A stretch of 64,000 bases of DNA, from contig CAVSHB010000002.1 of NCBI GenBank assembly GCA_963727775.1, positions 827,377 to 891,376 on the forward strand, read 5' to 3'. Below are positions 1 to 64,000 of this stretch, one piece after another. Position 1 is the first letter of the stretch; each line of letters starts with the position of its first letter. The DNA is from an uncultured Nitrospiraceae bacterium (GTDB taxonomy: Bacteria > Nitrospirota > Thermodesulfovibrionia > Thermodesulfovibrionales > SM23-35). The translations under genes were made by a program, and so were the position numbers. A model generated the notes under the pieces. The model had not been told where the DNA came from and made no database searches. It saw nothing but the letters and a program-made list of their open reading frames with translations.

Positions 1-1402
1 TAATATCCCCGAGGAACAGTGATAGTCGTAACAATGCTCCCCGCACCTTTTCAGCCTTTGCATGAGGACTGGTAATAGTCAGAAAAGTCTGTCCCCCATG
101 TTTTGTCTGTTTCGCAACTGCGTGTAACAGCAACGGTCTGCTCGTTATTGCCTCATGATGTTTATTTGGATTGGCCAGGCGCACAAACAGCGACCACCAG
201 TTATATACAAGAGCTACCATGCGACTAATCATGCGGCATCGCTTCAAATCCTTTGTCGTATATCCGCCCCAGCCCCACTGATTCTTTAACTCGTCAAAGA
301 TATTTTCACTGTCTGCACGATCCCGGTAATGCTGTGCAATACTTGATACCTCATCAGAAAGAGAAGTCACCAGCACCGTGTACTCATACTTAGCCACTCC
401 CCCTTGTGTCTCGATGAAACTCATCTCCATTTGATCTTTCCCTTTTTTCTGCAAAAGAATATCCCCAGGTATAGGTCGGCGCAGCACGATCACCCGGCGA
501 CTACGGCTCCACCCAAATAACTTCAGCTCTGACTCCATTCCATAGTATCCGGCACCGGCTTTTACCCATTCTTCCATCTCAAACATTCTCTCGATCAATC
601 TTTTTACATTCTTCGTAATCCTCAGCTTTGTGACATAATGTATACTACGTTTTTCTGCCTCTGATAACACTCCCTCTACTCCAAACGCTATATCTCCACG
701 GATGAAGGCCGGCCGATTATCCCGGGGAATACTCTCTACCAATTCCCATAATCCAGCCGTGCTGTGACTCGATGCGGTCTCATTGCCCGCCTTCACTTCT
801 ACCTTTAACGCTAATCGTGTGTTTGCCATAAAATAACTGTGGTAACTGTGTGAGGGCCGCCCAGGTTTCTTAGGATTATATCCCACAACTGCCCCCTCTT
901 GTTTGCCATACAGACACTTTACCGTCGTGTCCGTATCAAGTATCCAGGAGGGGCCTGATACTGCCGATAATACAGGCATCGTGCAGCGTGCAAGCTCTGA
1001 TTCAAGCCATTGTATCCCAGTCCCTTCTTCTATCTGCAATAAGGCCCGACGCGCCGCATCTTCACTGATTATCTTATCCATCCCCAATAACTCGGGATTC
1101 ACTCCATCACTTCGTATCGCTGCGATATGTGCATATCGCTTATGTCCCGCAAGTATCGAAAGCATGAGAGTGCCTAACACGTTTCTCTTCTTCGGCGCAT
1201 TCGGGCTGCTATAGGAGAGGGGACACTCTTTTACAAAGGAATCAAACAACCCGCTGACTTTCAGAAATTCTATGAAAAATGGCAACTGCCCCAATGGGGT
1301 AACAGCTGCATCAGGGTCCCATTCTACGTGTATCTTCCCCGCATATGTATCAATTCCTACTGAGTTGCTCCTTGCTATCGCACGCCGTTTTGCCTCACCC
1401 AT
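1..1402 (-). CDS. IS1380-family DDE transposase, runs off the left edge of the window
   Basis: Not in the ORF track because it has no stop in the window. Manual translation from ATG 1402 gives MGEAKRRAIARSNSVGIDTYAGKIHVEWDPDAAVTPLGQLPFFIEFLKVSGLF...LAGHKRYAHIAAIRSDGVNPELLGM, typical of IS1380-type transposases. The same frame is open near base 1. Confidence 0.85.
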   Translation of the reverse strand, partial: MGEAKRRAIARSNSVGIDTYAGKIHVEWDPDAAVTPLGQLPFFIEFLKVSGLFDSFVKECPLSYSSPNAPKKRNVLGTLMLSILAGHKRYAHIAAIRSDGVNPELLGMDKIISEDAARRALLQIEEGTGIQWLESELARCTMPVLSAVSGPSWILDTDTTVKCLYGKQEGAVVGYNPKKPGRPSHSYHSYFMANTRLALKVEVKAGNETASSHSTAGLWELVESIPRDNRPAFIRGDIAFGVEGVLSEAEKRSIHYVTKLRITKNVKRLIERMFEMEEWVKAGAGYYGMESELKLFGWSRSRRVIVLRRPIPGDILLQKKGKDQMEMSFIETQGGVAKYEYTVLVTSLSDEVSSIAQHYRDRADSENIFDELKNQWGWGGYTTKDLKRCRMISRMVALVYNWWSLFVRLANPNKHHEAITSRPLLLHAVAKQTKHGGQTFLTITSPHAKAEKVRGALLRLSLFLGDI

Positions 1403-1561
1403 TAGGTGAACCCTCCTGCCACTCTTTTTCCGTTTATTATTGCATGCTTCGCCCCTTATGTGTATCCCGTACCGCTTTTTTTAGGTTAATAGAAGTGGCA
1501 GCCAGTCTATTAGGGGGGAGACTGGCTGCCAGGCAAATGAGGCAATTCAAAGATTATGGGG
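1..1561 (-). mobile_element. IS1380-family insertion sequence (partial)
   Basis: Transposase above. The probable end is ...GAGGCAATTCAAAGATTATGGGG followed by TTAA at about 1561. The other end is outside the window, so the boundary is unverified. Confidence 0.6.
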
Positions 1562-1651
1562 TTAAACCATCTTTGCCTCTGGACTCCAAAAAATATCTGT
1601 TATTTCGATAGCATAGTCTTCAGTTTGCAAATTCTTAAGAAGATTCCATCT

Positions 1652-2197
1652 TCAATGGTGCACATGCCCTTTTTCCGGCTTCACCCGCTCTTTTTGTTCG
1701 CAAGATGGATACATTCCCATCCCATCGTGTTCCCATCTCCCGTGTTTCTTTAAATTTCTTTTAAATTTCTTTTTTTGTTCGGGCGTCAATTGCGACTTGA
1801 CCTCCTCAATCGCTTTTATGCGCGATAAGCGTATATCTGTAACTATCGCGGCTATCTGATTCAACTTTGTCTCAACTCCATTCATATCCACCGGATCTTT
1901 ATGAAGGATTTCCTTCAATTCTACTCTGGCAATCTGGAGATCAGCCCTTTTCCTGATAGTATCCTTCCTCACCTTACTTTCGATCTCCTTTATCGCGTCT
2001 TCTTGTTTTTCATTAAGGTCGAGTCCTTTGAACTGCCTCCATATATGGGTCTCAGCCCACATCATCCTTCCCATGTCCCGGTGTTTCATTCCTGCCTTCA
2101 TGGGCATCCCATCTCCGCACATCTCAGCAAACGAATTCTGTGATGCAAAGACCAAGAACAGAAAACCCAAACACAAACTGCTTAAGATCCTTTTCAT
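1652..2197 (-). CDS. Spy/CpxP-like periplasmic chaperone or heavy-metal-binding protein
   Basis: Signal peptide, Met/Gly-rich N-terminus, LDLNEKQ and LTPEQ (LTXXQ) motifs, His-rich C-terminus. Confidence 0.8.
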   Translation of the reverse strand: MKRILSSLCLGFLFLVFASQNSFAEMCGDGMPMKAGMKHRDMGRMMWAETHIWRQFKGLDLNEKQEDAIKEIESKVRKDTIRKRADLQIARVELKEILHKDPVDMNGVETKLNQIAAIVTDIRLSRIKAIEEVKSQLTPEQKKKFKRNLKKHGRWEHDGMGMYPSCEQKERVKPEKGHVHH

Positions 2198-2473
2198 ATA
2201 AACCTCCTTTCATTTTTCCCGGAATTCCGGATAAATCTTAGGTGTGCCTACCTCTTAGGCTCCTTCTTTAATTTAAAGACGATGAGTACAGGAGGATGGT
2301 TACATCCCCAAATGATGCGCAAGGCAGCAGAGGACCACGCGGTGGTCGCTCACGAGGGTTTTACAAATTATATAGGAGATGTTGTATTATATGAATCTGA
2401 GGATGAGGGAAAATTAAGGTGAAAAGTATCCTAAATAATACAGGCTCATCTATGTCCTTTTAAGGCCGGTTCC

Positions 2474-3847
2474 ATGGGTGAAGAAACGGGAATAACACCG
2501 ATGTCATACCGGGCATGGTTTCAGTGTATCAACGACGAGTGCAGGGCTAACTATCCTCTCAATTCGATTATTTATCGTTGTGAGACTTGCGGCTCGCTGC
2601 TGGAAGTGCGGCACGACCTCCAGGCCCTTGCGCAACGCGACTCCAAGGCATGGATGAAGCTGTTTGAGGACCGCTACAAATCCAATGAGTGGCCCTTCGG
2701 CTCCGGCGTATGGGGGAAAAAGGAATGGGTCCTGCCGCAGATCGCGAACGAAAACATAGTCTCATTGTACGAGGGCGGCACCAACCTTTTCTGGGCGGAG
2801 AGGTTCGGCAAAATACTTGGTCTGGAGGACCTCTGGGTCAAGCTCTGCGGCAACTCCCACAGCGGCTCGTTTAAGGACCTCGGCATGACAGTGCTGGTAT
2901 CTCAGGTCAAACAGATGATAAGCGAAGGCGCGCCGATACAGGCCGTTGCCTGCGCGTCCACAGGAGACACCTCCGCCGCTTTGGCTGTTTACTGCGCTGC
3001 TGCCGGCATTCAGTCTGTTGTATTACTCCCGAAGGGTAAGATCTCGATCGCGCAGCTCGTCCAGCCGATCGCCAATGGCTCATTGGTATTATCGCTGGAC
3101 ACCGACTTCGACGGCTGCATGCGGGTCGTCCAGGAAATTACTAAGGATGAGACGATCTACCTGGCGAATTCGATGAACTCTTTACGCATTGAAGGACAGA
3201 AGACCGTCGGCGTTGAGATCGTCCAGCAGTTTGACTGGGAGACCCCTGACGTGATCATTATCCCCGGCGGTAACCTCGGGAATGTTTCTGCGCTCGGCAA
3301 CGGCATGCTTATGATGCGTGATCTCGGTTTAATAACCAGGCTGCCGCGCATCGTTGTCGCCCAGGCCGAGCGGGCTAATCCGCTGTACCGTTCATACCTG
3401 AATAACTTCGAGACCTTCGAGCCGATGGAGGCACAGAAGACACTGGCCAGCGCAATACAGATCGGCAATCCGGTCAGCATAAAGAAGGCCATCCGCACGC
3501 TGAAGCAGTTCAGCGGCATTGTCGAGCAGGCAACGGAACAGGAACTGGCCGATGCCGCTGCGCTCGGCGACACCGCCGGTATGTTTAATTGTCCTCACAC
3601 CGGAGTCGCCCTGGCAGCTTTGATCAAACTGCTTAAGGCAGGCAAGATTGACAAGTCCGAACGCGTTGTGGTCATTTCGACGGCGCACGGGCTGAAGTTC
3701 ACCGACTTCAAGGTCCGCTACCACGAAGAGGCCCTGGAATTCACGTGCCGCTTCGCCAATAAACCGATCGAGCTGCCGCCCCGCGTGGATGCGGTCAAGG
3801 AAGCTCTCCGGCAAGCTCTGCAGCAAAGGAGAAATACTAATGTCTAA
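2474..3847 (+). CDS. thrC: Threonine synthase (PLP-dependent)
   Basis: [12 protein letters not shown] lysine, [24 protein letters not shown] motifs; start may be 2501. Confidence 0.92.
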
Positions 3848-5048
3848 AAAATCATCAAGCGCGAGGAATTGGAAACCTGCTACACTCGCAATTCACGGCT
3901 TAGGCCGTACCCCTAAAGCTCATTACGCGGTCTCAACGCCGATTGTACAGACCTCCAACTACTACTTCGATTCCACGGCCCAGGTGCTGGAGTTTATGAA
4001 GGCCAAGAGCAAGGGACGGGTGGTACGTGAACACGAATACGGCCGCTACGGAAACCCGACACAGCAGGAATGCGAAAGGAAACTGGCGGCTATCGAGGGC
4101 GCTGAGCGGGCACTGCTTTTCTCTACCGGCATGAGCGCGGTGATCCTGACTATATTGGCATACATGCGGCGCGACGGCCACATCATATTCACCAACGACT
4201 GCTACCGCCAGACGCGCGATTTTGCGACGAACATGCTGTCCGAGTTCGGGATACAGGTCTCTTTGGTAGACCCGAATGCCGGGGCCATCGCCGAAGCGAT
4301 CCGGCCCAATACCAACATCATCTTTACAGAATCACCGACCAATCCATACCTGCGTGTGATGGACATCCCCGCGGTTGTAAAAGTCGCAAAGAAGCACGGC
4401 GCGATGACCATCATTGACGCTACCATGGCCACGCCGTACAACATCAAGCCGATAGAATTGGGTGTGGACATCGTTGTGCACTCCGCCACCAAGTATCTCG
4501 GCGGCCACAACGACTTATTGGCCGGAGTTGCCCTCGGCGGGCACAACATGCTGAACAGCCTTAACCGTATACAGCGGATGATCGGCGCAACCCCCGGACC
4601 GTTCACCTGCTTTCTGCTCGAAAGGGGACTGAAGAGCTTTGCGCTCCGCATGGAGCAGCATAACCGGGCGGGATTGGCCATAGCCCGCATGCTGGAGTCC
4701 CACCCGAAGATTTCAAAGATCTGGTACCCCGGGTTGAAGTCGCACCCGGACCACCGTACCGCCGCAAAACAAATGCGCGGCTTCGGCAGTGTGATCACCT
4801 TCCTGGTCAAAGGCGGCGACAGGGAAACGCGCAGGTTTATAGATTCGCTGGAGCTTTTCCTTATTACGCCCAGCCTTGGAGGAACGGAAAGCCTGGTGAC
4901 GCAGATGGCGCCGATGTCGTTCTTTGATTACCCCGAGGAATACCGCCGATCTATCGGCATGGTGGACAACCTGGTCCGCATCGCGCTGGGGCTGGAAGAT
5001 GTGGACGACTTAATCGCCGACCTGAAGCACGCGCTGGATAAGATATGA
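3840..5048 (+). CDS. metB: Cystathionine gamma-synthase-like trans-sulfuration enzyme
   Basis: [35 protein letters not shown] motifs. ATG 3840 overlaps the end of thrC; the ORF-track start at 3789 is probably too early. Confidence 0.8.
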
Positions 5049-5114
5049 ACCGGCCTTCACTGTTTATCTGAATTCGTCGTTTGATCTTAACCCTTTAGTG
5101 GAGCGTGGTGAAAT

Positions 5115-5193
5115 CATAACCCCTCCTTACCTCCCCTTATCTTAAGGGGAGGAAGAACCCCCTCTTAAGGTAAGAGGGGCTTGGGGAGTTATG
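5115..5193. repeat. Palindromic REP-like repeat, copy A
   Basis: CATAACCCCTCCTTACCTCCCCTTATCTTAAGGGGAGG...CCCCTCTTAAGGTAAGAGGGG...GGGGAGTTATG with two internal hairpins; resembles the reverse complement of 14644-14725. Confidence 0.8.
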
Positions 5194-5236
5194 TTCCCCG
5201 GTCTACTGAAGCCTTACGTTGACCCCCTCTTTTTTA

Positions 5237-5294
5237 TTGACATAAGATATTTGTTTATTTATACTGAACATAGGTTCACGTGAACAAGCGTTCA
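5237..5294 (+). promoter_or_regulatory. Sigma70 promoter with two probable TetR operator palindromes
   Basis: TTGACA (5237)-17 bp-TATACT (5260); TGAAC-N4-GTTCA at 5265-5278 and 5281-5294. Confidence 0.75.
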
Positions 5295-5864
5295 AGCATA
5301 GAGTCGAGAAAAAGAATTATTCATGCCGCTATGAATGTCTTCTCCAGGCACGGATACGCAAAGGCGAATATCCGGGAGATTGCGAAGAGGGCGGGAATAA
5401 GCGTGGGCGGTGTCTATCTGCACTTTAAGAACAAAGAGGACCTTTATCGGAGCCTTATCAACGAGGGCAGGAGGGATATGGGCGAAAGGATCGAGGCGGC
5501 GGTTGAGCAGACCCAATCCGCCACTCAAGCTCTATCGAATTTCTTCAAACTCTATTTTGAGTATGCGGTGAGCCATAAGGAATTTATCCTTCTTCATATC
5601 AGAGAACATGGATTTACCTTCGGTATGGATGAGAAAAGACAGTTTTTCAGCAAACAGAGGAAATTGGTAGAGCGGATCATTCGGAGAGGTATCCGCTCGG
5701 ATGAATTCAGAAAATGCAACTCCGGGGACATGGCAAAGGTCATCATGGGTTCGCTGAGAGGCATTACACTCTCGGTGGCAGTGGATGACGATGTGATTAT
5801 TACCCCTGGGATGATTAATGAATTTATATTGGAAGGCCTGCGGAAAAAGGACAGCAATAAATAA
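5280..5864 (+). CDS. TetR/AcrR family transcriptional regulator
   Basis: N-terminal HTH (IREIAKRAGISVGGVYLHFKNKEDL); upstream of efflux operon. Confidence 0.93.
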   Translation: MNKRSSIESRKRIIHAAMNVFSRHGYAKANIREIAKRAGISVGGVYLHFKNKEDLYRSLINEGRRDMGERIEAAVEQTQSATQALSNFFKLYFEYAVSHKEFILLHIREHGFTFGMDEKRQFFSKQRKLVERIIRRGIRSDEFRKCNSGDMAKVIMGSLRGITLSVAVDDDVIITPGMINEFILEGLRKKDSNK

Positions 5865-5921
5865 TTGCATAATTGACGAATTTGTAAAAAGGCAATATTT
5901 GCCGCAGAGTACACAGAGAAC

Positions 5922-7091
5922 ATGGAGCGCGATGATCAGGAGAGAGTCATGGAAAAAAAGCTGTTAAGGTCTATCAAAACTGAAGCCGTGTTTATTTGTT
6001 CCATCTTAAGTATTTTATTTATAACATTTCTTCCGGCCTGCTCTAAGAAACCTGAGCCTCCTCCAAAGCCGCCCGTGTCAGTGACAGCAGGCGTGGTCGT
6101 TCAGAAGACAGTGCCTGTGCAGATACGCGTAATCGGCAATGTTGAACCCTATTCTACCGTATCGGTGAAATCCCAGATCGGCGGGATACTCATGAGAGTG
6201 CATTTCAAAGAAGGGCAGGACGTAAACAATGGTGCGCTTCTGTTCACTATCGATCCCCGCCCTTATGAAGCTGCGCTCAAACAAGCTGAGGCAAACCTTT
6301 CTAAAGACAGCGCTCAGCTCGAAAATGCACAGGAAGAGGTCCGGCGTTATGCCGAGCTTGTGAAAAAAGGTTATGTTGCTCAGGAGCAATATGATCAGAT
6401 ACAGACGAATGCGGCTTCCTACGAAGCAACGGTAAACGCCGATAAGGCGGTCGTAGATAATTCACGTCTTCAGCTGAAATATTGTTATATTTATTCTCCT
6501 CTGACAGGGAGGACAGGAAATCTCTTCTCAAACGAGGGAAATCTTATTAAGGCCAATGCGGACAATCCAATGGTGGTAGTGAATCAGATCCAACCCATTT
6601 ACGTGACTTTTTCCGTTGCAGAGCAATATCTCTCAGATATTAAGAAATATATGGCGGGTGGAAAAGTGACGGTTAATGCCTTTATTACAAAAGGCGATGA
6701 CAATCCGGAAGAGGGATTGTTGACATTTGTGGACAATACGGTCGACGTTTCAACCGGAACAATCAAGTTGAAAGCCACTTTTGCCAATAAGAAAAAACGG
6801 CTCTGGCCCGGCCAATTCGTTGATGTTGTTATGACATTGACGACGCAGCCCAACGCGATAGTCGTTCCCACGCAGGCGATTCAGGCGGGCCAGAAAGGTC
6901 AGTATGTTTTTGTCATAAAGAAAGATCTCACAGTTGAAGATCGCCCCGTGGTTGTCGGCAGAGTTATCAATGGCGAAACGGTCATCGAAAACGGCCTGCA
7001 AGCGGGAGAAAAGGTCATTACGGACGGTCAGCTCCGTCTTATTCCCGGTGCTAAGGTGCAGATCAAAGACAGGGCCGAGGGCGCAAAGTAA
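5922..7091 (+). CDS. RND efflux periplasmic adaptor (MdtA-like)
   Basis: Lipoprotein-like N-terminus, FKEGQDV..G.LLFTIDP, LWPGQFV motifs; start may be 5949. Confidence 0.9.
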   Translation: MERDDQERVMEKKLLRSIKTEAVFICSILSILFITFLPACSKKPEPPPKPPVSVTAGVVVQKTVPVQIRVIGNVEPYSTVSVKSQIGGILMRVHFKEGQDVNNGALLFTIDPRPYEAALKQAEANLSKDSAQLENAQEEVRRYAELVKKGYVAQEQYDQIQTNAASYEATVNADKAVVDNSRLQLKYCYIYSPLTGRTGNLFSNEGNLIKANADNPMVVVNQIQPIYVTFSVAEQYLSDIKKYMAGGKVTVNAFITKGDDNPEEGLLTFVDNTVDVSTGTIKLKATFANKKKRLWPGQFVDVVMTLTTQPNAIVVPTQAIQAGQKGQYVFVIKKDLTVEDRPVVVGRVINGETVIENGLQAGEKVITDGQLRLIPGAKVQIKDRAEGAK

Positions 7092-10000
7092 TGAACGTCC
7101 CGGAACTTTTCATCCGAAGACCCATAATGACCACGCTGGTCATGGTCTCAATCCTTGTCTTCGGTCTTGCCGCTTACAGACTCCTCCCGGTAAGCGACCT
7201 CCCTAATGTGGATTTTCCCACTATTCAGGTGACAGCCAGCCTGCCCGGGGCCAGTCCGGAGACGATGGCCTCCGCAGTGGCGACCCCTCTGGAGCGGCAG
7301 TTTTCGACCATCGCCGGCCTCGACTCGATGACATCAACAAACGCCCTTGGAAATTCCCAGATTACTTTGCAGTTTAATCTCAGCAGAAACATTGACGCAG
7401 CAGGTCAGGACGTTCAGGCAATGATCGCGAAGGCATCGAAGCAGCTCCCTCAGAACATGCCGGTGCCTCCGACCTACAATAAGGTAAATCCGGCCGATCA
7501 GCCTGTCATTTACCTCGCTCTCGGCTCTCCTACGCTTCCGATTTATAGCGTATACGAATATGCCGATACCTTCATTGCCCAGCGTATCTCCATGATAAGC
7601 GGCGTTGCCCAGGTGCAGGTCTTCGGTTCGCAGAAATACGCAGTCCGCGCACAACTCGATCCCAGGGCATTGGCAGCCAAGAAGATAGGTATTGACGACG
7701 TTGGAAACGCGCTCGCGTTGGGAAATGTGAATCTTCCGACAGGGACCCTGCAGGGCCAAAAACAGTCGTTCACAATTCAGGCTTCAGGGCAGCTTTACAA
7801 TGCCGAATCCTATCGGCCCTTAATTGTCGCATACCGTGGCGGATCACCGGTCCGTCTCGACGAAATAGGCACGGTCATCGATAACGTGGAAAACAATATG
7901 GTGGCCAACTGGTACAATAATGAACGGGCGGTCGTTCTTGCAATACAACGCCAGCCGGGCACTAACACCGTTGAAGTAGTGGATAGCATTAAGAAACTCC
8001 TTCCGGTCTTCAGGGCCCAGATACCGCCCGCAGTCAAACTGGAAGTCCTCTATGACCGGTCCGTATCTATTCGCGAGTCGGTCCGCGATGTTAAATTCAC
8101 TCTTTTACTCGCTCTGTCCCTGGTAGTGCTGGTCATTTTTCTTTTCCTTCGTAATCTCTCCGCAACGCTTATTCCGAGTCTCGCGCTGCCTTTTTCCATT
8201 ATCGGCACCTTCGCCGCCATATACGTTATGGGCTTCAGCGTTGACAACATCTCCCTAATGGCCCTGACGCTATCGGTGGGCTTTGTAGTAGACGATGCCA
8301 TAGTCATGCTCGAAAATATCATGCGACATGTAGAAAAAGGCGAAAGCGTCTTCGAGGCTGCCCTTGCCGGCTCAAGAGAAATCGGATTTACCATATTATC
8401 AATGACCCTTTCCCTCGTTGCTGTCTTCATTCCCGTGCTCTTCATGGGCGGCATTCTCGGACGCATTCTCCACGAGTTTGCGGTGACAATCAGCATGGCG
8501 ATCCTGATATCCGGATTTGTGTCTCTGACGCTCACTCCCATGCTCTGTAGCCGTTTCATACGGCCTGCGGGCACGGCAAGGCACGGTCGCCTTTATCTCA
8601 TGATGGAGAAATTCTTCGACGGCATGCTGCACACATATGAAAGGACTCTTAAGTTTGTACTTCACTATCGCCGGACTACTCTCGCAATTACAATCCTGCT
8701 CACTATAGCAACGGGCTATTTGTTCACAAAGATACCCATGGGATTTCTGCCGTCCGAAGACACCGGCCAGATATTTGCGTTTACCGAGGCGGCCCAGGGT
8801 ATTTCCTTCGACGATATGGTGAAGCACCAGAAAGAACTGGCCGCCATAGTTTCCAAGGACCCTAATATCGATGCCTTTATGTCAGCCGTCGGCGCAAGCG
8901 GGCTGAGCGTTGCGAACAATGTCGGAAGAATGTTCATGCGCCTTAAACCCCGAAACGAACGGAAGCTGAGCGCTGACGAGATCATACAGGAACTCAGACC
9001 AAAGGTCTCGCAGGTGCCGGGCATTATGATGTTCATGCAGAATCTTCCCTCTATCCGGATCGGCGGCACGCTGACAAAGAGCCAGTACCAGTTCACTTTG
9101 CAGAGCCCGGATACAGGAGAACTCTATCGGTCGGCCATTGAGCTGGAGAGCAAGCTGAAGGCGCTGCCTGAACTTCAGGATGTGACCAGCGACCTCCAGA
9201 TTCAGAATCCACAGGTAAATATCGACATTAACCGCGATAAGGCATCGGCCCTCGGCATAACCGCGTCGCAGATTGAAGATGCTCTTTACTATGCCTACGG
9301 CTCCCGTCAGGTCTCGACGATCTATGCGCCGAACAACCAGTATCAGGTAATCCTCGAACTGGAGCCCAGGTACCAGACGGACCCTTCGGCCCTCTCAATG
9401 TTGTATATACACTCGAACACCGGCCAACTCGTGCCCTTGAACACTTTAGCGACCCTCACGCGAAATGTCGGTCCATTAACCGTCAACCACCTCGGCCAGC
9501 TCCCCGCGGTTACCATCTCCTTTAACCTGAAGCCGCGTATCGCACTGGGAGACGCCGTGAAGATGGTAGATAAACTTTCGCATGCAACTTTGCCGCAGAC
9601 TGTCAGCACGAGCTTCCAGGGGACCGCCCAGGCGTTTCAGTCTTCGATGAAAGGTCTCTGGATTCTGCTGATAATGGCACTCCTTGTCATTTACATCGTA
9701 TTGGGAATTCTCTATGAGAGCTTTATCCATCCTCTGACGATTCTTTCAGGACTGCCCGCCGCCGGGTTCGGGGCTTTGGTAACCCTCATGATCTTCCACA
9801 AGGATCTCAATATTTATGCCTTTGTCGGGGTCATCATGCTTCTGGGGATAGTCAAAAAGAACGCCATCATGATGATCGACTTTGCACTGGAAGCCCAACG
9901 GAAACAAGGGAAAGCCCCGATGGATGCGATTTATGAGGGCGCTATGGTACGTTTCCGTCCGATCATGATGACCACTATGGCGGCGCTTATGGGGACGTTG

Positions 10001-10213
10001 CCCATTGCTATCGGTTTCGGCGCCGGGGCCGAAGCCCGTCGTCCGCTGGGTTTGGCCGTTGTGGGCGGCCTTGTCGTTTCCCAGCTCCTGACGCTTTATA
10101 TAACCCCGGTGGTATTTTATTATATGGACAAGCTCCAGGAAAAGGTTGTCGCCTTTCGCAAACGCAGAGATAATAAAGGATCTGAGCTCACAAAGGGATA
10201 TATAGGAGGTTAG
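7091..10213 (+). CDS. RND efflux permease (AcrB/MdtB/MdtC family)
   Basis: 1040 aa; FIRRPI start, GFVVDDAIV, GIVKKNAIM, RFRPIMMT motifs. Confidence 0.95.
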   Translation: MNVPELFIRRPIMTTLVMVSILVFGLAAYRLLPVSDLPNVDFPTIQVTASLPGASPETMASAVATPLERQFSTIAGLDSMTSTNALGNSQITLQFNLSRNIDAAGQDVQAMIAKASKQLPQNMPVPPTYNKVNPADQPVIYLALGSPTLPIYSVYEYADTFIAQRISMISGVAQVQVFGSQKYAVRAQLDPRALAAKKIGIDDVGNALALGNVNLPTGTLQGQKQSFTIQASGQLYNAESYRPLIVAYRGGSPVRLDEIGTVIDNVENNMVANWYNNERAVVLAIQRQPGTNTVEVVDSIKKLLPVFRAQIPPAVKLEVLYDRSVSIRESVRDVKFTLLLALSLVVLVIFLFLRNLSATLIPSLALPFSIIGTFAAIYVMGFSVDNISLMALTLSVGFVVDDAIVMLENIMRHVEKGESVFEAALAGSREIGFTILSMTLSLVAVFIPVLFMGGILGRILHEFAVTISMAILISGFVSLTLTPMLCSRFIRPAGTARHGRLYLMMEKFFDGMLHTYERTLKFVLHYRRTTLAITILLTIATGYLFTKIPMGFLPSEDTGQIFAFTEAAQGISFDDMVKHQKELAAIVSKDPNIDAFMSAVGASGLSVANNVGRMFMRLKPRNERKLSADEIIQELRPKVSQVPGIMMFMQNLPSIRIGGTLTKSQYQFTLQSPDTGELYRSAIELESKLKALPELQDVTSDLQIQNPQVNIDINRDKASALGITASQIEDALYYAYGSRQVSTIYAPNNQYQVILELEPRYQTDPSALSMLYIHSNTGQLVPLNTLATLTRNVGPLTVNHLGQLPAVTISFNLKPRIALGDAVKMVDKLSHATLPQTVSTSFQGTAQAFQSSMKGLWILLIMALLVIYIVLGILYESFIHPLTILSGLPAAGFGALVTLMIFHKDLNIYAFVGVIMLLGIVKKNAIMMIDFALEAQRKQGKAPMDAIYEGAMVRFRPIMMTTMAALMGTLPIAIGFGAGAEARRPLGLAVVGGLVVSQLLTLYITPVVFYYMDKLQEKVVAFRKRRDNKGSELTKGYIGG

Positions 10214-10214
10214 A

Positions 10215-11540
10215 ATGAAAATACTTTTATTTTTTACGGCATTTTTCATGTTGGTAATTCCTCTCGATGCAAACGCAGAGGAAATTATAAAACAGGGCGA
10301 GTCATTGAATCTGGAGAGATGTACTGAGATTGCATTGAAGCTGCATCCGAACATCGCCGCGGCGGTAAATACCGTCAATGTGAATGTGAGCCGCGTGGGC
10401 GAAGCAAAATCAAATTATTATCCCCAGATAAACTGGACCTCGAGCTATGACAGGATTTCATCCGCTTCGAAGACATCTTCAGCCATTACAATAGGTTCTT
10501 CATCCGGGGGAACCAGTTCCGTAAGCGGAACGGGTACCTTTGATCAATATTCTACCGGGCTTAGTCTCAGCCAGGACATTTATGATTTCGGGAAGACCCC
10601 GACCCAGGTGAATATCCAGAATCTTAATGTCGCTTCATCGCGCTCGGACCTCGAAAATGTGTCCGAACAGATAGTCTTTAACGTAAAGCAGTCATATTTC
10701 GGAGTATTGCAGACAAAGCGAACCCGGGATGTTTCAGCGGAAACGGTAAAACAGTTTCAGCAACACCTTGATCAGGCAAAGGGTTTTTATGAAGTGGGCA
10801 CAAAACCGAAATTTGATGTGACAAAGGCAGAGGCGGACCTGAGCAACGCAAAGCTGAACCTGATAAAAGCTGAAAACTCCTTAAGGCTGGCGGTGGTGAA
10901 CCTAAACAACGCAATGGGTGTGCCTGGAGCGCCTGAATATATCATCGAAGACAATCTTTCATACCGGCAGTATACCGTGACTTTTGAAGGCGCAATGGAT
11001 AAAGCATATAAAAACAGGCCCGATTTAAAATCGACTGTTGCAAAAAAGCAGGCGGCGGAGAGGTCCATCGACCTCGCAAAGACGGGGTACTATCCTGTCT
11101 TAACGGGCAGTGCAGGTTATGGTTGGTCCGGGGACAAAGTGTCTTCTCTTGACCGTGGCTGGAATGTGGGGGCAGCCCTTTCAATCCCCATATTCAGCGG
11201 CTATCTGACAAAATACCAGGTAGAGGAAGCAAAAGCAAATCTGAATGTCTTGAAGGCAAACGAAGAATTACTGAGGCAGACCATATTCTCAGACGTACAG
11301 CAGGCATACCTTAATCTTAAACAAGCGGAAGAGAGTATCCCTACTGCGGAACTTGGGGTGAAGCAGGCGCAGGAAAACTTTGAGATAGCAACAGGCAGAT
11401 ACGCCGCGGGTGTAGGAAATCCGATCGAGGTCACCGATGCGGAAGTATTATTGACTAATGCAAAAACAGCCAATATCCAGGCGCTGTACGATTACAAAGT
11501 CGCACAGGCAAGTCTTGAGAAGGCTATGGGTGAAAGATGA
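10215..11540 (+). CDS. TolC-family outer membrane factor
   Basis: Signal peptide, duplicated OEP repeats, context. Confidence 0.9.
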   Translation: MKILLFFTAFFMLVIPLDANAEEIIKQGESLNLERCTEIALKLHPNIAAAVNTVNVNVSRVGEAKSNYYPQINWTSSYDRISSASKTSSAITIGSSSGGTSSVSGTGTFDQYSTGLSLSQDIYDFGKTPTQVNIQNLNVASSRSDLENVSEQIVFNVKQSYFGVLQTKRTRDVSAETVKQFQQHLDQAKGFYEVGTKPKFDVTKAEADLSNAKLNLIKAENSLRLAVVNLNNAMGVPGAPEYIIEDNLSYRQYTVTFEGAMDKAYKNRPDLKSTVAKKQAAERSIDLAKTGYYPVLTGSAGYGWSGDKVSSLDRGWNVGAALSIPIFSGYLTKYQVEEAKANLNVLKANEELLRQTIFSDVQQAYLNLKQAEESIPTAELGVKQAQENFEIATGRYAAGVGNPIEVTDAEVLLTNAKTANIQALYDYKVAQASLEKAMGER

Positions 11541-12709
11541 AAAAAATTCTCATTGCTGGCCTGATTGTTATTGTTATTGCCGCAGCAGGATATTTTCTAT
11601 TCAGGGGCAACGGAAATGAACCGAAATTCAGGACCGATAAAGTTGCCAAAGGTGATATAGAAATGGCGGTCACAGCCACCGGTACGGTAAACCCCGTGAC
11701 TACTGTCCTTGTGGGCACACAGGTATCGGGCACGATAAAAAAAATTTATGTAGATTTCAATTCTCCTGTGAAGAAAGGCCAGTTGACAGCCTTAATAGAC
11801 CCGGCCCTCTTTGAGGCGCAGGTTAATCAGGCGAAGGCGAATCTCTTTTCAGCTCAAGCAAATCAGGAAAAAGCCGAGGCAACATTAGTTGACGCAAAGA
11901 GGACAATGGACAGGAATAAGGAGTTATTATCAAAAAATCTTATCGCACAAAGTGACCTCGATACGGCAGAAACAAACTATGAAACTGCAAAGGCTTCTGT
12001 AGGCGCTGCAAAAGCCCAGGTCGCACAGAGCGAGGCGGCCCTGAGCTCTGCCGATACAAACCTTTATTATACGAAGATAATCTCTCCCGTAGACGGGATT
12101 GTTGTTTCGAGGAATGTCGACGTGGGGCAGACTGTTGCCGCCAGCTTCCAGACGCCGACGCTGTTCAGCATCGCGCAGGACCTCACGAAGATGCAGATCG
12201 ATACGAATGTGGCTGAGGCGGACGTAGGGAGGTTAAAAGTAGGACAGGATGTCGAATTCACCGTGGATGCCTATCCGGACATCACCTTCAAGGGCAAGGT
12301 ATTGCAGGTTAGGAATGCGCCGATAATTGTCCAGAATGTCGTGACCTACGATGTAGTGATCCAGGTCAATAATCCCGACTTTAAACTTAAACCGGGGATG
12401 ACCGCCAATGTGTCCATAATCATATCAACAAAAAAGGACGTTCTGAAGATACCGAATGCAGCCCTTAGATTCAAACCCGTTGAGAAAAGCAAGCCTGCTG
12501 ATAAGAGTAAGCCGGGAACGCAACAAAAAGGGACTGCGGTCTGGGTACTCGAACAGGGCAAATCGAAACGCATACCGGTATCCTTAGGCATAAGCGACGG
12601 TAATTATACCGAGGTGATATCAGGGAACATTAAAGAAGGTCAGGAATTGATAGTCGAATCTCTCACAAAGACAAAGGCAGCAACCCCTTCAGGGCCAAGG
12701 ATGTTTTAG
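11537..12709 (+). CDS. MacA-like efflux adaptor
   Basis: VGTQVSG, VDVGQTVAASFQTPTLF, LKPGMTANV motifs. Confidence 0.9.
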   Translation: MKKILIAGLIVIVIAAAGYFLFRGNGNEPKFRTDKVAKGDIEMAVTATGTVNPVTTVLVGTQVSGTIKKIYVDFNSPVKKGQLTALIDPALFEAQVNQAKANLFSAQANQEKAEATLVDAKRTMDRNKELLSKNLIAQSDLDTAETNYETAKASVGAAKAQVAQSEAALSSADTNLYYTKIISPVDGIVVSRNVDVGQTVAASFQTPTLFSIAQDLTKMQIDTNVAEADVGRLKVGQDVEFTVDAYPDITFKGKVLQVRNAPIIVQNVVTYDVVIQVNNPDFKLKPGMTANVSIIISTKKDVLKIPNAALRFKPVEKSKPADKSKPGTQQKGTAVWVLEQGKSKRIPVSLGISDGNYTEVISGNIKEGQELIVESLTKTKAATPSGPRMF

Positions 12710-12710
12710 C

Positions 12711-13403
12711 ATGCCGATTATTGAAGCTCAGGAAATTACGAAAATCTACAGGCTCGGTGATATCGATCTGCATGCACTCGGAGGTGTGTCTGTAACGATA
12801 GGGAAAGGTGAATTTGTCGCGGTGATGGGTCCTTCCGGCTCCGGGAAATCAACTTTTATGAATATATTGGGATGCCTTGACAAACCGACCGATGGAAAAT
12901 ATCTTCTGGAGGATACGGATATAGGTGGTCTCAACAGGGACGAACTGGCAGCCATAAGGAACAAGACAATAGGGTTTGTCTTTCAGGGATTCAACCTGTT
13001 GCCGAGGACATCCGCACTCGAAAATGTTGAACTACCAATGCTTTATGACGGCATACCTGCAAAGGAGAGAAAGGAAAAGGCACTGGAAGCCCTCAAAAGC
13101 GTTGGTCTGGAAGGCAGGGGGGACCATCATCCCAATCAGCTTTCAGGAGGACAGCAGCAGAGGGTTGCAATAGCAAGGGCGCTGGTAAATAATGCTCCCA
13201 TAATACTTGCGGATGAACCGACAGGCAACCTCGACACAAAGACGAGCGCCGAAATAATGGAGATACTTGTGAAACTGAATACCCATTCAAATATTACGAT
13301 AATACTGGTGACCCACGAGAATGACATAGCCGCATACAGCAAGCGGACAATAAAATTCCTGGATGGACGTATTCTCTCCGATGGGCCGACGGTAAGATCA
13401 TGA
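12711..13403 (+). CDS. ABC transporter ATP-binding protein (MacB/LolD type)
   Basis: GPSGSGKST, LSGGQQQRVAIARAL, ADEPTGNLD. Confidence 0.95.
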   Translation: MPIIEAQEITKIYRLGDIDLHALGGVSVTIGKGEFVAVMGPSGSGKSTFMNILGCLDKPTDGKYLLEDTDIGGLNRDELAAIRNKTIGFVFQGFNLLPRTSALENVELPMLYDGIPAKERKEKALEALKSVGLEGRGDHHPNQLSGGQQQRVAIARALVNNAPIILADEPTGNLDTKTSAEIMEILVKLNTHSNITIILVTHENDIAAYSKRTIKFLDGRILSDGPTVRS

Positions 13404-14629
13404 TTAATATACCGTCAACATTCAGAATATCGTTCAGGGCATTAAAGGTAAACAAGATGCGCTCGGCACTCACAATGTTAGGGATTATTATCGGTGTCGG
13501 CGCCGTCATTGCCATGCTCGCCGTGGGCACGGGAGCCAGTAAGAAAATCGCGGAGCAGATTGCCAGCATGGGAAGCAACCTGCTGATGATTCTTCCCGGT
13601 TCTACTACGGCAGGAGGCGTGAGAATGGGCGCCGGGACCCAACCTACATTGACCATGGGTGATACGGAAGCCATCAGGAAGGAATGTCTGTCAGTCCAGG
13701 AAGTTGCCCCGGTACACAACGGAGTAGCACAGGTTATTTACGGACACCAAAACTGGTCAACAGGGGTTGTAGGCACTACCTCCGGCATGTTGATTGTCAG
13801 AGACTGGCCATTGGCTTCCGGCAGGACGTTTACTGATCAGGATGTCAAGAACGCTACAAAGGTGTGTTTGTTGGGACAGACCGTTGTGGACAACCTCTTT
13901 GGAGATATGGACCCTGTAGGTCAATCTATCAGGATAAAAAATCTACCCTTTACTGTTATCGGCGTTCTTGCGCCGAAAGGACAGTCGGCCCAGGGACAGG
14001 ACCAGGACGATACCATTTATGTCCCTGTGACGACGGCTCAAAAGAAACTTTTCGGTACCTCTTTCCCCGGAATGATCAGGATAATTATGGTAAAGGCTAA
14101 GAGCGCAGAGGACTTGGCATCCGCTGAAAAACAGATAAACGATTTGCTTAAGCAGAGACATCATATCGGGCCGAAGCAGGAGAGTGATTTTACCGTCAGA
14201 AACCTTACTCAGCTAATGCAGACTGCGGAACAGTCGACAAAGGTTATGACTTTATTGTTGGGGGCCATTGCATCGGTTTCTCTCCTCGTCGGAGGGATCG
14301 GGATCATGAACATTATGTTGGTCTCGGTCACTGAGAGGACAAGGGAGATAGGAATAAGAATGGCCATAGGCGCAAAAACATGGGACATAAGGCTGCAGTT
14401 CATAATCGAGGCGCTCACCTTATCGTTAATCGGAGGGATAGCCGGGATTATTTTCGGCGTATCCGGGTCAGAATTAATATCGGTTTTTGCGGGCTGGTCT
14501 ACAATTATATCTCCCCTGTCGATTCTGCTGGCCTTCGGTTTTTCCGGACTGGTGGGAATATTCTTCGGGTTTTATCCGGCCTACAAGGCGTCACTGCTTG
14601 ATCCGATAGATGCCTTGAGATATGAGTAA
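13400..14629 (+). CDS. MacB/FtsX-like ABC permease
   Basis: RSALTMLGIIIG, GGIGIMNIMLVSVTERTREIGIRMAIGA, DPIDALRYE. Confidence 0.95.
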   Translation: MINIPSTFRISFRALKVNKMRSALTMLGIIIGVGAVIAMLAVGTGASKKIAEQIASMGSNLLMILPGSTTAGGVRMGAGTQPTLTMGDTEAIRKECLSVQEVAPVHNGVAQVIYGHQNWSTGVVGTTSGMLIVRDWPLASGRTFTDQDVKNATKVCLLGQTVVDNLFGDMDPVGQSIRIKNLPFTVIGVLAPKGQSAQGQDQDDTIYVPVTTAQKKLFGTSFPGMIRIIMVKAKSAEDLASAEKQINDLLKQRHHIGPKQESDFTVRNLTQLMQTAEQSTKVMTLLLGAIASVSLLVGGIGIMNIMLVSVTERTREIGIRMAIGAKTWDIRLQFIIEALTLSLIGGIAGIIFGVSGSELISVFAGWSTIISPLSILLAFGFSGLVGIFFGFYPAYKASLLDPIDALRYE

Positions 14630-14643
14630 TAGAATATCATTGG

Positions 14644-14725
14644 ATAACTCCCCTATCCCCCTCTTAGCCTAAGAGGGGGATAAAATTTCTCCCCTTAAGG
14701 TAAGGGGAGGTTAGGTGGGGTTATG
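14644..14725. repeat. Palindromic REP-like repeat, copy B (inverted relative to copy A)
   Basis: ATAACTCCCCTATCCCCCTCTTAGCCTAAGAGGGGG...CTCCCCTTAAGGTAAGGGGAG...GGGGTTATG. Confidence 0.8.
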
Positions 14726-14821
14726 TTGTATTATGCACGCCCCTGAATAGGTGCGATGGTTTTTTTATCTTTGGCATAATTAAAGAGTTGTATTATCATA
14801 TAACACCCGGGAGAGATTTCA

Positions 14822-15931
14822 TTGGAAGAAACGAAGATAGACGAGAGTAAAACAAATAACAATAACAAGAAAAAAATCGGCTTGATTGTTTTGGGTGTGA
14901 TCATTCTTGTAGGCGCTGTGGTGGTCTTTTTCTATCTTAGATACAAGGCGACCCACATTACGACGGACGACGCGTTTGTGGACGGGAATATCCATACTAT
15001 TGCTTCAAAGGTTCCAGGAACTGTGAAACAGGTTTACGTGAAATCCAACCAGTTTGTGAAGAAGGGGGACATCCTTGTTGAATTAGATATGGCTGATTAC
15101 GAGGCAAAGCTCAATGAAACCTCCTCAAGCGCTGGTGCTGAAAAAGCAAAGCTTATAGAAGTTGGAACAAAAATCAAGGTATCACAAAGTAAGCTTGCGG
15201 AATTAAGTGCAGCTTTAGCAGCAGCAAAGGCAAATCTTGAATTGCAGGAGGCTAATCTCAGGCAGGCAGAAAGTGACAGCAGAAGGGCGGAGAATCTTTT
15301 TAAATCAGAAACTATCTCAAAAGACAGATACGAAAAGACAATGACTGCTCAGGCTGTTACTCTTGCCCAGGTGAAGGCAGCTAAGGAGCAGGTCAAGCAG
15401 GTGGAGAAGGAACTCGATACCCAAAAGGACATCGTAAAGCAAACAGAAGCATCAAGGACCACGCAAATATCCACGATTAAAGAAAAAGAAGCAAAAAAAG
15501 ATGCAGCACAGCTTAATTACAGCTACACGAAAATCTATGCACCTGTAGATGGTTATGTAACAAAAAAGTCGGTCGAGATCGGTAATCAAATACAGGCCGG
15601 ACAGCCATTGATGGCGGTTGTACCCCTTGATGTCGGTGATATCTACATAACCGCGAACTACAAAGAGACCCAATTGGAGAAGGTAAAGCCTGGGCTGAAG
15701 GTTGAGTTCAAGGTGGACACTTTTCCGGAGAAGACCTTTAAAGGGAAGGTGGAGAGCATCCAGTCCGGTACAGGTGCGATATTTTCATTATTCCCGCCTG
15801 AGAACGCAACCGGGAATTATGTTAAGGTTGTGCAGAGGATACCGGTTAAGATAGTGCTGGATAAAGATACAGATAAAGACCATATTCTCCGCATAGGCAT
15901 GTCTGTTGTGCCGACGATAGTCGTTGAATGA
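14822..15931 (+). CDS. emrA: EmrA/HlyD-family efflux adaptor
   Basis: TDDAFVDG, ANYKETQL, FSLFPPENATGNYVKVVQRIPV. Confidence 0.88.
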   Translation: MEETKIDESKTNNNNKKKIGLIVLGVIILVGAVVVFFYLRYKATHITTDDAFVDGNIHTIASKVPGTVKQVYVKSNQFVKKGDILVELDMADYEAKLNETSSSAGAEKAKLIEVGTKIKVSQSKLAELSAALAAAKANLELQEANLRQAESDSRRAENLFKSETISKDRYEKTMTAQAVTLAQVKAAKEQVKQVEKELDTQKDIVKQTEASRTTQISTIKEKEAKKDAAQLNYSYTKIYAPVDGYVTKKSVEIGNQIQAGQPLMAVVPLDVGDIYITANYKETQLEKVKPGLKVEFKVDTFPEKTFKGKVESIQSGTGAIFSLFPPENATGNYVKVVQRIPVKIVLDKDTDKDHILRIGMSVVPTIVVE

Positions 15932-16299
15932 TAACTAAGACAATTATTTATTAGTAATAGCCTACGTCCAGTCGTCAGTCTGTTATTCCGGGCCCGTCTG
16001 CTCACCTCAATGACCGGGCCGCACGCAGGCGGAGCTGCCCCCAAACAATGCTCAAATGGCCCGCTACTGTCTATGAGTATTTCGATATACTCAAACTTTT
16101 ATCCTTAATGAGTTACTATCAATTTCTCACATCTGACAGGAAAGAGTATTACGAGAACAGGGTTAAGTTCTATTGATACCTAAAGACTGTATACGGATTG
16201 TTTTAGAACTTTCATCTTCTCCTTTAAATTTCTCTTTATTTTTTAGATTGTTATTCCCATAATCTCAGTATTGATTGACTATAGTGAATAAGTTTACTC

Positions 16300-16499
16300 T
16301 TGCTCAATCTATCTTCGACAGGCTGGTTGAGATTAATAGACTGGGCACAAGCGTAGTACTTGTCGAGCAGAACACGCGTATGGCCCTTGAAATTGCTCAC
16401 AGGGGTTATGTTTCTAAGATCGGTGGAATTTTCACGGAAGACACGGGCCAAAACCTTCTTGAAAACGTCAAAATTAAAAAGGTATTTTTAGGTAGTTGA
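16300..16499 (+). pseudogene. 3' remnant of a LivF-type branched-chain amino acid ABC ATPase
   Basis: IFDRLVEINRLGTSVVLVEQNTRMALEIAHRGYV...KKVFLG matches the LivF C-terminus; no Walker A region. Confidence 0.75.
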
Positions 16500-16506
16500 G
16501 CGGTAT

Positions 16507-17940
16507 ATGAAGAAGGATAGAGAACACAGAATGAAAAAGATAAAACTTTTCATGGCATCTCCAAGTGATACCTCTGAAGAAAGAAAAGCATTTGCAGCAG
16601 TAATTAATTCGATAAACCGTAGCAGAGCAGAGAAAGAAGGTTATCACCTGGATCCAGTTTTGTGGGAAGAATATGCATATCCAGAAGCCGAAAATCCCCA
16701 AGCAATCATCAATAAGCTTCTTGATGACGCTGAACTGGTGATAGTTATATTCTGGAACAAGTTTGGTGCTCCGACTAAGAAGTTTCCCTCCGGTACAATG
16801 GAAGAACTCTTTCTGGTATTAAATAAGAGAAAGACGACTGGTTCTCCCTCAATAAAAATATATTTCAGAACCCCTCTTCCTCCAAAGAGTACACATGACG
16901 TTGAAGAGCTAAGAAGAATATTTGAGATCAAGGAATCGATAAAAGAGGTAGCTTTTTATAAGAAATACAATACAGTTGAAGAGTTTAAGAGTTTACTTTA
17001 CGAACACATCAATGCATGGCTTTCCGATTATGGAGGGAATCACTCAAAAAAGAAACAAAATGGTAAGAAAAAGATGATCAAACCGGCGTTGAGGGAGCCC
17101 TCTAATTGCAAAGAAGTAATAAAAGGTGTTTTCGTCAAAGTAGAAAAGAAATTTGACGGAGAAAAGTCCAGCATTAACTTTGGGTTTGAAGACTTAGATG
17201 ACTTAATTGGAGAGATTGAAGATATAAACCTTTTAGTTGTTGGTGGTGACATAGCGTCCGGTAAAACATCCTTAATGCTTGCTTTGGCTTACAATACCGC
17301 AGTTATAAATCGCGTTCCAACTTTGTATTTCACTACCCGTTCTAACAAGGAAGACATCGGTCGCATCCTATTATGTAGCATATCTCAAATGAATATAGAT
17401 CATTTTAAGAAAGGCTTTGTGAAAAGGGATGATTGGCATAGGTTGACGCAATATGCCAGTAAACTTATTGACGCGCCACTTTTTTTTGATGATAATCCTG
17501 AAATGTCAGTTGACGAAATAAGGGAGCAAGTAGTTGGTCTGAAAAGAAAGAACCAGATGGGACTCATTATTATTGACGAGGTGAACTATCTCATATCTGA
17601 AAAGACAAAAACAGGTAAAAAGCTTAGACTTTTATCAAGAGACCTTCAAATACCAATAGTTGCCACGGCTTATTTAGAAATTCCTAAACGCTGTCCCCGC
17701 TCACCAGTCTTAAGTGACATGGACGGGATAGGGGATTTAAAAAAAGAAGCTGATACGATCTTATTCTCTGATAGACCGCAGCATGTTTTCTCCGGCCTCA
17801 GCAGAGACACCGTAGAGATCATAATTGCAAAGAACAAGAATGGGCCATCAGGTTTGGTATTAAGAAAGTATTATCTACCGGAATATTGCAGTTTTGGTGG
17901 CGACGTTCGAGATGATGATAGGGATCGGGAATCATTCTAA
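16507..17940 (+). CDS. DUF4062/TIR-like N-terminal domain fused to a degenerate DnaB-like helicase C-terminal domain
   Basis: N-terminal LFMASPSD..EER, WE, PQ..IN, SGTMEE. The C-terminal half aligns by eye to DnaB (GFEDLDDL, GGDIASGKT, KGFVKRDDWHRL, APLFFDD, IIAKNKNGP). Start may be the second Met. Confidence 0.8.
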   Translation: MKKDREHRMKKIKLFMASPSDTSEERKAFAAVINSINRSRAEKEGYHLDPVLWEEYAYPEAENPQAIINKLLDDAELVIVIFWNKFGAPTKKFPSGTMEELFLVLNKRKTTGSPSIKIYFRTPLPPKSTHDVEELRRIFEIKESIKEVAFYKKYNTVEEFKSLLYEHINAWLSDYGGNHSKKKQNGKKKMIKPALREPSNCKEVIKGVFVKVEKKFDGEKSSINFGFEDLDDLIGEIEDINLLVVGGDIASGKTSLMLALAYNTAVINRVPTLYFTTRSNKEDIGRILLCSISQMNIDHFKKGFVKRDDWHRLTQYASKLIDAPLFFDDNPEMSVDEIREQVVGLKRKNQMGLIIIDEVNYLISEKTKTGKKLRLLSRDLQIPIVATAYLEIPKRCPRSPVLSDMDGIGDLKKEADTILFSDRPQHVFSGLSRDTVEIIIAKNKNGPSGLVLRKYYLPEYCSFGGDVRDDDRDRESF

Positions 17941-17943
17941 CAG

Positions 17944-18177
17944 ATGATTGAACGCGATTTTGATATCCCTTTTATTGCCAATCTCTCTCTGAGAGAAAAG
18001 CAAATCCAGCAGAATTATCGCCCCGTTATTGCTGTTCATAAATGGTTTGCGAGGCGTCCGGGAACGCTCTTCCGTGGATTGATCTTATCGGAGTTTGCCT
18101 CAAAGCCTCTGCGGGAATCTTTTTATGTCGGTAACGAGTTCCCCGGATTGCGCGTGGCGGATCCGTTCATGGGCGGA
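17944..18177 (+). pseudogene. 5' fragment of a DUF1156-type adenine-specific DNA methyltransferase
   Basis: MIERDFD...REKQIQQNYRPVIAVHKWFARRPG...VADPFMGG; breaks off at the SAM-binding motif. Confidence 0.75.
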
Positions 18178-18354
18178 GTCGGAAGCATAATATGCGCAGC
18201 GCTGGGCAACTTCCTCATCGCCTTTGCCCATAACTTCGGGGTCCGGAAGATATCTTCCCAGTAGCAGGACGCTATCGTCTTTCTCGTCCTTCTTGTCTTC
18301 CGCCTTTAGGCCCTACGGCTCTTTCGGAAAGAGATCAGAAAGGCGGAGGTGTAA
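18172..18354 (+). pseudogene. 3' remnant of a LivH-type ABC permease
   Basis: GGVGSI..AALG.FLIAFAHNFG...SSQ*QDAIVFLVLLV..RPYG..GK..RKAEV, with an internal stop and frameshifts. Confidence 0.6.
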
Positions 18355-18431
18355 CGGATGACTTTCGGGGGCCGACGTTATATAATGAGAGCAGAAAGTA
18401 AGCATTATTAGATTGACAGGGGGTGAGATGC

Positions 18432-18626
18432 ATGAAACTGAGAGTAGTGGTTGAGCCGGATGAGGATGTATATGTAGCGTATTGCCCTGAATTACCTGGG
18501 TGTGTGACATACGGCAAGACAGAAGAAGAAGCCCGAAAGAATATAATGGAAGCGCTGGAACTCTATTTAAGACCCTCAAAAGAAGAGTTGGCAAAAGATG
18601 CGAAAGTTTATGAGGTTGCAGTTTAG
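18432..18626 (+). CDS. hicB: HicB-family antitoxin
   Basis: YVAYCPELPGCVTYGKTEEEA..NI.EALELY. Confidence 0.9.
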   Translation: MKLRVVVEPDEDVYVAYCPELPGCVTYGKTEEEARKNIMEALELYLRPSKEELAKDAKVYEVAV

Positions 18627-18645
18627 TGGGGGAAAGACAGCCTAG

Positions 18646-20348
18646 GAGTCTGTCGGACTTGAATTGCTGTTTTTGACAGCGGTTGGAATCCGAGAGAGTC
18701 GATTGTAGTTATTTTTCATGATTTGATCGTCTGTCATCGGTTCTTTCCTGCCGGTGTTTTGTTGGATACATTATGCCATCGCCATTTTCAGGCGCCTACC
18801 TGGCTGTTCCTCAATGCATGCAGCCTTTTGATGTTCCATGCAATGCAGATCATATCCCACTCGCCATTGACTGCAGTAAAACCACGCAACAGGAATCGGT
18901 CAAATCCCATAGCTGCCTTGATTACCCCAAACGCCGGCTCCACAGTACTCTTGCGTATCGCATAAATTGCCTTACCGGCAACTGTCTTCAACCGATGTTT
19001 CATTCTTGTCACTGCATCAGCATCAACCGGCAATGGAGGCGGTTCGACGAATCGCTCCCATAAAGGCTGATTATGACTCTGCCGATCTACTGCTATATAT
19101 GGCTCTATTCCTTTGCTCTCACATTCTTGCACATTTGCTTCGCTGTAATACCCGCTGTCGGCTATTATAGTTTTTACTTTGCCAAGTTGTTCGGGCAGAT
19201 ATGTAAGCGCTTCAAGCGCTGGTTTCATCTGCTGTTTGTCATTGGATTGTTGTGTTACATGCGTTGCGACAATAAGCATTGTTTCTGTATCCACGGCTGC
19301 TTGAGCATTATAAGCCTGCTTGAATCCTCCACCCGATGCCGGCATTATGCGAGATTCTTCATCGGTCAGATTGACCTGATCTTTGTCAGTTGGCCCGGCT
19401 GCAGGCGGCTTGGGTCCTTTGCCTCGGGGTTTCTTGCCGCTCTGCTTTTGTTTGGCTACACGCTCTGCCTGTTTCTTTTCACTGTCGGCTTGTTCCATTG
19501 CATGCCGCTCTGCCGCACGGCGCTCTATCTCAGCTTTTGCTTCAGCTATCATTTTCAGCCGCTTCTCTCGCCGCTCCAGCTCTTCCGGGATGTTCATGCC
19601 GTCAGGAATGTCAGCTTTGTCAGCAGCCTCAGCTTTCTTCATCAGTTCCGCCACTTCCACTTTCAACTTATTCTCTATTTTGCATGCATGCCCGTAGCTC
19701 AACGCCTTGTGCTTTGAGGCATTGGCTTTCATTTTGGTCCCATCCAAGCTGACCGTGCCTAACTTCAATACCCCGGTTTCTGCTGCTATCATTAGTATCT
19801 GCACAAACAGTTCTTTCAGCTTAGGCAAAAACCGACGTCGAAAGGTTGCTATTGTGTCATGGTCAGGGTGACTGTTGGCTGCCACATACCGGAATGCTAC
19901 AGAGTCGTACGTGCTACGCTCTAATTGCCTGCTCGAAAAGACTCCCGTCGCATATCCGTAAAATAATAATGCCACCAGCATCTCAGGGCTGTATGCCTCA
20001 CTGCCTCGTCCTGCATAATCATTTTTCAACCGGTCAAGATTAAGCTGATCCACTATCTCTACGACAAATCTCGCCAAGTGACCCTCGGGCAACCATTCCT
20101 GCACCGACGGCGGAAATAAATATATCGTCTCTCTGTCACATTGTTTGAACATTATGCTGATCTCCTGTTGTTCATTCTTATGCCGCTTGTCTATTATGCC
20201 ATAAGGAACGCCCATGCAGGTCTGTCGGACTTAGATAATTACAGGCCGAAAAGATTTCTGCTGCCCAGTTTGCAATAAAGGTTCTTAAGAGACTGCCGTG
20301 TCCTTCAAGAAGTAAACTTTTCAGAAATGTTGAAAGTCCGACAGACTC
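18646..20348 (-). mobile_element. Complete IS1182-family element
   Basis: Perfect 15-bp TIRs GAGTCTGTCGGACTT / AAGTCCGACAGACTC; CTAG duplicated at 18642-18645 and 20349-20352. Confidence 0.92.
18788..20215 (-). CDS. IS1182-family transposase
   Basis: LPEGHLARF, YGYATGVFSSR, PDHDTIATFR, LDGTKMKANASK, TDEESR, ADSGY, VEPAFG; the true start may be the internal MFKQ. Confidence 0.92.
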   Translation of the reverse strand: MGVPYGIIDKRHKNEQQEISIMFKQCDRETIYLFPPSVQEWLPEGHLARFVVEIVDQLNLDRLKNDYAGRGSEAYSPEMLVALLFYGYATGVFSSRQLERSTYDSVAFRYVAANSHPDHDTIATFRRRFLPKLKELFVQILMIAAETGVLKLGTVSLDGTKMKANASKHKALSYGHACKIENKLKVEVAELMKKAEAADKADIPDGMNIPEELERREKRLKMIAEAKAEIERRAAERHAMEQADSEKKQAERVAKQKQSGKKPRGKGPKPPAAGPTDKDQVNLTDEESRIMPASGGGFKQAYNAQAAVDTETMLIVATHVTQQSNDKQQMKPALEALTYLPEQLGKVKTIIADSGYYSEANVQECESKGIEPYIAVDRQSHNQPLWERFVEPPPLPVDADAVTRMKHRLKTVAGKAIYAIRKSTVEPAFGVIKAAMGFDRFLLRGFTAVNGEWDMICIAWNIKRLHALRNSQVGA

Positions 20349-20712
20349 CTAGTGTCACTGCCGATGAGATCATAAGGGTTTTGAAGTCACTTGGATTCGA
20401 AAAAGTAGATCAGTCAGGCAGTCATCAAAAGTGGAAACATCCTTTAACCGGCAAGCAGACGATAGTGGCCTATCATTCGGGAGAAATAATCAGGCCCAAG
20501 ACATTCAAGAAAATTCTTGAAGGCGCTGGATTGACCGTAGATGATTTTATTGCAATCAGAAAGAAACTATGAGATATAGAGTGCTCATCGGGGTTGTGTT
20601 TTGAAATATAAGATTTGCCCGTGAAGACTTTGTACCTTGACTGACAAATTGACAAGGTGTTGAGTTTCTTTTATTATAGCCTTAAATATAAGCATGTTAT
20701 TTAAAAGTACTT

Positions 20713-20994
20713 ATGACGCGAGAATCGATTATAGAATCTATCAAGAATACCCTCAAAAGGTACGGCATCACCAAAGCATACCTCTTTGGCAGCTTTGCCC
20801 GGCTGGACGACGACTACCATGACATAGACGTCGCAATCGAGCCGCCACAGGGCAAATTCTCCCTGTTTGATCTTGTCGGCGTAGAACAGGAGCTTGAGGA
20901 TCTAACAGGCCAGAAGGTCGACGTGGTTATCTATCGCGCTCTTAACCCTCGTATTAGGAGCTATGTTGACCAAGACCTTGTGCCGATATTATGA
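20713..20994 (+). CDS. Minimal nucleotidyltransferase (MNT) antitoxin
   Basis: LFGSFAR....DIDV, ELEDLTGQKVDV. Confidence 0.88.
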   Translation: MTRESIIESIKNTLKRYGITKAYLFGSFARLDDDYHDIDVAIEPPQGKFSLFDLVGVEQELEDLTGQKVDVVIYRALNPRIRSYVDQDLVPIL

Positions 20995-21050
20995 CAGCCG
21001 GAAAAGACGATCTTGTCTATATAGAGGACATGCTGTCGGCGATAGATTAA
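20991..21050 (+). pseudogene. Truncated HEPN/DUF86 toxin 5' stub
   Basis: MTAGKDDLVYIEDMLSAID* overlaps the MNT stop (ATGA) and resembles DUF86 N-termini. Confidence 0.6.
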
Positions 21051-21067
21051 TCATTAAATTCCGACAA

Positions 21068-21122
21068 ATGATCGAACGAGCTTATGACATACCTTTATTG
21101 CCAATCTCGCCTCAGAGAAAAG
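21068..21122 (+). pseudogene. Second degenerate copy of the DUF1156 methylase 5' end
   Basis: ATGATCGAACGAGCTTATGACATACCTTTATTGCCAATCTCGCCTCAGAGAAAAG compared with 17944 ATGATTGAACGCGATTTTGATATCCCTTTTATTGCCAATCTCTCTCTGAGAGAAAAG. Confidence 0.7.
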
Positions 21123-21209
21123 TAAAGAACTTCACACGCCCGTGCAGATTTCTAAAACTGAAGCCACTGAGTTAAAATATATAAAATGTGGACAAAGGGG
21201 GTGAAGTCA

Positions 21210-21421
21210 TGCGTTATAGAATTCTCATAGAGCAAGACGAAGACGGGATGTTTATCGCAGAATGTCCTTCTCTTCCCGGATGTGTTTCTCAGGGTAAAAC
21301 GCGGAAAGAAGCTTTGGAAAATATTCAAGACGCCATGAAAGGGTATGTCGAGAGTTTGAAGAAGCATAACGAGCCTATTCCTCCTCCGATTGAAGAAGAG
21401 ATCGTAGAGGTGGCTGTTTGA
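21210..21421 (+). CDS. hicB: HicB-family antitoxin
   Basis: MRYRILIEQDEDGMFIAECPSLPGCVSQGKTRKEALENIQDA; start approximate. Confidence 0.88.
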
Positions 21422-21507
21422 GTAAATTACCAATTGTTTCGGGCCAAGAGCTTTGCCAAGTTGGCTTAACGACGGAAGAGTTGAAAGATTTAATTGAAAT
21501 CGTATAA
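21418..21507 (+). pseudogene. HicA toxin with an in-frame internal deletion
   Basis: MSKLPIVSGQELCQ joined directly to VGLTTEELKDLI; both HicA termini are present but the GSH core is missing. Confidence 0.7.
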
Positions 21508-21621
21508 CCAACGAAGTTAAGCATTTTTTGTCATTAATTTCTTTTTGATTTGCCTATTTCCTGATTGAAATAATATGATGAATGAATTAGAATACATAAG
21601 AATAAATATGAAAGAAGGTGA

Positions 21622-21870
21622 ATGATTGTGCCAAAAACCATAACACTGCGATTGCGCGATGAAGTGTATGAGAAATTGAATCGCGCCGCTATGGAGGACA
21701 ACAGGAGCATAGCGAATCTGATTGAGACACTCGCCATAGAAAAGCTCGAAGAAGAATCGCTGGCTGATGACTTTGAGATGGAGGAAATAGTTTCCAACGC
21801 CGCCTTGCTGAAAAAGCTCGACAAAGGCCACAGACAGGCTGCACAGAGGAAAGGCAGACTGGTTGGTTAG
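21622..21870 (+). CDS. Ribbon-helix-helix antitoxin
   Basis: KTITLRL.DEVYEKL..AA.EDNRSIAN; overlaps the toxin gene. Confidence 0.8.
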   Translation: MIVPKTITLRLRDEVYEKLNRAAMEDNRSIANLIETLAIEKLEEESLADDFEMEEIVSNAALLKKLDKGHRQAAQRKGRLVG

Positions 21871-22144
21871 ATACAGGATCTTTGAGACTGAGCAGTTTCT
21901 TGAGGACCTATCAGATAGCTTTGGATCGCACGGTGAGCGTATAAGGAAGAAACTTTCAGAATATGTCTATCCTCAATTGAGAAACTCCCCGTATTTTGGT
22001 AAACACATCAAAAAGCTGAAGAATTATAAGCCTGAGACCTGGAGATACAGGGTCGGTAATTACCGTTTTTTTTACGAAATCGATGAAACGGAGCATATCG
22101 TCTATATGATCGTTGCGGAGTCGCGCAAGGACAGTTACAGATAA
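21863..22144 (+). CDS. RelE/ParE-family toxin
   Basis: IKKLK, WRYRVGNYRFFYEID. Confidence 0.88.
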   Translation: MVRYRIFETEQFLEDLSDSFGSHGERIRKKLSEYVYPQLRNSPYFGKHIKKLKNYKPETWRYRVGNYRFFYEIDETEHIVYMIVAESRKDSYR

Positions 22145-22361
22145 CGGTCTGATCATTTCGTCAAATCAGCCTTTCCAGTACAATATCCAGGGACACCCCC
22201 ATATTAAATGACATTAAGACTGTTATTCTGAAAGCCCCTCAGGAATATTCTCCTGCCCGAAGAGCTTCCGAAAATTCTTTCCGTTGAAACAACCACCCTT
22301 TCTTGACAGCTGCATTGCAATGCATTACAATGAATTATCTTGTAATAGGAGGGTAAATAGC

Positions 22362-22619
22362 ATGAACTCTCAACTAACAGTCAGATTGCCTGATAACCTT
22401 GAAAAAGGTATCTCGATGATCGCCAAAAAGCTTCATTTAAAGCGGGCTGATATCGTCAGAATGGCATTAGAGAGATTTGTTAAACAAGCTGAGGGGGGAG
22501 ACGAGAGTAGCCCGTATGATAGGGTAAAGAGCCTTCTTGGAAGTGTTTCGAGCGGCATCTCCGACCTCGGGGAGTCACACCGGGAGCACCTCTTGAGGAA
22601 AATGAAGCGGCATGCGTAG
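22362..22619 (+). CDS. CopG/RHH antitoxin (VapB-like)
   Basis: MNSQLTVRLP...RADIVRMAL; AGGAGG upstream. Confidence 0.8.
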   Translation: MNSQLTVRLPDNLEKGISMIAKKLHLKRADIVRMALERFVKQAEGGDESSPYDRVKSLLGSVSSGISDLGESHREHLLRKMKRHA

Positions 22620-23025
22620 CTTGCTGTTTGATACCGGCGCATTTGTCGCGTTGCTTGATAAAAGCGAAAAGAATCACGAGCGTTGCGTTGCCTTTTTAAA
22701 AGAGTTTAAAGGTAAGCTTTTCACCACGGAACCGGTACTCACAGAGACCCTTTATCTGCTCGGACCATCAATAAAAGCTCAGCGGGTTTGCATTGACTTT
22801 ATATTGAAAGGCGGAGCAACTTTGATCCCCCAAGCAAAGGAAAGTTTATCTCGCGCATCTGCACTCATGGAAAAGTATGAGGACATCCCGATGGATTTTG
22901 CAGATGCTACCCTCGTGTCCCTCGCTGAAGAGATAGATGGAGTCGAGATACTCACTCTTGATCGGAGAGGTTTTAGTGCTTACCGTATTCGCGGGAAGAC
23001 AGCATTTAAAATCTGGCCGGAGTAG
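22612..23025 (+). CDS. vapC: PIN-domain VapC toxin
   Basis: FDTG, VLTE, MDFADA, TLDRR.F acidic PIN residues. Confidence 0.9.
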   Translation: MRSLLFDTGAFVALLDKSEKNHERCVAFLKEFKGKLFTTEPVLTETLYLLGPSIKAQRVCIDFILKGGATLIPQAKESLSRASALMEKYEDIPMDFADATLVSLAEEIDGVEILTLDRRGFSAYRIRGKTAFKIWPE

Positions 23026-23038
23026 GTGGCACTGATTT

Positions 23039-24571
23039 ATGAATAAATGGATCATTACACTCACCGTTATGCTTCCCACGTTGATCGAGATCATAGATAC
23101 GTCAGTTGTCAATGTATCTCTCGATCATATCAGGGGCAGTCTCTCTGCAGGTATAGACGAATCAACCTGGACGATTACCTCTTATCTGGTATCCAATGCA
23201 ATTATAATCCCCATGACAGGGTGGCTGAGCAGGGTTTTCGGCAGAAAGCGCTATCTGATTATCTCGATAATCACTTTTACCATAAGTTCTTTTCTCTGCG
23301 GCGCTGCCTGGAGTCTCCAGAGCCTTGTTGTTTTCAGGATACTCCAGGGGATAGGCGGCGGCGCGCTGCAGCCGTTGTCGCAATCCATTCTCCTTGAGAC
23401 ATTCCCGCCCCGTCAGCATGGGATAGCGATGGCGGCATTCGGGGTCGGCATAATGTTCGGCCCTATTATCGGCCCGCTGCTCGGAGGCTGGATCACAGAC
23501 AACTGGTCATGGCACTGGATATTTTTTATAAACGTGCCGATCGGCATAATCTCCGTACTCCTGACAATGGTCTTCATTACGGACCCTCCTTATATGAAAA
23601 GGATGAGGCTGAAGATAGATTACTGGGGGCTTGCTCTCCTTGCAGTGGGACTCGGCTGTTTGCAGATTGTGCTCGATAAGGGACAGCAGGAAAACTGGTT
23701 TTCATCGAGTTTCATCGTATGGCTGAGCGTTATCTCAGTGGTATCACTGGTATCGTTTGTTGTTGCTGAGCTATTTGCGAAGAACCCTATAGTCAATCTC
23801 AAGGCATTTAAAAATGTATCTTTCAGTACGGGGAATGTAGTGATGTTCATGGGGTTCTTCAATCTTTTTGCGAGTATCGTCCTGCTTCCGATCTATCTTC
23901 AGACGTTAATGGGATACACATCATTCCTTGCGGGGTTCGTTTTAGGCCCCGGCGGGATCGCGACATTAATATCTTTGCCGTTGGCAGGGGCGCTGGTGAA
24001 TAAAGTAAATCCGAAGGCGCTCCTGGCATTCGGGATTACAGTAAATGCATATGCGACTTATCTCATGTCTAACTTCAGCCTCAGCGCTGATTTTTATACC
24101 GTGATATGGCCGAGGATCGTACTGGGTATAGGGATGGGGTTTTTCTTTATCCCTTTGACTACAATGACAATGTCGGGCATAAAAAAAGAAGATATGGGCA
24201 ATGCGTCGGCAATCTATAACCTCCTCAGAAATCTTGGGGGCAGCTTCGGTGTCGCCTTTGTAACCACCATCCTTTCACGGCGCGACCAGTTCCATCAAAC
24301 CCGTCTTATTGAGCATCTCACCCCATTTGACAGGACCTATCAGGCTATATCAGAAAAAACGACCCAGCTTCTTCAATACAGGGGACTTGAAAATTCTCAG
24401 TCGGCTAATGGCGGACTCGGGGTCATGTATAGGGAACTTCTGAGGCAGGCGTCGATGCTGTCTTTCAACGACGCATTCCATCTTGTGAGCATCATGATGA
24501 TATGTATTCTCCCTTTGGTGTTATTGATGAAACGAAGTAAAGGAACAGCTTCTTCGCCAGGTATGCATTGA
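23039..24571 (+). CDS. emrB: DHA2-family MFS efflux permease
   Basis: DTSVVNVSL, TSYLVSNAI, GPLLGGWITDN.SWHWIFFINVP. Confidence 0.9.
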   Translation: MNKWIITLTVMLPTLIEIIDTSVVNVSLDHIRGSLSAGIDESTWTITSYLVSNAIIIPMTGWLSRVFGRKRYLIISIITFTISSFLCGAAWSLQSLVVFRILQGIGGGALQPLSQSILLETFPPRQHGIAMAAFGVGIMFGPIIGPLLGGWITDNWSWHWIFFINVPIGIISVLLTMVFITDPPYMKRMRLKIDYWGLALLAVGLGCLQIVLDKGQQENWFSSSFIVWLSVISVVSLVSFVVAELFAKNPIVNLKAFKNVSFSTGNVVMFMGFFNLFASIVLLPIYLQTLMGYTSFLAGFVLGPGGIATLISLPLAGALVNKVNPKALLAFGITVNAYATYLMSNFSLSADFYTVIWPRIVLGIGMGFFFIPLTTMTMSGIKKEDMGNASAIYNLLRNLGGSFGVAFVTTILSRRDQFHQTRLIEHLTPFDRTYQAISEKTTQLLQYRGLENSQSANGGLGVMYRELLRQASMLSFNDAFHLVSIMMICILPLVLLMKRSKGTASSPGMH

Positions 24572-24587
24572 CGCAATTGTTTTTTCG

Positions 24588-24742
24588 CCCACTTAATTTA
24601 TAAAATTTGCGAGTGCCGGCAGATACAGTATTTGCGCTCATTCTCGGCCCGGTACGAATCGGGCCTCCGAGGTAAATTCTTTCTTCGAAAGAATTTAAGG
24701 CCGCGCAAATACTGTATCTGTCGATATTATGAAAAGTTCGGA
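24588..24742. repeat. Structured MITE-like repeat of about 155 bp, copy 1
   Basis: Near-identical to 30425-30582; long stem CAGATACAGTATTTGCGC / GCGCAAATACTGTATCTG. Confidence 0.85.
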
Positions 24743-24771
24743 TTAGGTTAAAATAAGACCAAGAGGTACAC

Positions 24772-25932
24772 ATGCTGTTATTTTTAATTATATTCTTCCT
24801 TCTTTACGGAGGAATGCATCTGTATGCTTTTCTGAAAGCAAAAGCTGCTTTTGCATTTGGTTTATATACTGGTATTTGTATCGCTTTGTGCATGCTGGTA
24901 TTGCTCTTGGCCCCGATTATTATCCGCCTGTCTGAAAGATCCGGGTTTGAAGGGTTTGCACGCGCGATGTCCTACATTGGATATACTTGGATGGGAGTGT
25001 TATTTTTGTTCGCTTCCTGTTCATTGGTCCTTGATCTCTACCGCATTATTGTTCATACAGCCGGCTTTGCAATGAAAAAGGATTTTTCGTATCTTGCAGT
25101 GTCGTCGGGTTATGCTTTTTCAATTCCCCTTGCTTTGTCTGTGTTGGTCGCCGTCTACGGCTATTTCGAGGCAAAGGATATCCGCACTGAAAAAATAGTG
25201 CTGAAATCACCCAAAATTCCTGAGGATATCGGCAGCCTGAGGATAGTCCAGATATCCGATGTCCATCTTGGATTGATAGTTAGAGAAGAAAGATTGAAAA
25301 GGATTGTAGAAGAAGTGAAAAAGGCAAAGCCGGATATCCTTGTATCAACAGGCGACCTTGTTGACGGGCAGATAAACGGTCTCTCCGGACTCGCTGAAAT
25401 TTTGCGGGAAATCAAGCCGCGATATGGGAAATTTGCGATAACGGGCAATCACGAGGTTTATGCCGGACTTACTCAGGCAGTAGATTTTACTGAAAAGGCA
25501 GGATTTAGAATACTGAGGGGTGAAGGATTGACTGTCGCAGGTATTAACATTGCCGGAGTCGATGATCCTCAGGCCAAAGTTTACAGCCGTCTTAAAGGAG
25601 TTACAGAGACAAAGCTGCTGTCAGGACTTCCTCCGGAAAGATTTACCCTGTTGCTCAAGCACAGGCCTCTCATCGACAGCAATGCGGTCGGCCTTTTCGA
25701 CCTTCAGCTTTCGGGACATGTTCATAAAGGCCAGATCTTTCCATTCAGTCTGATTACAGGCTTATATTATCATCCTATTCAGGCGGGGTTTGCGGACCTT
25801 GCTCATAATTCCCATTTATATATAAGCAGGGGGGCGGGCACGTGGGGGCCGCCGATACGCTTCCTGTCGCCTCCCGAGGTAACTGTAATTGACATAGTCC
25901 GTTCAGACGAAGCTTTGTTAACCCCACCCTAA
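24772..25932 (+). CDS. Membrane-anchored metallophosphoesterase (YkuE/YaeI-like)
   Basis: SDVH, GDLVD, GNHE, HRP, SGHVH motifs; N-terminal TM helices. Confidence 0.9.
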   Translation: MLLFLIIFFLLYGGMHLYAFLKAKAAFAFGLYTGICIALCMLVLLLAPIIIRLSERSGFEGFARAMSYIGYTWMGVLFLFASCSLVLDLYRIIVHTAGFAMKKDFSYLAVSSGYAFSIPLALSVLVAVYGYFEAKDIRTEKIVLKSPKIPEDIGSLRIVQISDVHLGLIVREERLKRIVEEVKKAKPDILVSTGDLVDGQINGLSGLAEILREIKPRYGKFAITGNHEVYAGLTQAVDFTEKAGFRILRGEGLTVAGINIAGVDDPQAKVYSRLKGVTETKLLSGLPPERFTLLLKHRPLIDSNAVGLFDLQLSGHVHKGQIFPFSLITGLYYHPIQAGFADLAHNSHLYISRGAGTWGPPIRFLSPPEVTVIDIVRSDEALLTPP

Positions 25933-25948
25933 AACGCTTTTATAGCGT

Positions 25949-25980
25949 AAAGGGCCTCAGAAAACGAGGCCCTTTTTCTT
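25949..25980 (+). terminator. Intrinsic terminator
   Basis: AAAGGGCCTC-loop-GAGGCCCTTT followed by a T tract. Confidence 0.8.
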
Positions 25981-26039
25981 TTTATGCACTATAATAGATA
26001 TGCATTATTTTAGTTGGTATCAAAGGAGTATTTGAAAGA

Positions 26040-26870
26040 ATGAGAAAATTTCCATTTCTGCATCTTTTCCTTTTTTTGCTTACGTTTATGTCTACTCTCT
26101 TCTGGGGGGCACTGCACGCAGGGGTGGACTTATTGAAAGAGCCTGGAAAGATTTACATGGGACTCCCGTTTGCATTAACGTTAATGACAATCCTTTTGTG
26201 CCATGAGTTATCACATTATTTTACATCAAAAAGACATAGGGTAAAGGCAACATTGCCATATTTTATCCCGGCCCCGACTATCATTGGTACCTTCGGGGCA
26301 TTTATTAAGATGAAATCCCCGATTGCTACAAGAGAAGCCCTCATTGATATCGGAGCGTCGGGACCGATTGCAGGTTTTATCATTTCAGTTATTGCGACCG
26401 TTATAGGTCTGAGCATATCCGAGGTGGTATCTGTCGCCCAAGCCAAAGGAGGACTGAACCTTGGTGATTCAATCCTCTTTTCTTTCCTGTCAAGAATGAT
26501 ATTAGGGGTCACGCCGTCCGGGTATGACATCCTATTGAACCCAGTTGCCTTTGCCGGATGGATCGGCCTTTTTGTTACTTCCATTAATCTGATCCCGGTC
26601 GGGCAGCTTGACGGCGGACATATTGCCTATGCGCTTTTAGGGGACAGACATATTAAGCTTTCTATTTTACTTATTGTTGTAATGGCTTTCCTGGGACTCT
26701 TCTTATGGCAGGGATGGGCCATATGGGCGGTTTTATTGGTAATACTCGGGCTAAGACATCCGCCCGTGCTTTATTGGGTACCCGGATTAGACTCTAAGAG
26801 GAAATTTGTCGGATGGCTCTCACTTGTAATATTTATACTGACATTTATTCCTATGCCGTTCAATTTTTAA
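26040..26870 (+). CDS. Site-2 protease (M50 family)
   Basis: HELSH and NLIPVGQLDGGH. Confidence 0.92.
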   Translation: MRKFPFLHLFLFLLTFMSTLFWGALHAGVDLLKEPGKIYMGLPFALTLMTILLCHELSHYFTSKRHRVKATLPYFIPAPTIIGTFGAFIKMKSPIATREALIDIGASGPIAGFIISVIATVIGLSISEVVSVAQAKGGLNLGDSILFSFLSRMILGVTPSGYDILLNPVAFAGWIGLFVTSINLIPVGQLDGGHIAYALLGDRHIKLSILLIVVMAFLGLFLWQGWAIWAVLLVILGLRHPPVLYWVPGLDSKRKFVGWLSLVIFILTFIPMPFNF

Positions 26871-27054
26871 GTGACTCATACTTAAAGAAGAAATCGTTTC
26901 TATGGTATACTATTTATTGACCGGTAGGATGAAATTCATATAACTGTAGTTGATTCTCTTCAATCCCTATGTATTTATAAAAGTTTTTGGGAAATTATTA
27001 ATAATCCGTTCATTTCGTCATTGTTAAAACTTTCTATTAAAAAGGAGATTCTGC

Positions 27055-27498
27055 ATGAAGGTTATACTGAAAGAAGACGTTAAAAATATCGGCAGTATGG
27101 GGCAGATTGTGGATGTGGCTGATGGGTTTGCGAGAAATTACCTGGTGCCAAGAGCACTCGCTGCCGAGGCTAATGTAAAGAACATACGGTCTCTCGAACA
27201 TGAAAAAACAATTATTCAGGAGAAGGCCAAAAAAATCAAGAACCAGGCCCAAGTCCTGTCGGACAAGGTTTCTAATATGACCATAATAATTAAGGCAAAG
27301 GCCGGTGAAGAAGGAAAACTATTCGGCGCTGTAACAACAATGGACATAGCCGAGCAGATGAAAAATGAAGGGGTGGATATCGACAAGAAGAAGATTGTCC
27401 TTGATGAGCCCATAAAGAGGGTTGGTTCCTATTCCGTAGGCATAAAGCTCCATCCTTCGGTTGCAACGCTGGTCAATGTGCAGGTTGTCGAGGAATAA
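27055..27498 (+). CDS. rplI: 50S ribosomal protein L9
   Basis: MKVIL.EDV..G..G..V.VADGFARNYL, GKLFGAVT. Confidence 0.97.
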   Translation: MKVILKEDVKNIGSMGQIVDVADGFARNYLVPRALAAEANVKNIRSLEHEKTIIQEKAKKIKNQAQVLSDKVSNMTIIIKAKAGEEGKLFGAVTTMDIAEQMKNEGVDIDKKKIVLDEPIKRVGSYSVGIKLHPSVATLVNVQVVEE

Positions 27499-27544
27499 GA
27501 GTTTAGGCCGCTAAATAACAGAAGATAATAAGGTATTTTTAAGA

Positions 27545-28918
27545 ATGAAAAGCGCAGAAGTACAGCTCGATAAGCTGCCGCCCCAGAACCTGGAGGCAGA
27601 GCAATCCATTCTCGGTGCGGTCCTCATAGATAACGATGCGCTGCCGAAAGCATTGGAGATCCTCGACCCCGAAGATTTCTATAAGCTGTCCCACAGAAAA
27701 ATATTCAATGCAATGTCGGACCTTTTCGAGAAAAATGAAGCGATAGACCTAATAACACTGACGGACTGCCTGAAAAAGAAGGACGATCTGGAAACCGTCG
27801 GCGGTGTATCTTATCTCTCATCTCTGGTCAATATGACCCCGACTGCTGCAAATATAAAATATCATTCGCACATCGTAAGGGAAAGGGCTTTGCTGAGGGG
27901 GCTTTTAAGGTCTGCGAATGAGATTGCAGGCAAGGTCTATGAAGAAAGTCTTGACGCAGAGGATCTCGTTGATTTTGCGGAGAGATCAATCTTCGATATA
28001 TCCGACAAAAGAATTAAAGCTTCATTTGTGACCTTAAAAGAGGTCATTAAAGACAGCTTTGAGATGATAGAACGTCTCTATGACAAAAAGGAATCTGTAA
28101 CAGGAGTGCCTTCAGGTTTCAAGGACCTTGATGACCTTACGACAGGGTTCCAAAAAGGTGATCTGGTCGTAATAGGCGGAAGGCCTTCGATGGGGAAAAC
28201 GGCGTTCTCGCTTAATGTCGCCCAGTATGTCGGGCTTGAAATGAAAGAGCCGGTTGCGATATTCAGCCTTGAAATGTCAAAGGAACAGCTTGCTTTAAGA
28301 ATGTTGTGTTCCGAAGCGAAGGTAAATTCGAACAGCATCAGAAAAGGGTTTATAAAAAAAGAGGACTGGCATAAACTGACGAGCGCGGCAAGCAACCTTA
28401 CAAGCGCGCCGATTTTTATCGATGATTCATCCGCTATTACAGTCCTTGAACTGAGGGCAAAGGCAAGACGGCTAAAAATGGAACATGGCCTCAGCCTTAT
28501 TATTGTGGACTACCTGCAGTTGATGAAAGGTAAGGGAAGTTTTGAAAGGCGTGAACAGGAGATATCCGATATATCCCGCTCTCTTAAAGCGCTGGCAAAA
28601 GAGCTGAGCGTGCCTGTTATTGCCGTCAGCCAGCTCAACAGGAGCGTTGAGTCGCGCAAACCTCCGAAGCCCATGTTGGCGGACCTGAGGGAATCAGGGG
28701 CTATTGAGCAGGATGCGGATGTTATCCTTTTTCTTTACAGGGATGAAGTTTATAATAAGGACAATCCTGCCAATAAGGGAAAAGCGGAAGTTGACATTGC
28801 CAAGCAAAGAAACGGTCCTGCCGGAGTAACAGTCCATTTGGCGTATATCTCGAGCTGCACAAGGTTTATGAACATGGCGGACAGGGAGTATGGGGATATG
28901 GAGGAGGAAGCGTTTTGA
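27545..28918 (+). CDS. dnaB: Replicative DNA helicase
   Basis: PPQNLEAEQ, GRPSMGKT, FSLEM, DYLQL, SQLNR, DLRESGAIEQDAD, KQRNGP. Confidence 0.97.
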   Translation: MKSAEVQLDKLPPQNLEAEQSILGAVLIDNDALPKALEILDPEDFYKLSHRKIFNAMSDLFEKNEAIDLITLTDCLKKKDDLETVGGVSYLSSLVNMTPTAANIKYHSHIVRERALLRGLLRSANEIAGKVYEESLDAEDLVDFAERSIFDISDKRIKASFVTLKEVIKDSFEMIERLYDKKESVTGVPSGFKDLDDLTTGFQKGDLVVIGGRPSMGKTAFSLNVAQYVGLEMKEPVAIFSLEMSKEQLALRMLCSEAKVNSNSIRKGFIKKEDWHKLTSAASNLTSAPIFIDDSSAITVLELRAKARRLKMEHGLSLIIVDYLQLMKGKGSFERREQEISDISRSLKALAKELSVPVIAVSQLNRSVESRKPPKPMLADLRESGAIEQDADVILFLYRDEVYNKDNPANKGKAEVDIAKQRNGPAGVTVHLAYISSCTRFMNMADREYGDMEEEAF

Positions 28919-29718
28919 AACGGTCTCCCTCAGTCTCAGGGCAGTTTTATTATGACACTGCCTCAAAATTGACCGATCAAGTCGGGCAGTATATAGACAA
29001 AAATGCAAAAAAGGAAAGGGTAATAGGTATTGTTTCTCCCCATGCAGGTCTCATGTATTCGGGAGCTGTTGCAGGGGCTGTTTATTCCGCGATAGATTTT
29101 CCTGAGACATTTATCCTTTTGGGACCGAATCATACAGGACTTGGGTCGCGGATATCCATAATGGAATCCGGTGAGTGGGAGATACCTACCGGTATTTTTC
29201 AGATAGATGAGAAGATTTCCCATAAGATTGCCATGAGCGTGCCCATTGCGGCCAAGGACACAAAGGCCCATATGTTTGAGCACTCGATCGAGGTGCAACT
29301 GCCCTTTATCGCGTATTTCTCTCAAAGCGTAAAAATTGTTCCGATTGTCATGCTTTCAGCAACTGTTGAGGAATGCAGGTTGCTTGGAGAGGGAATTGCA
29401 GCAGCAGTTAAGGATGCGAACTATCCGGTTGTTGTTGCGGCAAGTTCGGATATGAGCCATTATGTGCCTGATAATGTTGCACGGCAGAAAGATAAAAAAG
29501 CTGTAGACAGGATACTGTCTCTCGACCCAGGGGGCCTGTATGAAGTGGTAATAAAAGAAAAGATATCCATGTGCGGATATCTGCCTGTTACGGCGATGCT
29601 GTTTGCCGCAAAGGCGCTCGGCGCAGGGTCCGCAAGACTTGTTAACTATTCTACATCGGCAGAGGTCAGTGGAGATTATGACCATGTTGTCGGTTATGCA
29701 GGAATTGTACTGAGATAA
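28915..29718 (+). CDS. AmmeMemoRadiSam system protein B (MEMO1 family)
   Basis: PHAG..YSG, GPNHTG, EHSIEVQLPF, SSDMSH, MCG, VVGYA. Confidence 0.9.
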   Translation: MKRSPSVSGQFYYDTASKLTDQVGQYIDKNAKKERVIGIVSPHAGLMYSGAVAGAVYSAIDFPETFILLGPNHTGLGSRISIMESGEWEIPTGIFQIDEKISHKIAMSVPIAAKDTKAHMFEHSIEVQLPFIAYFSQSVKIVPIVMLSATVEECRLLGEGIAAAVKDANYPVVVAASSDMSHYVPDNVARQKDKKAVDRILSLDPGGLYEVVIKEKISMCGYLPVTAMLFAAKALGAGSARLVNYSTSAEVSGDYDHVVGYAGIVLR

Positions 29719-29775
29719 CCTTGTTTTTTAATTTATAAGTATGTTATTTTATTAAGTTGAAATGGAGGTATATAT

Positions 29776-30093
29776 ATGTATGCAATAATTGAAAATGGGG
29801 GGAAACAGTACAGAATCTCTCCCGGCGAAACGATAAGAATAGAAAAAATACCGGATGAAGACGGCACAGATATTACTTTGGATAAAGTGCTGATGGTCAA
29901 TAAAGATGACCAAAACGTTTATGGCTCGCCTTATATCAATGGCGCTAAGGTTATAGCATCGGTTGAGCATACGGGGAAGGGGCGCAAAGTTGTTGTGCAC
30001 AAGCAAAGGCCCCGGAAGGTTTACAGAAAAACCAATGGACACAGGCAGTTTTATACATCAGTGAAAATCAAAGAAATAGTTTTGGAGGGATAA
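29776..30093 (+). CDS. rplU: 50S ribosomal protein L21
   Basis: [16 protein letters not shown]. Confidence 0.96.
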
Positions 30094-30095
30094 CC

Positions 30096-30356
30096 ATGGC
30101 GCATAAAAAAGGTGTAGGCAGTTCAAGAAACGGGCGCGACAGTCAATCACAGAGATTAGGCGTTAAAAGGTTCGGCGGGCAATCAGTACGCGCCGGAAAT
30201 ATACTTGTAAGGCAGCGGGGCACAAAATTCCACCCCGGTACAAACGTAGGCAAGGGATCTGATGATACTTTATTTGCATTGGTTGACGGAGTCGTGAATT
30301 TTGAACGCAAAGACAGGGCCAGGTTACAGATAAGCGTTTATCCGGCGGCACAGTAA
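30096..30356 (+). CDS. rpmA: 50S ribosomal protein L27
   Basis: [16 protein letters not shown]. Confidence 0.98.
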
Positions 30357-30381
30357 GCGACTTTTTAATTGGGAATATTGG

Positions 30382-30408
30382 AGGCGGGCCAAAATGCCCG
30401 CCTTTTTT
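30382..30408 (+). terminator. Intrinsic terminator after rpmA
   Basis: AGGCGGGC-loop-GCCCGCCT followed by TTTTT. Confidence 0.8.
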
Positions 30409-30424
30409 GTTTGAACATGATTAA

Positions 30425-30582
30425 CCCACTTAATTCATAAAATTTTCGGGTGCCGACAGCTACAGTATTTGCGCTCATTCTCGGCCCGGTACAAATCTGG
30501 CCTCCGAGGTAAATTCTTTCTTCGAAAGAATTTAAAGCCGCTTAAATACTGCATCTGTCGGCAATCTTATGAATAGTTTGGG
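30425..30582. repeat. Structured MITE-like repeat of about 158 bp, copy 2
   Basis: Imperfect terminal IRs CCCACTTAATTCATAA / TTATGAATAGTTTGGG, with TTAA on both sides. Confidence 0.85.
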
Positions 30583-30681
30583 TTAACCTGAATAAATAAA
30601 TTTGATGACAGGCTTATGGACATAAAAACTTATAAAATGCAGCTGGCTTTTTCTTCCGGTCCAGGTATGAGATAATCTATT

Positions 30682-31701
30682 ATGCAATTTGTTGACTATG
30701 CAAAGATATATGTAAAGGCCGGTCATGGGGGTAGCGGCTGCGTCAGCTTCAGGAGGGAGAAGTACGTTCCAAAAGGCGGACCGGATGGCGGAGACGGGGG
30801 AAGGGGCGGGCATATTATATTCAGGGCGACCGATGAGCTGAATACACTCCTGGACCAGAGGTATCATCGTGAATACAATGCAGACAAAGGACAGCACGGC
30901 ATGGGAAAAAAGATGCATGGCCGGAACGGTGAGGACCTCATTATCCGCGTACCGGTCGGAACTATAATTAAGGATGCTGATACAGAAGAAGTCCTCGTCG
31001 ACCTCAATGAATCAGGGATGGAGTATATGATTGTCAAAGGAGGCAGGGGAGGGCTCGGCAATACACATTTTGCCACTTCTACCAGGCAGGTGCCCAGGTT
31101 TGCGCAACCCGGAGAGGAAGGCGAGTACAAGTGGCTGATACTTGAACTAAAGCTCCTTGCAGATGTGGGATTAATCGGACTTCCAAATTCAGGGAAGTCA
31201 ACCCTTTTGTCTGTAATATCCGCTGCTCGACCGAAGGTTGGAGATTATCCATTTACAACATTGTCTCCGATGCTCGGAGTTGTGAAACGTGAAGATTACA
31301 GGAGTTTTGTTGTCGCTGATATCCCCGGACTTATCGAAGGCGCTCATAAAGGTGTGGGGCTCGGGTTCCAGTTTTTAAGGCATATTGAGCGAACATCGAT
31401 ACTCCTCCACCTTGTTGATATATCGGAAACCGGGGAGGGCGACCCTATAGAAAACCTTGAGAAGATCAATAAAGAGCTCGATCTATACAGTCCTGAACTC
31501 ACAAAAAAACCGCAGGCGGTTGTCGGTACAAAACTTGATATTTCCGGTAATAATAAGCGGCTTGACAAACTGGAAAGCTATTGCAAAACAGAAAAAATAG
31601 ATTTTTTACCGGTATCGGCGGCAACCGGTGTAGGCATCAAAAAGCTTTTGTCGTATCTTTCATTGACGGTGGAAGATATGCGGAGTGCAAGAAAAAGTTA
31701 A
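30682..31701 (+). CDS. obgE: GTPase ObgE/CgtA
   Basis: FRREKYVPKGGPDGGDGG, GLPNSGKST, DIPG. Confidence 0.97.
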   Translation: MQFVDYAKIYVKAGHGGSGCVSFRREKYVPKGGPDGGDGGRGGHIIFRATDELNTLLDQRYHREYNADKGQHGMGKKMHGRNGEDLIIRVPVGTIIKDADTEEVLVDLNESGMEYMIVKGGRGGLGNTHFATSTRQVPRFAQPGEEGEYKWLILELKLLADVGLIGLPNSGKSTLLSVISAARPKVGDYPFTTLSPMLGVVKREDYRSFVVADIPGLIEGAHKGVGLGFQFLRHIERTSILLHLVDISETGEGDPIENLEKINKELDLYSPELTKKPQAVVGTKLDISGNNKRLDKLESYCKTEKIDFLPVSAATGVGIKKLLSYLSLTVEDMRSARKS

Positions 31702-31728
31702 CGCTCACAAGTCTATCTGAATAGGCAT

Positions 31729-32064
31729 ATGAGAAAGCAAAGGCCCAAAGAACCGTTTGTCCCTGTTGAAAGGCAGGAGACTATCCGGCAGAAGATAATA
31801 TCATTGCTTGATGGAAAAACCCTATCGGCAAAGGACATATCAGTTGAAGTCGGAGTTTCAGAAAAAGAGGTATACGGACATCTTGAGCATATTCAGAGGA
31901 CAATGAATACAGTGAAACATAATTTTGTTATTACTCCTGCAGAATGCAAGAAGTGCCGTTTTGTCTTCAGAAAAAGGGACAGGCTTAAAAAACCTGGGAA
32001 ATGTCCTGTGTGCCGCAGCGAACTTATAGAAGAGCCTTTGTTTTACGTCCGCAAACATAATTAA
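31729..32064 (+). CDS. Predicted HTH plus Zn-ribbon transcriptional regulator
   Basis: HTH (LSAKDIS...SEKEVYGHLEHI), CKKC and CPVC. Confidence 0.75.
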   Translation: MRKQRPKEPFVPVERQETIRQKIISLLDGKTLSAKDISVEVGVSEKEVYGHLEHIQRTMNTVKHNFVITPAECKKCRFVFRKRDRLKKPGKCPVCRSELIEEPLFYVRKHN

Positions 32065-32151
32065 ACATGGCGACATATATTTTGCCGCATAATTACAATT
32101 CAACCCTATAATTCATGCCACTTCATGCGACAATTGTTATGACGGTATGTT
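32064..32151. mobile_element. 88-bp MITE, copy 1
   Basis: Imperfect TIRs AACATGGCGACATA / TATGACGGTATGTT with TA on both sides; one mismatch to 48833-48920. Confidence 0.82.
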
Positions 32152-32329
32152 TAGTTTGAGTTACAGCATACCACATATTCCGTAGCATTGCCGCTATCTG
32201 GTTCGATTTATTCCTGCAGCCAATTCCGATAGGGGGTGCCGCCTCATTTAGCATGTATTTTCCTTTCTTGAGTCTAATGCCAATATTGTGTAATAATATG
32301 TGTAAGATATTGTGTAAAAGGAGGTCCCC

Positions 32330-32530
32330 ATGCCGACAAATCTGGCGATAGATAATGACCTTTTAAACGAGGCGCTGAAAATAGGAAAGCATAAAACTAA
32401 AAAGAATGCGGTTAATGAAGCCCTGCGAGAGTATATCGAAAGAAGAAAGCGGAAAGAAATTATCTCCATGTTCGGCAAAGTGGATATTGATCCTGCCTAT
32501 GATTACAAAAAAGAGCGGAAGCGTAGATGA
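32330..32530 (+). CDS. vapB: VapB-family antitoxin
   Basis: MPTNLAIDNDLL.EA....TKK.AVN.ALREYI. Confidence 0.88.
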   Translation: MPTNLAIDNDLLNEALKIGKHKTKKNAVNEALREYIERRKRKEIISMFGKVDIDPAYDYKKERKRR

Positions 32531-32934
32531 GGATACTCGTAGATACCTCTGTATGGTCTCTTGCCTTGAGGAGACAATCCTCAACGGTACATGCGGAAGC
32601 TGTACTGTTGAGGTCGCTCATCGAACAGGGAGAAGATATCTCCATTCTTGGGATCATACTCCAGGAGATCCTCCAGGGAGTAAGGAATCCCAAAGACTTA
32701 AATCAATTGAAAGAATATTTTGTTGCTTTCCCTATCCTTGAGTTAATGCGGGAAGATTATATAAAAGCAGCGGAACTAAAAAATCACCTTATGAGGAATG
32801 GGAAACAAGTAGGCACGATAGACGTTCTTATCGCATCCGCGGCAATCTCTTACGGATGCTCCCTTTTTACGGCAGATCAGGATTTTACCTATATAGCAAT
32901 GCACTCAAAATTGAAGCTTCTGAGTAAAAAGTGA
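32527..32934 (+). CDS. vapC: PIN-domain VapC toxin
   Basis: LVDTSVW, QE, IDVLIA, TADQDF. Confidence 0.9.
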   Translation: MRILVDTSVWSLALRRQSSTVHAEAVLLRSLIEQGEDISILGIILQEILQGVRNPKDLNQLKEYFVAFPILELMREDYIKAAELKNHLMRNGKQVGTIDVLIASAAISYGCSLFTADQDFTYIAMHSKLKLLSKK

Positions 32935-33232
32935 GTTTTATTTCATGTGGTAGTGCCGATAAAATTATTTTCTGTGGGTATACTGCAGAAATACATGATT
33001 TGTTTTTTGACGCATTATTAGTTTTTCCCCGACAAGGCCTGAATCTACTGCTATACCGGAGCGGTCGGGATAATAATATCCGTACTCACCATTAATCTTT
33101 AAGGTAGGCGCTCAAGGTTTTGCCGGTGACGGCCATCATCTCTATGGCAAGTCGGAATCCGAACGGGGTGTCTTTTTCGAAGGTATGGTTGAAGGCCAAA
33201 AATATTTTTTGAACAAAGCCATAACTTGTTAT

Positions 33233-34571
33233 CAGAAAGCGCCGTAAAACCCCTTCTCTTCAGGGCGGGGATATAAGGCGTGCAGTTAATTTGACGTTCT
33301 CACAGGCTAGGGATATAATATTACATTGCTGATACGCAAGGCATACAAATACAGACTGAAGACCAAACCGAAAATAGAAGCCCAACTCCGTCAATTCGCA
33401 GGCTGCTGTCGGTTTGTCTGGAACAAAGCCCTTGCCCTACAGAAAGAGCAGATCGATAATAAAGAAAGCTGTCTCCCATATACCAAGCTGGCCGCTCTTC
33501 TCTTGAAATGGAAATCCGATCCTAACCTGTCCTTTCTTCGGGACGCACACTCCCAGGTCCTTCAGCAGTCTTTAATGTCTCTGGAGAGGGCACTTAAAGA
33601 CGCCTTTAACAAGCAAAGCCCAAAACGGTTCCCGAAGTTTAAGAAGAAAGGCGTCCATGACTCTTTTCGATATCACCAGGGGTCTGCCATAAACGGCAAT
33701 ACCGTCTATTTGCCGAAGATAGGATCGGTTCCATTTTACAAAAGCAGGGAGATTGAGGGAGACATTAAGAACGTTACCGTATCGCGCAGGGGTAAGTATT
33801 GGTTCATATCCATCCAGACCGAAATAGAAGTCCACGAGCCGGTGCATCCTTCCGCATCTTCTGTTGCCATAGATATGGGAGTGAAGAGATTTGCGACGCT
33901 CTCTGATGGAACATACTATAAGCCCTTAAACAGCTTCAAGACCCTTTGTGTGAAGCTGGCGCATGAGCAACGGAATCTTTTCCGGAAGGTCAAAGGCTCC
34001 CGTAACTGGCACAAACAGAAGAGGGTAATAGCAAAGCTGCATATCCGCATAGCCGATTCGAGAAGCGACTACCTTCATAAGACCAGCACAGCCATAAGCA
34101 AAAGCCACGCTCTGGTAGTGCTGGAAGATTTGAAGATAGCCAATATGTCGGCATCAGCCAAGGGCACGCGCGAGAAACCTGGACGGAATGTTAAGGCCAA
34201 GTCAGGACTTAATAAGGCGATCCTCGATCAGGGATGGTACGAGTTCAGAAGGATGCTTGAGTACAAACAGCTCTGGAGGGGCGGTGACGTAATTGCGATC
34301 CCGCCTCAAAATACCTCCAGGACCTGCCCCATGTGCGGACACATCAGTTCGGACAACAGGAAGCGACAGGAGCAATTCAGATGCGTAAGGTGCAGCTACA
34401 GCGGCAATGCCGACTATGTAGCAGCGCTCAATATTTTGGCGGCGGGACATGCCGTGGCAGCCTGTGGAGAGATTGGTGCATCAAGACCGCTCCGTGAAGC
34501 AGGAACCTCCAGGGTGGCAGCATGAAGCTGTCCTCTGGAATCATCGGCCTTCAGGCCGGTGAGGATGTCAA
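33233..34571 (+). mobile_element. tnpB-only IS200/IS605-family element (IS1341-like)
   Basis: Left hairpin CCCC..CTTCAGGGCGGGG after a TTAT; right hairpin TCGGCCTTCAGGCCG, ending TCAA; no tnpA. Left boundary approximate. Confidence 0.8.
33326..34525 (+). CDS. tnpB: TnpB RNA-guided endonuclease
   Basis: KAYKYRL, RFVWN, RuvC IDMG / LEDL / NAD, Zn finger CPMC..CVRC. Confidence 0.93.
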   Translation: MLIRKAYKYRLKTKPKIEAQLRQFAGCCRFVWNKALALQKEQIDNKESCLPYTKLAALLLKWKSDPNLSFLRDAHSQVLQQSLMSLERALKDAFNKQSPKRFPKFKKKGVHDSFRYHQGSAINGNTVYLPKIGSVPFYKSREIEGDIKNVTVSRRGKYWFISIQTEIEVHEPVHPSASSVAIDMGVKRFATLSDGTYYKPLNSFKTLCVKLAHEQRNLFRKVKGSRNWHKQKRVIAKLHIRIADSRSDYLHKTSTAISKSHALVVLEDLKIANMSASAKGTREKPGRNVKAKSGLNKAILDQGWYEFRRMLEYKQLWRGGDVIAIPPQNTSRTCPMCGHISSDNRKRQEQFRCVRCSYSGNADYVAALNILAAGHAVAACGEIGASRPLREAGTSRVAA

Positions 34572-34590
34572 ATAGTAAATCAATATGAAG
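34440..34590 (+). ncRNA. Predicted omega RNA (reRNA) of TnpB, boundaries approximate
   Basis: Inferred from the known architecture: overlaps the tnpB 3' end and right-end hairpin, with the guide being the flank after TCAA. Confidence 0.45.
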
Positions 34591-35544
34591 AACATTGTAG
34601 TCATCGGTGGTGGAACAGGTAGTTATACTATCCTTAAAGGATTGAAAGCTTATACAGATCAATGTAGTCTCACTGCCATAGTCTCTATGATGGATAGCGG
34701 AGGCGACACTGGCGTATTAAGAGACGAATATGGGGTTCTGCCCCCAGGGGATATTAGGAGATGTTTGGTTGCTCTCTCAGAAGAAACAGAACTAATCAAA
34801 AAATTGTTTCAATTCAGATTTTCTAAGGGCTCTTTGAAAGGCAAAAATTTTGGAAACATTTTTTTAACCGCCTTATCTGAAATAATGGGTAGTGACGAAC
34901 TGGCTATAAGGGAGACAGGAACGATACTTAAGATTAAAGGTGAAGTATTTCCTGTGACTTTAGATAAAGTAGATTTATGTGCCGAGTTGGAAGATGGCAC
35001 TATTGTAAGAGGTGAAACAAATATTGACATCCCAAAACATAACCCGACAGTACTAATTAAACGTGTCTTTCTTGACCCCAAGGCAAGGGCTTATTCTGAT
35101 GCTGTGAAAGCTATTTTAAAAGCTGATGCAATTATTATGGGACCTGGAGACCTCTATACTAGTATCATCCCTAACTTTTTGGTTTCAAGAATACCGAAAG
35201 CTATTTGTGATTCAAAAGCAATTAAAATATATATATGTAATCTTATGACGAAGTATGGAGAGACCCATAATTATTCCGTTGCAGATCACCTCAAGACCAT
35301 CTTACGCTATATTGGGGGGAAGAGCATTGATTATATGATCGTAAATAACGGCAAACCTTCCGTTGGATTATTAAAAAAATACGAAAGGGAAAAATCTTTC
35401 CCAGTCTTGTATAAAAATGAAGAATTTTACGAATTCGGTGTTAAAAAAGTCATCGAAGCAGATGTAATGAACAAACGAATTCTTATCAGACATCATCCTG
35501 AGAGAATTGCAGAAGTGATTTTAACGGTAATCAAAAAAAATTAA
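34585..35544 (+). CDS. yvcK: YvcK/UPF0052 (CofD-like) UDP-sugar-binding protein
   Basis: IGGGTG, DSGGDTG.LR, PPGDIRRCL, GPGDLYTSIIPN. Confidence 0.88.
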   Translation: MKNIVVIGGGTGSYTILKGLKAYTDQCSLTAIVSMMDSGGDTGVLRDEYGVLPPGDIRRCLVALSEETELIKKLFQFRFSKGSLKGKNFGNIFLTALSEIMGSDELAIRETGTILKIKGEVFPVTLDKVDLCAELEDGTIVRGETNIDIPKHNPTVLIKRVFLDPKARAYSDAVKAILKADAIIMGPGDLYTSIIPNFLVSRIPKAICDSKAIKIYICNLMTKYGETHNYSVADHLKTILRYIGGKSIDYMIVNNGKPSVGLLKKYEREKSFPVLYKNEEFYEFGVKKVIEADVMNKRILIRHHPERIAEVILTVIKKN

Positions 35545-35679
35545 ATGAAGGCACCATTTTTCATATAATGAGATATTGTATCTTTAATGCTTTTGTGCTA
35601 ATTTTTATCTGTAGGTAGATAGGCAATTTCCTTGTGAGCTAAGTCTGAAAATCCTTTTACTATTAAGGGAGAAATTTGT

Positions 35680-37887
35680 GTGTCTAAATCCAAGCCATTA
35701 ATAATGATATCCAAATTGTTGGTAGAGAAATATGGAGCTCTCGGGTTAAAAGCTGCTGAACGATTATCTCAGTGGTATTCAGGAGAAGTCCTTTATGCCT
35801 ACCCGGAGATTATTGAAAAGCATCTGGAAGAAAAATATATAGATTTATTGTTTGATGCCTTTTGGCAAGTATTGCCATTTGGAACCGGTGGCCGTCGAGG
35901 CAAGGTGGGGTATGGCCCGAACCGGCTTAACGCTGCAACGATCGCTATGACTATTCAAGGCCATTGTAATTATTTGCGCAAGGCTTTTCCTAAAGAAAGA
36001 AATCTTGCTGTTGTCGTCGCTAACGACGTGCGTGTTTTTAAAGATATCTCTGGTGTCTATGAATTCCTTGGAAAAAATCATCCTTTGTTGGGAGTATCTT
36101 CCCGGTCATTGGGGAAATTAGCTTGTGAGATTTACGCTGGCAATGGGGTTGTGGCTTTTTTTGCGGAACCAAAGAATGAAAAAGCGATACTGAGCACACC
36201 GGAACTCTCTTTTTTGATAAGCAATCTTAAAGAAAAATGTTTCAAGGTTATAGGTGGAATCAACCTCTCTGCTTCTCACAATCCGCCAGATGACAACGGC
36301 GTGAAGGTTTATGATGAATTTGGAAGTCAACCTATTGCACCAAATGATCAACTTTTGGCAGACGTTGTGGAGCAAGTAACTGAAATCCACAGCCTGCCTT
36401 TTGATAAGGCGCTCGCGCAAGGACTCATCCGCGGGATCCCTGTGGAATTGCATCTGGAATATATTGAGACCTACGTCAAAATATACAATAATATTTATAA
36501 ACCTGAGATGGATGTACCAATTATTTATACCCCTTTATGTGGATGCGGGCTTACAACGGTTGGCGACGTACTCAAGCATCTGGGATTCCCCTTTTTAGTA
36601 CCGCCTGACCAAGGGCCAGACGGGTCCTTTTCGGTGATTCCATTTAAAGCGCCAAATCCCGAAGTACCGCAAGCAACGAAGCCGGCAATGCTCTTTGCAG
36701 ATTCTAAGGGAGCCGGTGTGGTTCTATCAAGCGATCCCGATGCAGACAGAGTCGGACTGGAGATTAAACTGAACGATGGTTCTTGGTACCATTTTGACGG
36801 CAATCAGATTGCTGCAATTCTCTGTTATTTTTTGATGCTGGATCCTAAAGGACCACGGCGTAAAGGTCTTGTAATAGAGACACTTGTTACAACCAAAATA
36901 TTGAGCAAGATCGTGGAGAAAGCAGGAGACTCATATTTGATCGATGATCTTCTGGTCGGCTTTAAGTACATTGCCGATGTATTAAAAACCTTGGAACATA
37001 GGGGATATTATCGAAACATTACCTGTTCTCCTCACCAGCTTGTGTTGGCCGCAGAAGAAAGCCACGGAGTCATTGTTGTTCCTACCATTAGGGATAAGGA
37101 TGCTACTCCAGCTTGCATGTACTTGGCGGCTCTTTACCAAATGCTACACCAGGAGGGTAAGACCCTCCTCGACTATTATATCAGTATTTTAGAGGAACTC
37201 GGTGGCTATGATTGTGTCAACCGGTCCATTATGATGACCGGGGCTGGCGGCATTTTGAAAAAAGACTGTATTATGTCTACACTCAGACAGAACCCCCCGA
37301 AGACATTTGGCGGACAGGCAGTTCGTAATATGGTTGATTATTGGGATGAGGAGATATTTGGAACTTTTTTAAGCGAGACAGATCGGCTACCCAGAAATGT
37401 TATCCAAATTCTTACGGATGCCTTTATAATCACAATTCGACCATCGGGTACGGAACCGAAGCTGAAGTTTTATTGTCAATTGATACCATTCGGAAAGCCG
37501 TCCACCGCCAAGGGAATAGAACTGTTGAGAGAAGTGAGGAGTAAGGCTGACATGACGGCCCGTACGATCTACAATGAATTATTGGGATTAATTGATCTTT
37601 CCTTAAACGAAACTGCATTACTACTGCCTGATATTGTTGACATAGATCGTAAACTGTACTTTGACCGACATACTATACCTGAGTTACATAAAGGTATCAT
37701 TACAGGGAACTTCACTGACCTGAAGGGGATTCTTGACTGGCTACAGGGTGAGTCGGCAGCAATGACTCCTGGAGCAGACTCGCTGCCGGCATTGAAAGCG
37801 CCTATAGCATATCTTTGTGACCGATGGGCTAAAGAGCCAATATTAGACCCATTATTTGACGAATTGGAAAGCTGGGCAAAGCATTAG
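35680..37887 (+). CDS. Phosphoglucomutase/phosphomannomutase with C-terminal extension
   Basis: FGTGGRRG, SASHNP, DPDADR, EES, RPSGTEPKLK. Confidence 0.9.
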   Translation: MSKSKPLIMISKLLVEKYGALGLKAAERLSQWYSGEVLYAYPEIIEKHLEEKYIDLLFDAFWQVLPFGTGGRRGKVGYGPNRLNAATIAMTIQGHCNYLRKAFPKERNLAVVVANDVRVFKDISGVYEFLGKNHPLLGVSSRSLGKLACEIYAGNGVVAFFAEPKNEKAILSTPELSFLISNLKEKCFKVIGGINLSASHNPPDDNGVKVYDEFGSQPIAPNDQLLADVVEQVTEIHSLPFDKALAQGLIRGIPVELHLEYIETYVKIYNNIYKPEMDVPIIYTPLCGCGLTTVGDVLKHLGFPFLVPPDQGPDGSFSVIPFKAPNPEVPQATKPAMLFADSKGAGVVLSSDPDADRVGLEIKLNDGSWYHFDGNQIAAILCYFLMLDPKGPRRKGLVIETLVTTKILSKIVEKAGDSYLIDDLLVGFKYIADVLKTLEHRGYYRNITCSPHQLVLAAEESHGVIVVPTIRDKDATPACMYLAALYQMLHQEGKTLLDYYISILEELGGYDCVNRSIMMTGAGGILKKDCIMSTLRQNPPKTFGGQAVRNMVDYWDEEIFGTFLSETDRLPRNVIQILTDAFIITIRPSGTEPKLKFYCQLIPFGKPSTAKGIELLREVRSKADMTARTIYNELLGLIDLSLNETALLLPDIVDIDRKLYFDRHTIPELHKGIITGNFTDLKGILDWLQGESAAMTPGADSLPALKAPIAYLCDRWAKEPILDPLFDELESWAKH

Positions 37888-38002
37888 CAATATTTTTCAT
37901 GGCTGAATTTGTTTTATCTGTTGGGGGGAAGATAGTTCATAATATTTTAAAGTAGAACCATTGAATAATGATATGAGTTTTGACATAAGTATTATTGAAT
38001 TA

Positions 38003-39220
38003 CTAAAAAATAACCTTAAAGACCTTATCTATTTCTCTGAGAGTTTTTATAATCCCCGAAGCCTCGCCGGGATTTAGTTCATAGGTCTTTACATCAGCGA
38101 GCATGGCGTATACCCCGTCAAAAGCTCCCTTGACGTTCAGGTCATTGTCCATATTTTCCGTAAAGGAGTTTTTCATGTTCCGGACGATTTTCCCTGATAT
38201 ATCGGGTTTCATGCCTGACCTGCCTTTGATATTCTTGACAAGCTTTTGCAATGCTCTAAGTTTATCTGCGGTTGAGCGTATATGATTTTCTGAATAATTC
38301 ATCCTCTCACGATACCTGCCGTATATGAGAAAAAACCTTATATCCGATATGGTGTAACCTTTTTTAAGTAGCGTATCCGTGTATAGTATGTTCCCTTTGC
38401 TCTTGGACATCTTTTTGCCGTTGAGATATAGATGATCGCAGTGCAGCCAGAACCTTGCCATAGGATACGGCCTCACCGATTCAAGGATCGCCTTTGAATA
38501 ATCGTGATGCCGGAATAGGTTATCAATCCCTCCACAATAGATAGACAGCGTCTCATCGAAGTGCTTGCATATCATACTGGGGTCCTGAACGTTCCAGGCG
38601 GGTCTTCCTTTTCCGATCTTTGTATCCCAATAATATTTATCACCCTTCGTATATCCATGCCATAGAATGAAATCGCCTTTATTCCACTGCACTCCGGGAT
38701 ATGTGTCCTTATGAAAACGTTTTTTTTCGGCAGGCCACGCGGACATATCGAGTCCGTACAGTTTTCCGAATCCGGGAAATTTCAATGGGTCGAAATAGAC
38801 GTTCCCTTTGTACCAATACGCGACCTTACGATCAATAAGCCGCCCGATAATCTCAACGGCGTCATCTACACTTTCAGACGCCTTCGGCAGATAATCCGGT
38901 TTCTTCATTCGCAAAAGGTTTATCTCACAAATGAACTCTTTTATGTTTTTCTCCGTCAGGCGCTTGACCGTTGTTCTCTTTTTTTCAGCCATATGAATCG
39001 ATTTGTCCTCTATATCGGTTAAATTCATGCCCCTTTGAACAGTATGACCTGAATACTCAAGATACCGGATGAGGACATCTTCAAATAAGAAGGTCCTGAA
39101 ATTTCCGATATGGGCCCTCTGGTATACGGAAGGGCCGCATGTGAAAACGTTGACAACCTTATCATTTACGGGCTTAAAAATCTGAATCCTTTTCCCGAGG
39201 GAATTAAAAAATCTCAGCAA
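38003..39220 (-). CDS. Divergent cysteinyl-tRNA synthetase-like protein (class I fold)
   Basis: TCGPSVY, HIGN, TDIEDK, DFILW, KMSKSKGN; Cys/Zn-site motifs altered; short (405 aa). Confidence 0.82.
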   Translation of the reverse strand: MLRFFNSLGKRIQIFKPVNDKVVNVFTCGPSVYQRAHIGNFRTFLFEDVLIRYLEYSGHTVQRGMNLTDIEDKSIHMAEKKRTTVKRLTEKNIKEFICEINLLRMKKPDYLPKASESVDDAVEIIGRLIDRKVAYWYKGNVYFDPLKFPGFGKLYGLDMSAWPAEKKRFHKDTYPGVQWNKGDFILWHGYTKGDKYYWDTKIGKGRPAWNVQDPSMICKHFDETLSIYCGGIDNLFRHHDYSKAILESVRPYPMARFWLHCDHLYLNGKKMSKSKGNILYTDTLLKKGYTISDIRFFLIYGRYRERMNYSENHIRSTADKLRALQKLVKNIKGRSGMKPDISGKIVRNMKNSFTENMDNDLNVKGAFDGVYAMLADVKTYELNPGEASGIIKTLREIDKVFKVIF

Positions 39221-39239
39221 GACCTAACCCTCCTCTCAA

Positions 39240-40613
39240 TCAGTCTAATTTTAATCGTTTCCACTGTCCTTTGTGAAATCTCCACGCCATGAGTACGCCC
39301 TGGACACTCATGGAAATGACCATTGCTATCCATGCGCCTGTTGCGCCATACCCCATTATAATCGATGATAAATAGGCAAGGGGTAGTCTAATAAACCACA
39401 TCGCAATAATAATAACCCACATGGTGCCCTTTGTATCTCCGGCGCCCTGAAGTCCTCCTCCCAGAACAACACTCAATGCCATAAACGGCTCGGATAGCAT
39501 GTTAATACGGAGATATCGCGTTGTCTCCTCAAGGACGGCGGGGCTCGTTGTCAATATTGAAGCAAGACTTCTGGCCCATATGAAGATGATGAGGGCCATG
39601 CTACTCATGAGGACAACGCCTGTTAAGGCAATCTTCCATCCCAACTTTTCAGCCCTCTCGGGATTTCCCGCCCCGAGGTTCTGTCCTATGAGTACGGATG
39701 CAGCCATATTCAGGGCGAATGCAGGCAGATAGATGATGCCCTCTATTCTGAGGCCGTTTGTTATAGAAGCAAGTGCTGTGATGCTTGTGTCTCCCAGCCT
39801 GCCGAGTATGTTATAAAGGACAATGCTGCCGGCATTCCAGGCAATCTGAAGTAGGGCAGCAGGCCATCCAAGGCTGATAATCTTTTTTAAGGCGCCGGCA
39901 GCTATAGCCCATGTCCCGGTATAGAAAGTTTTCCAGCGACCGGTCAGGAAGAAGAGGAGATTTACGAGCATCCCCATGATAAGTGAAACCGCGGAAGCGA
40001 CCGCAATGCCGATGTATCCCATTTTAGGAAAAGGAAAGACTCCGAAGACAAGTATAAAATTTCCTATGATATTGATGACGCTTACCAGGAACATGGTAAG
40101 CAGCGGTTTTTTTACTTCCCCACTCGCACGGAAAATCGCATTGGAGACGATCAGTATATAGTTCGGACCCAGCGCCAATGCAAAGATTTTCAGGAACTTT
40201 TCAGAGATTTCTCTTATCGTTACCGGAAATCCGGCTAAGGAGATTATTTCTTTAGCAAAGACAATCCCGATGAACATCAAGCATATGGCTATTATGACAC
40301 TGAAGATCAAAGACTGTTTTGCAACGTCTATGGCGTCGTTGGAGTTGCCTGAGCCAACGGCTCTTGAGACTAAAGCTAATGTCCCTATGCTGATAGCATT
40401 TGCCGTAATAATTACCAGGAAATATATCTGGCTTACGAAACCAACCGCCGCCTGTACATCAGAACTAATAAGACCCGCAACATAAACATCAGCCAGCCCG
40501 ACAAAGAAGTTAAAGATCATGATGAGAAATATAGGCCAGGAAAGCTGCCAGATATTACTCCATAGACTTCCATCAGTAAGATTAAGGGGTTGATTTTTGA
40601 AGGCATTCGTCAT
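39240..40613 (-). CDS. MATE family efflux transporter
   Basis: About 12 TM; IGQNLGAG, GLQGAGDT. Confidence 0.9.
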   Translation of the reverse strand: MTNAFKNQPLNLTDGSLWSNIWQLSWPIFLIMIFNFFVGLADVYVAGLISSDVQAAVGFVSQIYFLVIITANAISIGTLALVSRAVGSGNSNDAIDVAKQSLIFSVIIAICLMFIGIVFAKEIISLAGFPVTIREISEKFLKIFALALGPNYILIVSNAIFRASGEVKKPLLTMFLVSVINIIGNFILVFGVFPFPKMGYIGIAVASAVSLIMGMLVNLLFFLTGRWKTFYTGTWAIAAGALKKIISLGWPAALLQIAWNAGSIVLYNILGRLGDTSITALASITNGLRIEGIIYLPAFALNMAASVLIGQNLGAGNPERAEKLGWKIALTGVVLMSSMALIIFIWARSLASILTTSPAVLEETTRYLRINMLSEPFMALSVVLGGGLQGAGDTKGTMWVIIIAMWFIRLPLAYLSSIIMGYGATGAWIAMVISMSVQGVLMAWRFHKGQWKRLKLD

Positions 40614-40734
40614 AACTCAGATAATTTTAGCATAAAGCCATATAAAGGCCGTCCGGTCATCTGGAAGGCATTGTATTTGTCTCTGTTTCTGTTAAAATTC
40701 TGAGTAAGCAGCTCGTTAATTGTTAAGGAGATTT

Positions 40735-41181
40735 ATGACAGATAATAGGGCCTTCATTCGATGTCATAATTGCGGAACGGTCAACAGACTGCCTGCCGAC
40801 AAATTAAACAGCGGTCCAAAATGCGGCAAGTGCAGGAGCCCATTAGAGGTTTCAAAAAGTCCGATCGATGTGACCGCTGCAAATTTCGACAGGGAGGTTT
40901 TTGCATGGCCCGGGGTTGTACTCGTGGAATTCTGGGCCCCGTGGTGCGGTCATTGCCGCGTGATGGGTCCGGTAGTTGATAGACTGGCACTTGACAAGGC
41001 GGGGCTCGTAAAGGTGGTAAAGGTAAATGTTGACGAGGAGCCTGCCTTGGGAGCGCGTTTTAGGGTTAATGCAACTCCTCTGTTTTTACTTTACAGGAAC
41101 GGGAATATGCTCAGTGATATTGCAGGGGCGGTGCCGAAAGATCAATTAGAAGCCTGGATTGAATCTTCACTTCTGGCGTGA
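40735..41181 (+). CDS. trxC: Thioredoxin 2 with N-terminal Zn finger
   Basis: CHNC..CGKC and FWAPWCGHC; AAGGAG RBS before ATG 40735. Confidence 0.85.
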   Translation: MTDNRAFIRCHNCGTVNRLPADKLNSGPKCGKCRSPLEVSKSPIDVTAANFDREVFAWPGVVLVEFWAPWCGHCRVMGPVVDRLALDKAGLVKVVKVNVDEEPALGARFRVNATPLFLLYRNGNMLSDIAGAVPKDQLEAWIESSLLA

Positions 41182-41293
41182 AGCTGAGTGATATGCGGAC
41201 GGTCTGCAGGGCGGGGGAAGTGCAGGTCTTTGCCATTTAGGATATTTATCACATTTTTGACATAATACGCTCTTGTAGGCAACTGCTCTGTAT

Positions 41294-41695
41294 TTATAAA
41301 GTCCAATCGGCAATCCTTAACTCTTCTATCAACCTGAATTCTTTTATATTGTTTGTGACCAGGGTAATCCCAAGGCTTAACGCATGGGCACCGATTAGCA
41401 TATCCATTGACCCTATGGACCTTCCTGCTTTCTCAAGTGTTGCACGGACTTCTCCGTACGATTCAGCAGCCTTTTCATTAAAGTGAACAATTTCAAGCGG
41501 AAGTGTGAATTCTGCGAGTGCCTGTCGATTCTTCTCGATATGCTGGCTTTTAGCAACGCCATACTGCAGTTCAGCAAGAGTTATGGAAGAGATGCATATA
41601 TCACCTACAGGATGAGCTGAAAAGTGTTTGAGTACTTTCAGAGGTTTTTGCTTGATGATGTAAATACAGATATTGGTATCAAGCATGAACTTCAT
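41294..41695 (-). CDS. vapC: VapC toxin (VagD/MvpA-like)
   Basis: MLDTNICIY, ITLAEL, IGSMDMLIGAHA, VTNN..EF. Confidence 0.93.
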   Translation of the reverse strand: MKFMLDTNICIYIIKQKPLKVLKHFSAHPVGDICISSITLAELQYGVAKSQHIEKNRQALAEFTLPLEIVHFNEKAAESYGEVRATLEKAGRSIGSMDMLIGAHALSLGITLVTNNIKEFRLIEELRIADWTL

Positions 41696-42969
41696 TAAAA
41701 TTGTGTGGCGGACACCCTGTAGTCTCTGCTACAGGGAGGAGCCATCCTCCTATTTGTTTTAGACTTGCTCATGGATAAAAAATATCCTATACTAAACACA
41801 TGAAACTTACGATTAAGGTTAAGCTTCTTCCAAATGCGAACCAGTATCAATCGCTCAAAAAGACCATGGCAACTTTTAATGATGCCTGCAACTATATATC
41901 GAAGGTCGCTTTTGAAAATAACAAGTTCAGCCAAGTTCCGCTCCACCATCTTGTCTATAGAGAGGTTCGTGACAAATTTCCTCTTTCTTCTCAGCTCTGT
42001 GTGCGCGCGATCGATAAAAGTATCTCAGTCCTATCGCACTGATAAGAAAGTGCTGCATAAGTTCAAGAAATACTCTGCAGTTGTTTATGACCAACGGCTT
42101 CTGTCTTTCAAGAATCTTGAGGTTGCCTCCATGCTTTCCGTGGATGGTAGACTGAAAGTCCCTATTGTCTTTTGGGGACCTTATGCTTCCCTCGATAAAA
42201 ACAGGATGAGAGGACAGGCCGACCTTACCCTTGAGAACGGCAAGTTCTTCTTGAACGTAGTTATAGAAATGCCTGACGGCACCCCGTTCACTCCAATAGG
42301 GATACTTGGTGTCGATAAGGGCATCGTTAGCATAGCCCACACTTCGGATAACGAGACATTTTCCGGTAAACAGGTCGATGCTGTCAGAGAACGCATGTCC
42401 AAGATTAGAAGGGACCTCCAGAAGTGTGGTTCTAAGTCCGCTAAGAGACATCTTAAAAAGATTGCCAAGAAAGAAGCGCGATTCAGAAAACATGTGAATC
42501 ACTGCATCAGTAAGAAGATCGTTGCTATGGCCAAAGACACGGAGAGAGCCATCGCCCTTGAAGATTTGAAGGGCATAAGCTTTCGGACACGGTTTCGTAA
42601 GGCAGATAGGCAACGGCTTGGCAGTTGGTCTTTCCTCCAGTTGGACAGTTTTATCGGATACAAAGCCAAGATAGCGGGTATTCCGGTTATCACGGTTGAT
42701 CCCCGCAGTACATCCCGGACCTGTTCCGCATGCGGCTTTATCTCTAAGTCCAACCGGAAGTCTCAATCCGTTTTTTCCTGTCTTTCCTGTGGTTTTACCG
42801 TAAACGCTGATCTTAACGCCAGCATTAATATTGCCTTAAAGGGTTCGGTAAACAAACCTATCGCAGTCCATGCTCCTACTGCTATTACTCCTTATCTTGG
42901 AACTGCAAACTCTGCCGCCCGCATCCGTTCTTTTGAACGCCCTGCGGTCTCTGCCGCCGGGTAGTTTAC
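41696..42969 (+). mobile_element. tnpB-only IS200/IS605-family element inserted between vapB and vapC
   Basis: Left hairpin CCCTGTAG-TCTCTG-CTACAGGG; related right hairpin CCCTGCGG-TCTCTG-CCGCCGGG ending GTTTAC. Excision restores a TAATG vapB/vapC overlap. Confidence 0.85.
41800..42964 (+). pseudogene. tnpB: TnpB with a +1 frameshift (real or sequencing error)
   Basis: MKLTIKVKL..FNDACN frame joins the downstream GVDKG / LEDL / NADLNA frame if one A is removed at 42016-42019. Confidence 0.85.
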
Positions 42970-43196
42970 TAAAGATCCTCTCTTTTCTGAAGCTTGGGCT
43001 GTCTTCTTTCAAGCATGAAGTCATCAGAGAATTTGTTGAGACTATTAAGCAATGATTCCCATGAACCCCGAGCGGGAATAAGCATAACCACGTTTCCCGT
43101 CTTCTTGACGAAAACATGGTCATCCTCGAACCTGAATTCCTTAGGCAAACGTACAGCCTGGCTTTGGCCATTCCAAAAAAGTTTAGCGGTTTTCAC
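42969..43196 (-). CDS. vapB: VapB antitoxin (AbrB/VagC type)
   Basis: MKTAKLFWNGQSQAVRLPKEFRF. Confidence 0.93.
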   Translation of the reverse strand: MKTAKLFWNGQSQAVRLPKEFRFEDDHVFVKKTGNVVMLIPARGSWESLLNSLNKFSDDFMLERRQPKLQKREDL

Positions 43197-43563
43197 AGCA
43201 CACCTCCAGTAGAAATATATATTAAAAGTATATATGTTAGTCCTTTATTTTGCAAGGGTTCCCAGCAGTTGCATTTTCCGATGTTACATCAGCTATCGAA
43301 ATGGGGCGATTTTTCTAAAATAGTTTGTTGATTTTTCGAAGTCGGCTAATATTTCGGCTGCCCGGCAACTTCCCGAATAGGTATAGCGATTTTCAATTAT
43401 AGCTCTCAATTTCTTTATAAAGCCACCCAACAACAGCATTGAAAGCAACTCTCCTTCCTGCACGTTACACCTTCGTAACTCGCTTCCCATATTCATTCAA
43501 AATATTGTAGATTAGAAATAATAAATAATATGGTTTTCATCTGACAAACAGCCTAAATTAGAG

Positions 43564-45171
43564 ATGGGATTGATAAAATTTTCAGAAGACTCTATTGAGA
43601 TAAGAGTAACAAATGGCCTTCAGAGGCCTACAGCAAAAACAATATACCTGCTCTTTGTAAGCATTATTCTGCTGGTATCTTTCGCCGTATATTTTAATTC
43701 ACTTTTCAATGGTTTTGTATATGACGATAACTCGCTGATATTGGAAAATAAATGGATTAGAGAAATAAGGTTTATTCCGGAAATATTTTCCACAAGCATA
43801 TGGGGATTTGATGAAGCTTATCTTTCAAATTACTATAGACCGCTTATAAGTATCATCTGGATGTTTAATTATTATATTTTTGGACTTAACCCTTTGGGCT
43901 TTCATTTGGTGAATATATTATTCCACTCAGGTGTATCTGTTCTGGTTTTTATGATAACAGTGATACTTCTCAGGAAATCCCGACTGTCGACGTCAACATT
44001 CTATCCTTTAGTTCCGTTTATCGCTGCAATGCTATTTGCTGCGCATCCTATCCATACAGAAGCAGTGACATGGGTAAGTGTAACTGACCTTCCTTTTACA
44101 TTTTTCTACCTCCTGTCCTTTTACTTTTACATCGAGGGAGAAGAATCAAAAAGCAAATACCTATTATCTGTGGTTTCATTTTTTCTGGCCACGCTGTGCA
44201 AAGAGACAGCACTAACGCTACCTATTATCCTTTTAGCTTATGACTATTTTTTTAGAAACAATAGAGACTGTATCTCAAGTCATTTAAAGAAATACATTTT
44301 CTATCTCATTGCTACCGGAGTTTATTTTGTTTTGAGATTCAATGCCCTTGGAGGCTTTGCACCCGTAAAGCAGCACACAGAGCTAACCATGTATCAAAGT
44401 ATTATCAATATTTTTCCGCTTTTTACTCAATATCTCGAAAAACTTATTTTTCCGATGAATCTCAATGCTTTTCATGTTTTTCATCCAATTACGTCCATCT
44501 TTGAGATGAAAGGAATCCTATCATTAGCTGTTACAGTAACCTTTGTCGTTCTTACCTTTATAGCTTTGAAAAAGAACAAAGTGGCTTTCTTTGGCCTTTC
44601 TCTCATAGCTATTCCGCTTTTGCCAGTCCTCTATATTCATGGAGTCGGTGATAATACATTCGCTGAGCATTATCTCTATCTCCCTTCCATAGGATTTGTA
44701 ATTCTGTTGGCATTATTTCTTTCCTGGATAAAGTTTAATTTACCAAGGGGCATGGAAAGTTTTATTGTAGTTTCTATATTATTGTTAGCCGCTTATTCCG
44801 TAGCAACTGTAAGTAGAAATAGCGATTGGCGGGATGATTACACCCTTTATACAGATATGATAAAGAAGTCTCCGGATGCCGCGACGCCACATAATAATTT
44901 AGGACATATTTTATCCGATAAAGGCTCGATAGACCATGCGATAGAGCAATATAAACTTGCCTTGGCGCTGAATCCGGATTATGTTGATGCTCACAACAAT
45001 CTCGCAAATGCTTATTATAGGAAAGGTCTGCTGGATTATGCGATTAGAGAATATCAAATTGTACTTTCCATAAGTCCGAATCACCAAGATGCTCTGCACA
45101 ATCTTTCAGTCGCGTATGCTATTAGAGAAGCCATATATTCTCAGAAAATGGCTTCTGATAAAAAAAATTAG
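43564..45171 (+). CDS. TMTC-like multi-TM protein with C-terminal TPRs (putative GT-C glycosyltransferase)
   Basis: FVYDD, YYRPL, FH.VN..FH, HPIHTEAV.W, KET, AEHYLYLPS, TPR repeats. Confidence 0.8.
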   Translation: MGLIKFSEDSIEIRVTNGLQRPTAKTIYLLFVSIILLVSFAVYFNSLFNGFVYDDNSLILENKWIREIRFIPEIFSTSIWGFDEAYLSNYYRPLISIIWMFNYYIFGLNPLGFHLVNILFHSGVSVLVFMITVILLRKSRLSTSTFYPLVPFIAAMLFAAHPIHTEAVTWVSVTDLPFTFFYLLSFYFYIEGEESKSKYLLSVVSFFLATLCKETALTLPIILLAYDYFFRNNRDCISSHLKKYIFYLIATGVYFVLRFNALGGFAPVKQHTELTMYQSIINIFPLFTQYLEKLIFPMNLNAFHVFHPITSIFEMKGILSLAVTVTFVVLTFIALKKNKVAFFGLSLIAIPLLPVLYIHGVGDNTFAEHYLYLPSIGFVILLALFLSWIKFNLPRGMESFIVVSILLLAAYSVATVSRNSDWRDDYTLYTDMIKKSPDAATPHNNLGHILSDKGSIDHAIEQYKLALALNPDYVDAHNNLANAYYRKGLLDYAIREYQIVLSISPNHQDALHNLSVAYAIREAIYSQKMASDKKN

Positions 45172-46512
45172 ACAGGGTAAACTTGATTGTGTGAACTTCA
45201 AACGAGGGGAAAAATAAGGGCGCACCTCCTATAAAATATTTTGTTACCACCAATAACAAAAATCAAAAGGAGGAGCACCCATGGAAATTAAGATTAGCGT
45301 ACCAGAAGTCGTAAGTTTAATCAAAGAATTGCAGGAGAATCCATCGAGGATATTTGAGATGGCCACGATGAATGTGCAAAAAGATGTAGGCAACTATTTG
45401 ACGAACCTGATGAAAGCAGAACTGACACACATATTGGGGCGTGAGAAGTATGAGCGTGGCAAAGGGGAGAGCAATCATCGGAATGGGAGCTATCCCCGGG
45501 ACTTCTGTATTAAAGGGATAGGGGAAGTGGGTGTAAAGGTGCCGAGAGATCGGAACGGGGAATATCAGACGCAGGTATTGCCGCGTGGCAAGCGTTACGA
45601 AAATAGGATCTCCGAGGATCTGTCGATGATGTATCTGACGGGGATAAGCACGCGGACGCTATCGATGTTAAGCAGAAGGCTTATAGGGCGAGAGATATCC
45701 CACGAAGAAGTGAGCAAGGCGAACATGGAATTGACGGGGTCTGTAGAGAAGTGGCGTAATCGTGATTTATCCAAGGAGAAAATAAAGTACATATTTGTAG
45801 ACGGCGTAATATTCAAGATGAGATTGAAATGGAGTATAGATAATGTTCCCGTCCTTGTAGCGATAGGAGTAACGGAGGATGGAACAAAGTTAGTGCTTGG
45901 TATGCAGAGTGGAGACAAGGAATCGGCGACGAACTGGCGGGAGTTTTTCAAGGATCTTAAGAGCAGAGGGCTCGATGGGGCATCGGTGCGGCTGGGGATT
46001 ATGGATGGGCTATCCGGTCTGGAGCAGGTATTTGAAGAAGAGTTCCCAAATGCAAAGGTACAGAGGTGCCAGGTGCATGTGGCCCGCAATGTGTTGGCGA
46101 AGGTACCCCGTAAATTGAAAAAGGAAGTAGCGGATGACCTGAGATCCATCTTTTATGCCTCTTCCAAGAAAAAAGCGGATGAATTCTATAAGAGCTTTTA
46201 TAAGAAATGGAACAAAGAACTCCCATCGGCTGTGAAATCATTAACTCAATCTATAGAGTCATGTTTGACCTTCTTCAAGTTCCCTCAGGAGGAATGGATA
46301 TCATTGCGGACGTCGAATATTATTGAGCGGCTGAATAAGGAATTTAAACGCCGAACAAAGTCTATGGAAATAGTAGCGGGAGAGGATGCCTGTTATAGGC
46401 TCCTCGCCTTTATATCTTTAAAGATGGAGTTGACTTGGAGATCAAATCCGATAGGAAAGGTGCGACCCAATTTGCCCCTTTATCAAATTTACACAAAATA
46501 GTTGACACTACC
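45171..46512 (+). mobile_element. Complete IS256-family element
   Basis: Imperfect TIRs GACAGGGTAAACTTGATTGTGTGAA / TTTACACAAAATAGTTGACACTACC; 8-bp TSD AAAAATTA at 45163-45170 and 46513-46520. Confidence 0.9.
45281..46501 (+). CDS. IS256-family (Mutator) transposase
   Basis: RNG, VPRDR.G, GISTR, FVDG, DGLSGL, QRCQVH, RTSNIIERLNKEFKRR. Confidence 0.95.
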   Translation: MEIKISVPEVVSLIKELQENPSRIFEMATMNVQKDVGNYLTNLMKAELTHILGREKYERGKGESNHRNGSYPRDFCIKGIGEVGVKVPRDRNGEYQTQVLPRGKRYENRISEDLSMMYLTGISTRTLSMLSRRLIGREISHEEVSKANMELTGSVEKWRNRDLSKEKIKYIFVDGVIFKMRLKWSIDNVPVLVAIGVTEDGTKLVLGMQSGDKESATNWREFFKDLKSRGLDGASVRLGIMDGLSGLEQVFEEEFPNAKVQRCQVHVARNVLAKVPRKLKKEVADDLRSIFYASSKKKADEFYKSFYKKWNKELPSAVKSLTQSIESCLTFFKFPQEEWISLRTSNIIERLNKEFKRRTKSMEIVAGEDACYRLLAFISLKMELTWRSNPIGKVRPNLPLYQIYTK

Positions 46513-46654
46513 AAAAATTACAACCACGTGAAGTAATATCTATTGTATAGCCAAATAATAGTAAACCAAGAAACCGGGGTTGTCCAGCGTCCAGTCAGGT
46601 AGAGTGTTCGTGGAGAATCTTTGATGGAAAAGGCAGAACGAGGAATCGATATCT

Positions 46655-46960
46655 TCATCGATAAGGTCGAAAGAAGTACCCAACTGCAAGGTTATCGATA
46701 TGAGAGGTCTGAATACCGGATTGGTCTATAATCTTTGAAAGGAATCTTTCCGGCAGTTGGAAGAGCACTCCCGCGCCATCTCCGGTCTTGCCGTCCGCGT
46801 CCACCGCTCCCCTGTGCGGCAGGTTCTTTACGGCCTCTATTCCCCGGCTAATTATGTCGTGACTCCGCGTCCTGTCTATATTGCACACAAAACCTACGCC
46901 ACAGGAACCTGAAGAAGGATGAACATTAGAGAAGTTTGTTTGTGAGGATTTTTTTATCAT
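46655..46960 (-). pseudogene. gltB: N-terminal fragment of glutamate synthase large subunit
   Basis: CGVGFV, HRGAVDADGKTGDGAG; only about 100 aa. Confidence 0.8.
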
Positions 46961-47075
46961 GGCGACTATAGAAAAATTATAGATGAATTCTGATAAAGAT
47001 TGAAGGTGGCCGTCAAAAAAAGGGCGCGTAGCTGATTAGTTGTAATATATCTAAAGCTATGCTAAGCTATCTATA

Positions 47076-47702
47076 ATGGATAGGTTAATGGGGATAGGAG
47101 ACGCATCCAGGATGTTGGGGATTTCAATTTCCACATTACGACGTTGGGAACGCGAAGGGAAGTTATTGCCTGAGCGTACAGTTGGAGGACAGCGACGGTA
47201 CGATATGGCGAAATTAAAACCTGAAGCATTCCGTCTTATCCCGGATGAGCGCAAGACAATAGCTTATGCCCGTGTCTGCAGTCATGATCAGAAAGATGAC
47301 TTGGAGAGACAGAAACAAGTTCTTGAAATCTATTGTGCGCAACAGGGTTGGACCTTTGAAGTAGTAACTGATTTAGGGTCCGGCATGAACTATTACAAGA
47401 AGGGGCTGAAAAAACTCCTAAATAATATTCTTGAAGGACAAATTGGACGGCTGGTCATCACTCATAAGGACAGGCTTCTCCGCTTTGGCGCTGAACTTGT
47501 ATTCGCCATCTGTGAAGCTAAGAAAGTCGAAGTGGTTATTATCAATAAGGGAGAGGATCCCACTTTTGAGGAAGACTTGGCGAAAGACGTGCTGGAGATC
47601 ATAACTGTATTCAGCGCCCGCCTCTACAGGAGCCGCAGCCACAAGAACCAGAAGTTGATTAATGGCGTAAGGAAAGCGGTGGAAGATGCTAACTGCCCAT
47701 AA
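47076..47702 (+). CDS. tnpA: IS607 TnpA (MerR-like HTH plus serine recombinase); the nucleophile motif reads YARVCS instead of YARVSS
   Basis: TLRRWEREG, YARVCSHDQKDDLERQ, DLGSG.NY, DRLLRFG. Confidence 0.92.
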   Translation: MDRLMGIGDASRMLGISISTLRRWEREGKLLPERTVGGQRRYDMAKLKPEAFRLIPDERKTIAYARVCSHDQKDDLERQKQVLEIYCAQQGWTFEVVTDLGSGMNYYKKGLKKLLNNILEGQIGRLVITHKDRLLRFGAELVFAICEAKKVEVVIINKGEDPTFEEDLAKDVLEIITVFSARLYRSRSHKNQKLINGVRKAVEDANCP

Positions 47703-48861
47703 AATAGCTCTTGACCCGAATAACATTCAGGCAACCTATTTAGCCCGTGCCGCCGGCACAGCACGATTCGCATACAACTGGGCGCTTGCTGAGTGGCAGC
47801 GGCAATATGAAGCGCACACGGCTGATGAAAGGTCACCCAAACCGTCTGAAGCCGCTCTGCGGCGCAAGCTCAACAGCATCAAGCGAGAGCAGTTCCCCTG
47901 GATGTTGGAAGTTACGAAGAACGCGCCTCAGATGGCTATTATGCAGTTGGGCACTGCATTCAGAAACTTCTTCATGAAAAGAGCGCAGTACCCACAGTTT
48001 CGGCGAAAAGGCATTCATGACCGATTTACGCTTACCAATGATCAGTTCAGCATCGAAGGCTCACGCATCCGCATACCTGGCCTTGGTTGGGTGAAGATGC
48101 GTGAGCCGTTACGTTTCGACGGCAAGATCATGAACGCTACGGTCAGTCGTAATGCCGATCGCTGGTTTGCAGCAATAGGAGTGGATATGCCCGGCGAAAC
48201 ACCGTACCCGCCGGAAGGGTCGCCCATTGCACTGGATGTGGGATTGACCACATTTGCCGCAGACAGCGGCGGCGGTAAGTTGGAAGCGCCTAAGCCCATG
48301 GCAAAAAACCTATTGAGACTGCGGAGACTTCAGCGTCGGTGTGCTCGGAAGGTGGAAGAGCAGAAGAAAAAGATGGGTCTGGGTGGTAAGGCAATACCGA
48401 AAGGTGTGCGCCTGCCCGTTTCCAGCAATCTCAAAAAGGCGCGACAGGAAGTGGCAAAGCTCCATCGCCGCATCGGAGATATTCGTAAGGATTTTCTACA
48501 CAAAACTTCGACGAAACTGGCGAAAACCAAGCCGGTGATCGTTGTGGAAGATCTGCACGTCAAGGGGATGGTCCGCAATTCCAAGCTCGCCAGGCACATT
48601 GCTGATGTATCATGGGGCGAGTTTAGACGGCAACTGGCTTACAAGTGCCGGAAGTTCCGTTCAGCTCTTGTGGTTACCCCACGTTTTCTTGCCAGCTCCA
48701 AGCTGTGTTCCTGCTGTGAACACCAATTGGAATCACTGGCGCTGTCTGTGCGAGACTGGACGTGCCCGGTGTGCGGAGCGCATCATGATCGAGATGTAAA
48801 CGCGGCGAAGAACCTACTGAATTGGTATATTAAACATGGCGACATATATTTTGCCGCATAA
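47686..48861 (+). CDS. tnpB: IS607-type TnpB with C-terminus truncated by a MITE
   Basis: ARFAYNWAL, LDVG, VEDL, SSKLCSCC, DRDVNAAKN. Confidence 0.9.
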   Translation: MLTAHKIALDPNNIQATYLARAAGTARFAYNWALAEWQRQYEAHTADERSPKPSEAALRRKLNSIKREQFPWMLEVTKNAPQMAIMQLGTAFRNFFMKRAQYPQFRRKGIHDRFTLTNDQFSIEGSRIRIPGLGWVKMREPLRFDGKIMNATVSRNADRWFAAIGVDMPGETPYPPEGSPIALDVGLTTFAADSGGGKLEAPKPMAKNLLRLRRLQRRCARKVEEQKKKMGLGGKAIPKGVRLPVSSNLKKARQEVAKLHRRIGDIRKDFLHKTSTKLAKTKPVIVVEDLHVKGMVRNSKLARHIADVSWGEFRRQLAYKCRKFRSALVVTPRFLASSKLCSCCEHQLESLALSVRDWTCPVCGAHHDRDVNAAKNLLNWYIKHGDIYFAA

Positions 48862-48920
48862 TTACAATGCAACCCTATAATTCATGCCACTTCATGCGAC
48901 AATTGTTATGACGGTATGTT
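48833..48920. mobile_element. 88-bp MITE, copy 2, inside tnpB
   Basis: TA duplication; removal restores in-frame ...NWYISTVSSTGFQACG...KQES. Confidence 0.85.
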
Positions 48921-49073
48921 TAGTACCGTGAGTTCCACGGGATTTCAAGCCTGCGGAGTGCCCTCTGATGGGTCTGTACTGTTGTTTGGTGCTGATAGTC
49001 ATGGCACGTTGAAACAGGAATCCAGCTTCAAAGCTGCCTTTGAGTAGCTTTGAGTAGGTATGGAGGAACGGAA

Positions 49074-50144
49074 CTAACTGATATACCCCTCGATCAAAAT
49101 GTCTTCGCCGGCCCGTTTAATACCGATGTCTTTAATCTTATATGCCTCTTCAAGCTTCTTAAAGGTTTTCCCTCCGATTGCGGGAAAAGATTCCTTCCCA
49201 CCGATAATTATGGGAGCGATAAAAAACATCACTTTGTCTACAATCCCGTCCTCAAGAGCATGGGCATTTAAGGATGAACCTCCTTCTATAAGAACTGACG
49301 TAATCTCCATTTTGCCGAGTTCTTCCATAAGCCATTTGAGGTCGAGTTTATTATTAAAATAAAGAATTTTTACCCCTGATTTTTCGAGACGGCTTAATTT
49401 TGAATTATCGCTTCTTGTGACGATAATCGTTTCAGGAGGAGTTTGGAGTATCCTTGCCTCCGGTCGGACCTCAAGGAACGGATCGATCACAATCCTCTTC
49501 GGATTCTTCCCGATATTTATCCGTGCCGTGAGCTGCGGGTCGTCGGCCTTTACTGTGCCGATGGCGGTAATGATAGCATCAACGCCACTTCTCAGACGAT
49601 GCACCATCTTTCGTGCCTTTTCACCGGTTATCCATTTTGATTGACCCTCAGGGGTCGCTATTTTACCGTCAAGCGTCATCGCAGTCTTGAGCGTTACGAA
49701 CGGCTTGCATGTAGTGATATATTTGAAATAATACTCGTTGAGCTTTCGCGCGGCATCCTCAAGGATACCTGATGTTATTTCGACGCCTGCTTCTCTGAGT
49801 TCTATAACCCCTTTACCTGAGACCTTTGGGTTCGGGTCGGTCATACCGATAACAACTTTTTTGATGCCGGCATTGATAATGGCCCTTGTGCAAGGCGGTG
49901 TCCTTTTTTCTGTGTGGCAGCATGGCTCCAGATTCACATAGAGTGTAGAACCCTTTGCATCTTCACCGGCCTTTGCAATGACAAGTGCCTCGGCATGAGG
50001 AGTCCCCGGTTTTCTATGAAAATCCTCGGCTATTGTTTCCCCGCTCTTAATCATTACAGCACCCACCATCGGGTTTGGACTCGTCGTCCCCCGCGCTTTC
50101 GCAGCAAGTCTTAAGGTGCGCCTCATGTAAATTTCGTCATTCAT
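49074..50144 (-). CDS. ribD: Riboflavin biosynthesis deaminase/reductase
   Basis: PNPMVGAV, HAE, LEPCCH, PPC, TLDGKIA, EGG. Confidence 0.95.
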   Translation of the reverse strand: MNDEIYMRRTLRLAAKARGTTSPNPMVGAVMIKSGETIAEDFHRKPGTPHAEALVIAKAGEDAKGSTLYVNLEPCCHTEKRTPPCTRAIINAGIKKVVIGMTDPNPKVSGKGVIELREAGVEITSGILEDAARKLNEYYFKYITTCKPFVTLKTAMTLDGKIATPEGQSKWITGEKARKMVHRLRSGVDAIITAIGTVKADDPQLTARINIGKNPKRIVIDPFLEVRPEARILQTPPETIIVTRSDNSKLSRLEKSGVKILYFNNKLDLKWLMEELGKMEITSVLIEGGSSLNAHALEDGIVDKVMFFIAPIIIGGKESFPAIGGKTFKKLEEAYKIKDIGIKRAGEDILIEGYIS

Positions 50145-50191
50145 GGATAATTAGATTACCATATAACCGATTCGCGCAGTCTGTATTAGTT

Positions 50192-52702
50192 TCATGATTT
50201 TGCTTTAATTATGTCTTCGAGCAGCGAAGCATAATTGAATTTATTATTAGCAGACAATGTCTTTGAGAAATTAATAAAAGACGATTTATAGTCAAATTTC
50301 ATGTCAAGCAGCTTTGTGATATATTTCATCCCTTTCTCTCTGTTGCCAATACATATATAAGCTGCTGCAAGTACTGAAATGTAGTTAGGATGGGTAGGAT
50401 TTTTTTGAATGAGCCCTTCAAGGAACGGAACAGCAACTTCTGCATTTCCGGTATAAAGCTCGCAAAGTGAATACATTTGAATTGTGGTATCCAAATTAGG
50501 GTCTAGTTCTAACGCTTTTTTATAAAAAGATTTAGCTTCCCCATATCTGTGAAGATTATAGTATGCATTACCCATACTCCTGAAAGCCAATGGAAAACCG
50601 GGGTCCTTATCGATTACTTTCCTGAAATATTCTATTGCCTCTTCATATTTGCCGGAGTTGGCGGTCTGTACTGCAAAATCATAAAGTACCCTTATATTTT
50701 GTTGCCCCGTTTCTTCGATATACTTTTTTCCTAAATTGAAATAATATTGTTTTTTCGGAGCTGTATTTTCTTCATTTAATAATGAATAATGGTGAATAGT
50801 GACGTTAATTCTTTGAAATTTAACGCCCATTTTTTCAAGAGAAGGTTCAATATGTTCATGTACCGGATATTCAAATCGAACAGCTTGGCTATTGGGGAAT
50901 AGCCGAACCACCTCATCAGTGAAAAACCCGGTTCCAGCTTCTTCTCTTATATAGCGTCCATCGTTTGGTTCCCATCCTTCCGTATATTGATTGTTAGTAT
51001 AATTTCTTCTTACAAACGAAAAAGCCACTATGCCGGAGATTGCTTCATTTAAAATATTCCTAAACGTTCCATGATCTATAAATGAGATTAGCTCATCTGC
51101 ATCAAGATGAAGTATCCATTTCTCGGTAGCTTCAGCTAATGAATAATTACGTGCATCAGAAAAATTATCTGTCCATTTGAAATCAAAGACCTTTGCTCCA
51201 AATGCCTGAGCTATTTCTTTTGTCCTGTCCGTTGATCCCGTGTCAACTATAATCATCTCACTGACAATCGGTTTAGCATGCATAAGACACTTAATTAAAT
51301 TATTCTCTTCATTCTTGACGATCATACATAAGGAAATAGGTTCTTTGTGGATCTTTTCGCCAAAAGAATTAACCGGACTCTTAAATGCGGGTGTCTGCTT
51401 ATTAATCTTTATTACAGTATCTATACAGGTCATCGCTAAATTAAGATTCTTAAGTTCAGAACATATAGTTGCAAGAAGAAGTAGTGCATCGATATCCTCC
51501 GGTTGAGACTCTAATATCGATATAACGATATTTGCCGCCTGCTGTAATTTTTCTGCTTGATAAAGTTCAAGTGCTGTTTGAATTGAGCTGTTATTAGGGA
51601 TCATTTGTTTTTTCTTGAGCAAGCTTTCGAGATCATCGAGCCACTTCTGAGCTACAAAACTCCAGCTATACTGCTCTTTAACCGCTTTACTAACCCTATC
51701 GGCTACCTCGGCGTGGTTATCATTTTTTGTAAGGTGGGCTATTTTTTTCAGTATCTCCCCCACATAACAATCCGGGTCTCTGTCCGGACTATAAGGGATC
51801 AATAAGTTCTTGTCTTGCACTGTTTCAACAAAAGCAAAGTTATGACTTGTTATTGGGAGACATCCAAGAGCCTGAGCTTCAACAACATTAATACAGAATA
51901 TTTCTGGAAAGTCTGTCGGGTACAGCATGAACCCAGATTGTCTCAAGAGCGCATACCATTTCTTCTTCGATAAGCTACCATGTTTAATTACCCGTGGTGT
52001 TTGAGCTATTAATTTGTCAACTTCACTATACTCCTGAAGCAATAAATCTGAAATGCCGAAGGTCTTATTCTCATATCCAGCCAAATGCAATAGAGCATTC
52101 GGGTTCTGCTCCAATATTTTCATCCAAACTCGCTCCAGTAAAAAACGCAACCCCCTTTCAGGTCTTGATGCATAAATGAAATGATTGAGTCTATCAACAG
52201 GAGGCGCAATTTCTGAATTGACAACATTAACTAAATCCAAATCGAATCCGTTACTTGTTAAGCCTAAAATCGGTGATATCTGCGGATATGCTTGAACATA
52301 AACATCTCGATGAAATTGGCTTAATACATATACCCTGTCAAGTTGCCGTACATAGTCGATCCATTTAGACATAGCCTTACTCGGTTGATCATGAATCCAA
52401 AGGATTTTCAATATACTTTTGATCGGTTTAGTAAAAAAATTGTGTACGAACCTGCTTACTATGAAAATATCAAACTCATAATGGTAAAACACATCCGGAT
52501 GGGATTCGTCGATATTTAGGTACAAAACTCCATCGTAATTTCCAGGCCGATCGCAAAGGCAAAAAACTATGACTTTATGATTACGCTTAGCAAATTCTCG
52601 CGCCATATATACAAGAGCAGACTCCGATCCGCCCAAGCCCTTTTCGTTAATGGTATTCCCGTTAAACGTTAAACCTTCAGTATAAAATCCAATAAATCCC
52701 AT
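50192..52702 (-). CDS. Multidomain glycosyltransferase (GT4-like, TPR, GT2, TPR)
   Basis: GLGGSE, SRPERGL, E.FCI..VEAQA.G; ISLCMIVKNEE, VDTGSTD, LDADE, VHE; TPRs. Confidence 0.85.
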   Translation of the reverse strand: MGFIGFYTEGLTFNGNTINEKGLGGSESALVYMAREFAKRNHKVIVFCLCDRPGNYDGVLYLNIDESHPDVFYHYEFDIFIVSRFVHNFFTKPIKSILKILWIHDQPSKAMSKWIDYVRQLDRVYVLSQFHRDVYVQAYPQISPILGLTSNGFDLDLVNVVNSEIAPPVDRLNHFIYASRPERGLRFLLERVWMKILEQNPNALLHLAGYENKTFGISDLLLQEYSEVDKLIAQTPRVIKHGSLSKKKWYALLRQSGFMLYPTDFPEIFCINVVEAQALGCLPITSHNFAFVETVQDKNLLIPYSPDRDPDCYVGEILKKIAHLTKNDNHAEVADRVSKAVKEQYSWSFVAQKWLDDLESLLKKKQMIPNNSSIQTALELYQAEKLQQAANIVISILESQPEDIDALLLLATICSELKNLNLAMTCIDTVIKINKQTPAFKSPVNSFGEKIHKEPISLCMIVKNEENNLIKCLMHAKPIVSEMIIVDTGSTDRTKEIAQAFGAKVFDFKWTDNFSDARNYSLAEATEKWILHLDADELISFIDHGTFRNILNEAISGIVAFSFVRRNYTNNQYTEGWEPNDGRYIREEAGTGFFTDEVVRLFPNSQAVRFEYPVHEHIEPSLEKMGVKFQRINVTIHHYSLLNEENTAPKKQYYFNLGKKYIEETGQQNIRVLYDFAVQTANSGKYEEAIEYFRKVIDKDPGFPLAFRSMGNAYYNLHRYGEAKSFYKKALELDPNLDTTIQMYSLCELYTGNAEVAVPFLEGLIQKNPTHPNYISVLAAAYICIGNREKGMKYITKLLDMKFDYKSSFINFSKTLSANNKFNYASLLEDIIKAKS

Positions 52703-52866
52703 AGTTCTCTCTTCAAATCTATGATATATCTTATCATCTGACTAAATCCTAAAAAAAGAAGGTTTTCAATCTGTCTATTAACCGCGGTACCCTTTCTTTT
52801 CTCTAATATCAGGAAATAAAGGATTTTGTTTCTAACTAAGTACTTAATCTGGTATAATAACTTGTA

Positions 52867-53262
52867 ATGAACCAGATATGGCTGACATTAATCGGCATTG
52901 CTGTCATTGTGACGGCAGGTTTTGTCATCTCCTTGATTATCGAACTGAGGAAGACGGTGTGCACTTTAAATGAGCTTATGAAGACGACAGAGGAATCTCT
53001 CAAGCCTACACTTGAGGAAGTGCAACTCACACTGAAAAGTCTGAGAAAAGTCTCTGATGATCTCAATGATGTGACAACCGACGTTAAGACCTTATCAGGG
53101 TCGGTTAGGGATGTGGGAATGAATATTCGGCATATTAGTAACCTGGTAGAAAGTGTGACACTCTCGACTGCGATTAAGGCTTCAGGGTTAAAGGCCGGGA
53201 TAAAGACCGGTCTTGAGGTTTTATTAGGTAATCTTTTTTCAAGGATAGGAGGCGGGAAATGA
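52867..53262 (+). CDS. DUF948/YoxC-like protein
   Basis: N-terminal TM plus coiled coil; paired with YtxH. Confidence 0.7.
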   Translation: MNQIWLTLIGIAVIVTAGFVISLIIELRKTVCTLNELMKTTEESLKPTLEEVQLTLKSLRKVSDDLNDVTTDVKTLSGSVRDVGMNIRHISNLVESVTLSTAIKASGLKAGIKTGLEVLLGNLFSRIGGGK

Positions 53263-53579
53263 GAGAGGAATGCGGTTACGGTACAGGCGGCATATTGCTT
53301 TCTTTTTTACTAGGCGGTTTAGTTGGTGCGGGGTTTGCTTTGCTCATGGCCCCACAGTCCGGTCGTGAAACAAGACAGAAGATAAAAGATCTTAGTGACG
53401 ATGTAAAAGAAAAGGCAATGGGGTATGCAGGAGACGTCAAAGAGAAGGTAACAAGCACTATAGACAAGGGCAAGGAAATGTATGAGGAAAAAAAATCCAT
53501 CATAACAAGTGCAATTGACGCCGGAAAAGACGCTTACGAAAAAGAGAAAGAGAGGTTGTCCAAGGAATCAAATGCATGA
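53259..53579 (+). CDS. YtxH domain protein
   Basis: FLLGGLVGAG.ALLMAPQSGRETR. Confidence 0.88.
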   Translation: MREECGYGTGGILLSFLLGGLVGAGFALLMAPQSGRETRQKIKDLSDDVKEKAMGYAGDVKEKVTSTIDKGKEMYEEKKSIITSAIDAGKDAYEKEKERLSKESNA

Positions 53580-53917
53580 AGTTTCAATTGCCCAGGGCTT
53601 GCTCGAAATTGCTATAGATAACTGCACGAAACAAGGCTATAAAGGGATTGAATTAATAAAGGTTAAGATAGGCAAAGCCTCCGGGGTTGTCCCGGACTCA
53701 CTGCAATTTGCCTTTGAAGCAATGAAAGCGGAAACAATCGCTGAGAAGGCAGTACTGATGATTACCGAAATTCCTGTCGGCGGTTTCTGCGAAAGTTGCA
53801 AGAGAAGCTTTACCGTGGAAGAATGCCTATGTGATATCGTGTCCCTTATGCGGGAAAAGATCATTCAGACTTGAAACAGGACGTGAATTAAATGTCGATG
53901 AGATGGAGGTTTTTTGA
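53572..53917 (+). pseudogene. hypA: Hydrogenase nickel chaperone HypA with a +1 frameshift near 53822
   Basis: MHEVSIA, CESC; the second CPLC..GREL lies in a shifted frame. Confidence 0.85.
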
Positions 53918-54560
53918 TGAAGGTTAAGGTGGTTACCAATATCCTGGAAGCAAATGACAGGATTGCTGCTGAGAATAAGAAGATATTCGATGAATCCGAT
54001 GTCTATGTAATAAACATCATGAGCGGACCGGGCGCGGGCAAAACGTCTTTGCTGGAGAGGACCATCAAAGAGTTCAAGGGTAGAATAAAAACCGGGGTAA
54101 TAGAAGGCGATATCGCCGGTTCAGACGATGCACAAAGAATAGAAGAACTCGGGATACCCGTTATTCAGATCAATACCGGCGGCGGATGTCACCTCGATGC
54201 AAATATGATCCGGGAAGTGATGGACGAATTTCAGCTGAAAGACCTTGACCTCCTTATTATAGAAAATGTGGGCAACCTCGTCTGTCCGGCTGAGTTCAAT
54301 CTCGGGGAGGACATGAAAGTTATGCTTCTCAGCATTGCCGAGGGGCATGATAAACCGTTAAAGTATCCCCTTATGTTCCAGGAATCGTCAGCTCTGATAT
54401 TAACAAGATCGATCTCCTGCCTTATACCAATGTGGATATGGCAAAGATCAGAAAGGACGCCCTATCTCTTAACCCGAAACTGAAAATCTTCGAGGTTTCC
54501 TGCAAGACAGGTGAAGGAATAAAGGATTGGACGGACTGGTTGCAGTCACTGGTGAAATAA
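53917..54560 (+). pseudogene. hypB: HypB GTPase with a -1 frameshift near 54402
   Basis: GAGKTSLL, CHLDA, ENVGNLVCPA, KPLKYP; NKIDLL is restored by adding one A. Confidence 0.87.
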
Positions 54561-54756
54561 TCAGAAATCAAGCAGACATTGTTTTGGTCCCGGCGAAAAA
54601 TTTATTTAACTTGATGGATTTATCGAAATATCTTTTTGCTGACTTTGATTAAACTATTCCTTAAGCCATCAGTTGAAGGTACACTGATGGTATCAATAAA
54701 TAAATTTTTTCACAACAGATGCCTCTTTTCCTGTGATAGTAGCCCATGCTTAATTG

Positions 54757-57199
54757 ATGAAACGCATTAGAACAAAGATATCGGTCAAGGGCATTGTCCA
54801 GGGGGTTGGCTTCAGGCCCTTCGTTTATAACCTCGCTAAGGCATTAAAACTCAAGGGCTACGTTATCAACTCATCCAAAGGCGTGACTATTGAGATCGAG
54901 GGAAACAATAGCGATACTTTTATAGGTAGGCTTACCAAAGAAGCTCCGCCGTTGTCACAGATAATGAATGTCGATGTAATTACCCTGCCATATCACGGCT
55001 ATAAGGATTTTAAAATAAAAGAAAGTGAAGACGAAGGAAGCTTTACCCTTGTTTCTCCCGATGTCTCGATATGTGGTGACTGTTTCAGAGAAATGTTGGA
55101 TAAAGATGACAGACGATACCTTTATCCGTTCATAAACTGCACGAATTGCGGTCCCCGCTATACCATCACAAAATCCGTGCCTTACGACAGACCTAATACT
55201 ACAATGTCCGTGTTCACCATGTGTCCTGATTGTAATAGAGAGTATTTTAATCCGGAAGACAGAAGATTCCACGCCCAGCCTAACGCGTGCCCTGTATGCG
55301 GTCCGAAGGTTGAGTTAAAAACTAAAAGCAAAAAGCAAAAAGCTAAAAGCAAAGAAAATCCGATAAAGGAGACAATCCGACTGTTAAAAGAAGGGAAAAT
55401 AGTCGCCATAAAAGGGCTTGGTGGCTTCCATATCGCATGTGACGCAATGAACGCGGAGGCAGTGCAAAAGTTGCGGCTGAAAAAAGAGGAAGAGCAATAA
55501 ACCCTTTGCCCTCATGTCTCCCGATATCAGAACAGTCAAGAAATTCTGCCGGGTATCTCAGCAAGAAGAGGCTACTTTGATTTCGAATAAACGCCCGATC
55601 GTTCTTTTGGAAAAAATACAGAACGAGCTCTCCGATGCTGTTTCTCCTAATAATCCGGCCATCGGTTTTATGCTTCCTTATACACCACTGCATTATCTGT
55701 TATTTTATTATCCTGCGGATAAGAAGAAGCGCAGGCTGAAGCCTGAGGCGACATCTTTTGTACCGACAACTGACAATAGTCAACTGACAACTAATTTTGA
55801 CGCCCTTGTTATGACGAGCGGCAATATATCAGAGGAGCCCATTGTTATTGATAACGGAGAGGCTTTGTCCAAGCTGTCGGATATCGCTGATGCATTTCTT
55901 TTTCATAACCGGGACATATTCATGCGTGCGGATGATTCGGTAGTAAGGGTGATGAGCGGAGAAGACGAAACAGTAACATGGATAGATGGAGATACTGAGA
56001 AAAATATAGCCTCATCCCCGCGTACCCGCGTTTCCGCGCCGTTGTCCTTTATTCGCCGTTCAAGGGGATATGTGCCTGACCCTATACTTCTCCATGATGA
56101 CGGCCCGGAAGTGCTCGGCTGCGGGGCCGACCTAAAAAATGTTTTCACCCTTACAAAGGGCAGTTTTGCGGTACCGAGCCAGCATATAGGCGATATGGAG
56201 AATTATGAGACGCTGCTGTTTTTTGAAGAAAGCCTCAAAAACCTGAAAGACGTTTACAGGGTTAATCCTGTTGCATTGGCATACGATCTTCATCCCATGT
56301 ATTTATCTACGCAATGGGCTTTAAGACAGGAGAACATAAAAAAGATCGGTATACAGCATCATTATGCCCATGTTGCATCTGTCATGGCTGAAAAGGGGAT
56401 TAAAGCAAATACCATTGGGGTATCATTCGATGGAACCGGCTATGGGATTGATGGAAACCTATGGGGCGGTGAATTTTTAATAGCTGATATAAAAGGTTTT
56501 CAAAGGGCGGGTCATTTCAAGAATGTCCCGTTGCCTGGTGGAGAGGCGGCGGTAAAAGAGCCGTGGAGGCTCGCCATAAGCTATATTAAAAATACAGCCG
56601 GCGATGAGACGATTCAGTATCTCCGGACTATCGGATTTGTCAAAAAATATGGGATAGACAGGGTTCAAGACATCTTGAAGATTATTGATAACAGAATGTT
56701 CTCACCTTTGTCATCGAGTGCCGGCAGATTGTTTGACGCTGTCTCGGCAATGATCGGGGTATGCGATAAAGGGACATTTGAAGGTGAGCCTGCAATAGCA
56801 CTTGAGGCGATAGCAAAGCCTGATATTTTGGACGATTATCCTGTTGATATAAAATTCAAAGGAACGATGGAGATTGATTTTTCCCATGCTGTTTTAGGGA
56901 TCATTGGAGATCTGGGCAAAGGTGAAGATAAGGGTATTATTTCATCAAAATTCCATAATACTTTGATAACTGCGGTTGAGCGTGTCGTGGAGAAACTTTC
57001 TTCGGTCCATTTTATAAAAGATGTTGTCTTATGCGGCGGAGTATTTCAGAATATATACTTGCTGGAGAGGACTTGCTCCAGGCTCAAATCTATAGGTATG
57101 ACGGTCCATATCCATGACAAAGTCCCGACAAATGACGCTGGCATATCTTTGGGGCAAGCATATATAATAAGAGAAAGAATTAAGGCTGGGATTGAATGA
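54757..57199 (+). pseudogene. hypF: Carbamoyltransferase HypF with a +1 frameshift in the A run at 55480-55485
   Basis: GIVQGVGFRP, CTNCGPRY, RFHAQP, KGLGGFH, then KPFALM, TSGN, QHHYAH, DGTGYG, NDAGISLGQ. Confidence 0.9.
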
Positions 57200-57303
57200 A
57201 AAGCAGGGGTTAGGGGTCGGAGAACCAGGGATTCAGGTGAATTATCACTCGAACTATGTAACCCTCGAAACCGATGATATCGCAACAAGATAAAGGAGTA
57301 GTT

Positions 57304-58368
57304 ATGAAAGATATTATAGAAAAAATAGTGAAGCTTAAGGACTCGATCGGAAGACCGGTAAAATTTATGGAGGTCTGTGGAACGCATACTGTGGCGATAT
57401 TCAGGCATGGGATCAGGGGCGTTATACCTAAGGATATTCTACTTCTGAGCGGGCCCGGATGTCCTGTCTGCGTCACTCCTATAAAAGATGTGGATGCCGC
57501 TATTGCAATATCGAGGATGGATGGATGTATCCTCACTACTTTTGGCGATATGATGAGGGTCCCGGGAAGCAAGCAATCCCTCTTTCATGCACAGGCGGAA
57601 GGCGCTAACATAAGGATTGTTTATTCTCCGATGGATGCTCTCAAGTTTGCGTCTGAAAATAAAGACAAAAAAGTAGTATTCTTTGCGACAGGCTTTGAAA
57701 CAACATCGCCGTCTATAGCAGGTACCTTATCAGAAGCAGAAAGAACGGGAATCAATAATTTTTTTATATATTCCGCCCATAAGATCGTTCCACCTGCTCT
57801 GAGAGCATTACTTGATTCTCCTGACTTGAAAATTGACGGCTTTATCCTCCCGGGACATGTAACCACAATCATCGGGACTGAACCATATGAGTTCATATCC
57901 ACCGATTACAAGTTACCGGCAGTCGTAACCGGCTTTGAGGCGGAGGACATCCTCAGGTCTATCATGATGCTCCTGGAACAGATCGCGTCCGGTAGGGCTG
58001 AAATCGAAATCCAGTATACGAGGGTTGTAAAGAAGGAAGGTAACCCGAAGGCGATGGCGCTTATCAATAAATACTTTGAGCCATGTGATGCAAACTGGAG
58101 AGGCATAGGGGTAATACCGGGAAGCGGGCTCAAGCTGAAAGAAGCGGTAAGCCGGTTTGATGTCAGCCGGGTATTCAATCTTGATATACCGGAGGGCCAT
58201 GAGCCGAAAGGTTGCCAGTGCGGTTTGGTGCTTAGAGGGATAAAGATACCGACTGATTGTCGTTTATTCGGAAAGGCGTGCACACCCGAACATCCTGTAG
58301 GAGCATGCATGGTCAGTACGGAAGGAAGCTGCGCGGCCTATTATAAGTATTCAGGGGTAATTAAATAG
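57304..58368 (+). CDS. hypD: Hydrogenase maturation protein HypD
   Basis: MEVCGTHT, GPGCPVC, GFETT, PGHV, CMVS.EG.CAA. Confidence 0.95.
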   Translation: MKDIIEKIVKLKDSIGRPVKFMEVCGTHTVAIFRHGIRGVIPKDILLLSGPGCPVCVTPIKDVDAAIAISRMDGCILTTFGDMMRVPGSKQSLFHAQAEGANIRIVYSPMDALKFASENKDKKVVFFATGFETTSPSIAGTLSEAERTGINNFFIYSAHKIVPPALRALLDSPDLKIDGFILPGHVTTIIGTEPYEFISTDYKLPAVVTGFEAEDILRSIMMLLEQIASGRAEIEIQYTRVVKKEGNPKAMALINKYFEPCDANWRGIGVIPGSGLKLKEAVSRFDVSRVFNLDIPEGHEPKGCQCGLVLRGIKIPTDCRLFGKACTPEHPVGACMVSTEGSCAAYYKYSGVIK

Positions 58369-58378
58369 CGCTATTCGA

Positions 58379-60037
58379 CTAACGTATGACAATGCCTTTC
58401 TCAGCAAGCATTTTCTCTATGGATAATTTCATCTCAGTGTATTTGTCGGGAGCCACTCTGAGAAATTCGATGTAGTGAGGGATGGCCTCAGGCTCCTGCC
58501 CTATTGAAAATAGCAGGTTTGCCAGATTGTAATGAGCCTCGTAATTCTGAGGATTGGCAGCAAGAGATCGATTGAATTCATATATTGCTTTTTGATACCG
58601 GCCCGTTTTTTTATATATCACACCCAAACTGTTGTATGCTCTGGAATCTGAAGGATCAAGTTCGATTGCTTTCTGCAGATAAAATATTGCCTTATCGAAT
58701 ATGCCAAGAGTCTGATACGTGCTGCCAAGATTTAAAAAAGCAAATTCATACTTTGGATCGAGATGGACAGCCTGCTCAAACTCTGGAAGTGCCTTTAAAG
58801 GCATACCGGTATCCAGAAAGGCAACCCCCAAGTTATTTCTTGCCAGTGCAGAAGCCGGTGCATCACTGACCATCTTGCTATAAAGAGTAATCTCATCCTG
58901 CCAATATCCGTTCTGTGTATAAGTTTTGACTGAAAAAAGCATGACAATAATAATAGGAATGAATTTTAACCTGGAAGATAACTTTTCAAAATAGATCCCT
59001 AAGAGCATAGCAAGACCAAAAGAGGGTATATAAAGATATCTTAATGACATCATCTGGGGTTTTATGACTACAAGAATATTTGCTGCCGGGAAGAGGATAA
59101 TGAAAAACCATAAGATTGCGAAAAAAGCTCTTCTTTCTTTTCTATAAAAATAAACTGTTGATAAAGCAACGGCTATCAGGATAAATATTGAAAACAAAAC
59201 CTGGATATCAAATAGTGTGTTTTTTGGTTGAATATCATAAAGTACTTTAAGATTAAAAGGGAATAAAAAGGTATAAAGATATTTTGTCATTATTTCAGAA
59301 GAGGTGATAAAGCGGTCATAAAGTGACAGTTCGGACCCGATGGCGGGTTTAACAATAAGTTGTCTGATAAAAATATAGAATAGAGATATAAGAAAAAATG
59401 GCAAAACAAACTTCATGTTAACTCGCTTATGGTTTAAAATCTCATAAATAATAATCATAAACGGTAACATCAGTGCATACTCGAAGGAAAAGGCAGCTAA
59501 TGTGAAATTTATAAGAGAAAAAATCAGGAAAGTTATTGAATTTCTTTCTCGAAATCTTATGTAAAAAAACAGGGAGGACAGAATAAAGAGAGCACAAATG
59601 ATATACCCTACACTGGTAATCCAGGCGACATTTTCTGTATGAATTGGATGAACGGCAAATATCAGAGCTGAATAGAAAGCCGCAGGTTCAGAGGTTAATA
59701 GTTTTATACAAAGGAGATAAAAAAGAACTGAAAGCAACGCATGTAAAGTAATATTTATAATGTGATATCCGGAAGGCTTTCCGCCCCATAATTGGAATTC
59801 TAATGTCCACCAGGTATTCATAACTGGCCTGTAATACGATCCCGAAGGATTTCCTGTCATTTTCCATGTATCTGATGTAAAAAAAACAGGTATATTTTTT
59901 AAGTTACGAATAGATATATTGGAAACTATTGATCCTCTATCATCCCAGACAAATTGCCCGGTTAGCGTATTTGAATAAATGACTACACATACAACTATAA
60001 TAATAGCTGCTTTTATAGGAGAAAAACTTATATTCAA
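58379..60037 (-). CDS. Second TMTC-like multi-TM TPR protein
   Basis: FVWDD, YYRP, HPIHTENVAW, RYLYIPS, several TPRs. Confidence 0.8.
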   Translation of the reverse strand: MNISFSPIKAAIIIVVCVVIYSNTLTGQFVWDDRGSIVSNISIRNLKNIPVFFTSDTWKMTGNPSGSYYRPVMNTWWTLEFQLWGGKPSGYHIINITLHALLSVLFYLLCIKLLTSEPAAFYSALIFAVHPIHTENVAWITSVGYIICALFILSSLFFYIRFRERNSITFLIFSLINFTLAAFSFEYALMLPFMIIIYEILNHKRVNMKFVLPFFLISLFYIFIRQLIVKPAIGSELSLYDRFITSSEIMTKYLYTFLFPFNLKVLYDIQPKNTLFDIQVLFSIFILIAVALSTVYFYRKERRAFFAILWFFIILFPAANILVVIKPQMMSLRYLYIPSFGLAMLLGIYFEKLSSRLKFIPIIIVMLFSVKTYTQNGYWQDEITLYSKMVSDAPASALARNNLGVAFLDTGMPLKALPEFEQAVHLDPKYEFAFLNLGSTYQTLGIFDKAIFYLQKAIELDPSDSRAYNSLGVIYKKTGRYQKAIYEFNRSLAANPQNYEAHYNLANLLFSIGQEPEAIPHYIEFLRVAPDKYTEMKLSIEKMLAEKGIVIR

Positions 60038-60150
60038 ATTCTTAATTTCTTCTACCCGATGTCAAAGACTGTCTCCGATGAGATATCTATAAGAATTTTG
60101 GTATATTTCTAAAGTTAACTTCAAATATATTATAATCTTGCAAAGAGAAA

Positions 60151-60771
60151 ATGTCAGCAGACCTATATTTAGACAGAATAGATTTTCAGAAATATATTGA
60201 TTCAACTGATTGTACGCAGTGCGGGTTCCCTTCATGCGGGGCATTTGTAGATGCGGTCAGGAAAGGAATAAAGAATCTTCAGGACTGCTCTTTTATCAGT
60301 AGGAATAGGACTTATGCATTTGATGCAATACGAAAAATCGAAGGATTATGGCCTGATGTGCCGCTTCTTACTATTCCAAGACCAAGCTTCGTCGGACTTG
60401 TCGAGCTTAACAAACCTTCTCCTGAATCTTTAGTCCTCATGACCGGCAACAATGAATACACCGAGGAGGTCCTTTTGACGGTTTTGGGAACGACTCTATG
60501 TCCGTTCCATGTGCTGTTTGTTGATACAGGGGGGAATACAGTCGATATGTCAATGATTTATAAAACACTAACAGCTGAAAGAATAAAATCGGCTATGAAA
60601 GAATCAGGTATCGGCGGGAAAGTCGGCGCCAGGTACCTTATGATTCCGGGTCTTGCGGTTTCTTTAAAGGAAGACATCGAACAATTAACGGGATGGAGCG
60701 TCAAGGTTGGCCCGGTATGTGCTGCTGAGCTGCCGCTTTTTCTTTCCGAAATATGGATTCCTCCGGAGTAA
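60151..60771 (+). CDS. Fe-S domain plus corrinoid Fe-S protein (AcsC/CdhE)-like C-terminal domain
   Basis: DCTQCGFPSC..F...C; VLMTGN, DTGG, LMIPG, TGW.V.VGP..AAELP.FL. Confidence 0.7.
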   Translation: MSADLYLDRIDFQKYIDSTDCTQCGFPSCGAFVDAVRKGIKNLQDCSFISRNRTYAFDAIRKIEGLWPDVPLLTIPRPSFVGLVELNKPSPESLVLMTGNNEYTEEVLLTVLGTTLCPFHVLFVDTGGNTVDMSMIYKTLTAERIKSAMKESGIGGKVGARYLMIPGLAVSLKEDIEQLTGWSVKVGPVCAAELPLFLSEIWIPPE

Positions 60772-60901
60772 TGCAAAAATAGAAATTTATAGAGACGCAT
60801 TCAGACTTGTGCTCAGAGCGTATGTCTCAACGTGTTTTAATACTACATAAGATTCTCTATGGTGTGCTAAAATAAGGCAATTTAAGTAGGAGGTTAAGAT
60901 T

Positions 60902-61900
60902 ATGGAGCGGATACTTCTCGGGCACGGCAGCGGCGGTAAACTGATGCATCAGTTAATCATAGATAACTTTGTTCCCCGATTCGATATTAAAGTGCTGAAT
61001 GACGCGGCTGTTCTTAAAGGATTAAACAAAGGTCGCGTTGCTTTTACAACAGATTCATATGTTGTTTCACCTATTTTTTTCCCGGGAGGCAATATCGGCG
61101 AGCTTGCTGTCTACGGCACTGTTAACGACCTTTCAATGGTGGGAGCGAAACCATTGTACATTACTGCAGGGCTCATTCTTGAGGAAGGGTTCCCATTTAG
61201 TGATCTGAAAAAAATATTGTCCTCCATGTCGGCAGCTGCTGAAAGAGCCGGCGTCAAGATAGTCGGCGGAGATACAAAGGTAGTCAACAAAGGCAAGGCG
61301 GATGGTATCTTTATTAACACGTCGGGAGTGGGGATCGTCGCTGACGGCATCGATATATCGCCTTTGAAGGTCAAATCGGGTGATAAGGTCATTCTCAGCG
61401 GCCCGATAGGCAACCACGGTATTTCTGTTATGGCAGAGAGAAACGGGCTCACTTTTAAACCTCCTGTGTTAAGTGATACAGCGCCATTGAACGGTCTTGT
61501 AAATGAAATGCTGAAGAAGACGAAAAAAATACATGCCATGAGAGACCCGACCAGGGGAGGGCTGGCGACTACCCTCAAAGAAATTGCCGTGGATTCACGT
61601 AATTGTATTGAAATTGAAGAAGCGTCCATTCCTGTCCCTCCGGGTGTTAAAGGCGCGTGCGAGCTTCTTGGTCTCGATCCGCTTTATGTTGCAAATGAAG
61701 GAATCCTTATTGCTATAGTGAGTCCTGACGTAGCGGACTTACTTGTCAAGACCATGAGGAAACACCCACTGGGGAAACACGCATGCATAATTGGAGAGGT
61801 GAAGAAAGCGCCCTCTGGGATGATATTATTGAAGACGGCCATCGGCGGAACCAGAATAGTCGAGATGCTTTCGGGTGACCAGTTGCCGAGAATATGCTGA
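60902..61900 (+). CDS. hypE: Hydrogenase maturation protein HypE
   Basis: HGSGG, TTDSYVV.P.FFPGG, GDTKVV, RDPTRGG, terminal PRIC. Confidence 0.96.
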   Translation: MERILLGHGSGGKLMHQLIIDNFVPRFDIKVLNDAAVLKGLNKGRVAFTTDSYVVSPIFFPGGNIGELAVYGTVNDLSMVGAKPLYITAGLILEEGFPFSDLKKILSSMSAAAERAGVKIVGGDTKVVNKGKADGIFINTSGVGIVADGIDISPLKVKSGDKVILSGPIGNHGISVMAERNGLTFKPPVLSDTAPLNGLVNEMLKKTKKIHAMRDPTRGGLATTLKEIAVDSRNCIEIEEASIPVPPGVKGACELLGLDPLYVANEGILIAIVSPDVADLLVKTMRKHPLGKHACIIGEVKKAPSGMILLKTAIGGTRIVEMLSGDQLPRIC

Positions 61901-61921
61901 GATGAGGGTGGGGAGACTCAG

Positions 61922-62647
61922 GTGATACTCGGGGTTAATGTTGACCATACAGCAACGCTAAGACAGGCGAGAAAAGGAATTGAGCCCGATCCTGTGATGG
62001 CTGCGGCCTTGGCGATACTCGGTGGGGCTGACGGTATCACAGTCCATCTCAGAGAAGACAGGCGTCATATACAGGACAGGGATTTAAGGTTGTTGAGGGA
62101 GGTTGTCCCTGTTGAGCTGAATCTCGAGATGGCGGCAACCAAAGAGATGATCGGCATTACTGCAAGAATAAAACCTGACATAGTCACGCTTGTTCCTGAA
62201 AAAAGACAGGAACTTACAACAGAAGGCGGGTTGGACATAAAGTCACACCAAAGGAACATTAGAGATGCAATAAAAAAGATTCAATCTGTCGGTATTCCCG
62301 TAAGCCTATTTATAAATCCGGAACCCGCGGATATCGCAATATCGAAACAGATAGGCGCGGATATGGTTGAAATACATACCGGGGCGTATGCCAATGCAGA
62401 GAGGGCCGGACAAGAAGAAGAACTGGTGCGGGTGATTAAAGCGGTAGAACTTGCATTAGATGCAGGGCTATCGGCTAACGCAGGCCACGGACTCAATTAT
62501 TATAACATTTCAAAAGTGGCTTCTATTAAGGGACTTAGAGGTCTTTATATAGGGCATAGCATTATATCAAGAGCTCTGCTCGTGGGAATGAAGAAGGCGG
62601 TTGGAGATATGAAAGAATTGATAAATTTATCCGGGAGTAAATGTTAA
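61922..62647 (+). CDS. pdxJ: Pyridoxine 5'-phosphate synthase
   Basis: LGVNVDH.ATLR, HLREDRRHI, LVPE...TTEGG, EIHTG, NAGHGL. Confidence 0.96.
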   Translation: MILGVNVDHTATLRQARKGIEPDPVMAAALAILGGADGITVHLREDRRHIQDRDLRLLREVVPVELNLEMAATKEMIGITARIKPDIVTLVPEKRQELTTEGGLDIKSHQRNIRDAIKKIQSVGIPVSLFINPEPADIAISKQIGADMVEIHTGAYANAERAGQEEELVRVIKAVELALDAGLSANAGHGLNYYNISKVASIKGLRGLYIGHSIISRALLVGMKKAVGDMKELINLSGSKC

Positions 62648-63103
62648 ATGGAAAAAAATATTTTGATTTTGTGTTGTGGTTATCCTTATCAGACTGATAA
62701 AGGGTTTGGTTATCGAGTGTCAAAGGTTTTGGAGGAGATGGAACTTCCCCAAAATGTTGAACTAATGGAAGTTGGTGAATCTGCTTCCATGATGCCTTCA
62801 GTTATTGCAGAGAAAAAGAAAGTGCTTATTATAGATGTGTTTCAAACGAGCGATAGTCCAGGTACCATTGTCAGGTTAAAGCCTGAAGAGGTGCCAGTTA
62901 CCGTTAATGGCCTCACGGACATCCCAAAGCGTCATCTTATGGATACATTGGAACATCTGGCGATAATCGGTATGCTGCCCGAAATCATATTTATAGGGGT
63001 AGTTCCTAAAGACATACAGACTGAAAGACAGATCCCATATCTAACCCCCGAGATAGAAGAGCAGGTGCCGCAAGTAGTTAGTTTAATACTCAAAGAAATT
63101 TAA
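62648..63103 (+). CDS. Hydrogenase maturation protease-like protein (HycI/HybD family)
   Basis: G....D.GFG, IIDV, PGTI, GVVP pattern; divergent. Confidence 0.7.
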   Translation: MEKNILILCCGYPYQTDKGFGYRVSKVLEEMELPQNVELMEVGESASMMPSVIAEKKKVLIIDVFQTSDSPGTIVRLKPEEVPVTVNGLTDIPKRHLMDTLEHLAIIGMLPEIIFIGVVPKDIQTERQIPYLTPEIEEQVPQVVSLILKEI

Positions 63104-63160
63104 GAATTATCATTTGGTTGGATGCCCGTGAATTGAACAGATTTGATTACGAACGGCATG

Positions 63161-63757
63161 TTATTTTATTAATTTCCTATTGTACAAGCCTTTTATTATG
63201 GTGGAAACAAAAGATTCAGCGGTTTTTTCGAAAGATTCTTCAAGAACTGTATCAGATATCACCGACCATATCAATTTATCACTTGGCGCTTCAAAAACCT
63301 TTGTTTCAATCATGATATTGCGCCCCGCCGATACGGGTGTTTGACAACAACGAACATAATAACCGTAGAGGTTTTCGGGGTTGGGTTCTGTCAGAGATTC
63401 GTAATATGTTCCTACTTCAGTCACTTTTACCAGCCTTGCAATAAGAACGAAGTCCGTCTTCTGTTCCCTGACCGCTTTTGACAATTCTTCCTTAGTTGGC
63501 AATATCTCTTCCTCAAATAATGTATGACTGGGAACGACATGAATATTTCTCAATGCCAACTGTCTCTTAACTTCCTCTTCAAAAAAGTGTTTTTCTTCGG
63601 GACTGTAAAAAATTCCGATAACAAGGAGTTTTTTAAGTGGACTTCCCTGAAATGTGTGGTCAAACCACTCTGATTTCAAGGCATTATCAGCACATGAATG
63701 CCCAGTAACAGCTAAAATTATTAGGAGGATATTATATAAGAATAATTTGATTTTCAC
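63161..63757 (-). CDS. Putative lipoprotein of unknown function
   Basis: Hydrophobic signal followed by Cys (AVTGHSC); KLIWS motif. GTG start at 63757 preferred over the ORF-track start at 63844. Confidence 0.55.
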   Translation of the reverse strand: MKIKLFLYNILLIILAVTGHSCADNALKSEWFDHTFQGSPLKKLLVIGIFYSPEEKHFFEEEVKRQLALRNIHVVPSHTLFEEEILPTKEELSKAVREQKTDFVLIARLVKVTEVGTYYESLTEPNPENLYGYYVRCCQTPVSAGRNIMIETKVFEAPSDKLIWSVISDTVLEESFEKTAESFVSTIIKGLYNRKLIK

Positions 63758-63793
63758 CTTCTCACCAAGACTATATTGCTGAAAGTATACAAG

Positions 63794-63855
63794 AAATTTG
63801 TTCAAACTTAAATATGATTTATTTTTGAGATTAAATTTGTTCAAACTTAAATATG
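63794..63855. repeat. 23-bp direct repeat, two copies
   Basis: AAATTTGTTCAAACTTAAATATG at 63794 and 63833. Confidence 0.75.
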
Positions 63856-64000
63856 CAGTTATTCACAATACTCTTTTGTAAAAGAGATAGCGGCTTAAGG
63901 TAAACTGGATTTAGGTCATCTGACAAAAGTGAAAAGATTCTTGACACTATTCAATTGGCTTTAAACTGTTTTCTGTAAGCGTTTTTCAACAGGCTGATAA

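Follow-up and report, generated by a model that had tools for sequence, protein, structure and literature searches.

The window, the whole stretch of 64,000 nucleotides analysed here, carries a gene in which a DUF4062 (NIR) domain is fused to a catalytically dead copy of the C-terminal part of the replicative helicase DnaB. We propose that this gene is a one-gene abortive anti-phage trap, with the dead helicase serving as bait for phage DnaB-binders, and we put the probability of this reading at about one half. With considerably more confidence, the product can be regarded as an anti-phage NADase with a DnaB-derived sensor or trigger. On sequence grounds, the architecture of the fusion, the family-wide loss of motifs, the retention of the linker helix (LH) and docking helix (DH), selection and mobility are established. 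Somewhat more tentatively than for the single gene, we suggest that it belongs to an undescribed, widespread class of helicase-decoy immune receptors, composed of dead DnaB with NIR or TIR NADase-type heads and spread over several phyla. In this class, LH-DH would be selected in step with the DnaB of each host, and hijacking or blocking of the host helicase by a phage would trip suicide.

Architecture of the fusion protein

Features of the gene and of its surroundings are listed in Table 1. The intact reading frame of 477 codons was borne out (16507-17940, forward strand).

Table 1. Features of the fusion gene, its insert and the host dnaB gene
Feature	Position	Strand	Remark
DUF4062/NIR + dead DnaB LH-CTD fusion gene	16507..17940	+	intact 477-aa ORF
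Second in-frame ATG of fusion gene	16531	+	corresponds to the start in most relatives
DUF4062/NIR (TIR-like) domain	16531..17040	+	residues 9-178; five strands alternating with helices in AF2 model
Glu100, predicted catalytic glutamate	16804..16806	+	final residue of S-G-T-M-E-E motif
Linker	17041..17106	+	residues 179-200; basic, variable, low-confidence in model
DnaB linker helix (LH)	17107..17154	+	residues 201-216; Glu213 retained
DnaB C-terminal RecA-fold domain	17173..17865	+	residues 223-453; Pfam, alignment, fold match
Walker A loop	17245..17268	+	G-K-T retained; DnaB Arg-Pro gone
Arg278, site of DnaB catalytic Glu (host E243, V. cholerae E259)	17338..17340	+	basic in 18/18
DnaB docking helix (DH)	17425..17472	+	residues 307-322; Trp310 invariant
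Lys444, arginine-finger site (host R422)	17836..17838	+	preceding finger Lys442 retained
Host replicative helicase DnaB	27545..28918	+	all motifs intact
Insert between emrA-like and emrB-like genes, ~7.1 kb	15932..23038	.	holds the fusion gene
DUF1156 adenine methyltransferase remnant, 106 aa	17944..18264	+	735 aa at same place in L034
Insertion sequence (DDE transposase)	18642..20352	-	multi-copy, intact

The C-terminal part is a DnaB_C domain according to Pfam (residues 223-453, E 8e-40), NCBIfam and fold search, in which the AF2 model of the protein matched DnaB structures. This model, built from 19 sequences (mean pLDDT 74), comprises an alpha/beta N-domain of five strands, followed by a disordered linker, the helix 201-216 and a RecA fold. 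The DnaB N-terminal domain (PF00772) was not found by Pfam in the fusion protein or in 19 aligned family members. Its place is taken by DUF4062, detected in residues 14-100, which agrees with the original prediction that the primase-binding N-domain of DnaB had been replaced.

Host dnaB is the sole other match to the fusion protein in the genome. Both proteins are 32% identical over 278 alignment columns, and the alignment reproduces all pairs of motifs that had been quoted in support of their kinship. It had also been claimed that the C-terminal part tracks the host DnaB; this holds for LH and DH helices (see below) and not for the domain as a whole. GC content of the fusion gene is 0.384 (0.365 at third codon positions, GC3), as compared with 0.465 (0.519) for host dnaB. 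A promoter scan was uninformative, with 9 sites against 5.3 +/- 2.8 in shuffled sequence.

Similarity search returned 48 proteins, namely 18 family relatives (37-78% identity, some of them partial) and 30 others, nearly all of which are ordinary DnaBs. The two family relatives that bear organism names are from Nitrospirota. Several relatives are labelled "replicative DNA helicase" in databases; in the light of the results described below, these are mislabelled. All counts out of 18 given in this work refer to a set consisting of the fusion protein, 15 relatives, the full-length protein of locus L023 (replacing its partial version P0020) and P0051, with truncated P0008, P0018 and duplicate rows left out.

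The N-terminal domain is a predicted NADase

The Pfam profile of DUF4062 (PF13271) matches residues 14-100 with E 8e-5 and 23.2 bits, just below the cut-off of 24.7 bits. The same profile detects 15 of the 19 aligned family members at E<=0.01, and a truncated close relative exceeds the cut-off (25.9 bits). Residues 10-187 match the N-terminus of the PADLOC model PDC-S60 (model positions 3-182, E 3e-31). When a wider N-domain profile was compared with a DUF4062-NACHT protein (77 bits), a probability of 92% was obtained and Glu100 was set on the conserved Glu of that protein. This Glu, which belongs to the S-x-T-x-x-E helix, is thus present in the fusion protein; it is Glu in 18/18 family rows, in 7/7 other NIR-DnaB fusions and in 110/111 other NIR proteins. 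The order of secondary structures in the full AF2 model fits a TIR-like five-strand alpha/beta fold. The N-domain profile matches the solved KpSwz weakly (E 0.15). A model of the N-domain alone, which is poor (pLDDT 46), had no fold match at E<=0.001; its weak rows included TIR domains. A single-sequence search of PDB with the N-domain retrieved nothing relevant. Taken across the family, in which Glu100 is invariant, the profile matches support the assignment to DUF4062 made from the sequence of a single protein that itself stays slightly under the cut-off.

DUF4062, renamed NIR, is described in the accessible portions of three preprints (10.64898/2026.05.01.722283, 10.64898/2026.09.04.749371, 10.64898/2026.06.25.731849) as a TIR-like NADase that depends on Glu and brings about abortive infection. 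NADase activity together with defence was demonstrated there for KpSwz, PsAvs2, Vulcan and Vesta (10.64898/2026.05.01.722283, 10.64898/2026.09.04.749371), and, as far as these portions go, all bacterial DUF4062 proteins characterised in the three preprints are anti-phage. The supposed NADase-type effector class has thus been given a biochemical foundation in other DUF4062 proteins, and by analogy the N-domain of the fusion protein is predicted to be an NADase.

Motor and DNA contacts of the DnaB part are lost

Catalytic residues and residues contacting single-stranded DNA were mapped via alignment to Vibrio cholerae DnaB, whose E259A variant is devoid of ATPase activity according to the available part of its description (10.1101/2024.11.09.622779). 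The site of this catalytic Glu is occupied by Arg, Lys or His in 18/18 family rows and by Glu in none (0/18). The arginine finger is Arg in 1/18 rows and lost in the other 17. Loss of helicase catalysis, as originally predicted, is therefore a property of the whole family. Six of the seven positions by which V. cholerae DnaB contacts ssDNA are deleted or replaced in the fusion protein, which speaks against sensing of ssDNA, an option included in the original prediction. In the family, loop 1 of the ssDNA-binding region carries a deletion of 9-10 residues in 18/18 rows; the loop-2 (L2) Arg is found in 0/18 and Asp stands there in 15/18.

Walker A, reported earlier to be kept as GKT, reads GK[TS] in 18/18 rows, and Walker B Asp and the finger Lys (Lys442) are likewise present in 18/18. 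The catalytic site is basic throughout the family, and this invariance, together with that of Walker A GKT and Walker B Asp, points to a role of nucleotide. The 99 canonical DnaB rows used for comparison were chosen partly for intact motifs, so that their 99/99 score at motif columns is given by construction. The divDNAB domain (PF20307) was matched neither by the fusion protein at E<=0.1 nor by any of the 19 members at E<=0.01.

The loader-binding surface is retained

According to the accessible parts of two structural studies (PMC9912922; 10.1101/2022.12.30.522210), DciA, DnaC and lambda P all bind DnaB at its LH-DH pair, and Trp294 and Glu194 of E. coli DnaB contact lambda P. The same pair also forms the joint between subunits of the DnaB ring (10.1101/2022.12.30.522210). 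In the alignment, Trp294 and Glu194 correspond to Trp310 (18/18) and Glu213 (17/18) of the dead family. Retention relative to canonical DnaBs was highest in DH and LH, the two best non-overlapping windows of 17 residues (1.15 and 1.04, versus 0.56 overall); as the canonical rows were retrieved with the family profile, these values may be inflated, and the ratios drift towards 1 in variable windows. Both windows are among the most conserved inside the family (0.47 and 0.46 vs 0.38) and are the least conserved among canonical DnaB rows (0.30 and 0.21 vs 0.46). In the TIR-DnaB group described below, which was not used in the search for canonical rows, DH is again the top window (1.04 vs 0.66), while LH is less clear (rank 46/272). 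Loops at host positions 400-420, which are part of lambda P site 3 (10.1101/2022.12.30.522210, accessible part), are not specially retained in the family (ratio 0.70). The helices bound by loaders are thus preserved in dead DnaB. As LH-DH also joins the subunits when the ring self-assembles, bait does not follow from its retention alone.

LH and DH resemble the DnaB of the host

To compare each fusion with the DnaB of its own host, host DnaBs were taken from seven genomes, of which five have an intact NIR fusion and two a TIR fusion, and fusion proteins from the matching loci. For LH, DH and the rest of the domain, as delimited in papers, own-host pairs were compared with shuffled ones. In the five NIR pairs, the own-host score of LH+DH was reached by 4/120 permutations and that of the rest of the domain by 14/120. 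With all seven pairs, the corresponding numbers were 4/5040 for DH, 5/5040 for LH and 565/5040 for the rest of the domain; these five to seven pairs come from related hosts and are not independent, and much of the signal consists in the split of two lineages plus genome G225. The top two sliding windows for own-host likeness fall on LH and DH, and at host-variable columns none of 2000 equal-size draws elsewhere reached the LH-DH value. When one pair per family was used, the score was reached by 1-2/24 permutations, and by 4/24 when pairs from the host's order alone were considered. The fusion and host pair of genome G423 displays no tracking. Within these bounds, likeness of LH-DH to the host stands above that of shuffled pairings in the dead copies.

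Between DH and host dnaB, 2-7 codons are identical among 10-14 identical residues, and DNA identity is 57-67%. These values do not support recent gene conversion of DH from host dnaB. Given that the family is a single clade whose members share a deletion, and that the codons of DH have not been copied, the simplest reading is that LH-DH of the dead copies is kept host-like by selection. Such likeness fits bait and binding of host DnaB or DciA equally well. DciA is encoded by the host genome, and because it binds the same helices, it poses an autoimmunity problem for bait.

Distribution, selection and origin

The gene is rare, and its genomic locations vary. It was detected by its N-domain in 5 of 401 sampled genomes of the phylum and by the whole profile in 5 of 317 genomes of the order (four copies full-length, one truncated). 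Purifying selection, expected for both domains, is reflected in dN/dS values (NG86), which range over 0.07-0.15 in five pairs of N-domains and over 0.15-0.22 in six pairs of DnaB parts. In these comparisons dS is mostly >1, and three more pairs were saturated in at least one of the domains. Both of the closest copies are defective, one through an in-frame deletion of 648 bp (G023), the other through truncation (G025); the C-terminal part that remains in G023 has dN/dS of 0.62. Rarity, selection and broken copies would all fit a useful but costly gene.

Among canonical rows, DnaBs of the host lineage are the closest by identity (32-33%, versus a median of 27%). Recent duplication of host dnaB is disfavoured by the AU test (p 0.034, with long branches) and by the identity of 32%. 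In trees, P0052, P0054 and one TIR fusion are placed among canonical DnaBs. Independent captures of DnaB are not claimed, since AU tests (28 rows, LG+G4) do not reject one origin either of all fusions (p 0.20) or of all NIR fusions (p 0.37), and since all 25 NIR-DnaB proteins fall within a 28-row clade of the N-domain tree. Viral origin found no support: the search of viral contigs revealed no family locus (the TIR profile gave matches to the TIR part only, at 7 loci), and no phage record covered 80% of the fusion protein. Plasmid searches with TIR-DnaB queries retrieved 1 and 2 records at 80% coverage.

TIR domains fused to dead DnaB of this type

When 1.84 billion representatives were searched by profile, further NIR-DnaB_C fusions came to light and, in addition, fusions of DnaB_C with a TIR domain. 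The latter account for 105 of the 120 clusters listed as matches of the TIR-DnaB profile. This supports effector swapping, a point singled out for checking at the outset, with TIR in place of NIR on dead DnaB. Among the matches listed, these 105 fusions retain the catalytic Glu in 3 cases, the arginine finger in 23, the Walker A Lys in 61 (GK[TS] in 54/105) and the DH aromatic residue in 99. The Atlas contains a cluster of 62 members with TIR and DnaB_C; when it was searched with the C-domain alone, generic DnaB_C clusters only were obtained. Source names of TIR-DnaB proteins, which we take to represent Desulfobacterota, Nitrospirota, Proteobacteria and Bacillota, include Marinobacter and Pseudoalteromonas, both culturable Gammaproteobacteria. 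In the order of our host, TIR-DnaB was found in 0/317 genomes. Two TIR-DnaB loci were read: one clearly belongs to a defence island, which has genes for type I restriction, Ppl-like, Mrr and integrase proteins, and the other has an HNH neighbour only.

Locus and neighbouring genes

Besides the fusion gene, the insert contains a livF remnant, the methylase remnant, a HicB-like ORF, the IS, HicA, a nucleotidyltransferase, HicB, and RHH/ParE and RHH/PIN pairs. The island had been described as made of TA genes and remnants. Both are indeed present, together with an intact multi-copy IS and TA genes that are apparently whole. There are 11 further near-identical copies of the IS in the genome, 9 of them whole, 1 interrupted and 1 cut by a contig end. 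The two emr genes are adjacent in 13 of 20 family loci, at distances of 3-196 bp.

A part of the neighbouring ORFs was scanned, 48 against Pfam and 31 against PADLOC, at ten distinct loci (window, L021, L022, L023, L024, L025, L026, L030, L032 and L034). At least one defence-type neighbour was found at 8 of the 10, in line with the supposed defensive context; this is a raw count without background, and several matches are candidate PDC models. The strongest contexts are those of L021 (TIR, three Mrr, DUF4062-NACHT, dCTP deaminase and integrase genes), L025 (Schlafen, AbiE pair), the window and L034 (DUF1156 methylase in both, the window having TA genes as well) and L030 (type IIG remnant). The context is weaker in L022 and L023 (PDC candidates) and L024 (TOTE primase, ResIII helicase), and the ORFs scanned at L026 and L032 included no convincing defence-type neighbour. 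No partner gene is constant across family loci, be it primase or another replication gene or an antitoxin-like gene.

Proposed mechanism and alternative readings

If the dead helicase is bait, its DnaB domains would self-associate, LH of one subunit with DH of the next, and nucleotide would probably be bound in this assembly without being hydrolysed. A phage protein that binds DnaB, such as a loader or an inhibitor, would wedge into LH-DH and remodel the assembly. This could bring NIR domains into an active arrangement, leading to destruction of NAD+, and the infected cell would shut itself down by abortive infection. Individual components of such a pathway are documented, as far as the available parts of the respective sources show: in other proteins, DUF4062 domains cause abortive infection once the C-terminal sensor is engaged (10.64898/2026.05.01.722283), and phage DnaB-binders include lambda P (10.1101/2022.12.30.522210) and the DnaB inhibitor Ped1 (PMC13728149).

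The same likeness of LH and DH to the carrier's own DnaB would be needed if the dead domain paired through these helices with host DnaB or DciA, keeping the NADase off until a phage seizes, blocks or degrades DnaB or brings a DnaB-like helicase. DciA is available in the host, and phage inhibitors of DnaB exist (Ped1, PMC13728149, accessible part); we nevertheless regard such guarding as less likely than bait, given that a dead subunit would be expected to poison replication by the essential ring, that the primase-binding N-terminal collar is absent and that the family moves between lineages. Sensing of nucleotide appears somewhat less likely still. Here the RecA pocket would bind without hydrolysis, a change of the pool or a phage-induced nucleotide would shift the oligomer, and LH-DH would serve self-assembly only. 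Conservation of GKT, Walker B Asp, finger Lys and the basic catalytic site (all 18/18) is in favour, as is the existence of NADase systems triggered by nucleotides, such as Kongming and the model proposed for Vesta (10.64898/2026.09.04.749371, accessible part). However, among the matches listed, TIR fusions keep GK[TS] in barely more than half of cases and the DH aromatic residue in nearly all (54 and 99 of 105), and self-assembly alone gives no reason why LH-DH should resemble the DnaB of each host.

The gene might also act in conflicts with plasmids or mobile elements that use host DnaB, or as an addiction-type toxin, phages not being the main target. It does have TA modules around it and occupies a hot spot of insertion, and initiators of plasmids and ICEs recruit host DnaB. 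This reading is improbable nonetheless, as bacterial DUF4062 proteins characterised in the accessible portions of the three 2026 preprints are without exception anti-phage and an antitoxin-like partner is not constant. A dead ring that threads ssDNA of phage replication and thereby activates the NADase would find a parallel in Eva01, a DUF4062 protein proposed to sense replication intermediates (10.64898/2026.06.25.731849, accessible part), and a basic linker does precede LH; the loss of 6/7 contacts in the fusion protein, of loop 1 in 18/18 rows and of the L2 Arg (0/18, with Asp in 15/18) makes this highly improbable. Finally, the DnaB fold and Walker A are intact, and database labels of relatives would agree with a working helicase encoded by a mobile element, or with a dnaB duplicate in decay. 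This possibility is largely refuted by the family-wide loss of catalytic Glu, arginine finger and DNA contacts, by dN/dS of 0.15-0.22 on the DnaB part, by the lack of relatives in viral contigs and of phage records at 80% coverage, and by the want of a constant primase or replication neighbour.

Relation to known systems

Descriptions of the defence systems compared here are taken from the accessible parts of their sources. Swarozyc (KpSwz, 10.64898/2026.05.01.722283) resembles the fusion, known here from sequence alone, in that a single gene encodes an N-terminal DUF4062 NADase (predicted in our case) with catalytic Glu and a C-terminal sensor; it is autoinhibited until a phage protein binds, and it is patchily distributed in defence islands. 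Its sensor is however of HTH/winged type and binds phage portal, whereas that of the fusion gene derives from the host helicase. In PsAvs2, Vulcan and Vesta (10.64898/2026.09.04.749371), NIR/DUF4062 is likewise a swappable NAD+-depleting effector on varied sensors, which differ from ours in being STAND+TPR, HEAT repeats or a small ligand domain. Avs2 also couples NIR to a P-loop oligomerisation domain, the P-loop of the fusion gene being of RecA/DnaB class and not STAND. Evangelion (Eva01, 10.64898/2026.06.25.731849) is a single-gene DUF4062 system with a variable auxiliary region and ties to phage replication functions; this region is not described as DnaB-derived, and it is a proposed reader of DNA intermediates, DNA contacts being lost in the fusion. 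Membership in Swarozyc, Vulcan, Vesta, Evangelion and NIR-Avs was rejected, because the C-terminus is DnaB_C and their auxiliary domains (HTH-winged, HEAT, phosphatase partner, Eva AUX and STAND+TPR) are absent. The PADLOC candidate PDC-S60 shares the N-terminal domain; its model has 906 positions, and the DnaB part is unmatched. Sir2-HerA is similar in placing an NADase effector under a RecA-like ring protein and differs in having two genes, an ATPase of HerA/FtsK class and no copy of a host replication protein. With replicative DnaB (PF03796; loader complexes 6BBM/9OA1, 6QEL, 8A3V), the fusion has in common the fold, LH, DH, Walker A and Walker B Asp; in contrast, it lacks the N-terminal domain, catalytic Glu, arginine finger and ssDNA loops and bears an immune effector.

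The main text of the three DUF4062 preprints (10.64898/2026.05.01.722283, 10.64898/2026.09.04.749371, 10.64898/2026.06.25.731849), as accessible, mentions neither DnaB nor helicase, and in 10.64898/2026.09.04.749371 there is no RecA either; architectures in their figures and supplements may bear on novelty. The BREX paper does not mention DnaB. Literature search, with most subscription papers outside its coverage, found no report of a DnaB-derived sensor, of a DUF4062-DnaB or TIR-DnaB fusion, or of divDNAB. The effector class has thus been known since 2026, and what we did not find in the searchable papers is a sensor derived from the essential helicase of the host. New are also the occurrence of TIR on dead DnaB of this type and the likeness of LH-DH to the DnaB of the carrier.

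Integrated-decoy receptors are known in plants, and the fusion would be their bacterial counterpart if the dead helicase is indeed bait. It would then detect an activity, i.e. attack on DnaB, and not a phage structure, and a phage would have no escape other than to abandon its binding to the real helicase. A further use would be as a ready-made reporter for unknown phage helicase loaders and inhibitors. With the TIR version occurring in culturable Gammaproteobacteria, testing lambda P-type loaders is practical. A fusion of NIR with DnaA domain IV suggests that the same trick may be applied to other replication proteins.

The emrA-emrB gap and its cargo

In G025, the gap between the emrA-like and emrB-like genes carries different cargo from that in the window, namely a Schlafen AlbA_2 protein, a copy of the query gene that is truncated, and an AbiEi/AbiEii pair. 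The gap looks like a defence hot spot. In seven of the 20 family loci, emrA does not lie beside emrB.

In G023, a near-identical copy of the gene occupies a different chromosomal site and is followed by a longer version of the DUF1156 methylase gene. A 648-bp in-frame deletion removes Glu100 (the predicted catalytic residue), the DnaB linker helix and Walker A from this copy, and short sequence likeness is found at the deletion junction.

Eleven more near-identical copies of the IS in the window are present elsewhere in the genome; this element has expanded there recently. In the defence island of L021, Pfam and PADLOC scans gave no match for any of the four consecutive ORFs.

Features in the window and at related loci
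Feature	Position	Remark
LivF-type ABC ATPase, C-terminal remnant	window 16275-16499	directly upstream of the query gene
IS	window 18642-20352	
Four consecutive unannotated ORFs, then dCTP deaminase-like gene	L021:5377-9566	just upstream of family gene, in defence island
Fusion of TIR and LacI-type periplasmic-binding-protein domains	L021:12932-14248	same defence island
emrA-emrB gap	L025:4611-8649	G025
Copy of query gene, deleted internally	L034:10162-10941	G023

Other domain combinations

The NIR subfamily of the query is also joined to an S-layer domain (PF07752) in P0324 and 10 related proteins, one of which bears the source name Methanoperedens. This domain is possibly another host-derived sensor. 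In a single sequence, P0350, NIR of the same subfamily is joined to the DnaA C-terminal helix-turn-helix (PF08299, E 7e-28), a second replication-protein domain for this effector.

Degenerate DnaB_C also occurs as stand-alone proteins of about 300 aa (P0072, P0095, P0139, P0175, P0179, P0186, P0190 and others), part of which may be fragments; compare P0080 and P0188, placed by the tree among fusions of TIR to the same kind of dead DnaB_C. Two degenerate proteins, P0066 and P0124, have hydrophobic N-termini, and P0055 is a tandem DnaB_C protein.
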